From a virus (lineage: Duplodnaviria; Caudoviricetes), in IMG/VR virus record IMGVR_UViG_3300030330_005672, positions 1-38,126 of that record: 38,126 nt of DNA. One strand, written 5' to 3'. Positions 1-38,126 of this stretch are shown here, piece by piece. The notes beneath the pieces were generated by a model. It did not search any database. It saw only the letters and a program-made list of their open reading frames with translations, and had not been told where the DNA came from. The stretch's first letter is position 1. Each line of letters starts with the position of its first letter. The position numbers were made by a program, and so were the translations under genes.

Positions 1-38
1 CCGATACAGGGTCCAACACACACACTGGAGAAATATTC
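1..38 (+). promoter_or_regulatory. Partial third copy of the early leader module (truncated by window edge) with shared RBS ACACTGGAGAAA
   Basis: 1-13 CCGATACAGGGTC matches the leader hairpin of repeat A (minus strand 9441-9453); 6-36 matches the leader at 12267-12292 (minus) apart from extra AC units; GGAG upstream of ATG 39. Confidence 0.8.
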
Positions 39-512
39 ATGATTCACTACCGAATTCTTGACAACGATCACCCCCTCACACAACCCACGCGCTCTCTCAA
101 GGTCGCGCGATCTTGGAAGATGACCAAAGGCTCAAAGATCTATGCGTATGCATCTCGTAAAGATGCGCTCGCCCTTCCCCTTGATGCTCGCCTTGAGGTC
201 ACTGATCTTGAGCCCGTCACCATCGAGGATCATCAGCTCAAGAGCTTTATCGAGGCTCACCTTGATGCTCGCGCGATCAATCCCAAATATCCCCCCTCAA
301 GCGCATCATCTCGTCGCCAGATGGAGGACCGCTTCACATTTCGCCTCTTCGGGTTCCTCGACGGCCAGGCGGTCGATGCTCAACAGTTCATGAGCGTAAG
401 CTGTAAATGGGTTCGCTACTCATGCCCCATCTTTATCAATGGTAAGAAGCGCACTATTCGCGCTCTTGATCGAGGCTCCAAGGCTTGGACCTCTATCGCC
501 GACTCTCACTGA
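39..512 (+). CDS. Hypothetical early protein; N-terminal domain paralogous to the C-terminal domain of the next gene
   Basis: ORF with ACACTGGAGAAA RBS; IHYRILD...GSKIYAY...EVTD block. Confidence 0.8.
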   Translation: MIHYRILDNDHPLTQPTRSLKVARSWKMTKGSKIYAYASRKDALALPLDARLEVTDLEPVTIEDHQLKSFIEAHLDARAINPKYPPSSASSRRQMEDRFTFRLFGFLDGQAVDAQQFMSVSCKWVRYSCPIFINGKKRTIRALDRGSKAWTSIADSH

Positions 513-538
513 TCCCCTCACACACACTGGAGAATGTA

Positions 539-1201
539 ATGTGTCAGAAGTATCTCACCCCTACACCTCCCTATCTCAAACCGATCACCCTCGACCTTAA
601 AAAATTCCCCATGCTAGAAGCTCGACAAAGCACACCTTTCTTTGTTGACTTCTTCAGGTTCTCTGAAGATAGGTCCTTGGATATTACTATAGTCCAAAGA
701 GTTAATAGTGACCTACTGGGGGTCTTGGCTGACCTTGCGATGTGGGAGTCATGGAGAGGTGTTTGGGGTCGCCGCCCTTGGAAACCGCTTCATCCTATCG
801 GGAAGCTCGCTGACTGGAAGCTCGCTGACTGCAAATGTTACTTTGGTCTTAAAGGGCCTCGATTGAAAATGATTGAAGGCTTGAAAGCAATTCAAGCAGA
901 AGTTCAGGAGATTTATAAAATCGTCGAATCAAACGAGATCCACTATCGAATCCTTGACGACGATCAATTGCCCCTCTCAGACATTGAGTTTACCGCGCCT
1001 GTTCGGTCGTTATTGGTCGCTTGGTATCTACATAAAGATACTGGCGAAGGCTCAAAGATCTTCGCTTTCCATTCATATACAGACGCGCTTCGTCTCGCTC
1101 CTGTTCGCTTTGAAGTTACTGACCCCCAATCCCTAGAGGATCGTGTTACCCGTAACAAAAAAAGACTAGAAATAAATAATCTCTTCTTAGGTCAGAATTA
1201 A
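539..1201 (+). CDS. Hypothetical early protein (mosaic); start corrected to ATG 539
   Basis: ACACTGGAGAA at 524-534 precedes MCQKYL; contains IHYRILD...GSKIFAF...EVTD block. Confidence 0.8.
   Translation: MCQKYLTPTPPYLKPITLDLKKFPMLEARQSTPFFVDFFRFSEDRSLDITIVQRVNSDLLGVLADLAMWESWRGVWGRRPWKPLHPIGKLADWKLADCKCYFGLKGPRLKMIEGLKAIQAEVQEIYKIVESNEIHYRILDDDQLPLSDIEFTAPVRSLLVAWYLHKDTGEGSKIFAFHSYTDALRLAPVRFEVTDPQSLEDRVTRNKKRLEINNLFLGQN
801..830 (+). repeat. 15-bp perfect in-frame tandem duplication GGAAGCTCGCTGACT x2
   Basis: 801-815 identical to 816-830; encodes KLADW-KLADC. Confidence 0.95.
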
Positions 1202-1213
1202 AAGGATCTCATT

Positions 1214-1429
1214 ATGTGTCAATCTGATAAATACCCGACCTGCTACGACCTCAAGCCCGTGGTCCTCGACCAAGGCCCCTCGATCACTGATCTTGAAGTT
1301 TCCGCGCTCAATGTAGTTGATCTCGCTGAGAAGGTCAGCGAACCGATCAATCGCTTCTCTCTCGCTCGTGGCGCTGTGCGCCTCATCGCCCTCATCGCTC
1401 GCGCTCGTCGTGATCGGGGGTCTCTGTGA
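1214..1429 (+). CDS. Small hypothetical protein; N-terminus similar to that of 539..1201
   Basis: AAGGA RBS; MCQSDKYPTCYDLKPVVLD vs MCQKYLTPTPPYLKPITLD; GTGA overlap with next gene. Confidence 0.7.
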   Translation: MCQSDKYPTCYDLKPVVLDQGPSITDLEVSALNVVDLAEKVSEPINRFSLARGAVRLIALIARARRDRGSL

Positions 1430-2166
1430 AACCTCATCAGGAAATTAACGTGCTCGTGGCATGTGAGGAATCACAGGCTATCACATGCGCTTTCCGTGAA
1501 CGTGGATTCAATGCTTTTAGCTGTGATCTTATTGAGTGTAGTGGCCCCCTGCCCGAATACCATATCATCGATGACGCTTTTAATGTTTTAGATGGTTATC
1601 ATGGCCTGTCTTGGGATCTTTTAATTGGTCACCCCCCCTGCACATATTTAGCAACTAGCGGGGCAAGGTGGCTCTATCATCCTGATGATAAAAACCTCCC
1701 CACACAGCACCGAAGACCCCACCCACGCTTTCCCCGCAGGAAAGCTCAACAGAAAGAGGCTGTGGAGTTTTTTATTAAAATGATGAGTGCTCCCATCCCG
1801 TACATCGCTCTAGAGAACCCTGTATCTGTACTCTCGACTCAATACAGACGGCCTGACTGTATTCTTCAACCGTGGCAGTTTGGTCACGAAGCGACAAAAA
1901 CGACCTGCTTATGGCTTAAAAACCTCCCCTCATTACAGCCCACGAATATAGTGGGCAAAGGGGAATTTTACACCTTCAAGTCAGGTAAAAGAATGAGCAT
2001 GTTCAGCTATAACGCATTTATGGATGCTAAGAAATCAAAAGATCCCAGTACAGAGCGCCGCAAGATACGCAGTAAAACTTTCTCTGGTATTGCTCACGCT
2101 ATCGCTGATCAATACGGAGATTTTGTCTCTCAAAACTCTCAAGGTTTCCGATTGGAGAGGTATTAA
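1426..2166 (+). CDS. Phage-type DNA cytosine-C5 methyltransferase-like protein
   Basis: VLVACEES, SCDL, HPPCTYL (catalytic PC), ENP, QPWQFGH, KTTCLWL, RSKTF.GIA motifs typical of this phage family. Confidence 0.8.
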   Translation: MKPHQEINVLVACEESQAITCAFRERGFNAFSCDLIECSGPLPEYHIIDDAFNVLDGYHGLSWDLLIGHPPCTYLATSGARWLYHPDDKNLPTQHRRPHPRFPRRKAQQKEAVEFFIKMMSAPIPYIALENPVSVLSTQYRRPDCILQPWQFGHEATKTTCLWLKNLPSLQPTNIVGKGEFYTFKSGKRMSMFSYNAFMDAKKSKDPSTERRKIRSKTFSGIAHAIADQYGDFVSQNSQGFRLERY

Positions 2167-2167
2167 C

Positions 2168-2608
2168 ATGACCGTTGATCATGTCCTCAAGATCTATGAC
2201 CGCGCGCTTGATCAAGATGATGGTTGCGCTCGGTGGGCGTTCACCTGCGCGATCCATTCCCTGATCGGTGAGTGGTGGTCTTGGCAGGTTCCCCCTCATG
2301 TCCTCACTACTCGCGCCTCGGCCCTCGTCTCTCTTCGCCGCGAACGCTCTCCTGCTCATCAAGAGGTCATCGAGCGCTCTATCCTCGCGCTCTCCGATCG
2401 CCTACAGCGTGACCTCATCATCTACGTCTACGATGGAGTTGATCAGCTCACATGCACGTGGTCTGAGTACGCCCATGATAACGCAGGTGATCTTGAATGT
2501 GAACTCGCGCTCTCTAAACTATGGGCGGGTGCATATTGGGCGCCTGCGGGTCGCGATACTATGCTCTCTCTCAACCCTCTGGAGGTCTCCTCTCATGCAC
2601 CCCATTGA
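2168..2608 (+). CDS. Hypothetical protein; start corrected to ATG 2168
   Basis: GGAGAGG RBS directly upstream; follows the MTase stop. Confidence 0.7.
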   Translation: MTVDHVLKIYDRALDQDDGCARWAFTCAIHSLIGEWWSWQVPPHVLTTRASALVSLRRERSPAHQEVIERSILALSDRLQRDLIIYVYDGVDQLTCTWSEYAHDNAGDLECELALSKLWAGAYWAPAGRDTMLSLNPLEVSSHAPH

Positions 2609-2885
2609 ACGCAAACTCATACGCGATGCGCTCGTTTCCGCGCTCGCACTCTGTCTCATCATCGGCGGCCTCCTTCACGCGGTCGCGTCTCTCAGCGCTC
2701 CGATCTCCCCCCTCGAACAATGCGCGGAGCGCTTCATGACCCTCGACCCTGACACGCGCGCTCAGCTCGTCTATGGATGCGCCGCGCCTGCTCACGTTCA
2801 TTATCTCGCAGGTGAGCGGTGGTGTCGATCCGTTGGACCTCACAGGGGCCTCAATCTGATCGAGCAGGTGTCCCATGAGCGCTGA
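2595..2885 (+). CDS. Small membrane-anchored protein; start corrected to ATG 2595
   Basis: GGAGG RBS at 2581; hydrophobic ALVSALALCLIIGGLLHAVASL. Confidence 0.65.
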   Translation: MHPIERKLIRDALVSALALCLIIGGLLHAVASLSAPISPLEQCAERFMTLDPDTRAQLVYGCAAPAHVHYLAGERWCRSVGPHRGLNLIEQVSHER

Positions 2886-3240
2886 TCGGATCACTAAACA
2901 CGTCACCCGATGTCAAGTGAGGGTTGCGTATCCCTCTGATTCTGACATGTTCCCCCTACTCCTCAAAATGCCTGATCTCGCATGTCAACGGGTCTCTGGG
3001 TCCATCTCTCGCGTCTCGATTGCACGCGCCCTCATCTTGCGAGGGCTTCGCGAGATTGACCAAGGCGCCGCGATGCCTGAACGTGATGCAGGAGCATGGA
3101 AACACACCGCGCCGCTCCCTATCCCCTCGTGGATCGATCAATGGATCTATGAACTGGCTGATCGTGAGGGTCTCTCGATGTCTGAGATCGCGCAAGCGGC
3201 GCTTGAGCTTGGACGCGCTCAGGTGTTATCATCTCCCTGA
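2875..3240 (+). CDS. Putative DNA-binding regulator with tandem ribbon-helix-helix (CopG-like) domains
   Basis: WIDQWIYELADREGLSMSEIAQAALELG and SRVSIARALILRGL resemble RHH helix pairs. Confidence 0.5.
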   Translation: MSADRITKHVTRCQVRVAYPSDSDMFPLLLKMPDLACQRVSGSISRVSIARALILRGLREIDQGAAMPERDAGAWKHTAPLPIPSWIDQWIYELADREGLSMSEIAQAALELGRAQVLSSP

Positions 3241-3249
3241 CCTTCGGAC

Positions 3250-3290
3250 GCCTCGCGAGGGTCTGAGGTGAGCCCTCGCGAGGTGCTTTT
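3250..3290 (+). terminator. Rho-independent terminator ending the + strand early operon
   Basis: GCCTCGCGAGGGT / GCCCTCGCGAGGT stem followed by GCTTTT, just after stop 3240. Confidence 0.7.
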
Positions 3291-3384
3291 ACATCGTAGT
3301 CTCGCGATCACATACGCGATCACAGGGAGCGCGCTCAAGAGCGCTGTCCACTCGCCGTGGCAGTTCGCTAAATGACTCCACATC

Positions 3385-3768
3385 TCAAGATCTCTTTCTC
3401 AGCGCTCGGATCTCGCGCTCATACGTGAGACGGGCCGCCCTCTCTTCGGGTGTCTCCCTCGATCTCTGCTCTCGATAGCGTGCGCGTTGTTTAACTAGTC
3501 TCTCCTCGCGCTCTTCAGGCGTCTCAGATTCACGTTTAAGGCGCTGACGTAGACGATCGTAGGCCAGCCTGTCCTCACGTTCCTCAGGTGTCTCCTGGGC
3601 GCGTCTCCGCGCTTGATACTGTCGCGCTCGCTCTCTTCGCTCAGGGGTCGCTTGATACGCTCTCATGTATGCGCGCCGCTCCTCGGGTGTCTGCGTGCGC
3701 TGTTTTCGGGGTCTGCCTACGGGCCGCTTGACGGGTTCTAGCGTGTGTATGTCCGTTGTTTTGATCAT
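3385..3768 (-). CDS. AT-hook plus STPR-like 23-aa repeat DNA-binding protein
   Basis: RPVGRPRK motif; three exact 23-aa repeats beginning ETPEER..RL; GGAG RBS. Confidence 0.7.
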   Translation of the reverse strand: MIKTTDIHTLEPVKRPVGRPRKQRTQTPEERRAYMRAYQATPERRERARQYQARRRAQETPEEREDRLAYDRLRQRLKRESETPEEREERLVKQRARYREQRSRETPEERAARLTYEREIRALRKRS

Positions 3769-3793
3769 GCTCTTTTCTCCGTTTTATATTTTC

Positions 3794-3844
3794 CTGAAAT
3801 CCTAACATTCGGTAATGTGTGAATATCGAATGTTAGGATTTCAG
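3794..3844. repeat. Perfect 18-bp inverted repeat (terminator or RNA processing hairpin)
   Basis: CTGAAATCCTAACATTCG (3794-3811) / CGAATGTTAGGATTTCAG (3827-3844); T-rich run follows on the + strand. Confidence 0.85.
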
Positions 3845-3848
3845 TGTT

Positions 3849-5045
3849 TTATTTTTCCTCATCTTGGCTCTCTCTGCTGATCGCTCGGCTTGCTATATCA
3901 CCGATCTGTCTCAGCTCATCGCCCGTTAATCCTGCCGCCGCCGCGTGATCTGTCCATGATCCAGAGCTGACCTCGACACGCGCCTCCAAATTGATCTTAT
4001 CCGCACCGATGAGCGACTGTCTACGCGCCAGTGAATCGAGCGCGAGCTTTAGCCCTGCCGCCTTCAGTCTCTCATCCCCTGAGCTTTGGACAAGTGCAAG
4101 CGCCTCACGCGCGATCGCCTCAGCCTCTGCACTCAGCGCTAGGGCCATTGAGCGTCGTTGATCTTCAGTGATCCCACGTTCCAAGAGTGCTCGCCAATCC
4201 TTGATTATTTGTTGCGTCCAACGTACAGGTGCGCCTGTAATTTTGTTCAGGTCATGAGCGTTTAGGGGCGCAGGCCACCTTCGCGCCACCTCATCAACGT
4301 ATGCGATCCACGCGGCGCGGGTCGTTGAAGGCGCGCGCCCCGTGAACTCTTGACGTATCGGGAAATCTGGAAGGTCAGGAGGAGGTAACTCGCGCGCGAT
4401 CCCCTGAGCTAGATCTACGAGCGGTTGATGTCTGTAATACGGATCAGAAGCAGGCGCGATGAGCACCCTCTCAACCTCCACGGGCGCGGTGTTCTCGGCG
4501 CCCCTCGCGCGCGGGAGCGTAGGTGGGCGCGAGGGCCGATCCGCGCAAGATTCCCCCCCTCCCTCTAGCTGTTCCTTTTCCCCCACCTTTTCCCCCACCT
4601 GTTCCCGTTTCCTCTCCCGTTCCCTGTGCGCTCTCACTTCCTGTTTACTCTTCTCTCTCTTCTTCTTCTGAGCACGAGTAAATCTCCCCTGATCGGGGTT
4701 AGGTACCAGGCTCCATTGATCCGCGAGCGGAGACAGGATCTCTCTGATATGGAGCCCCGACTCAGCCTCACTCACCATCTCCTCAACGTAGGACATGATC
4801 GAGGTGACGCGCGCTTTACTACTGCGCCGCGATCGGTAGATCTCGCACATGATCCGCGCGAGCCCTACGGCGGTCTTTGATCCCGTCAGGCTGTTCGCCC
4901 TAGCAAGCTCAAGTGCCTCGTACCATTGACCTGTGAGAAGCCGCTTCCAGATCGCTTTATGTGCGCGTGTGGCGCCCTTGCACCTCTTCAGCTCATCGAA
5001 GATCTCAAGCGAGCGCTCTACATCAACGCTCATCATTGACCCCAC
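3849..5045 (-). CDS. Possible terminase small subunit-like DNA-binding protein with long N-terminal extension
   Basis: C-terminal HTH-like segment then helical ALDSLARRQSLIGAD, resembling the RRAKLLGLD tail of many TerS proteins; charged low-complexity middle. Confidence 0.4.
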   Translation of the reverse strand: MGSMMSVDVERSLEIFDELKRCKGATRAHKAIWKRLLTGQWYEALELARANSLTGSKTAVGLARIMCEIYRSRRSSKARVTSIMSYVEEMVSEAESGLHIREILSPLADQWSLVPNPDQGRFTRAQKKKREKSKQEVRAHRERERKREQVGEKVGEKEQLEGGGESCADRPSRPPTLPRARGAENTAPVEVERVLIAPASDPYYRHQPLVDLAQGIARELPPPDLPDFPIRQEFTGRAPSTTRAAWIAYVDEVARRWPAPLNAHDLNKITGAPVRWTQQIIKDWRALLERGITEDQRRSMALALSAEAEAIAREALALVQSSGDERLKAAGLKLALDSLARRQSLIGADKINLEARVEVSSGSWTDHAAAAGLTGDELRQIGDIASRAISRESQDEEK

Positions 5046-5057
5046 ACTGATTTAATC

Positions 5058-5534
5058 TCAAGGAGTCGTGATCCATCGCGTGCGCTCCTTTAATAACTGT
5101 TGATGAGAGGTGACCTTGCGCGCGTAAGGACTCTGTACCCCTGCGCCATTATATCGCCCTGCGGCCTCTTGGGTGGACCCTGATTGAGATCGATAGTACC
5201 TCCACGCCCTCAGACCTGCATCAATGTAATCCTGATCATGTGACCGCGACCAATATTTAGGGATCGCCTGAAGAGGTCCACGCTCTCCCGCGCCTCCTCT
5301 CATGTGCTCACGGTGAAAGCTCTCTTTCCATGATATGGAAATGGCCTCATAAATATCAGTCTCCTGCTCATGTGCGCGTTGAGCGACCCGCGTACATGTC
5401 AAGTGAGCTTGAGGAGCGTAACGGGTTAAATATCGCCGTTGGGCGCTCGGCGATGAATACTGTTCAGCGATTGAGTTCACGCTGATGAGACAGAGCAAGC
5501 TGATCAAGCGCTCAATCGTTGTCGTGATGATCAT
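5058..5534 (-). CDS. Lytic transglycosylase (SLT-like) endolysin; start corrected to ATG 5534
   Basis: ES catalytic motif (WKESF), GPLQ, AG.., AAGRYNG; N-terminal hydrophobic stretch; ACACAGGAGAAA RBS. Confidence 0.7.
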   Translation of the reverse strand: MIITTTIERLISLLCLISVNSIAEQYSSPSAQRRYLTRYAPQAHLTCTRVAQRAHEQETDIYEAISISWKESFHREHMRGGAGERGPLQAIPKYWSRSHDQDYIDAGLRAWRYYRSQSGSTQEAAGRYNGAGVQSPYARKVTSHQQLLKERTRWITTP

Positions 5535-5976
5535 TGATTTCTCCTGTGTGTGAATCGAGATCAAGATCATAACCCGCGCTGGATAAGATCTCAAGAGCGT
5601 GTTGCAGTCCGTAGGCAACCTCAGCGCGCCACCCGATCGCGCGAAGCTCCTCTAGCCACACTCTCTGATGAGCGGACACTCTTCCGCGCGCTTTACCGAA
5701 TCCTTGAGGACGTTTCAGCTCAAGCGCGAGCCCTGTACCGATCCCTGAAGGGGGAGGGGTAAAAATTAAAATATCGGGTACTCCTGCCTTGACCCCTTGA
5801 GCTTTCAAGCTTGCGGCGGTCCTCTTATCTCGTTTGCCCCCGTTGGCTGTCGCAGTCCATAGTAAGTGAGCATCATCCAGATATCTCACAAGCGCTTTCT
5901 GAATATCTGCCTCAGAGGGTGCGCTTGATTTTGATCGGGGTTGGCTTCTCGGTCCTCGATATGGGGATGGTTTCAT
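5512..5976 (-). CDS. VRR-NUC domain nuclease (PD-(D/E)xK, resolvase-like)
   Basis: EADIQ, NGGKR, GVKAGVPDILI, LELK, GRVSAHQ..W motifs. Confidence 0.85.
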   Translation of the reverse strand: MKPSPYRGPRSQPRSKSSAPSEADIQKALVRYLDDAHLLWTATANGGKRDKRTAASLKAQGVKAGVPDILIFTPPPSGIGTGLALELKRPQGFGKARGRVSAHQRVWLEELRAIGWRAEVAYGLQHALEILSSAGYDLDLDSHTGEINDHHDND

Positions 5977-6026
5977 ATTTTATCCTCTCGTCATCCCCTC
6001 AAGTGTACATCATCTCCTCTCAAACA

Positions 6027-6497
6027 TGTGTACAGGATATGCTAAAAAATCCCGTACACACTTAAAGTACTGTACTTGTTAGGTTTTTCGCCTTTTGTAA
6101 ACAAGTGTGTACGCGATGTGTGCAGGATTTTAAAAATCCCGTACACACTTAAAGTATTGTAAAATAACAAGAAAACACCCCTTTTTCAAATGTGTGCACG
6201 ATTTTACGTCAACTCCTTATATATATGCGCGTATATTTATCCTCTTTTTTACCTTTTCTGGTCACAGATCCTCTTCTAAAACTTAATTCTCTCGTGTAAG
6301 AGTTTGCGATTTTACCAATATCCTGCACACACTCTCTCTTTATCTATGTATTTCAATAACTTAAGTGTGTACGGGATTTTTAAAAACCTGCACACACTAT
6401 TTTCGAAACATCCTATTTCCTGTTGTTTTACAGTAACTTAAGTGTGTACGGGATTTTTTAGAGATCGTGCACACATTTGGAAAATCGTGCACACATT
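6027..6497. repeat. Symmetric iteron-like array, probable replication origin
   Basis: AAAAATCCCGTACACACTTAA at 6045-6065 and 6132-6152, inverted at 6361-6381 and 6438-6458; each paired with a TGTGTRCA(G/C)G-type half-site; AT-rich, no ORF. Confidence 0.75.
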
Positions 6498-6507
6498 TTA
6501 AACCCTC

Positions 6508-6552
6508 TTGACAAGTCCGAAAATATTATCTATAACCTTTGGTTATAGATAA
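6508..6552 (+). promoter_or_regulatory. Sigma70-type promoter with palindromic operator over the -10 box
   Basis: TTGACA(6508-13)-17-TATAAC(6531-36); perfect 12-bp IR TTATCTATAACC-ttt-GGTTATAGATAA 6526-6552. Confidence 0.8.
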
Positions 6553-6563
6553 AGGTTCAGGAC

Positions 6564-7013
6564 ATGAAAACGAGACAGATTCACGCGAGATTATCACAAG
6601 CGCTCGCCCTCTCTCAGCTCTCTTCATGTGTCAGACGCAAGGTCGCGGCCTTGATCATCTCACCTGACACGCTCGCGGTCATCTCAGACGGGTACAACGG
6701 ACCACCAAGAAGAGGTCCGAAAGTGTGTGGAGGAGATCACTGTGAACGTGAGAGGCTCCAGATCACTTCAGGGACTCAGAACGATGTTGGATGTTATCAC
6801 GCAGAACAAAACGCGATCTTCAACGCGGCGCGCCAGGGCTCCTCGACCAAGGGCGCGATCATGATCTGTACCACGTCACCATGTTTATCCTGTGCGCGCG
6901 CGATCTATCACGCAGGGATTCACGCGGTCTATGTGCCTGAAGGCTCGTATGCAACGCAGGGGATAGAGTATCTGGCGCAGTATAATGTTGAGACCGTCAT
7001 GATAGATATATAA
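6564..7013 (+). CDS. dCMP deaminase (ComEB-like)
   Basis: S.C.RRKV, GYNG, HAEQNAI, PCLSC zinc motifs. Confidence 0.92.
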   Translation: MKTRQIHARLSQALALSQLSSCVRRKVAALIISPDTLAVISDGYNGPPRRGPKVCGGDHCERERLQITSGTQNDVGCYHAEQNAIFNAARQGSSTKGAIMICTTSPCLSCARAIYHAGIHAVYVPEGSYATQGIEYLAQYNVETVMIDI

Positions 7014-7032
7014 AAAAGCCCTAGATCATCCC

Positions 7033-7386
7033 AAAACTTGCCGGTGGAGAGATGACGGTTGGCCAAAGAATAAGTCTATTAGCGATAGTAAGACTAGTGC
7101 AGGAATAGACAGAACGGATGATATTAAAAAGGGGATCTACCAAACGATAAAGATAGGTACTGAAGTCAAAAGTAACTCAAACATCAAGACTGCAATTATT
7201 TCTAACCTTCCTGCTTATAGACATAAAAATGATTACGTCTCTCCATTTGAAAATATGCTTTGGGGCCTCGAGAGTGATATCATGGAAACTTCTAACGGAG
7301 ACGTTATCTATAAGGAAGACTTACGTAGAGTTTTTGATTTTATTATTACATTAGAACAGCCACTTTTGAGGCACATTACATTATGA
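7033..7386 (+). pseudogene. 5'-truncated gene remnant, probably the C-terminus of the cognate restriction endonuclease
   Basis: Frame open 7006-7386 with no ATG until 7255; encodes ...SISDSKTSAGIDRTDDIKKGIYQ...; AT-rich like the MTase; stop overlaps MTase start (ATGA 7383-7386). Confidence 0.55.
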
Positions 7387-8444
7387 CACTGCCTAACCAC
7401 CAAACCAGAGAGTATACTGGCATTGTGCTTGAAAGAATGAAACATTTGCCACCAGGTGGAAAAATGGGAGATCTTCCTGAGCATCTACAGCATAAAAGTT
7501 TTATCCGTAAAGGAGATAAAAAAACTGGCGGTCCAAATATGAGGTTGTTGAGATTAGAGGAGGACAAACCCTCTCTAACTGTAACAGCTTATATTTTTAA
7601 TAAATTTGTTCATCCTACTGAAAATAGGTACATAACACCGAGAGAAGCCGCTGTACTTCAAGATTTTCCTATCGATTATGAATTTAAAGGTACATTAGGA
7701 CAAGTTCAAAAACAAATCGGTAATGCTGTTCCAGTAGGTCTTGCTAGAGAGTTAGCTAAGAGAGTCGCAAAGTATTTTGAAAGACTTAACAAAAGCGGAA
7801 TTCTGAAAATTGCTTCATATTTTACTGGAGCTGGAGGATTAGACCTTGGCTTTGAACAAGCTTCTGATGAGTTCATACAGTTTGAAACCCATTTCTCCAC
7901 AGATATTGAAAAATGGGCTGAGTCGACTATTCAGCACAATCGACCTGAGTGGAATTTTCATAGAGCGGATATCACAGAGCTAGATCCAAATTTAGTCAAA
8001 GATGTGATAGGAGGTAATCCAGATATTATAATTGGGGGACCTCCTTGTCAACCATTCAGTGTGGCGGGTAAGCAAAAAGCGACTAATGATCCTCTAGGTA
8101 TCCTTTACCGAGATTATATTGAACAAGTTGATAAGTTAAAACCTGAAATTGTTGTTATGGAAAACGTTTATGGTTTAGCTCAAGTCAAAAATGTAAATAT
8201 GATTGAGGAAATATATAGTTCTTTCCAAGACATTGGTTATGATGTCTCACATAGAGAGCTAATGGCCGCAGATTATGGTGTTCCTCAAAAGCGGAGAAGG
8301 TTATTTTTTGTTGCGGCTAAAAACTTACACTATTTCCAATACCCACAACCCACGCATTGTTCAACTGAGAACTTATTGAATTTACCTTTATATGAGGGAG
8401 CAGGAAAAGCTATAATGAAACTTCCAAAGCCGTCTATTAGATAA
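7383..8444 (+). CDS. Circularly permuted DNA cytosine-C5 methyltransferase (TRD-IX-X-I...VIII), AT-rich acquired gene
   Basis: TPREAAVLQDFP (IX) and QIGNAVP (X) precede FTGAGG (I), GPPCQPFS (IV), ENV (VI), PQKRRR (VIII). Confidence 0.92.
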   Translation: MTLPNHQTREYTGIVLERMKHLPPGGKMGDLPEHLQHKSFIRKGDKKTGGPNMRLLRLEEDKPSLTVTAYIFNKFVHPTENRYITPREAAVLQDFPIDYEFKGTLGQVQKQIGNAVPVGLARELAKRVAKYFERLNKSGILKIASYFTGAGGLDLGFEQASDEFIQFETHFSTDIEKWAESTIQHNRPEWNFHRADITELDPNLVKDVIGGNPDIIIGGPPCQPFSVAGKQKATNDPLGILYRDYIEQVDKLKPEIVVMENVYGLAQVKNVNMIEEIYSSFQDIGYDVSHRELMAADYGVPQKRRRLFFVAAKNLHYFQYPQPTHCSTENLLNLPLYEGAGKAIMKLPKPSIR

Positions 8445-8531
8445 AGATGAAACTAGAGCTTTGCGAGAGTGCCTAGCGAGAGTTTTACCCCCCAACTAGA
8501 CACCTGCTTTGTGCAAATGTAGAGTACCACC

Positions 8532-9008
8532 TCAATCCATGAAGTTAAAGTATTTCTTTCGCCCGTCCCAAGTCGATGCATACTCAGAACTGTCAACCTT
8601 GATCTGGTAGCCTGCGCCATAGGGCGTGATCCTCTTATTTTTAAAATAGGTATCACTGCCGCTCTCTTCACAGTCAGAAGGGACAACATAACCGTCATAA
8701 CCTGCTTCACCTTCAACCACTTCATTCTCAAGCTTCTGTACAGAGACAGACTTACCAGAGGGAGAGACCTTGACCACCTTATAGAAGCCCACGATGGTCA
8801 TCGAGTAACCCCATGAAGAGAACAGAATATCGCCCACTTTAGGGATAGAGGGATCAACAGGCATTTGAGCGCGCTCGATCTTGTCCTTTTGGTCTTGAAG
8901 ACTGTTGAGATACTTGAAGTAGTCATCAGCACTGAGGACGCCAGCCAGGTAAAGATCTTTGATCTGTTGAATCTGGTTTTCGATTGTTGTGATGTTGTCT
9001 TGTGACAT
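8532..9008 (-). CDS. Hypothetical early protein (likely start at second ATG, MSQDN)
   Basis: Shared ACACTGGAGAA RBS; KVGDILFSSWGYSMT..FYKVV motif seen in small phage/plasmid proteins. Confidence 0.8.
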   Translation of the reverse strand: MSQDNITTIENQIQQIKDLYLAGVLSADDYFKYLNSLQDQKDKIERAQMPVDPSIPKVGDILFSSWGYSMTIVGFYKVVKVSPSGKSVSVQKLENEVVEGEAGYDGYVVPSDCEESGSDTYFKNKRITPYGAGYQIKVDSSEYASTWDGRKKYFNFMD

Positions 9009-9050
9009 GTTCATTCTCCAGTGTGTGTTGAACCTTTGCAGGCTCTTGTG

Positions 9051-9130
9051 TGTGTTGATACCTCTCTTACGAGGTCAGGACCTTGAAGCCCTCGCACGAA
9101 TCCAAGTCTCTCGACCTGTGACGCCTTTCA
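9051..9130 (-). repeat. Repeat B copy 1: structured intergenic RNA element
   Basis: Identical to 12312-12392 except in two hairpin loops; begins with the TGA stop of the upstream gene. Confidence 0.9.
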
Positions 9131-9421
9131 ACTGATGGTGATGTACTCCCAACGAAGCGCACCGAGCAGGGCCTTGAGACGGTCCTCTTTTGGAAAGTCA
9201 AAGCTCATTGAGGGTTGATTGAGACACGCCCAATCAGCGAGCGCCTCAAGGTCAGAGATGGTGTTAATGCCCGTGAGACCTGTAAGCGCCTCATGAACCT
9301 GATCATCGGTCATAGGGAAGAGATCACCCCAAGGTAACAGACCGATACGAGAGATCTGCTTGTTAAAGGTTTGGGTATTGATTGTGATTGAGCCGAAAGT
9401 TACTTTAACATCCTGTGACAT
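9128..9421 (-). CDS. Hypothetical early protein (likely start MSQDV)
   Basis: First gene after repeat A promoter; shared RBS. Confidence 0.8.
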   Translation of the reverse strand: MSQDVKVTFGSITINTQTFNKQISRIGLLPWGDLFPMTDDQVHEALTGLTGINTISDLEALADWACLNQPSMSFDFPKEDRLKALLGALRWEYITIS

Positions 9422-9422
9422 A

Positions 9423-9551
9423 TTCATTCTCCAGTGTGGTGACCCTGTATCGGGTCGGTGTGTGTGTCAGAGTGATCAACCACTCTATGTAAACGATCAT
9501 ATACATAACTGAGACACAACGCAAGCACTTTTTAAAATAAATTTAAAATAA
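9423..9551 (-). promoter_or_regulatory. Repeat A copy 1: strong early promoter plus structured 5' leader
   Basis: AT-rich UP tract, TTGCGT(9524-19)-17-TATGAT(9501-9496), hairpins AGAGTG/CACTCT and GACCC/GGGTC, RBS; near-identical to 13255-13382. Confidence 0.9.
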
Positions 9552-9585
9552 TCTTTTAAGCCCGAAATGAACGGGGTATATTATA

Positions 9586-9662
9586 GGTGTGTGTCGGGAA
9601 ATTTGACCGCGTGGGCTGTGCTTTCTCCAGTGTTTAGGGTTCGCGCGGTCGGTTTCCCACTA
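9586..9662 (+). ncRNA. Candidate small RNA: long hairpin whose loop is antisense to the shared early RBS
   Basis: 21-bp stem 9596-9617/9638-9658 with 6 G·U pairs valid only on the + strand; loop contains TTTCTCCAGTGT; TATATTAT -10-like box at 9577-9584. Confidence 0.55.
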
Positions 9663-9669
9663 ATCTTAC

Positions 9670-10146
9670 TCAATCTTGATCAGGTAACCACGTCTCAACC
9701 TTTTCATCGAGTTCTACCTGATCCTCGGTGAGTGTCTGTAGATCTCTGAATCGAGCAAGTTCTTGAATCATGAGCGTCTGCAGTTGAGAGAGTTGATCAT
9801 TTTTAAGTTGAAGAGAGATCTGTGCATCTCTGAGACGTGCGATGAGTGCGCTTCGATCTGCCTCTTGAGCAGATAGACGATCTTTTAACTCTTCAATCTC
9901 TGCGGGGTCCCGTCCAGAGGCTACGGCGATCATGGCAGAGATCGAGCCCGTGAGCACGCCCAGAATCCCAACCAACACATCACGATTATCCTTATTGATC
10001 TCGACCTTGGCGAGAAAGATGATCAGGAGCAGGATGAGGGCGAGATAGATGACACTGAACAGCCACCCGCGCCGCGCTTTGATCTCAGTGAGTGAGGGGG
10101 GCGCTTGATCCTCATCAGGGTCTTGTTGGGTCTCTGGTTCAGTCAC
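9670..10146 (-). CDS. Membrane protein with two TM helices and a C-terminal coiled coil
   Basis: WLFSVIYLALILLLIIFLA and VLVGILGVLTGSISAMIAV; heptad-rich tail; GTGA overlap with cyclase stop. Confidence 0.8.
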   Translation of the reverse strand: MTEPETQQDPDEDQAPPSLTEIKARRGWLFSVIYLALILLLIIFLAKVEINKDNRDVLVGILGVLTGSISAMIAVASGRDPAEIEELKDRLSAQEADRSALIARLRDAQISLQLKNDQLSQLQTLMIQELARFRDLQTLTEDQVELDEKVETWLPDQD

Positions 10147-10985
10147 GGGCGCTCTCCAGTGAGAATGAAGGTGGTCAAACTAACGACATACTCTATCCAT
10201 GACCAAGGGGGATGATCAAGGCCCCATATCTCGCGCGCGCTTGGTTTACGGATGAAGTTGAAGAAGAGAAAGAGGAGATAGACCAGGTTGATGAGAGCGA
10301 ACCGATAGAAGATCCAGAGGAACAGCTCACGCGCTCGCATGTGGCGAAGATGACTCTTGATGCGTTTAGGCCCTCCGAGCCTGCGCGCCTTCTCTGAACC
10401 TTCAGGGGGTTGCAGGCTCTCGGTAGTGATCCCGACACAGTAGACAGTCACAGGACGCTTGACGCCTTTAAATTGATAGAGACCTGCGACCGCGTAGCGC
10501 GTGCCTCTTGGCGTGTCATAATTCGTCATGTCTTTGATCGCCCTGAAGGCATCTTGAGTCAGGAGCACTTGACCAGATCCGCAGAGAGACATAGTGCGCG
10601 CGGCAATGTTTTTTGCAACCCCTTCAAGCTCAACCGGCTTTGCCCCGCCCATGATCTCAAGCTCGTTCTGAGTCACCTCCACAACGTCACCGACATGAAC
10701 CCCGATCCGTGTATTGAGCCTGATCTTGATGGGGATCGTGATCTGATAATGGAGGGCGAAGTTTACCGCATCGATGGGGCGATTGAATGAGAGCAGGAAA
10801 CCGTCACTCCGATCAATCTCTCTCCCACTAAACTTGTACATGAGCGAGCGTGTGAGACGATCATGATACTGTAACCAAGACGCGGCTTTCATCGGTCCGA
10901 CTTTCTGAACGAAGGCCGTTGAACCGATGAGATCTAAAAGAACAATCGCGAGGCGTCTCTCGCGCATGATCGGAGCTTTGCTCAT
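10143..10985 (-). CDS. Class III nucleotidyl (adenylate/guanylate-type) cyclase with C-terminal TM segment
   Basis: LLDLIGST, DRSDGF, RIGVHVGDV, GVAKNIAAR, GQVLLT, FKGV motifs. Confidence 0.88.
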   Translation of the reverse strand: MSKAPIMRERRLAIVLLDLIGSTAFVQKVGPMKAASWLQYHDRLTRSLMYKFSGREIDRSDGFLLSFNRPIDAVNFALHYQITIPIKIRLNTRIGVHVGDVVEVTQNELEIMGGAKPVELEGVAKNIAARTMSLCGSGQVLLTQDAFRAIKDMTNYDTPRGTRYAVAGLYQFKGVKRPVTVYCVGITTESLQPPEGSEKARRLGGPKRIKSHLRHMRARELFLWIFYRFALINLVYLLFLFFNFIRKPSAREIWGLDHPPWSWIEYVVSLTTFILTGERP

Positions 10986-11022
10986 GATCCCCCCGAGGTG
11001 TGGATGTCAGGGGGTCATGGTA

Positions 11023-11673
11023 TCACGCTTGGTCAGGTTTTGGATATGGGGAGAGCGGATAACACAGCGCGCGCTTCATCGCGTCTCTCTTGCGCTTTGG
11101 CCCTAACAACTTCAGGTATCTGTGCTTCTCACCTGTCTTCACAGCGCGGAGCCCTAGCGAGGACGCCTGCGCACTGGTCATGTTAGCGCCGTTTGTGCGC
11201 CTGTGTCGCTGTCTCCCGTTGGCGTCGATGAACCCGCTCGAGCTCTCGCTCACTCCGCAGTAGAGCCAACTCATCGCTTGATACACGCCCCCGTGATGGT
11301 CCTCGCTCATGTCAGCGTAAGAGATCAGGGCGTAGCAGGGGATCATGTCACGGCGCGCGCGCTCTGAAGTCCAAACCTTGACCGCGCGCGAGACGAACTG
11401 AGACGCGATAACCCCAGAGTCAGGAGCGATCGCGAGGCGCACCAACTCAAAGACATGAGGGGCCAAGTCACCGAACCACGCGCGCCTCACGTTAGGAGCG
11501 GCGGGGGTCGCGAACGAGACACACGCGACAAGGCGCCCATCAACATACTGAGCGTAAGACATAAAGGCGTTACCGCACCCGCCTAGATAATGATGCTCAT
11601 CATAGAAGGCGCGCGCGGTGTGTCGAGAGACCTTCTCGAGCTGGTCAGTGTTAAAGAGGTCGAGCTGTATCAT
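11023..11673 (-). CDS. Mom-family (GNAT-fold) DNA adenine modification protein
   Basis: HHYLG, ELVRLA, SQFVSR, LISYAD, HHGGVYQAMSWLY.G, KHRY motifs match Mu Mom-like proteins. Confidence 0.8.
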   Translation of the reverse strand: MIQLDLFNTDQLEKVSRHTARAFYDEHHYLGGCGNAFMSYAQYVDGRLVACVSFATPAAPNVRRAWFGDLAPHVFELVRLAIAPDSGVIASQFVSRAVKVWTSERARRDMIPCYALISYADMSEDHHGGVYQAMSWLYCGVSESSSGFIDANGRQRHRRTNGANMTSAQASSLGLRAVKTGEKHRYLKLLGPKRKRDAMKRALCYPLSPYPKPDQA

Positions 11674-11679
11674 GTTCTC

Positions 11680-12264
11680 TTAATCGTCAGGGTTGAGAAG
11701 CCTGTAATCAAGTTGCAAGTAGCTGATGAGGTCAGGGTGTGTCTTGGTCAGCGCGCGCTTGACATACTTAGGGAGATCATCGAGATACTCTCCAAAAAAT
11801 TCAACCCTCCCAGTTCCGTACCCTTTGAGTTTCCGTCTCTTGTACACTGTCCATGTAGGAGAGAGGTCTTTGATCTTGAGATCTCGATATGTTGCGAGAG
11901 CCTGATCCACTTGCTTGAGCGAAAAGGTCCAGAGATCCCCCTCGCGAGAAGAGAGACGGATCTCATAAACGGTCTTAGGGCGCTTGTTCGGGGTCGCTTT
12001 GTGGACCCTCTTACCGTCATTGATTGAGATGGATGTACACCCCTTAAAGTTACTGAGCAGGGCGCGAGGTTTGACAATGCCTACAACCTTACCTTCATAT
12101 TGAGCGCCGCGCTTGCTGTACACGGTGAAAGAATGAGTAGGGAGATCATGGGCCTCTTTTACGGTCAATGTCGTGTCGGCAGGACCTTGAAGCCCTACCG
12201 CGTCAGAGAACAAGGTATCTTGACCCGTCCTGTGATCTTTAGTGATGATGTAACGATATTTCAT
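11680..12264 (-). CDS. Hypothetical basic early protein
   Basis: Shared ACACTGGAGAAA RBS; downstream of repeat B copy 2. Confidence 0.75.
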   Translation of the reverse strand: MKYRYIITKDHRTGQDTLFSDAVGLQGPADTTLTVKEAHDLPTHSFTVYSKRGAQYEGKVVGIVKPRALLSNFKGCTSISINDGKRVHKATPNKRPKTVYEIRLSSREGDLWTFSLKQVDQALATYRDLKIKDLSPTWTVYKRRKLKGYGTGRVEFFGEYLDDLPKYVKRALTKTHPDLISYLQLDYRLLNPDD

Positions 12265-12311
12265 CGATATTTCTCCAGTGTGTTGGACCCTGTTGTGTGT
12301 CTTGGGTCTGT

Positions 12312-12392
12312 TGTGTTGATACCTCGCTTATGAGGTCAGGACCTTGAAGCCCTCGCACGAATCCAAGTCTTAAAGACCTGTGACGCCTTTCA
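12312..12392 (-). repeat. Repeat B copy 2: structured intergenic RNA element
   Basis: Matches 9051-9130; includes the TGA stop of the upstream gene. Confidence 0.9.
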
Positions 12393-13253
12393 ACCTTCTG
12401 TGCCGCAATACTTATCAAGTTTACGCATTCCTTTATCGTATGCCTTTTGTAAAGTCCTTTTAGCCTGAAGATCGCGGCGAGTGCTGAACAAAGTGTAGTT
12501 GATATAGTCACCAAGACCACCTACCGCGTCATCAAGTACTGAAATCCAATCTCCGAAATACTCCTCAACAAAGTCATCATAACAAGCGAGGCCGCGAGTT
12601 TGGGCGCTTTGCATGTAGCAAGCTTTATTGATGGTCTGGACGAGTTCAAGCTCCTCCTCCGGATTGCGTCGCTCAAGTGTAACGGTCTCAGTCTCAGTTA
12701 CGGTCTCGGTCTCGGTCTCGGTCTTAGGTTCGGGCTTGGGAGCCTCACTCAGCGAGCCGAGCTGACTCAGCCTTTCGACGAGACAGGCTGGGACCTCATC
12801 GGTCTCTCCATTACAGTAAGCAACGACCGCTTCGTTATTAAGGCGAGCGACCTCCGAAGGGTTGACCCGACCGTGAGACAGATCCCAAGTCGTGATCCCG
12901 AAAAGGACCGTCCCGTCGTTCAAGAACTCATCGACGAAGATCGTGAGGTCGGTCGAGCCAAAATTTCGGAGAAATCCATTCTCATCCATGATGTGAACAG
13001 CGATATCGATCCGATCATTGATCTCGAAGTCATCGCGATCGAGGCCGAGAGCTTCAAGATCGAGATAGAATTCGTCGCTCACTGGAGCTGTGTTGAAGAC
13101 GGAAGAGAGAGCAACGTTGATGAGAGCGTCACTCTGAAGCGAACGACGCTCGAAGGCAAGAGCAATGTGAGCAGGGAGATCTGCTCTAGCGTAGTAGCCT
13201 CCGCTGAGAATATCTGAGGGGAGATCGCAGTTCGGAAGAGTTAGGAAGTTCAT
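12390..13253 (-). CDS. Acidic hypothetical early protein with TE-repeat linker
   Basis: First gene after repeat A copy 2; D/E-rich; KTETETETVTETET linker. Confidence 0.8.
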   Translation of the reverse strand: MNFLTLPNCDLPSDILSGGYYARADLPAHIALAFERRSLQSDALINVALSSVFNTAPVSDEFYLDLEALGLDRDDFEINDRIDIAVHIMDENGFLRNFGSTDLTIFVDEFLNDGTVLFGITTWDLSHGRVNPSEVARLNNEAVVAYCNGETDEVPACLVERLSQLGSLSEAPKPEPKTETETETVTETETVTLERRNPEEELELVQTINKACYMQSAQTRGLACYDDFVEEYFGDWISVLDDAVGGLGDYINYTLFSTRRDLQAKRTLQKAYDKGMRKLDKYCGTEG

Positions 13254-13254
13254 G

Positions 13255-13382
13255 TTCATTCTCCAGTGTGGTGACCCTGTATCAGGTCGGTGTGTGTGTC
13301 AGAGTGTCGATCACTCTATGTAAACGATCATATACATAACTGAGACAGAACACAAGCACTTTTGAAAATAAATTTAAAATAA
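13255..13382 (-). promoter_or_regulatory. Repeat A copy 2: early promoter plus leader
   Basis: TTGTGT(13355-50)-17-TATGAT(13332-27); same hairpins and RBS as 9423-9551. Confidence 0.9.
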
Positions 13383-13430
13383 ATACCCTGACGGGCTATA
13401 AGTACATGAAAAGGTTAAAGAAAAAAGTTT

Positions 13431-13622
13431 CTAATTTCTTTGATTTTCCCTCTTCGCGAGTCCTTCAAGGTCGGTTTTACTCTGTTTTGAGATCGGTGAT
13501 GATCTCGTGAGGGCGCGTTTGACCTCTTGATACAGCTCCCTACTCTCTTCATGTGCTGGTTGACCTTGGGTCTCTTGTACGAGGCGTCTATGTAGCGCTA
13601 AAAGGGTCTCCTGAGTGGTCAT
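13431..13622 (-). CDS. Small hypothetical protein (start MTTQE)
   Basis: AGGAG RBS; ATGA overlap with MTase stop. Confidence 0.6.
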   Translation of the reverse strand: MTTQETLLALHRRLVQETQGQPAHEESRELYQEVKRALTRSSPISKQSKTDLEGLAKRENQRN

Positions 13623-14593
13623 CGGTTTATCTCTCCTATTGTGCGCCACAGGACTCTAAAGGCGCGCTCTGCGGTGTCGGGTACAACTCCATTTCCGAGG
13701 AGTTGTAGTTCGTATCTACGATTGTCCACGGATCTACACAACTCGGCATAGTCCAACCGACACGTAACCCCATCAGGGTCTCGACCCATCGCGGGTTGAT
13801 CTTCGGTAGTGACTCTTGGCGGCTCCCAGATGAACTGTTTCGCACCTCTTGGCGCGGGGTAGATTGTACTTGATTCTCTAATCTGCTCCAATAATTTGGT
13901 TTTGCAGGATCTCCTCCACCTACGGGCGCGTTCGATATTGCGGCCCGTGGGGTATTCCATTCCTGAACCCCGTCTTGACTCTCTAAGCATCCCTGAAACA
14001 AGATCGCGTCCTGATTGCCTGAGATCGGAGCGCACGCCCATGATAAAGACTCTCTTACGTCTATGGGGGGCGCCAACTTCACGCGCGCTGAATACTCCCG
14101 CCGTCGCGCTGTAACCCAACCTCTCCAAACCTCGGAGGACATGGAGCAGAACGGGCGTGTCTTCAGGGTCGGCCCATTGATCACTCTTGAGTCGGCTGCT
14201 AATGATGCCTTCGACATTCTCCAAGAAAACAACGGGAGGTCGTCCCAGTTCTCTGATTCCTCGCACGATGTACGGCCAGAGGTGGCGGGGGTCTTGGTCT
14301 CCTGCGTGTTGTCCTGCGACACTAAATGGTTGACAAGGGAAGCCTCCACTGAGAATGTCCACTCTTTCACGAAACTCTGACCAAGGAAAGCTTTTAAGAT
14401 CCGACCAAATAGGCGCCACGTCGAGCAATCCCCCTTCAATCTTCGAGACCAAGTTTTCAATGGCGAAGGCTTCGATCTCCACATAAGCGACTGTTCGCAC
14501 ATCACCGAGAGCGCGTCCGAGTCCGAGATCGATTCCCGCGTATCCTGTGCAGAGTGAGAGGTGTGTAAGTTTTTCGGTAGTATCCACATTCAA
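13619..14593 (-). CDS. DNA cytosine-C5 methyltransferase, alpha chain (motifs I-VIII and X; IX absent)
   Basis: LCTGYAG, GFPCQPFS, DPRHLW, ENV, PHRRKR, LGNGVVP; true start may be GTG 14587. Confidence 0.9.
   Translation of the reverse strand: MNVDTTEKLTHLSLCTGYAGIDLGLGRALGDVRTVAYVEIEAFAIENLVSKIEGGLLDVAPIWSDLKSFPWSEFRERVDILSGGFPCQPFSVAGQHAGDQDPRHLWPYIVRGIRELGRPPVVFLENVEGIISSRLKSDQWADPEDTPVLLHVLRGLERLGYSATAGVFSAREVGAPHRRKRVFIMGVRSDLRQSGRDLVSGMLRESRRGSGMEYPTGRNIERARRWRRSCKTKLLEQIRESSTIYPAPRGAKQFIWEPPRVTTEDQPAMGRDPDGVTCRLDYAELCRSVDNRRYELQLLGNGVVPDTAERAFRVLWRTIGEINR
13636..14589 (-). CDS. Overlapping alternative-frame protein carrying C5-MTase motif IX (beta chain)
   Basis: 317 codons open inside the MTase gene; ends in INPRWVETLMGLRVGWT; ATG immediately after thyX stop. 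Confidence 0.7.
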   Translation of the reverse strand: MWILPKNLHTSHSAQDTRESISDSDALSVMCEQSLMWRSKPSPLKTWSRRLKGDCSTWRLFGRILKAFLGQSFVKEWTFSVEASLVNHLVSQDNTQETKTPATSGRTSCEESENWDDLPLFSWRMSKASLAADSRVINGPTLKTRPFCSMSSEVWRGWVTARRREYSARVKLAPPIDVRESLSWACAPISGNQDAILFQGCLESQDGVQEWNTPRAAISNAPVGGGDPAKPNYWSRLENQVQSTPRQEVRNSSSGSRQESLPKINPRWVETLMGLRVGWTMPSCVDPWTIVDTNYNSSEMELYPTPQSAPLESCGAQ

Positions 14594-15336
14594 AGTATTT
14601 CCTCTTGAGCGATCATCATCGTAGTAGGAAACTGTGCGGAGAGCAGAGCAGAGATCTTTTGAGCGATTAGGCGCGCTTCATATTGAGCGTGTTCTGTGTT
14701 CCTGAGCTTGATAAATCGTAGCCAGTTGTGAAGATTACCTGTCATATAGAATCTTGTCATTGTCGCTTGAGGGAGTACAGCTCGCGCTTGTTCCCTCGCG
14801 ACACCGCGACGTAAGAGATAATGATAGAGCACATATTGATCCTTGTAGCTCTGCGCGATCTGTTCTTTGAGATACCCTGCACCCGTGAGGGGTTCGGTCT
14901 CATCAGAGCACTGTAGAGCGCTCTCATGCTGTGTATAGAGCGTAGGGAATTGATAGATCTCAATCTCTGCGTCTGTGTAGCGTCTACTCATCTCATTATA
15001 TGAGAATGTACGATGTCTCATGATTTGGCGAGCGACGAAGAGAGGACACTTGAGCATGAACGTCGCCCCGAGGTGCTCAAACGGGCTCGTGTGTCCATGT
15101 CTGAGCAGGTAACGTGTGAGTTTAACATCGCGATCCACATCAGGCGCGCGTAAATCGCTCGCAGTGCTGACCCTCGCGGCCTTCACAGGAGTCTGATCAT
15201 CTCCGTAGCTCTGGATCAGCTCAACGGTGATCTGTCCGTAGTGCTCCAGATCGAGCGGAAGCGGTGCATGGTCCTCTTCAGTGAGTGGTGCGTGCTGGGG
15301 TGGTTGTATGTCCATTGTTAAATCCATCGTTGTCAT
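14590..15336 (-). CDS. thyX: Flavin-dependent thymidylate synthase
   Basis: H.SPFEH, RHRTFSYNEMSRR signature, EQARAVLP, HAQYE. Confidence 0.95.
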   Translation of the reverse strand: MTTMDLTMDIQPPQHAPLTEEDHAPLPLDLEHYGQITVELIQSYGDDQTPVKAARVSTASDLRAPDVDRDVKLTRYLLRHGHTSPFEHLGATFMLKCPLFVARQIMRHRTFSYNEMSRRYTDAEIEIYQFPTLYTQHESALQCSDETEPLTGAGYLKEQIAQSYKDQYVLYHYLLRRGVAREQARAVLPQATMTRFYMTGNLHNWLRFIKLRNTEHAQYEARLIAQKISALLSAQFPTTMMIAQEEIL

Positions 15337-17908
15337 CTATGAGCTTGATATTAAATTGTGTCACGGGGGAACTCGAACGAACAGAACCTTTTTCACGCCG
15401 CCTGAACTTTTTCACATGGGGTTGAGCGGTGATTGATCTTGAGAAGGCATTCAAGCTCATTTTCGCGGCTCCTGACTGCCCAACATCTTCGGCCCAAATC
15501 TTGAATTTTTCCCACAGCTTTTTAGCAGGCATAAGATCGTCTTCATGGGTCACCTCACATTTGAGCGCGATCCATGCCGAGAGCGCGTCTGTCTCGATGC
15601 GCCAGTTACCGCGCCAGATATCGATATAATCTTGATGCGCGTACCCTTGACGCTCGATGTAGACCCGCGCGAGGTCAAGCGCCCACGGCACGATGAGATG
15701 ATACTCTGATCTGAGTTTATCTAGCAGATCAGGATCACGCTCATGACCTGAGAAAATGTGATGAAACTCGATAGGTACAAGGCGCCGCCAGAGTCCATGA
15801 GAGCGATCTCGTGAAGCGGGTAGTTTGTTAGCCGCGAAAAAGTGGGCGGCCCTTGGTCGCATCCTGAAAGGTTTTTCATTTTTATGTTCTACGGTGATCG
15901 CATCACCTGAGATCATCGCTTTGAGTGTATCGGACTCTAAGAGATCAGTCTCCGGCATCTCTGAGACAACATTGACAGCGGCGCCGAACAATTGAGCCCG
16001 TGAAAAGCGCTCTTTCATTGCCTGCGGTGCGAGGTGCGCGGTACGCTCAACGCCGAACAGATCAGAGATCAGTGAGGCCAGTACGCTTTTACCGTTGCTA
16101 CCCTCACCAAAACATACAAGCGCTGTAGCCTCGCGAGTACAGAGACCAAGGAGCGCGAGCCCGATCCACTCACCTATCGTTGTGATTTTTGCGTTAACTT
16201 CGGCCTCTACTGTGTATGTGGTCTCGTCCTCGTGAGGGTCACGGTGAAGAGAGCGCTTGAGAAACGTATCGATGAAAATCTTAGGTTTCCTCGGTTCTTG
16301 TCCTGTGTCCTCATCATCCCAGTAGTTCAGCAGTTCAGGCGAGAGTTGATAGTCAAGATGATGGATCGCGTAGTACTTCGGATCTTTAGGAGAGACCTTC
16401 AACCCTGCCTGACCCGCGCAGATGAAATGTTCACCAAGCACGACACCCATAGGCGCGGTGTCAAAGGGCGTCTCGCTCTCACTGGATGCAGTCACGCTCT
16501 TGATCATGTTCACGGCGCCGTTGATCAGTTGCATATTGATCGGGATCGGTGAAAATTCCCCTTTTGCGTTCTCAGCCTGCGCCCCTTCGAGCTTAGTGAG
16601 GATCTGCTCAAGTTGCGGTTTCCTGTAGATCTTCCATGTACCCGTGACGGGGCTATATTGCCTGAGCCCGTCACCATGCCAGATCGGGAGAGGATCAACC
16701 CCCATCGCATCGAGGACCGCTTGAGCGATCGAGAGATCATCGCGAGGAAATGAGAACATTCTCCGCAGGGGCGCGAGGTCGGGAAAGTCTGGAAGGGTGA
16801 GCGGTGGAGGAGGCGCGACCGCTGAATGATCCTCATCAAGCTCATGTTTCGGCGCCGCGTCTAACATCTCCGTGACATAGCGCAGAGCCTCACCCTTTTC
16901 TGTGCGTCTCCCATCACATAGATATCTGTCGAGAACTTCCGCGATCTCTAATAAACAGGGCTCGTGCTGTAACCAATGACTCATTTTATAGAGTGCGTCA
17001 CGAAAGAGATCATGTCGTGTTGTGCGATCGAGCTCCAGAGACTGTAGATTATGCGGTATAATGACACGGGGTTTTTCAGACCCCTTCGGCGTTCGCGATG
17101 CTTGATCCTCGTCGCCCTTTTGCGCTCTCGCGCTTGGGGCGTCCTCGGATCTGCGCTCACTGTCTGCCTGCGCTGTATTCCCGATCTCTTTCAAGAGCCC
17201 TGACCACATACCCGCGAGCTTCTCAACGTGCTCTAGGGACATATCCTGATCATTGATATAGAGATGAGGGAAATCGTCAGGGATACGCTCCCCTTTTTTA
17301 TAGATCAGGGGCGCGGCAAACCCGCGCGTGATCTCTGTAGACCCTCCATCGACACCGACATCATCATCATCTTGAAAAGTCTTAGTCAACTGATGAAAGA
17401 ACACGCGCCGCGCGCGGTCTCCTGTCGTGATTGAGACGGGTTGTTCAAAGATGAGCCCGATCCGCGCGCCTCTGAGCGTGCGATAGTAAAAGCACCCGTT
17501 CATGTTCCTGTAGAGTTGAGTTTTTGACTCAACCCGATCAAACCACGCTTGACCTGTTCTAAGATGGGGTTCCGCGTGCGAGGGCTCATCATCTAGATCA
17601 ATGAAAATTCCGCTTGTAAACAGCGTGATCCCTAGCTCTCTCTCGATGATGTCAAAATTAAGTCGCCTGTTCTGTTTAGAGGGTCTCAGAACGGGACCAC
17701 CTTGAGCGGCGAGAGGATACAACCAGACTTCATGACCTGGAGACTGTCTCCAATCGCGTTGTAATGCGTCACGGAACCCGAGCGAGATGAGTCTGTTAGG
17801 GTGCTGTTCACCTGCTCTCCACGCTGTTGGTGTGCTGTATCGGCCTGATCCATTGTGTGTGTAAAAGCTCGCTTGGAGCGCGCTAAGGATCATAAATGCC
17901 CCTTTCAT
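15278..17908 (-). CDS. Primase-helicase (AEP-like N-terminus plus D5/P4-type SF3 helicase)
   Basis: IFIDLDD; GEGSNGKS Walker A; VSE; ANKLP; GLWRR; winged-helix-like tail; start 17908 or 17893. Confidence 0.88.
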   Translation of the reverse strand: MKGAFMILSALQASFYTHNGSGRYSTPTAWRAGEQHPNRLISLGFRDALQRDWRQSPGHEVWLYPLAAQGGPVLRPSKQNRRLNFDIIERELGITLFTSGIFIDLDDEPSHAEPHLRTGQAWFDRVESKTQLYRNMNGCFYYRTLRGARIGLIFEQPVSITTGDRARRVFFHQLTKTFQDDDDVGVDGGSTEITRGFAAPLIYKKGERIPDDFPHLYINDQDMSLEHVEKLAGMWSGLLKEIGNTAQADSERRSEDAPSARAQKGDEDQASRTPKGSEKPRVIIPHNLQSLELDRTTRHDLFRDALYKMSHWLQHEPCLLEIAEVLDRYLCDGRRTEKGEALRYVTEMLDAAPKHELDEDHSAVAPPPPLTLPDFPDLAPLRRMFSFPRDDLSIAQAVLDAMGVDPLPIWHGDGLRQYSPVTGTWKIYRKPQLEQILTKLEGAQAENAKGEFSPIPINMQLINGAVNMIKSVTASSESETPFDTAPMGVVLGEHFICAGQAGLKVSPKDPKYYAIHHLDYQLSPELLNYWDDEDTGQEPRKPKIFIDTFLKRSLHRDPHEDETTYTVEAEVNAKITTIGEWIGLALLGLCTREATALVCFGEGSNGKSVLASLISDLFGVERTAHLAPQAMKERFSRAQLFGAAVNVVSEMPETDLLESDTLKAMISGDAITVEHKNEKPFRMRPRAAHFFAANKLPASRDRSHGLWRRLVPIEFHHIFSGHERDPDLLDKLRSEYHLIVPWALDLARVYIERQGYAHQDYIDIWRGNWRIETDALSAWIALKCEVTHEDDLMPAKKLWEKFKIWAEDVGQSGAAKMSLNAFSRSITAQPHVKKFRRREKGSVRSSSPVTQFNIKLIDDNDGFNNGHTTTPARTTH

Positions 17909-17928
17909 TTCCAGTGTTGAATCTATAG

Positions 17929-17968
17929 AAATAGACCCTTGACAAGTCATGAGTCAAGCTCCTATTTT
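17929..17968. promoter_or_regulatory. Overlapping divergent promoters in a pseudo-palindrome
   Basis: AAATAG-accc-TTGAC-N9-GTCAA-gctc-CTATTT; TTGACA-18-TATTTT (+) and TTGACT-18-TATTTC (-) between divergent replication operons. Confidence 0.55.
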
Positions 17969-17998
17969 GTAAAATCCATTTATCGAAGGAGAGAGCAC

Positions 17999-18283
17999 AT
18001 GACGAAAGATGAATTCATTTTAGCCATGAGAGCGCTCGATGAGGACGATGGTCTTGAGACTGTTCATCACCCTGCTCATTATCGTTATGACACGATTGAA
18101 GCGATCGATATCATAGAGGCGTGGGCGCTCAATTTCAATCGCGGGAACGTGGTGAAATATTTATCAAGAGCAGGGTTAAAGAGCCAGGATTCAGAACTTG
18201 AGGATCTACATAAGGCGCTCTGGTATTTGAAACGTGAAATCATGAGGTTACGCAATGAAAGCGCAGAAAATGAAACAGATTAA
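17999..18283 (+). CDS. DUF3310 family protein (T7 gp1.7-like nucleotide kinase family)
   Basis: VHHPAHY...IEAIDII...GNVVKYLSRAG.K...EDL.KA.WYL; AAGGAG RBS. Confidence 0.85.
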   Translation: MTKDEFILAMRALDEDDGLETVHHPAHYRYDTIEAIDIIEAWALNFNRGNVVKYLSRAGLKSQDSELEDLHKALWYLKREIMRLRNESAENETD

Positions 18284-18458
18284 AGAGACGCGGTCTCGTC
18301 TCCTTGAGGAGATCAGGAGTCAACTCAAGGTTCTCAATGATCACGCGGGAGACGATAACCCTCTACTGATCATGAACACCTCGCGCTCTCTGGTGTCACT
18401 GATCGAGACTTATCTCTCTACACTACCTCCTACATACCGAGGGGATGACGCACAGTGA
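18270..18458 (+). CDS. Small hypothetical protein
   Basis: Fills the gap between operon genes; GTGA overlap with next gene. Confidence 0.55.
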   Translation: MKQIKETRSRLLEEIRSQLKVLNDHAGDDNPLLIMNTSRSLVSLIETYLSTLPPTYRGDDAQ

Positions 18459-20131
18459 CAGAGAGAAAACCTTGGAGCGCCACATCGCCGAGCCAGATTA
18501 GTACATTTCGCGACTGTCGGCGCAAATGGTACCGAGTGAGCGTTCTCGGGGAACGTCCACCAAGCACAGCCGCCGCCGAACGTGGTACGCGCGTCCATGA
18601 ACAGTTAGAGCAATGGCTCATGAACGGGGTTGCACCGACAGACGGCACAGCGCGCGCGATGATGCGCGCACTGCCTAAAGGGGGTACGGTCTCACCTGAT
18701 CTTGTCGAGCAGAGTTTTGATCTGACCCCTGAAGGGTGGGTCGCGCGTGTCCGTGGACGTATTGATTTGATTGACCCGAGCACAAATCAGATCATTGACC
18801 ATAAAACTACGGGCTCATTCAAATACATGAAAACCGAGGAGGATCTGGCGACAGATACCCAAGCGGTGATTTATAGCGCGGTCGCGCTCCAAGGGGCGCT
18901 TGGTCATGAGTTCAGTGAGCCTCTGAGGTTCACGTTAAACTACGGCACGACCAAGGGCGCGACGAGAACCGCGATTGTCTCACGGACATTCACGCGCGCT
19001 CAGTTAGAGGCACCTCTTGCCTCGATCGGTGAAGAGGTGAAGCTTCAAAAATCAACCTCTGAGGCGTTGAAATGGTCAGAGGTCGAACCTAATTATCAGA
19101 GCTGTGATAAATACGGACGGTGTGCGTTTGCTGATGACTGTTCCGCGCATCAGAGAGCACTCATACAGATCGATGAACCCTCTCAAGCCACGGTTAACAA
19201 TTTCATAGATTCACTAAAGGGGGGCTTAGGGCCTACGAATCAGATCATGATCGAGGACCGCCCAGAGATCACTATTGAAAGCGATCTTGATCCAGAGGGC
19301 AGATCTTATCTGAATGCGAATCCCCCTGACGGGTTACCTGATCGAGCGCCCCTACCTGAAGATCAGCAACCCGCGCGCCGTTTGCCTCGTTTCAGATGGA
19401 ACGATAAGAGCTTGAGTCAGATGAAGGCGCCCGATCTTGTGCAAGCGGTTCAGGAGCTGACCGCGATCATGAGTCCTCAAGCACGCGAGGTTTACGAGCG
19501 GCACACTCAACACATTAAAAAAGAGACAATGAAAACGAACAAAGAGCGCTTAGAGGTGATCCATAAGATCAATTATGGAGTGCTCGCAGTAAACGACCCA
19601 ACGAAAGAGAGAGATACAGTGAGCCAAGATGATTTTTTTGCGGCATTTAACGCGCAGAACCACGCGCCAAAAGAACAGGCTCCAGGGCCACCTCCAGAAA
19701 CGCCTTTAAACGCCCCTGAACCCGTCAAAGAACCTGCACCCCTACCCACGCCTCAAAAGAGCGCTGAGGAGTGGTTAAAAGGCGAACCTGAGCCGCCTCA
19801 AGAGGAGAGTCACCCTTTTACGGGTCAGTATGACGTAAAAGAGGCCCCGACCATGCTTCTTGTTGATGCAATCGCTACAGGTGGCGAGAGCGTGGATCTT
19901 TTGAGTGAACTGGCACCGTGGATCGCTGACATCGAGGAGAAACACTCACGCCCTATGTGCATGATCGCCTATGACGGAGGATGGAAACACCTTGGGGCGC
20001 GCTTGGCGTCTCAAAAGACTTGGCTCTTTTCAAAAAATATTGTAACAATTGACTCCTCTCATCCGTTATATCGACACTGCTCACATGTTCTCGTGAGCCT
20101 CGCGGATGTCACGATTAAAGCGACACGCTGA
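18455..20131 (+). CDS. Cas4-like PD-(D/E)xK exonuclease with long C-terminal extension
   Basis: SPSQI...C, RGT.VH..LE, GRIDL, DHKT, Q...Y, C...C...C cluster. Confidence 0.85.
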   Translation: MTERKPWSATSPSQISTFRDCRRKWYRVSVLGERPPSTAAAERGTRVHEQLEQWLMNGVAPTDGTARAMMRALPKGGTVSPDLVEQSFDLTPEGWVARVRGRIDLIDPSTNQIIDHKTTGSFKYMKTEEDLATDTQAVIYSAVALQGALGHEFSEPLRFTLNYGTTKGATRTAIVSRTFTRAQLEAPLASIGEEVKLQKSTSEALKWSEVEPNYQSCDKYGRCAFADDCSAHQRALIQIDEPSQATVNNFIDSLKGGLGPTNQIMIEDRPEITIESDLDPEGRSYLNANPPDGLPDRAPLPEDQQPARRLPRFRWNDKSLSQMKAPDLVQAVQELTAIMSPQAREVYERHTQHIKKETMKTNKERLEVIHKINYGVLAVNDPTKERDTVSQDDFFAAFNAQNHAPKEQAPGPPPETPLNAPEPVKEPAPLPTPQKSAEEWLKGEPEPPQEESHPFTGQYDVKEAPTMLLVDAIATGGESVDLLSELAPWIADIEEKHSRPMCMIAYDGGWKHLGARLASQKTWLFSKNIVTIDSSHPLYRHCSHVLVSLADVTIKATR

Positions 20132-20147
20132 AAAGGGAAAAAAGAAA

Positions 20148-20654
20148 ATGAGTAACTGGAACCAAAACAATGACGCATGGAATCAGACCGCGCAGGCGGC
20201 GAACTTCCCGAACCAAGGACAAAATCAAGGGTCTGCTCAAGGTGCTTCGATCTGGGATAATTTCGAGCACGTGGACACCGCACCACAGCGCAACGGGTAT
20301 GTGCCACCAGGCCTTGATTTGAACGTAAAAATTGTTCAACTGAAGACGATCCAGAGCATTAAAAACAATAATCGCCCTGTGTTCATCGCGACTGTTGAGA
20401 CGATCGAAGAGACTCCAAATCGTTATGATTGGGTCGCGAAGGCTGATGAGCGTCCGTATCTCCAAAACATTAAGGCACTCGTATGCGCGATCAATCCTGA
20501 AGGTGATCCACGCTCTTTTGGACGCCAGCTCATGGAAGCGCTCACAGGACCAGAGCAACCCGCACGCGACAAGATCGTTCATCTCCGCAGTGAGCAGATC
20601 ATGACCCGAAGCGGGAGTGATTTCACAAAATGTCACTGGTCACCCGCGCGTTAA
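20148..20654 (+). CDS. Putative single-stranded DNA-binding protein
   Basis: Position between Cas4-like nuclease and PolA; beta-rich core; N/Q-rich N-terminus. Confidence 0.4.
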   Translation: MSNWNQNNDAWNQTAQAANFPNQGQNQGSAQGASIWDNFEHVDTAPQRNGYVPPGLDLNVKIVQLKTIQSIKNNNRPVFIATVETIEETPNRYDWVAKADERPYLQNIKALVCAINPEGDPRSFGRQLMEALTGPEQPARDKIVHLRSEQIMTRSGSDFTKCHWSPAR

Positions 20655-20660
20655 ACTCAC

Positions 20661-22523
20661 ATGCAAAATCTTACAATTGATTGTGAGACAGAGCTGATCG
20701 GACAAGGGCGCAAGGCGCCACTCATGGCATGTTTGAGCGCGAGCGATGGACGCGCGCATCAACTCTTGAGCCCTGATGAGGGTTGTGATCTCCTGTCGCG
20801 TTGGTTGCGCCTTGATGAAGGTTGGCTGATCGGTCATAATATCGCTTTTGATCTCGCGGTGATCGTGCGTCATCGTCCTACACTCGCGCCGTTGATTTGG
20901 CGCCTTTATGATCAGGGTAGAGTATGGGATACAGGGATACATGAGCGCTTATTTACGCTTTATCACGGATGGTCTACCCATCCTGAGATCGGGCGCCCGA
21001 TCATCTCTCAAGGGGTCAGTCTGGCACAACTCGCGCGCGGTCTCCTCGGTCTCAACATCACAGAGCAGAAACTCGATCCTAAAAGTCCTCGATATCAGTA
21101 CGGAAAGCTTCTCGATACGTCTCTTGATCAATGGTCGAGAGAAGCCCAAGAGTACGCTTTAGAGGACGCGAGGATCACTCACCAGATCTTTAAACTCCAA
21201 CAGGAGCGACTCACACAGGTTGAGCACGTCACACGCGATCAATACCGTTATATGTTCAGTTTTCATCTCCAAACACGCGCGGCGTGGGCGCTCCATCACC
21301 TTGAAATGTGGGGTCTTCGGACCTCTCAAGAGAGCGTCGATCAATGGAGATCAGAGACCCTAAATAAGCGCGCGGTCCTTGAGCGTGAATTGATTGATTT
21401 TGGGCTACTCAATAACAAGATCAAGAGAAACATGAAGGCGATCAGGGCGATTGTAGAGGCAAGCTACGGAGACTCTACACCTCGCACCGAAAAAGGCGCG
21501 GTTCAGGTATCAGGTGAGGTGCTCGAAGACAGCAATGAACCCATCCTGATCAAGCTCGCTGATTGGCTCAAACTTGATAAGATTTTAGGCACATTTGGCC
21601 CGACTGTGGACCTTGGCACAGAGAGACCCATTAACGCGCGGTGGAATGTGCTTGTGAGGTCAGGACGTACAAGCTGTACAAAACCCAACCTTCAACAATT
21701 ACCCCAATCAGGAGGAATCAGAGAATGTTTCCGACCGCGTGAGGGGTATGTGTACGTTGGCGCTGATTATTCGACCGCCGAACTTGTCGCGCTCGCTCAA
21801 GTGTGCCTCAACCTTGGCTACCAATCGAACATGGCTCAAGCGATCAGTGAAGGGCGTGATTTACACCTCGCGCTTGCGGCTGATCTCGCGGGAGTGTCGT
21901 ATGAACAAGCGCTCAAACTGAGAGCAGAGAAAGACCCTCAAATTTTAAAGCTCCGTAAACTCGCAAAAGTACCAAACTTTGGTCTCAGCGGGGGTCTCGG
22001 GGTGTCAGGTCTGGTAGGGTTCGCGAAGGGCTACGGGCTCAATATCACGGAACGCGAGGCGCAAGATTTAAAGCGCGCGTGGTTCGGTAGATGGCCCGAG
22101 ATGCGCTTGTATTTCGATCAGGTGAAACGCGATGTCACCAGAGGTTACCTCATCCATCACTACAGCGGGAGACGGCGCGGGGGGATCGGATTTACCGATG
22201 GAGCAAATAGCTATTTTCAAGGTCTCGTTGCCGACGGTGCAAAATGCGCGCTCTATGATGTTGTAAGAGCGTGTTGGATGGAACCCGAAAGCGCTCTATT
22301 TGGTGCGCGTCCTGTTCTGTTTATCCATGACGAGATCATTTTGGAGGTCCCAGAGGGGCGCGCGAGTGTCGCGGCTGATGAACTCGCTCGGCTTATGATC
22401 CAGGGGATCAAGCCCTTTTTGCCTGATCTGCCGATCGAGGTTGAGGCGTGGTGCTCTCGCATCTGGACGAAGGGTCTTGACGAAGCGCGAGATCCTGACG
22501 GGCGGCATCTCATCCAAAATTAG
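20661..22523 (+). CDS. polA: Family A DNA polymerase with 3'-5' exonuclease
   Basis: IDCET, GHNIAFD, YALED (exo); SGRTS, PNLQQ, ADYSTAEL, RKLAK.PNFG, IHDEI. Confidence 0.95.
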   Translation: MQNLTIDCETELIGQGRKAPLMACLSASDGRAHQLLSPDEGCDLLSRWLRLDEGWLIGHNIAFDLAVIVRHRPTLAPLIWRLYDQGRVWDTGIHERLFTLYHGWSTHPEIGRPIISQGVSLAQLARGLLGLNITEQKLDPKSPRYQYGKLLDTSLDQWSREAQEYALEDARITHQIFKLQQERLTQVEHVTRDQYRYMFSFHLQTRAAWALHHLEMWGLRTSQESVDQWRSETLNKRAVLERELIDFGLLNNKIKRNMKAIRAIVEASYGDSTPRTEKGAVQVSGEVLEDSNEPILIKLADWLKLDKILGTFGPTVDLGTERPINARWNVLVRSGRTSCTKPNLQQLPQSGGIRECFRPREGYVYVGADYSTAELVALAQVCLNLGYQSNMAQAISEGRDLHLALAADLAGVSYEQALKLRAEKDPQILKLRKLAKVPNFGLSGGLGVSGLVGFAKGYGLNITEREAQDLKRAWFGRWPEMRLYFDQVKRDVTRGYLIHHYSGRRRGGIGFTDGANSYFQGLVADGAKCALYDVVRACWMEPESALFGARPVLFIHDEIILEVPEGRASVAADELARLMIQGIKPFLPDLPIEVEAWCSRIWTKGLDEARDPDGRHLIQN

Positions 22524-22730
22524 GCGCATGTCCTCTTGAGATGAGATCGATTGTGTCTTCAGTGCGCGCAACTCCTCAAGGATCTCTCGCGCGGGGTCTT
22601 CTTCCTCTTCCTCTTCCGCTTCAGGCTCAGGTAAAGGGGGCGGGGGAGGTGGAGCGGTACACGCGCGTAGTGAGAGAGAGATCAAGATCAAGAGCAGGCT
22701 CGCGGTGATGATCCTGAGCGCGGCGGTCAT
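22296..22730 (-). CDS. Putative lipoprotein, o-spanin-like
   Basis: Signal peptide ending LSLRAC followed by poly-Pro; ATGA-coupled to upstream gene; 3' end overlaps polA antisense. Confidence 0.45.
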   Translation of the reverse strand: MTAALRIITASLLLILISLSLRACTAPPPPPPLPEPEAEEEEEEDPAREILEELRALKTQSISSQEDMRLILDEMPPVRISRFVKTLRPDARAPRLNLDRQIRQKGLDPLDHKPSEFISRDTRAPLWDLQNDLVMDKQNRTRTK

Positions 22731-23008
22731 TGTCTGAGTCTCCGCTTGAGTTCTGTGATGTCTTCAGCCATTGACACGTTCTGAGTCTTGAGTTCAATGA
22801 TCAATCCCTTGATCTCTGTTAGCGTTTTTGTGTCCTGTCGCGCGTCATTCTCTAGCTGAGTGATACGGCGCTCATAACTAGCGCGCTCAACATCAGCGCG
22901 CGCAAGATCCCCTGAGAGCTTGAGTACCCAAGCGAGTACAGGGATCGCGAGAAGAGATAGCCCTCTCCAGACCCATTCAAGGGCAGTCGGTTGATCAATT
23001 GGACTCAT
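22727..23008 (-). CDS. Single-TM coiled-coil protein, i-spanin or holin-associated
   Basis: GAGGAG RBS; TM WRGLSLLAIPVLAWVL then coiled coil. Confidence 0.5.
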   Translation of the reverse strand: MSPIDQPTALEWVWRGLSLLAIPVLAWVLKLSGDLARADVERASYERRITQLENDARQDTKTLTEIKGLIIELKTQNVSMAEDITELKRRLRQ

Positions 23009-23324
23009 TATCAGACTCCTCACCGATCGCGCGCCGAACCTTCTTTTTGAGGATGCTCACAATAATACTATTCATTGCACCCGCGCCGAGTCCGATCACT
23101 GCACCGTAGAGCACAAGCGTCTCATCTTCGGTCACTTCTGGGTGAATCAGCGCACCAACACCCGCGCCAACGACAAGCGCCATGGAGCGAAGCGCAAGGA
23201 CTCTCTGCGGCCCTTGTATGTCAAACATCGTGAGGAGCGGTCTGCACCACTCAACGAGCGCCCATGCGCTGATCGCGGTCCATGCGAGCGTCTCAAGGGG
23301 TAAAAGTGCGGGGTTGATTTCCAT
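22995..23324 (-). CDS. Putative holin (3 TM)
   Basis: Three hydrophobic segments and basic C-terminal KKKVRR; lies after tail genes. Confidence 0.55.
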   Translation of the reverse strand: MEINPALLPLETLAWTAISAWALVEWCRPLLTMFDIQGPQRVLALRSMALVVGAGVGALIHPEVTEDETLVLYGAVIGLGAGAMNSIIVSILKKKVRRAIGEESDNESN

Positions 23325-23336
23325 ATCTTGCTCGCT

Positions 23337-24146
23337 TTACGGGTTAAATGTTCTTTTGAGTCTCATTCTCAGTTCTATACCTGCGGCGAGGAGATCAGAG
23401 AAGAGGGATCTGATAGAGGGGCCGTAGTCTTCACCTGTAAAATACAAGGGATAAGGCCCTATGTCTTGATTACCGTTTCTCTCGCTCTCTGTCGAGCTAA
23501 ACAGATCAAGTATGTGCGCTCCAAAAGGGTCATTTGTGCGCGCGTCTGCGTTCTCCCTCCAGTAGCTCGGAGGTGTGATCATTGCGTCAGGTGTAATCAT
23601 ATCAATGATCACGACACATTGAGCCTCTTGAGTCCTTCCGCGCTGTGCTTTGATCTCGCTCGGTTGAGGTTCACGGATCGTAAAAGGTAACAGTTCAAGA
23701 TCTAGAGTCTGAGCGCTCCCACTTGTAGGGGCTCCTGAGATCGCGAGCGACTGAGCAGGAGAGAGGTAGAGGCGCGAGGTATTGCTATCATAATGAGTAG
23801 AGTGATAAAGCGCACCTGATACCCTAATCAAGCGCTCCTCTCCCCACGCGGCGGTGATGCTCGATGATGTGAGATATGGAGCGGCGGCAGGGGTTAAGGT
23901 CGCGCCTGTGGCCTTGATGATATGCTCTTGAAACAGCGCGGCTAACTGAGAAACGAGACTTGTATATGATCCCCTCACACTATAGAGCGCTTGATGAAGG
24001 AATGCAGATTGAGACGCATACGGGGTCTCTGTAGCCTCAAGAGGTAAACCGTAAAGGGTTGCTAAGGTTTCAAGATAATCTCTCGGTGAGCGATGAATAA
24101 GCGTGTCTGAGCGCGCTTCTCTGACGTGCGACTGATCACGGAGCAT
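23337..24146 (-). CDS. Tail/baseplate-associated protein
   Basis: In tail operon; GAGGTG RBS; L..LA.LYGLP motif like baseplate wedge (gpI-type) proteins. Confidence 0.5.
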   Translation of the reverse strand: MLRDQSHVREARSDTLIHRSPRDYLETLATLYGLPLEATETPYASQSAFLHQALYSVRGSYTSLVSQLAALFQEHIIKATGATLTPAAAPYLTSSSITAAWGEERLIRVSGALYHSTHYDSNTSRLYLSPAQSLAISGAPTSGSAQTLDLELLPFTIREPQPSEIKAQRGRTQEAQCVVIIDMITPDAMITPPSYWRENADARTNDPFGAHILDLFSSTESERNGNQDIGPYPLYFTGEDYGPSIRSLFSDLLAAGIELRMRLKRTFNP

Positions 24147-24924
24147 AAAACACCACCTCTGAGAGCTTGGGTAAGTTGCGCTTGAGTCCACCACTCAGGA
24201 CGATCTGAGATCCTGAGTGCGTGTAGGTGTATCGTCTACCGCCCACGCTCACCACGCCGCTGTCAGGAAAAGAGAGCGTACTCTCTGTAGAGAGATCAGT
24301 CTCACCCCTCGCGTGATCACGAGATAGGACCGTTTGAGGTGATCCCACGTGTTCCTGTGAGATGCGCCCGAAGATATCAAGAATCATGTGCAGGTAGGGA
24401 GGGCGCGCGGGTTTAGAGACTGCAAAATCTACAGGCTCAAGCCCGTTGAATCTGGCGCCTGTTTGATAAAAACTTGGAGGTAATCGACGTGATAAATATC
24501 GCTCACTCCCTCGGTTGTCAGGCTCGATCTTGAGCGCGGTTCCGATCGTGTACGTCTGCGCGAAATTCGGCCCACAGTGAAGCGTGATCGTGTAACTACC
24601 CGCAGGAGCAGGGGGCGTGTACGCCTCAAGATCACCGCGCCGCTTGAGGAGGTTCGGCCCTTGACTCGCGATCCCTGAGTAGAAATAGGTCAGCACACCC
24701 TCAACCTGTATCGAGAGTCTGAAGGGTGAGAGGTTATCGCTCAAGGGACCTGTGACTTGTACTTTCGCCCCTCCTCGATGGTGAACTTTTGAAGATCTCA
24801 GCTCAAGGTACAGGAGCGCCTCTTGATTAGGAGAGCCGTACCCGCGCTCAAGCGCGACACCTGCGAGGGATTCAGGGTCACCGTATCCAAGTCCTCCGCT
24901 CTCTGGGTCTCCATATCCGCGCAT
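24136..24924 (-). CDS. Virion structural protein with Ig/IPT-like domain and GYGDPES repeats
   Basis: GYGDPES x2 plus GYGSP; GG..V.V.G...TPPAPAG.Y.ITL pattern. Confidence 0.5.
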   Translation of the reverse strand: MRGYGDPESGGLGYGDPESLAGVALERGYGSPNQEALLYLELRSSKVHHRGGAKVQVTGPLSDNLSPFRLSIQVEGVLTYFYSGIASQGPNLLKRRGDLEAYTPPAPAGSYTITLHCGPNFAQTYTIGTALKIEPDNRGSERYLSRRLPPSFYQTGARFNGLEPVDFAVSKPARPPYLHMILDIFGRISQEHVGSPQTVLSRDHARGETDLSTESTLSFPDSGVVSVGGRRYTYTHSGSQIVLSGGLKRNLPKLSEVVFYAP

Positions 24925-24925
24925 A

Positions 24926-25963
24926 TCAGGTCTCCTGTGCTACGATCGCGATCGAGATCCCATGCATCACCCCACTCGACGGCGAGGTCATCTCGATTCC
25001 GAATAGCGTTCCCGCGCTGATCGTCAGGCTTGAAGGTGTAATTTTATGAGACTGCGGGGAATTGTTCGCGGTGCTCGTGATCGTTGCGCTGTTTGAATCA
25101 CTCGTAAGTTGATCTGTTTTCCAGTTCGCTTGAGAGGTCGTGAACAGATTAAATGTCGCGCTGTTATTCTGACTCCCTGAGTTTCTCACGCTCACGCTGA
25201 TCTGTTGGACCGTGAGATTTGTGGGAGCGTACCAGGGACCCGCGATTGGTTCGGGTTTCGCGGGGTTGAAGCCCGTCCTCATCACTGTTCCGTCGAGATC
25301 ATACCAGTGTGTGACGTGTGCGCTATACGTGAAAATGCGCTGTGATGGACCTGCGGCGCCGTCTGCTCCATCAGCGCCGTCTGCTCCGTTGGTCCCGTTC
25401 GTTCCGTTCGTTCCATCTGCGCCCTTTACAACTCCCGCGTTGATCGTGCTCCCATCGCTGAGAGTGATGATCAACTCACCCGCGCCGTTAACGGTCGCTG
25501 ATGTGATCCCATTATTGATCGTGAGGGTGTCTAGCGTGTTGGTGATCGTGTCAAATGCAGTGTACCAGTCTCGTGAACCGATCGCAGGGAGACGCAGAGA
25601 CCGCGCCGCGCTCTCGATCTGGAGCGTACAAAAGGCGCTCGCGGGTGCGATCTTTGGATCTATCTCAGAGGTTTCACCCGTGGCGGGGTTCGTAGCTACG
25701 ACAAACAGCCTCAGATCACCCCATGTACTGTTCACATGAAGGGTTGGATTCTGTGCAGTAGAGCTTGATAGACTCGCGGTCTGTCCTGTTCTTGGTAATA
25801 GAATCGACCACGCAAACGTGAAACTCGCGCTAGGGTTCGCAGAGTCAACAGCGCCACCAAACACGTTATAGGTCTGAGATTGGAGAGGTAAACTTTGCGT
25901 GATCGTCGCGTTAGGATTAGATACAGGGTTGTTTGTCCATCCCGCGTGAGCTGTAATTGTCAT
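24926..25963 (-). CDS. Tail fibre protein with collagen-like repeat
   Basis: G-X-Y run GADGTNGTNGTNGADGADGADGAAGP; S/T-rich beta domains. Confidence 0.7.
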   Translation of the reverse strand: MTITAHAGWTNNPVSNPNATITQSLPLQSQTYNVFGGAVDSANPSASFTFAWSILLPRTGQTASLSSSTAQNPTLHVNSTWGDLRLFVVATNPATGETSEIDPKIAPASAFCTLQIESAARSLRLPAIGSRDWYTAFDTITNTLDTLTINNGITSATVNGAGELIITLSDGSTINAGVVKGADGTNGTNGTNGADGADGADGAAGPSQRIFTYSAHVTHWYDLDGTVMRTGFNPAKPEPIAGPWYAPTNLTVQQISVSVRNSGSQNNSATFNLFTTSQANWKTDQLTSDSNSATITSTANNSPQSHKITPSSLTISAGTLFGIEMTSPSSGVMHGISIAIVAQET

Positions 25964-27429
25964 GAGGTCACCTGTTGAAGCGTCATCTGGATATCATAGA
26001 TAAATTTTAATTCACTCGATACGAGACTCGGCTCCATTCTAATAATAAACGGAATCGCGTAAGGTTGAACCACTGTTGTGCTAGGGGCCGTTGCAGGCGC
26101 TACGCTGTAGGATTGTTTAATAAGACTTCTTGTAGGCACAGGATCAGATGAGAGGGGTACATTACCAGAGGGTAAACCGTAAATGATCCCGTAATTGAAA
26201 CCTTTAGGCCGATTGTCTATTGTGGGCGTGTCAGTCATTGAATCAGGGCTACTCGGTGAAACTAACGGGATAATATTGTGAGATAAGAGTTTCCAAGATT
26301 TACCAGAGGCAGGCGCGGGGAGTGTAACCACTGGACGCCTTAGAGCTTTTTCAAAATCAGTGGCAGTTAGTGCGGTATCTCCAAGCGCTTGAGCCCCTGA
26401 CATAGTAGATCCATCTAAAATGAGACTTGTGCCTTGAGGCGCGTCGGTTCGCAAATGCACCGCGTTGGTAGACGTTGACCATGTAGCCTCAACCCTGATC
26501 AGTGCGTGAGTAACGCTCTCAAGATCAGTAGCGCGTACTTCTACTGCCTGAGTGTCTGTCTCTAGTTGCTCAATCCTGAGCTTGATCTCTTTAGTGCTCA
26601 AGGGAGGTGCGCTAAACCATTTAGCGGTCGCGCTCGGTGTGTAGAGCGTGTCAAGTTGGCCTAAATGCAGATTACGATACAAGGCGAGCTTGATCGCACT
26701 TAACAAACTCAAAAGCCCGTGACTTTTACTCTGTGTGCCTGACGATGTAATGAAATCATGTGAGTCTATATGTACAGGGCTCAAGCCTGCCTGTTGTAGC
26801 GCAATCGCCCGAACATCAGCATTATCAAGGGCGCTGATCGGTGTATGTGTGAGCGTGCCTGCGCTGTCAACAGAATACGTCAAGAGGGGCGCCCACTGTC
26901 CATCACCTGCGGTCGTGCTTTCTAAGGGTCTTGTCGTACCTGCTTTAAACACTACACGCTCTCTTAGTCGAGTAGTGGGCGAGTAGCTGACCTCTGACTG
27001 CGAGCTGATATCCCATCGTCTGCGCGCGCTCGCATCACTCGCTACTTGAACAGATCGAGCATAAAGTGTGTAGGTCGTGCCTACTGTGCGCGCGCTACTC
27101 ACATCGATAGGGTGGTTATTATGTCCAGATTTAGAGCTATCAAAACGGATCACTCTCGCTTCTGGTGAGAGACTGTTTCCGTTACTGTCTACGGGGGCGC
27201 CGCCTGTGGTAAACTCAACAAACGTGAATGAGGACAGTGTGATTTGACCGTTTCCATGATCATAAGTGACCTCTGGGCCGCTCAAGAGCCCTCCATCATA
27301 GGTGCTCAGATCAGATGCACCGAGGAGCGCGCCGAGTGCTCTCTGGTCATATTCATAGGCTAGATCTGTGAGTGCTTTAACGTCCTCAAGATCTGCGCGC
27401 TCAAGCGCTTCTAATTTAACTCTATCCAT
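25960..27429 (-). CDS. Tail fibre/baseplate-distal structural protein
   Basis: Follows baseplate J; short coiled coil; S/T-rich. Confidence 0.55.
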   Translation of the reverse strand: MDRVKLEALERADLEDVKALTDLAYEYDQRALGALLGASDLSTYDGGLLSGPEVTYDHGNGQITLSSFTFVEFTTGGAPVDSNGNSLSPEARVIRFDSSKSGHNNHPIDVSSARTVGTTYTLYARSVQVASDASARRRWDISSQSEVSYSPTTRLRERVVFKAGTTRPLESTTAGDGQWAPLLTYSVDSAGTLTHTPISALDNADVRAIALQQAGLSPVHIDSHDFITSSGTQSKSHGLLSLLSAIKLALYRNLHLGQLDTLYTPSATAKWFSAPPLSTKEIKLRIEQLETDTQAVEVRATDLESVTHALIRVEATWSTSTNAVHLRTDAPQGTSLILDGSTMSGAQALGDTALTATDFEKALRRPVVTLPAPASGKSWKLLSHNIIPLVSPSSPDSMTDTPTIDNRPKGFNYGIIYGLPSGNVPLSSDPVPTRSLIKQSYSVAPATAPSTTVVQPYAIPFIIRMEPSLVSSELKFIYDIQMTLQQVTS

Positions 27430-27432
27430 CGA

Positions 27433-28833
27433 TCAGGTCTCCTCTGGTGCGGGGATGATTTTGAGTGTACCGAGACGTACAACGCGATTCGACTGAGGAT
27501 AGAGATCTAGAAGCGGAATCGGTGCGGCGTCATCTCCTGTCTCGTGAGCATAGAGCGTGATATTTCTCACCCCATCAACCCCCATAATGATCTCTGTGAG
27601 CCTCGCGACAAATAGAGGTTCACCAATACGGTATACGCTCAACTCATCGATCAATCGAGCTTCTACACTCTGACTGAGTGCATTTAATTCAAAACCGTTC
27701 TCAGGGGTCAAGTGAATGTCAGCGTCAAGGCGCGTGACGATTGGAGGATAAACCCTCACGCGAGTACCTGCCGCTCTCCATCCTGCGTACTCGTTAGGGC
27801 GCGCGGGGTCTCCCTCAATGGTTCTCTGAATCTCTGCGATCGGACCTGTGAACACTTGATAAGCACCGAGGGTCCAAACCGCTGTATCAGGGATCGCGTC
27901 AGCGTCAAGGTAGATCACTCCGCGCTCTGGGATACTGACATATTTAAGGGGACTCACTGTGCGTGTGAGGCTCGTTGAGGGGTCAACGTAAGAGATCGTG
28001 AGCGTGTTAACCGCGGGTGCGTCATGATAGATCACAGTAGGCCCTTCAGCGGTCGCTGTGCCTGTGTATCTGTGACCTGTAGCGGTGCGTGTTCCGAGTG
28101 TACCTGATCCATCATCGACATACAGATAACTCATACCCGCAACGTTAGGATCTTCATAAAGGCTCGCGAGCGTGATTCGCTCGGTTCCTGAGTAGTTGAG
28201 CGCGGCAAACTCAAGCGCGGGGGGTTGTGATCTGGCGAGACTTTGAAGGTAGAGGAGCGCGCGCCGTTTCAGCTCACTGTCGCTCTCCTCCTCTTGTCCG
28301 TTAGTGAGCGCGGCGCTGTTGGTCACGCTCGTGATCTGAACAGGGGCATCGATAACCGTGTCGATCTTCTCCGCTCCGATGTTTCCCGCTCTCCCCTCCT
28401 CACTCGCTTCTACTGTGAGATCTTTACTCGTAGCCCCTGCGCTGATCGTGGACGCGGTGATCACTGAATAGAGAATGTCAGGAGCACTTGACGCGCTAAA
28501 GCTCGCGCCTTGAGAGATCCCAAGATCAGACGCTTGCGCGGGGATCGTGACGGTGATTGTACCGGTGGCTGTGGTCGCAGGTAGTCGCGTGATCGTGTTT
28601 GGTGGAAACTCCCCTAAACGCTCGTCTAACTCAGCCCCTGAAGCGTTACGGAAATCGAACGCATCACGAACGCCTTTGATCCTGCGCTCGGTAGATGACG
28701 CGAGGGCCGCTTGACTCTGAGCGATGACATCAATCACACTACCCTGAGCGGTGTCGTCTAGCTCTGATCTCGTGATCAGAGATCCGAGGAATATCCGAGC
28801 GAGTTCAGCTCTCTCTCTAGGTATATAGGCCAT
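27433..28833 (-). CDS. Baseplate J-like wedge protein
   Basis: ASGAELD, R.PAT.A.G, G..GNI, VTN..ALTNG.EEESD.EL..R. Confidence 0.9.
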   Translation of the reverse strand: MAYIPRERAELARIFLGSLITRSELDDTAQGSVIDVIAQSQAALASSTERRIKGVRDAFDFRNASGAELDERLGEFPPNTITRLPATTATGTITVTIPAQASDLGISQGASFSASSAPDILYSVITASTISAGATSKDLTVEASEEGRAGNIGAEKIDTVIDAPVQITSVTNSAALTNGQEEESDSELKRRALLYLQSLARSQPPALEFAALNYSGTERITLASLYEDPNVAGMSYLYVDDGSGTLGTRTATGHRYTGTATAEGPTVIYHDAPAVNTLTISYVDPSTSLTRTVSPLKYVSIPERGVIYLDADAIPDTAVWTLGAYQVFTGPIAEIQRTIEGDPARPNEYAGWRAAGTRVRVYPPIVTRLDADIHLTPENGFELNALSQSVEARLIDELSVYRIGEPLFVARLTEIIMGVDGVRNITLYAHETGDDAAPIPLLDLYPQSNRVVRLGTLKIIPAPEET

Positions 28834-30452
28834 TATATCGCTATCCTCTCGCTAAAGATCGCGCCTGCGATCGCTCTAAACTCAACAGAGGCGCTGAGAT
28901 GATCGCCTTTATCTTGTAATTCTATCACATTCACGCTCTCAAGTCTTGGGTCTCTGGTGAGCTGTTCTCGTATGTGCGCGCTGAGATATCCTGCGCTCTC
29001 TATCGTGACCCGTTCCCCGATCCTCTGAGGGAGTCCGTACCCATCGAGGATCGGTGTCTCGCTCTGCGTGGTCGTGAGCCGATGACGTGCGGCCTGTTCG
29101 ATGTTTCGCGCTCCTCTGATCAGCGTAAAATCACGCCCCTTCATCTCAAGATCTCCTGTTTTGGGATCGATCATCAAATCTTGACCGTATGGGGATCTCT
29201 GGTTGCGCGTGGGGTTCGTGGGCTGTGTATCGATCGCAGGGAGAAGGATCAAATCACCCTCTCGCGCGGGTAACCCTCGCTGATTATGTCGCTCACTCAA
29301 CCACCCATTTAAAAGTTGAAGCTCCACATACCGCTCAGGAGCGCGGAAGAGGCGAAAAGCGAGCACCCTCAAATCTTCACCGAGCCTGAGCCGGTAGGTG
29401 GTCACCTGCTCACGAGGTGGACGTGGTGCGCTCTGTGTCTGTTGAATGTTTGGTAAGAGAGGAGGCTCAATCGCTCGCGCGAGATCAGAGAGCAGGTACG
29501 GCGCAGTTGTCGCGGTGCTGTCTGCTTGAATCTGTGCCTCTTCAGCGAGTCCGAGAGTCGTGAGTAATAGATCCCATTCAGCGCCCATCTCATCGTCAAA
29601 AGTGACCACCTCATCAATCACGCTCGTGATCAATGATCTAATACGCCCTGATGTTTTACTTATCTGACGTATGATGTCATTGGGTATATCTGCGATCTCT
29701 GCGATAGCGTCCACGGTTCCGCGTGCGGCGTTGGTCAGTTGATCTAGCGATAAAAGGAGCGGTTGAAGTGATCTCCTTAAATAAGCGTTGGTTCCTTCTG
29801 TTATCAGTTGAGCGGCGGCGGTTGCATTCGCCGCGATCTGAATCGCGTTAGTGACCCCACTCAAGGCGCCCTCAATATCAAAGAGATGCGCGTCTTTTGG
29901 GGGCTCATCTGCACTATCATATGCGCTCAATTGAAGCGTCCACGCAGGCGCGAGGTTGTCACCGTCTGCGGATCGCTGAATCGTGAGCGCGTCCACCTCT
30001 ACTTTTAAATGAATATCCTCATCAAGTGCTCTAAAAATGAGCTGATGTTGATTGAGTCGTTTCTTTTCAGTGACTGTGTCAGGACCTTCTTTAGATGTCG
30101 TTTTTTGATAATCCTCTAAAAATTTCCTAAACGCGATCAGGATATCAGGGCCGAAAGCGCTGATCACCTTACCGTCTGCCGTGATCGAGGGTCGCGCGTC
30201 ATAGCCTGCGCTTCCAGAGAGTTCAATAGATCGGCTCTTATATCTCCCGATCTCTCTAATAGGATCATCGCCTAGGGTATAAATGATCTGTTTTGGTGCG
30301 CTCTGCTCGATCGTGAGCGCGCTCGGTGGAAGGGGGAGCGCCATTGATTGATAAAGTGATCCCGCCCTATGCCACTCGATCAGATAACGTGTATTGATCC
30401 GCGCGAGGCTCGCGAAAGCGCCAGAGAGGCTTATTCCTGAATTCGACGGCAT
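28833..30452 (-). CDS. Fused tube-initiator / LysM-like / gp25(W)-like baseplate protein
   Basis: YRLRLGEDLR.LA..L....Y.EL..LN (LysM-like); G.DL, I.G..NI.QA, YG, DPR (gp25-like). Confidence 0.65.
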   Translation of the reverse strand: MPSNSGISLSGAFASLARINTRYLIEWHRAGSLYQSMALPLPPSALTIEQSAPKQIIYTLGDDPIREIGRYKSRSIELSGSAGYDARPSITADGKVISAFGPDILIAFRKFLEDYQKTTSKEGPDTVTEKKRLNQHQLIFRALDEDIHLKVEVDALTIQRSADGDNLAPAWTLQLSAYDSADEPPKDAHLFDIEGALSGVTNAIQIAANATAAAQLITEGTNAYLRRSLQPLLLSLDQLTNAARGTVDAIAEIADIPNDIIRQISKTSGRIRSLITSVIDEVVTFDDEMGAEWDLLLTTLGLAEEAQIQADSTATTAPYLLSDLARAIEPPLLPNIQQTQSAPRPPREQVTTYRLRLGEDLRVLAFRLFRAPERYVELQLLNGWLSERHNQRGLPAREGDLILLPAIDTQPTNPTRNQRSPYGQDLMIDPKTGDLEMKGRDFTLIRGARNIEQAARHRLTTTQSETPILDGYGLPQRIGERVTIESAGYLSAHIREQLTRDPRLESVNVIELQDKGDHLSASVEFRAIAGAIFSERIAI

Positions 30453-30456
30453 AGCA

Positions 30457-31146
30457 TCACCTCTCTATGGTTGCGAGATCTGAGGATATTGTATCATTAG
30501 GGTCGGGGGTTGGCGATATTTGATCACTTGGTGTCGCTACATTATTTAGATTTGTAGGTGCTCCTAAGCTAAGGTCGATTGCAAGCGCTACCTTCATACT
30601 CTCAAAAGCAGTCTGGAGACTCTGCACAGCGGTCGTTAACTCGATGATCCGCGCTTGGTACTGTGTCAGGGTGTCGATCGTAGGCTCTGCGATCGCGAGA
30701 TGTTGTGCAGGTGTCGCGCCTGAGCTGATCTCAAGCAACCCTTGGATGCGCGTCCTAGGGGTCAAGTATAAGCTCTCGTCTCCTGCGATGATCCTGGCTC
30801 CTTTGCTTTTCAACTCGCTGTGATCAATCCCGATCTGATTGAGAGGGTACTCACCCGCGTTATCAAGCTCGATCACCTCAACATATTTCTGATCCTCTGC
30901 AAGCGCCCCGACAATATAGGGCGCCCCTCCACCTTGGGTGAGCGTGAGCACCTCCGCATCGATGGGAGGCGTGCTCATGCGATCTGTATCAGCGCCACCG
31001 AGAGAGATGATTGTACACCCTGAATAAATGACCCCTGACCCATCAACGAGGTCACATTCAGGAGTACCGTTCACGACATAGCGATCAATCACCTGCATGA
31101 TCCTCAAATACATGCGCTCTCGATTCACGAATGATTTAATGCCCAT
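30457..31146 (-). CDS. Baseplate spike (gpV/gp45-like)
   Basis: P.IDAEVL....GG.PYIVG OB-fold-like motif; synteny after hub. Confidence 0.55.
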   Translation of the reverse strand: MGIKSFVNRERMYLRIMQVIDRYVVNGTPECDLVDGSGVIYSGCTIISLGGADTDRMSTPPIDAEVLTLTQGGGAPYIVGALAEDQKYVEVIELDNAGEYPLNQIGIDHSELKSKGARIIAGDESLYLTPRTRIQGLLEISSGATPAQHLAIAEPTIDTLTQYQARIIELTTAVQSLQTAFESMKVALAIDLSLGAPTNLNNVATPSDQISPTPDPNDTISSDLATIER

Positions 31147-32557
31147 GTTCAGGTTCTCCTGTTCGATAGAATCCGCGAGTGAATGAGATAGTAGAGCGCT
31201 TCTCTATGATGCTGTTCTCGTACACTGTCGAGCGGTGCGTGATCGTCTCCACATAACAAATCAAATACTCGTGGGTGTGCGGTCCAGTGATCTCAAGCTT
31301 GATCCAGTGACCCGCGTTGATATCGAGCCTCTGGCGCGTTGTGGCTGTGCCGTTGATGTATCTATGTTGATCTCTGGCGATCTGATCAACGAGACTGATG
31401 ATATGTTGAATTTCACGGGTGAGTGATTCAGGTTTAGTATTACGCCCTACAGGGAGAAAAGGCCATTGACCCCTATAGAGCCTCAGACCTGCCCTTGAAA
31501 CGTCCTCCCGATCGATTGTAGGGCGCCCTAAGATCCCAAATGGGTCAACGCCGCGTGAGGCGTTGAGCGGAGTATCTACATAGACCCCGTTGATCCGATC
31601 CGCGCTCTTGACGCTGAATCCTACCCTGATGATCTCACTTGACGTGATCAAGGTCTTGACGTTGCGCGCGTGCTCTTGAACCTGCGGCGAATCAGGGTCC
31701 ACCTCTTGGCGCCTCGGATTTTTAAAAATGAACGGTTTTAGGCGGTACATGATCACTGGCGTTGAGCCGAGCGCGTTTGAGATTTCTCCTTTTGTGCTTT
31801 TAGGCTCAAGTGAAGGGAATAGTTCAATGATACTCGGATCAGCATCAAAGAGCGCTGTGAGCGCTGACCAAGGCGCCCCTGTGGGTCTGATGTGAGAAGC
31901 GTTGAGCGCTAACCCGAACACATGACGATAGAGATTAGATCTCAGAGGTGCGAATTGATCCGCTCTTTCTCGCGAAAAGATCACAGGGATCGCTTGGAGG
32001 GATTTGCCACTCGCGAGGGTTTTAGGGAGCCGATACGGTTTTGATAACGTGCTATAGAGAGTTCCAAGTACCCTACCTACATTAGTTTTGTTCCTAAAAG
32101 CGCTCGATATCGCGCTCTTGAGTAGTCTTCCATAACTGTTCACCTCGTAGATGTGGCCCCTTAGCTGTTCCTTCGCGGAGAGATAGAGCTGACTCTCTAC
32201 CAATGGCGCGATGAAGCTCTGCGCGGTGATCGAGATCAAGGGCGTTGAGATGATCCCTGCGCTTTCCTTGGCGCTGTCTGCCTCTACCCCATAGCTGACC
32301 GCTGTCAGGCGTCCGAGGAAGATCGCGCGCTGTACTCCCTCATGCTCAATATGATCAGAGATCACGATCCATGTATCAAGATCAATCGCGGCGGTCTCCT
32401 CGTAATGTGGGAGCACGTCACGGATCAGTTCAAGGGGCACTTTTACATCTACAGAGGCGTTTTGATAGGGCGCATAGAGCCCGATCTGGACTTGTACAGA
32501 GGTACAATATCCAGTGATGTCAAAGATCTCTTTATCGGTGTATAGTTTGATGTTCAT
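31136..32557 (-). CDS. Baseplate hub protein
   Basis: Directly after tape measure; DI.AG..I, YVE.ITH, TRG C-terminal pattern. Confidence 0.6.
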   Translation of the reverse strand: MNIKLYTDKEIFDITGYCTSVQVQIGLYAPYQNASVDVKVPLELIRDVLPHYEETAAIDLDTWIVISDHIEHEGVQRAIFLGRLTAVSYGVEADSAKESAGIISTPLISITAQSFIAPLVESQLYLSAKEQLRGHIYEVNSYGRLLKSAISSAFRNKTNVGRVLGTLYSTLSKPYRLPKTLASGKSLQAIPVIFSRERADQFAPLRSNLYRHVFGLALNASHIRPTGAPWSALTALFDADPSIIELFPSLEPKSTKGEISNALGSTPVIMYRLKPFIFKNPRRQEVDPDSPQVQEHARNVKTLITSSEIIRVGFSVKSADRINGVYVDTPLNASRGVDPFGILGRPTIDREDVSRAGLRLYRGQWPFLPVGRNTKPESLTREIQHIISLVDQIARDQHRYINGTATTRQRLDINAGHWIKLEITGPHTHEYLICYVETITHRSTVYENSIIEKRSTISFTRGFYRTGEPEHGH

Positions 32558-32559
32558 GG

Positions 32560-34077
32560 TTAATCTACTAGGTCAAGAAGCTTATCTATCGCTTTAGTAA
32601 CCAGATTTACAGCATCTGTCGTTGTTTTAGAGAGTTTAACTTGTGCATCTGTGACCTTAGTTAATAATTCGACATTCTCAGTCATGGCTAAGGTCGAGCG
32701 CTCCATTTCACCGCTCACTTTTATGATCTGTTTAAAGCTTGCTTCATCTTTGGGGTCATCTCGCAGAGATCTGATGGTCTTTCCTGTTTCCTCCGCTTGG
32801 GCTTTTGATAATGTTAACCCTTTTGTGATTTCATCTGCAGTGAGTCGGTCTTTCCCCTGTACTCTCCCTGCCCTTCCCGTAAGTAGACTTTTAGCGTCTC
32901 GTGTACCTATGCCGCTCACTGACCCAAGTACAGCCTGTGCGGTTCTGCCTGTTCCAAATATCTCTGAGATCACACCAATTACATTTTCAGGATCTTCTTG
33001 AAATTTTTCAGCCTCTTGCATCGCAGAGAAAATATCAGGAGACCTGCTCATAATATCTGCAAGCGTGCTCATCTGCGCGATCTCTTGAAGGGGTGCGGCG
33101 ATCTGGTTAAATGCGCCTTGTCCTACTCCTGAAAGCGCGTTCATGATTTGCATAGGTCTCTGACCTTTTCCAAATCGTCCAAGTCTCCCGCTTATGTCTG
33201 CCGTGGTTCTCGCTAGTGAGTCTTTTGAGGTACTGATTCCCCGCGCGGTGAGTCCTTCAACAAAACCGCCCATTTGACCAAGAAATCTATCAACCCCCGC
33301 CCCTCTAAGGTCAAGATTATTCTCTGCAATATTGCGAAGGGTCAAACTCTGATCCAGTGAATCCCCTACGCTTTGCCCTATGTTCTGAGTCAATGCACCC
33401 GCGAGGGCCGCGATACCTTGAGCGCTCACCCCTGTTCTCTCTGCGCCTGCGAGACGCTCAAGGCGCGCTGTTGAGAGATCTCCTTCTGTTGTCCTAAACC
33501 CTGCCGCGCCTGCGACCCCTAGCATAAACTGGCGCGTTTGAGTGGAATCAAGGCCAAATTTCTCAAGTGCTTTCGTCCTGCTCTCTCCTAGTGCCTTCGC
33601 GTCTCCTGTCTCAATCACCCCTCTCATCTCGGTCTCAAGCGCTTCTAAATTCATAATTTCACCGAGACGCGCCTCACGCGCCGCGATGGATCGACCGAGA
33701 GCCTTGACCACTTCACCTGCTGGCCCCATAAGACTACCAAATGCGCCAAATGCAACGGTTTTTCCTAAATTCGTCAGCATGTCTCCGAAGCGATTCGTGA
33801 GAGAACTCATAGTCTGAGGACTCGTCATCGCGTGAATGCTCGCCTTAGTCTCTGCCTCTAATGCGCGCCTAAAGGCCCCTACCTTGCGCTCTCTGCGCTG
33901 ATCTTCGTCTCTCTCCTCGCTCGGTGCTGTGCTCGGCGCACTCGGTACGGCATCAGGAGACATTTTCAGTCCTCCGAGACCGTCTGAGATTTGACTCACC
34001 AGTGACGCCATTTCACGGAGCGCTTGAAGCGCCTCGTTATCGTCAATTCTGACCTTGATTTCTGTCTCTTGGGCCAT
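32560..34077 (-). CDS. Tape measure protein
   Basis: A/G-rich helical protein after the chaperone genes. Confidence 0.75.
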   Translation of the reverse strand: MAQETEIKVRIDDNEALQALREMASLVSQISDGLGGLKMSPDAVPSAPSTAPSEERDEDQRRERKVGAFRRALEAETKASIHAMTSPQTMSSLTNRFGDMLTNLGKTVAFGAFGSLMGPAGEVVKALGRSIAAREARLGEIMNLEALETEMRGVIETGDAKALGESRTKALEKFGLDSTQTRQFMLGVAGAAGFRTTEGDLSTARLERLAGAERTGVSAQGIAALAGALTQNIGQSVGDSLDQSLTLRNIAENNLDLRGAGVDRFLGQMGGFVEGLTARGISTSKDSLARTTADISGRLGRFGKGQRPMQIMNALSGVGQGAFNQIAAPLQEIAQMSTLADIMSRSPDIFSAMQEAEKFQEDPENVIGVISEIFGTGRTAQAVLGSVSGIGTRDAKSLLTGRAGRVQGKDRLTADEITKGLTLSKAQAEETGKTIRSLRDDPKDEASFKQIIKVSGEMERSTLAMTENVELLTKVTDAQVKLSKTTTDAVNLVTKAIDKLLDLVD

Positions 34078-34079
34078 GA

Positions 34080-34358
34080 TCAGCCCTCCTTATAGAGTCT
34101 ACGCTCAAGCTCGTCGATCCAATCGATCCCTGTCTGAGCAGGTTGATTGTCATGGAGCTTCTGAGCATGTGCAGGGGCTAGATCCTGAAACGCCTGATCT
34201 TCAAGCGTTAAGAGGTCCCGCTCTAAGAGAAGCGCGGGATGGAGATTTGAGCGGTTAGGGTCGAGAGGACAGGGGTCAAGCTTCGGGAGCTGAGAAGCTC
34301 TGAATTTTGATCCTTGGTGTTTCCTCTTGAGTTTCGCCCTCTCCCATGTCTGATCGAA
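34080..34358 (-). CDS. Tail assembly chaperone extension (T-like), probably reached by frameshift
   Basis: Overlapping +1 frame ending TGIDWIDELERRL, between chaperone and TMP. Confidence 0.55.
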   Translation of the reverse strand, partial: FDQTWERAKLKRKHQGSKFRASQLPKLDPCPLDPNRSNLHPALLLERDLLTLEDQAFQDLAPAHAQKLHDNQPAQTGIDWIDELERRLYKEG

Positions 34359-34728
34359 AGAACGCGCGCTCATGAGCGCTCACCTCCTCAAATACAGCGA
34401 ACAAGAGAGGGTCGTATCTACCGATCCACTCATCCAACCACTCAGGGGGATCTAAGAGCGCCTGAGCGCATGTTGCAAGCGCGTAAATCCTGAGCTTGAC
34501 CATCGCGGGAAGATCATCATATTTCTCAGGGGCTGATAACTGTACAAGCGCGCGGTCTCGCTTCAGGCTCTGCTCAAGCGTCAGGATTCGCGTGGTGACC
34601 GTTGCGTTGAGTTCGCGATCTTGTAGCTCAAATGAGATATGGAGTACCTTCTCCTGATCTGTGATCTCTGGAGAAGGTGTGGTTTGTGGCCGCGCTTCTG
34701 CGCGCTCTCTGATCTCAGATAAGCTCAT
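34276..34728 (-). CDS. Tail assembly chaperone (G-like)
   Basis: Between tube and TMP; P.WL and AFFR motifs. Confidence 0.7.
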   Translation of the reverse strand: MSLSEIRERAEARPQTTPSPEITDQEKVLHISFELQDRELNATVTTRILTLEQSLKRDRALVQLSAPEKYDDLPAMVKLRIYALATCAQALLDPPEWLDEWIGRYDPLLFAVFEEVSAHERAFFRSDMGEGETQEETPRIKIQSFSAPEA

Positions 34729-34735
34729 GGTTCAC

Positions 34736-35164
34736 TCACTCGTTAGGGTAGACGATTTTTCTCACTTCAAAGCTCAGATTCTCGCTGAATAAGCTTGAAG
34801 AGTCTAGCCTAAAGTTTCTAGTCGTGGGTCGGCATCCCTCAAGGGTCAGGAGCGTGTCACCTGAGTTTTGATCAATCACGCTCATGTCAATGCCTCCCGC
34901 GTTGAGTACATCGTTCGTGCTCCCCTTCTGCCAAGCACCATTGTCCTCAAGTGCTTGTCGAGAGATGCGGATCGCGTCAACGCTCAGAGTAGCGGTGCGG
35001 CGTACAGGGATGATCTCTTGAGAGTCAAGCTCTCCGATCACGTCCACGCGCTGAGTTTGGATATTCTCAGAGACGTTGACGCCTGTAGCCCACCCGATCT
35101 CTTGACCTGTTGAGCTTAAAAATACTTTACAGCTCGCGCCGCTGATTCCTCTATATGCAGGCAT
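34736..35164 (-). CDS. Tail tube protein
   Basis: 142 aa after sheath; IG.A.G, V..IG...EI.P, LEGC pattern. Confidence 0.8.
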   Translation of the reverse strand: MPAYRGISGASCKVFLSSTGQEIGWATGVNVSENIQTQRVDVIGELDSQEIIPVRRTATLSVDAIRISRQALEDNGAWQKGSTNDVLNAGGIDMSVIDQNSGDTLLTLEGCRPTTRNFRLDSSSLFSENLSFEVRKIVYPNE

Positions 35165-35176
35165 GGTCTAGGCTCC

Positions 35177-36826
35177 TTATGCTGTGATGCGTACCGCGAC
35201 GGCGGTGATCGTGATGAAGTTGAGAGGTTCAACGGGCGCGACTTCGTAACTGATCGCGATCTGGTCACCAAGATCTTCTAGCTGAATGTTTTGAAATGCC
35301 TTGATCACTCCATCTCGTACCTGAGCAGTGAGCGAGCTTTGTACTCGCGAGGTGATCAAGGGTACCTGACTCGCGCGAGTAGGGCGCCCAATCTGATCAG
35401 CCAGGGAAGACCGAAGTGAACGAAGAGAGACCAAGATGCTCTCATACGCGCTGATCTCACAGTATACGGGATTATTATCAGTGAGATAGGTAGTGATCGA
35501 GCGCTCGACTCGTGGCCCTAGATTATCTGTACTGATCGCGATTGTACCGCTCTTGAGCGCTTGCTCAATATCTGCGTAACTATCCCATGTCTGAGAGGTC
35601 TCGATGATCCGTGGACGCTTACGTGTCAGCGGTTCGCCTGTGTCAGATCCCGCTTGCATCGCCGCCAACATGAGCGCGGTGTATTTCGGGCTCTTGGTCT
35701 CGGTTTTACCTCGCGGTGTGATCAGCTTAATGCTCTGTGACGCGAGCGCTATTCCTGCATTGTTAAGACTCACAGCGCGCGTCTTGACATTGATAAGACT
35801 CTCTGTTGAGGCGATCGCACAATAAGCTTGACGCTCATATCCTGCGGTCGCGCTCGCGGTCAGGTGTGCAGGTAGAAAGCTCTGTGAGGTCGCGTCTTCA
35901 GTGAAGAGTACAACAATCTGGATATTTTGATTCTCAAGGCTCGCGAGCGCGTTCTGATACACAAACCCGTTACCCATCCCACCGCCAGAGGCATTAAATG
36001 AACCCGTAGCAAGTGCGGCGGCGCCTGCGCTTGTGTCGATGGTCACGCTTGAGATCAATGTGCTTGAAGAGAGCGCTTCAAGGATCAGGAAACTCGGCGC
36101 GGTGAACTGATGTGTCGCGGTCGCGGCGATGTTTTGATCAATCGAGTCAACCTTATCAAGAGGGATCTCGCGAGGTTCAATGAGTGTCGCGGTCACATCA
36201 TCGAGAGCGTTCATGAGCTGTACAGCGCTCGCGAGGTCTGGCGCCTCTGCGGTGGTCGCGATGAGGAGCGTGACATTATTACGAATCAGGGTGAGTGTAC
36301 CACCCTGAATCTTGACCTGAAGCGCGTTGGCCCCGTCTCCGTTGGTCACGCTGAACAGGTTATCATTATCTACATCATAAGACTCAGTGAGCCCGTTACG
36401 CGAGAGCGCGAGAGTGTATGTACCACTCGCGAGACTCAAGGTTCCCTGTAATCGGTTACCCTTCTGGCCCCAGATCCGACTCTTGAGCGTGAGCGGTCCG
36501 ATAGTGAGAGACGCCTGTTGTGAGTTCTCTCGCGCGTTTACCATCCGCACGCTTGACGCGCCGCCACTTGTCGCAGGGTCATCGCTAGGGCTAAACGCCA
36601 GTTGAGAGATCAACTCAAGATCGAGATCACTCGCATCATACGCATTAAGCGCACGCCGTGAGCTAAACAGTGTAGGGGTAGAGGTCTGGAAGCTTGGGAA
36701 ATCGCCCACGATCGCGATGTTTCCGCTCGCTACGTCTCCACCTGCGAGCGCGCTTGCATCAATCCGTGTATAGATCGCGGGGCGCGCTGTGCGTGGAAAC
36801 CCTGAAGAAGAGAGAATACTTGGCAT
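35177..36826 (-). CDS. Contractile tail sheath protein
   Basis: RP.IY N-terminus, WG.KGN, PLT.K, ITTY, PVEPLNFI C-terminus. Confidence 0.9.
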   Translation of the reverse strand: MPSILSSSGFPRTARPAIYTRIDASALAGGDVASGNIAIVGDFPSFQTSTPTLFSSRRALNAYDASDLDLELISQLAFSPSDDPATSGGASSVRMVNARENSQQASLTIGPLTLKSRIWGQKGNRLQGTLSLASGTYTLALSRNGLTESYDVDNDNLFSVTNGDGANALQVKIQGGTLTLIRNNVTLLIATTAEAPDLASAVQLMNALDDVTATLIEPREIPLDKVDSIDQNIAATATHQFTAPSFLILEALSSSTLISSVTIDTSAGAAALATGSFNASGGGMGNGFVYQNALASLENQNIQIVVLFTEDATSQSFLPAHLTASATAGYERQAYCAIASTESLINVKTRAVSLNNAGIALASQSIKLITPRGKTETKSPKYTALMLAAMQAGSDTGEPLTRKRPRIIETSQTWDSYADIEQALKSGTIAISTDNLGPRVERSITTYLTDNNPVYCEISAYESILVSLRSLRSSLADQIGRPTRASQVPLITSRVQSSLTAQVRDGVIKAFQNIQLEDLGDQIAISYEVAPVEPLNFITITAVAVRITA

Positions 36827-36854
36827 TTCAGCGCTCCTTATTTCTCGGTTAGGT

Positions 36855-36887
36855 GGCTATTATAGCCGATATTTAGATAGGTGTCAC
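36855..36887 (-). promoter_or_regulatory. Sigma70-like promoter upstream of sheath, -10 box inside a short palindrome
   Basis: GTGACA(36887-82)-17-TATAAT(36864-59); GGCTA-TAA-TAGCC palindrome. Confidence 0.6.
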
Positions 36888-37472
36888 GCGACCTTGAGGA
36901 GATAGACCCAAGCTCAATGTACCCACGATCTGATCAGGGCTAAACAGATTCACGCCTGCGCTGTCGTGCATCATCGCGGTGATATTGAGCCTTCGCACAA
37001 ATACCCCTAACTCTTCAGCGGCTAAAAGTTCTTGAGGTGCAAGCTCCGCGATATTCTCAAACTGAAATGTGAGATATCCATTAGCGATGAAATCTTTTCT
37101 GAGCGCGTGGAGCGCGGTGATCACGATCTGTGAGAGTACCTCCGCAGACTCCGCGCCTGCGGTCATGACCTCGATCTGTGCGCTCTGGTTTGAGATCGTC
37201 TGCTCTACTCCGAGTGCTGATCCTCCGAGCGGTCTATGTATCACATTACGACTCATCTGTTGACAGACTACGAGAGGGAGCGCTTGAGCGCCTGCGGTCG
37301 CGTGTGGAATGACCTTCGGCGTCTTCTCGCGTAACTCTTCAATGATCTTGATCAATGTCGCGTCATTGTGTGCAGTGTTGTACAGGTGATCGAGAAGCGC
37401 TTGTTGATTCGCTTGATCAAGATAGTATGCGAGCGATGTTCTCAGCGCTGTGGTGAGATGATGATGAATCAT
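36873..37472 (-). CDS. Tail completion/terminator-like protein
   Basis: Synteny immediately upstream of sheath. Confidence 0.5.
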   Translation of the reverse strand: MIHHHLTTALRTSLAYYLDQANQQALLDHLYNTAHNDATLIKIIEELREKTPKVIPHATAGAQALPLVVCQQMSRNVIHRPLGGSALGVEQTISNQSAQIEVMTAGAESAEVLSQIVITALHALRKDFIANGYLTFQFENIAELAPQELLAAEELGVFVRRLNITAMMHDSAGVNLFSPDQIVGTLSLGLSPQGRVTPI

Positions 37473-38125
37473 AGCCCTGCATCCTCTGCGACCTGGTTAA
37501 TGTTATCGATCACCTGATGCGCGAGATTCAGCGCGGGGCGTCCTGAGTGTTGCCATGCTTCAGGGCGCTTATAGGAGACCGTTCTCCATGTCGCGTATGT
37601 GGTGTTCGTGCCTCCACGTTGCGCGCCTTCTGCGGTCGTGACCCCTACGAGCTTCACCATACCTGAGAGCGCGTCTGATACAGATCTCACGCCCCCTCTG
37701 CTGATATAGTGTTTTGCTCTCCCACTCGGCATCCGTGAGCCGTACAATAGCCGCCCCTCGGACCCGCTCATGGTCGCCTCAAGGCTCTTCGCCTCGTCAT
37801 ACGCACCCTTCATGCCCATGCGCCTAATCTCTGCGACTTTTCGTCTAAACATAATGAAACGATAAGGGCGCCCGTCTTTAGTTCGACGTATCGGAGACGC
37901 GCCCACCCTCACAGTACGCAGGAGGTAATCTCTCATGTCATGTGGAGGTTGTCCCTGTTCAAGCAGATTCGGAACAATCCCCTGAAGCGTGACGATGACC
38001 ATGTTCGGGGTCGCTTGAGAGATTACCACGCCGCGCTTGTAGTCGCGGAGCACTGATCCGAGATCATCTCCCGCTTCGTGAGCTGTAGCCTTCCACGCGG
38101 CGGCGATCGCTACTGCGAAGCGTTT
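37469..38125 (-). CDS. Neck/virion morphogenesis protein, 5' end outside the window
   Basis: Frame is open to the window edge; Y.TWRTVS...W.H.G motif common in myovirus neck proteins. Confidence 0.55.
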   Translation of the reverse strand, partial: KRFAVAIAAAWKATAHEAGDDLGSVLRDYKRGVVISQATPNMVIVTLQGIVPNLLEQGQPPHDMRDYLLRTVRVGASPIRRTKDGRPYRFIMFRRKVAEIRRMGMKGAYDEAKSLEATMSGSEGRLLYGSRMPSGRAKHYISRGGVRSVSDALSGMVKLVGVTTAEGAQRGGTNTTYATWRTVSYKRPEAWQHSGRPALNLAHQVIDNINQVAEDAGL

Positions 38126-38126
38126 G

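Follow-up and report, generated by a model that had tools for sequence, protein, structure and literature searches.

What is the role of a phage hairpin whose loop is the exact antisense of a ribosome-binding site (RBS) block shared by several genes of the same phage? Such a hairpin lies at positions 9596-9658 of the window, that is, the whole 38,126-nucleotide stretch of DNA analysed here, which constitutes one virus contig with an estimated completeness of 56%. Pfam and PHROGs comparisons identified a tail sheath, baseplate, DNA polymerase A, primase, thymidylate synthase, methylases and a Mom-family protein among the encoded products, together with a weak match only for a class III cyclase, and, judged from the tail sheath, baseplate and other matched families, the window is a myophage fragment. 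The sequencing runs that contain the phage carry marine or seawater labels. The search for a cultured relative gave none, the best match of the DNA polymerase being 28% identical and DNA matches to cultured phages being limited to an AT tract. Neither an integrase nor a repressor family was detected among the window proteins scanned (42 by Pfam, 22 by PHROGs) of this 56% complete contig, and an Rfam scan of the entire window (E<=1) yielded no convincing match, the single match (E 0.24) lying outside the hairpin.

Several other features of the window deserve mention. A near-perfect 21-bp inverted repeat at 3794-3844 (z about -9 on either strand), located between two minus-strand genes, has similar sequence in the metagenomic loci L132 and L159 and is possibly a DNA site rather than an RNA. 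The non-coding stretch 6020-6552, with its iteron-like repeats in inverted orientation, is a candidate origin or packaging region; it also contains a palindrome at 6526-6552, which is found again in L132, L138 and L141. The plus-strand gene 7383-8444 encodes a C5 cytosine methyltransferase with two apparently permuted Pfam stretches in a segment that is AT-richer than its surroundings. The Mom-family gene at 11023-11679 is cleanly missing from L131 and from two runs, in whose contigs 11025 is joined to 11679; on this comparison it is a variable DNA-modification gene.

The interval 9500-9720 was compared in four sequencing runs, in which contigs of X3, X7 and X11 cross the hairpin and that of X5 is a loose end. 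The hairpin and its 5' flank consist of the following parts:

9572-9586 (+): promoter-like block with a -10-like TATATTAT (9577-9584), conserved; predicted start near G9589
9587-9595 (+): 5' tail, predicted to be mostly single-stranded; its core GUGUGU (9589-9594) is complementary to the ACACAC tracts of leaders
9596-9617 (+): 5' arm of the 21-bp stem, with compensatory changes in X7
9618-9637 (+): 20-nt loop; seed UUUCUCCAGUG(U) at 9622-9633 is antisense to the RBS tag, and 9622-9632 is constant in X3, X5, X7, X11 and L131
9638-9658 (+): 3' stem arm, from folding and alignment, with no U-tract after it

The sequence-only reading had described a 21-bp stem with one bulged U and six G·U pairs on the plus strand, and this was borne out by folding: 9596-9617 pairs with 9638-9658, the bulge being U9603 or U9604 with about equal likelihood. 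Folding of both strands as RNA (9590-9662) favoured the plus strand, with -34.0 kcal/mol (z -4.2) versus -21.3 kcal/mol (z -2.7) for the minus strand; with DNA parameters there was little strand difference (-13.6 versus -11.8). Opening the loop seed has a computed cost of 1.2 kcal/mol. No intrinsic terminator was predicted on either strand, there being no U-tract behind the hairpin and a loop of 20 nt.

The -10-like box that had been proposed at 9577-9584 is present and conserved, as no differences are listed for 9572-9586 in the X3, X7 and X11 contigs and GG-GTATATTA of the block is retained in L132, but it is accompanied by no canonical -35 and a sigma-70 scan calls no site at 9577. Similarly, the proposed second seed in the tail, GTGTGTGTC (9587-9595), is complementary to the leaders designated A1 and A2 (GACACACAC occurs three times in the window, in the tail and in these two leaders), but only six of its nine bases are conserved: positions 9587, 9588 and 9595 differ among relatives and the core GUGUGU is constant. 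In L132 GUGUGU is missing 5' of the hairpin, and GUGUGUGUU is instead found 3' of a second hairpin.

To which sequences does the loop correspond? The tag ACACTGGAGAA is present in seven exact copies in the window (at 22, 524, 9014, 9427, 9623, 12271 and 13259) and in one further copy with one mismatch (at 5539). Eight copies at <=1 mismatch were reached in none of 100 shuffled windows (mean 0.68, maximum 3). Six of the exact copies sit 4-6 nt 5' of an ATG, before non-structural genes, in each case matching the loop exactly as the sequence-only reading had claimed; the seventh, 9623-9633, is the reverse complement of the hairpin loop and, again as claimed, is the sole full motif with no start codon behind it. 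As the chance of finding a given 11-mer inside a 20-nt loop is 2.4e-6, and the window has only seven strand-listed stems with at least 14 contiguous pairs, the anti-tag loop is not ascribed to chance. All seven exact copies are confined to 1-13.3 kb and none occurs in the tail region (22.7-38 kb), where the late genes at 24924 and 31146 have the RBS ACAGGAG, versus ACUGGAG in the tagged genes. The corresponding leaders and sites are:

1-38 (+): target leader, truncated by the contig end, of gene 39-512; tag 22-33
519-538 (+): target leader of gene 539-1201; tag 524-534; 27 nt identical in L132
9009-9132 (-): leader B1 of gene 8532-9014; tag 9014-9024; three or four small hairpins and an ACACAC tract
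9422-9551 (-): cassette A1; tag 9427-9437; AT-rich tract, promoter, hairpin, ACACAC tract, hairpin
9524-9496 (-): A1 promoter, sigma-70-like TTGCGT-17-TATGAT, identified by eye and under the sigma-70 scan threshold
10153-10161 (-): seventh site CACUGGAGA, 9 nt, RBS of gene 9670-10146; kept in L131, U-to-A in L132 and L133
12265-12394 (-): leader B2 of gene 11680-12264; tag 12270-12281
13254-13382 (-): cassette A2, copy of A1, of gene 12390-13259; tag 13259-13269

All six leaders of the original target list were thus recovered, but the list had missed the seventh, 9-nt site before the gene adjacent to the hairpin. The leaders have in common an ACACAC tract, usually a small hairpin, and then (C)ACACUGGAGAA. 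These parts are supplemented in type A (A1, A2) by an AT-rich tract and the sigma-70-like promoter seen by eye, and in type B (B1, B2) by a group of small hairpins. The same leaders front different genes in L001, L131 and L132, where variants of the A1 promoter also occur; the L132 homolog of gene 39-512, for example, has a repeat-B leader. Furthermore, run contigs have joints at the leader edges, several of them with short sides. The adjacent minus-strand gene 9670-10146 encodes a 158-aa predicted membrane protein with a hydrophobic hairpin, a coiled coil and 1417 homologs, and is paired with a class III cyclase-like protein with a hydrophobic C-terminus (both within 9670-10985, minus strand). 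This pair superficially resembles Pycsar; PADLOC returned no matches for 10 proteins.

When 41 hand-listed starts were ordered by the energy of their duplex with the loop, the seven tagged starts occupied ranks 1-7 (-20.8 to -18.3; next -16.5), the neighbouring gene ranking second. The 12-nt seed alone gave -16 to -18.5 on tagged leaders versus -9.1 and -12.0 on two late genes. In a genome-wide duplex scan that allowed long G·U-rich duplexes, eight untagged sites outscored the best leader, and the case therefore rests on the exact seed match and not on energy. The opening cost of the six target sites tested ranged from 1.1 to 5.2 kcal/mol, with the highest value at the site of the 10146 neighbour (10153-10161), which has no ACACAC tract.

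The metagenome survey took in 80 of at least 297 loci, from 42 of 64 parts. L130 is the same phage (99.7%) and hence not an independent comparison, while L131 (91% identical in the region) has a hairpin of the X11 type, with the same changes in both. Between the window and L131, five of the 21 pairs differ, all by G·U/G-C exchanges, and 42 of 42 cells are paired, in a two-row alignment for which the shuffle control is uninformative. In X7, the outer stem retains 16 of 16 pairs despite 11 substitutions, with two-sided changes at three pairs (9597/9657, 9600/9654 and 9602/9652) and one-sided changes at four (hand counts). The inner stem of X7 is rebuilt: all nine bases of 9613-9621 are changed and eight bases are lost 3' of the seed, with 9622-9632 intact; the loose end of X5 has the 3' side as in X7. 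Over the window, L131 and X7 there are ten distinct non-Watson-Crick pair states, and all ten are G·U on the plus strand (sign test about 0.002). These variants are small in number and related to one another, comprising three contigs, a loose end and two loci. The claim of a conserved plus-strand structured RNA is accordingly one of comparison, in which pair changes, G·U states and seed conservation favour the plus strand, and it appears very probable that plus-strand stem pairing is kept and the seed conserved in relatives.

A further check concerned covariation of loop and leaders. In L132, the promoter block is the same but the stem that follows it is unrelated; its apical loop contains UUUCUCCUG, and UUUCUCC stands at the same distance to the -10 box as in the window. 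The z of this stem is -3.0 versus -1.2 on the other strand, and only -0.6 with flanks. The discriminating base of this loop is U, compared with A in the window. The U matches the promoter-A leader and the RBS of the neighbouring gene (both CAGGAGA), two of the four tagged start sites, but the other two leaders keep ACACUGGAGAA, where the predicted loop pairing extends over only 6-8 bp. As read from these sites, covariation would be partial at best. Directly behind the anti-RBS hairpin, L132 contains a second, very stable hairpin (531-618, minus strand; z -6.9), whose loop measures 41 nt and after which GUGUGUGUU occurs; the window has no counterpart of it.

A covariance model built from the window and L131 found only those two among 83 sources, L132 scoring E 0.87 through its promoter part alone. 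The eleven next-closest loci (L133-L143) have no such hairpin after the neighbouring gene; as no tagged leaders occur in their available DNA either, they neither support nor refute the proposal. Pattern scans of viral contigs for the RNA gave 0, 0 and 1 matches, the one (L215) being unrelated; a tag scan gave 119 stretches, none from a related phage, and promoter-A and repeat-B scans returned L001 again or unrelated matches only. Genome contigs contained no protein relative, and none of their 10 pattern matches was accompanied by a relative of a window protein. Within the reach of these data, the hairpin element would be confined to a narrow clade.

Two other groups of hairpins were set apart. 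That of L151 is treated as a lead only, since it lies within a coding region, is non-syntenic and is one of 46 TCTCC-loop hairpins in the 83 sources; those that precede the large terminase gene in 31 distant loci were rejected as homologs because their loops vary. As observations in their own right, the L151 structure (7630-7690, minus strand) has a stem of 14 bp and is antisense to the 3'-terminal part of a small-terminase-like gene, its loop containing UGUGUC and UUCUCCUGUGG, complementary to the CCACAGGAGAA leaders (ACAGGAGAA) of the same phage, and a hairpin of variable sequence stands just upstream of the large terminase start in L149, L154, L161, L164, L166, L172, L178, L183, L189, L204 and L207.

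Is an RBS tag of this kind without precedent? The sequence-only reading knew of no described RBS barcode common to many genes, which proved wrong: the start-associated sequences (SAS) of cluster K mycobacteriophages are a published 13-bp RBS repeat with 11-19 copies before non-structural genes (PMC3203893). Like the window tag, the SAS is an asymmetric repeat that contains the Shine-Dalgarno sequence, extends beyond it and lies shortly before non-structural starts (3-7 bp, compared with 4-6 nt in the window); it differs in belonging to unrelated phages, in its sequence (compared by eye) and in copy number (11-19 versus at least six in the window). The window tag is thus an analogue of the SAS and not a member. 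Four phages carry one reversed SAS that is tied to no gene start; as to the function of the SAS in general, both an RNA and a protein partner were considered possible in 2011 (PMC3203893). SAS function was still ill-defined in 2024, and the late transcripts of Adephagia are reported to start in the interval separating genes 92 and 93 (PMC11373665). We found the sole reversed SAS of Adephagia (L226:30667-30714, about 58,666-58,713 of the record) and that of Anaya (L227:31855-31900) at the apex of a hairpin of roughly 20 bp, within a loop of 10 nt; this hairpin is placed in the gene 92-93 gap, with a second long hairpin just upstream. The reversed SAS is absent from Pixie and TM4 (two of four cluster K right arms). 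The hairpin region has matches in 150 phage records, and a hairpin with a CUCC loop is present in six of eight divergent cluster K matches, chosen among the matches listed (30). In Hammy and Bryler the loop differs by one base with the SAS unchanged, so that the loop-SAS covariation looked for in these two was not found, and folding energy gives no plus-strand preference in Adephagia or Anaya. Unlike the window hairpin, the reversed SAS shares its strand with the tagged genes and lies close to the late start; as far as the accessible texts of PMC3203893 and PMC11373665 go, it is not described as a hairpin RNA. The cluster K hairpin is an analogy from an unrelated phage group and not evidence on the window locus. 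A literature search, mainly of open-access main texts, returned no phage RNA described as reading a shared RBS tag; on this basis such a barcode is already known, and no description of an RNA that reads one was encountered.

C4 carries a single-stranded seed complementary to its target RBS, in an operon context similar to that of CI, and to our knowledge the phage antisense repressors known to date each control one operon. C4 regulates the P1 antirepressor (PMC8201110) and CI maintains P4 lysogeny, being processed from the transcript under its control, pairing with the flanking seqA and seqC and causing termination (PMC4825925); both mechanisms are taken here from secondary sources (PMC2864571, PMC4825925, PMC10695390, PMC8201110). 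Like C4 (P1/P7, RF01695) and CI (P4), the window hairpin would be a short structured phage RNA with single-stranded seeds on phage transcripts, and in silico its loop seed is complementary to the target RBS, as in C4. Unlike them, it lies behind a divergent promoter-like block of its own, and its six or seven putative targets are scattered over three transcription units. Assignment to C4 was rejected, since the Rfam scan of the whole window (E<=1) gave no C4 match, as was a C4-type icd/ant immunity operon, no such families occurring among the scanned proteins of this 56% complete contig; assignment to CI was rejected because the target sites are on the opposite strand or kilobases away. In bacteria, RsaE, FsrA and RNAIII use a C-rich loop to bind the RBS of several mRNAs and repress translation (PMC4152353), and GcvB contacts, through its G/U-rich R1 seed, C/A-rich enhancer elements that lie 5' of the RBS (PMC7769764). 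These RNAs are chromosomal and pair imperfectly with unrelated host mRNAs, whereas the window loop has an exact 11-12-nt match to the phage's own duplicated tag. By analogy, the window RNA would work like C4, CI or RsaE, yet it is not a member of these families. The leaders themselves recall the PeSL cassettes of T4-like phages, in which an AT-rich tract, a sigma-70-like promoter, a stem-loop and a Shine-Dalgarno sequence accompany small genes that are swapped (PMC2839356, PMC4122927). A1 and A2 carry all PeSL-type parts in one repeated unit, their promoter being identified by eye and under the scan threshold; they differ in that their stem-loops lie within the transcribed leader, and the main text of PMC2839356 mentions no antisense partner.

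Taken together, we favour the interpretation, with a probability of roughly 0.55, that 9596-9658 forms a trans-acting loop-seed RNA that blocks translation of the tag-bearing, probably early, genes. A plus-strand RNA of roughly 70 nt would start near 9589 and be transcribed divergently from promoter A1; as no terminator follows the stem, trimming to the stem would probably produce the 3' end. From the open loop a duplex of 11-12 bp would form that covers the Shine-Dalgarno GGAG together with the bases 5' of it, GUGUGU may form a weaker second contact on the ACACAC tracts, and the U of ACUGGAG would tell tagged genes from late genes with ACAGGAG. As genes appear to be swapped at the leader repeats, any gene landing behind a tagged leader would come under control of the RNA. 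Pairing with the leaders in vivo seems likely and repression of the tagged genes somewhat probable; a role in early-to-late timing, for which 'early' derives from promoter-like sequence and gene position only, is a tentative suggestion with slightly less than even odds.

Four other explanations were weighed against this one. The same RNA and pairing could serve immunity or superinfection exclusion, being made in a lysogen or carrier cell to silence incoming relatives, for which C4 and CI are precedents (PMC8201110, PMC4825925); the U/A tag variants among relatives and the incompleteness of the contig (56%) would fit, but the scanned proteins include no integrase or repressor families (42 by Pfam, 22 by PHROGs) and the cross-match table has no clean self/non-self pattern, which leaves this role improbable. 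Slightly less probable still is a local antitoxin-like repressor with the convergent neighbour 9670-10146 as its main target, the early leaders matching incidentally. In type I toxin-antitoxin systems the RNA antitoxin counters a small hydrophobic toxic peptide; the neighbour is a 158-aa protein with a hydrophobic hairpin. The RBS of the neighbour does track the loop at the discriminating base in the window, L131 and L132, its duplex ranks second of 41, and a longer plus-strand transcript would be antisense to the neighbour's 3' end. However, the neighbour has 1417 homologs, compared with two sequences (the window and L131) that the hairpin model recovers from 83 sources, its site is the costliest to open (5.2 kcal/mol) and without an ACACAC tract, and six better-matched leaders would be bound in any case. 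We give similarly low odds to an RNA that pairs with the leaders and, instead of repressing, protects, processes or times them, e.g. by directing or blocking a nuclease: the sequence does not give the direction of the effect, and several leader hairpins resemble processing or stability elements, but the seed covers the Shine-Dalgarno sequence, and such loop seeds repress in RsaE, FsrA and RNAIII (PMC4152353).

Least probable of the four is an element of the minus strand, whether as the remnant of a decayed leader, as a decoy for a protein or as a structure at the 3' end of the mRNA of the cyclase operon; the tag would then be a duplication by-product or a protein site. The hairpin lies 11 nt past the minus-strand stop codon at 9670, a perfect TATAAT is present on that strand at 9585-9580, and the minus strand folds too (z -2.7; -4.5 in L131); in addition, PeSL-like duplication (PMC2839356) accounts for the repeated tag and leaders without any RNA, but not for the antisense loop. 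Against this, the ten non-Watson-Crick states would all be A·C mismatches on the minus strand, no U-tract is present, there is a single GGA loop, and the two motifs are ordered opposite to the leaders. The same mismatches, missing U-tract and lone GGA loop tell against the alternative named beforehand, a mere terminator or decoy of the cyclase operon. Decoys of the CsrB/RsmZ type have several GGA-bearing loops per RNA, and this type was rejected for the hairpin, which has just one, on the disfavoured strand.

The hairpin with its anti-barcode loop is therefore regarded, by comparison of relatives, as a real, conserved element of the plus strand, with repression of the tagged genes as its most likely function. 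Extending the analogy to cluster K, unrelated phages may repeatedly have evolved an RNA-only regulon, consisting of an RBS barcode on swappable early cassettes and one anti-barcode hairpin RNA, although we hold this idea to be somewhat less likely than its opposite. If it is true, a gene recombined into such a cassette would be switched off on schedule without a protein repressor, the marine hairpin would be one case and the reversed SAS of Adephagia another, independent one, and the SAS would gain the explanation that it has lacked since 2011. As the analogous hairpin occurs in Adephagia, a cultured and engineerable phage, the SAS question is testable there. A single RNA that recognises a tag common to dispersed, interchangeable genes would represent a new layer of the phage timing programme, and such a tag-reading RNA would be a compact tool to switch off gene sets.
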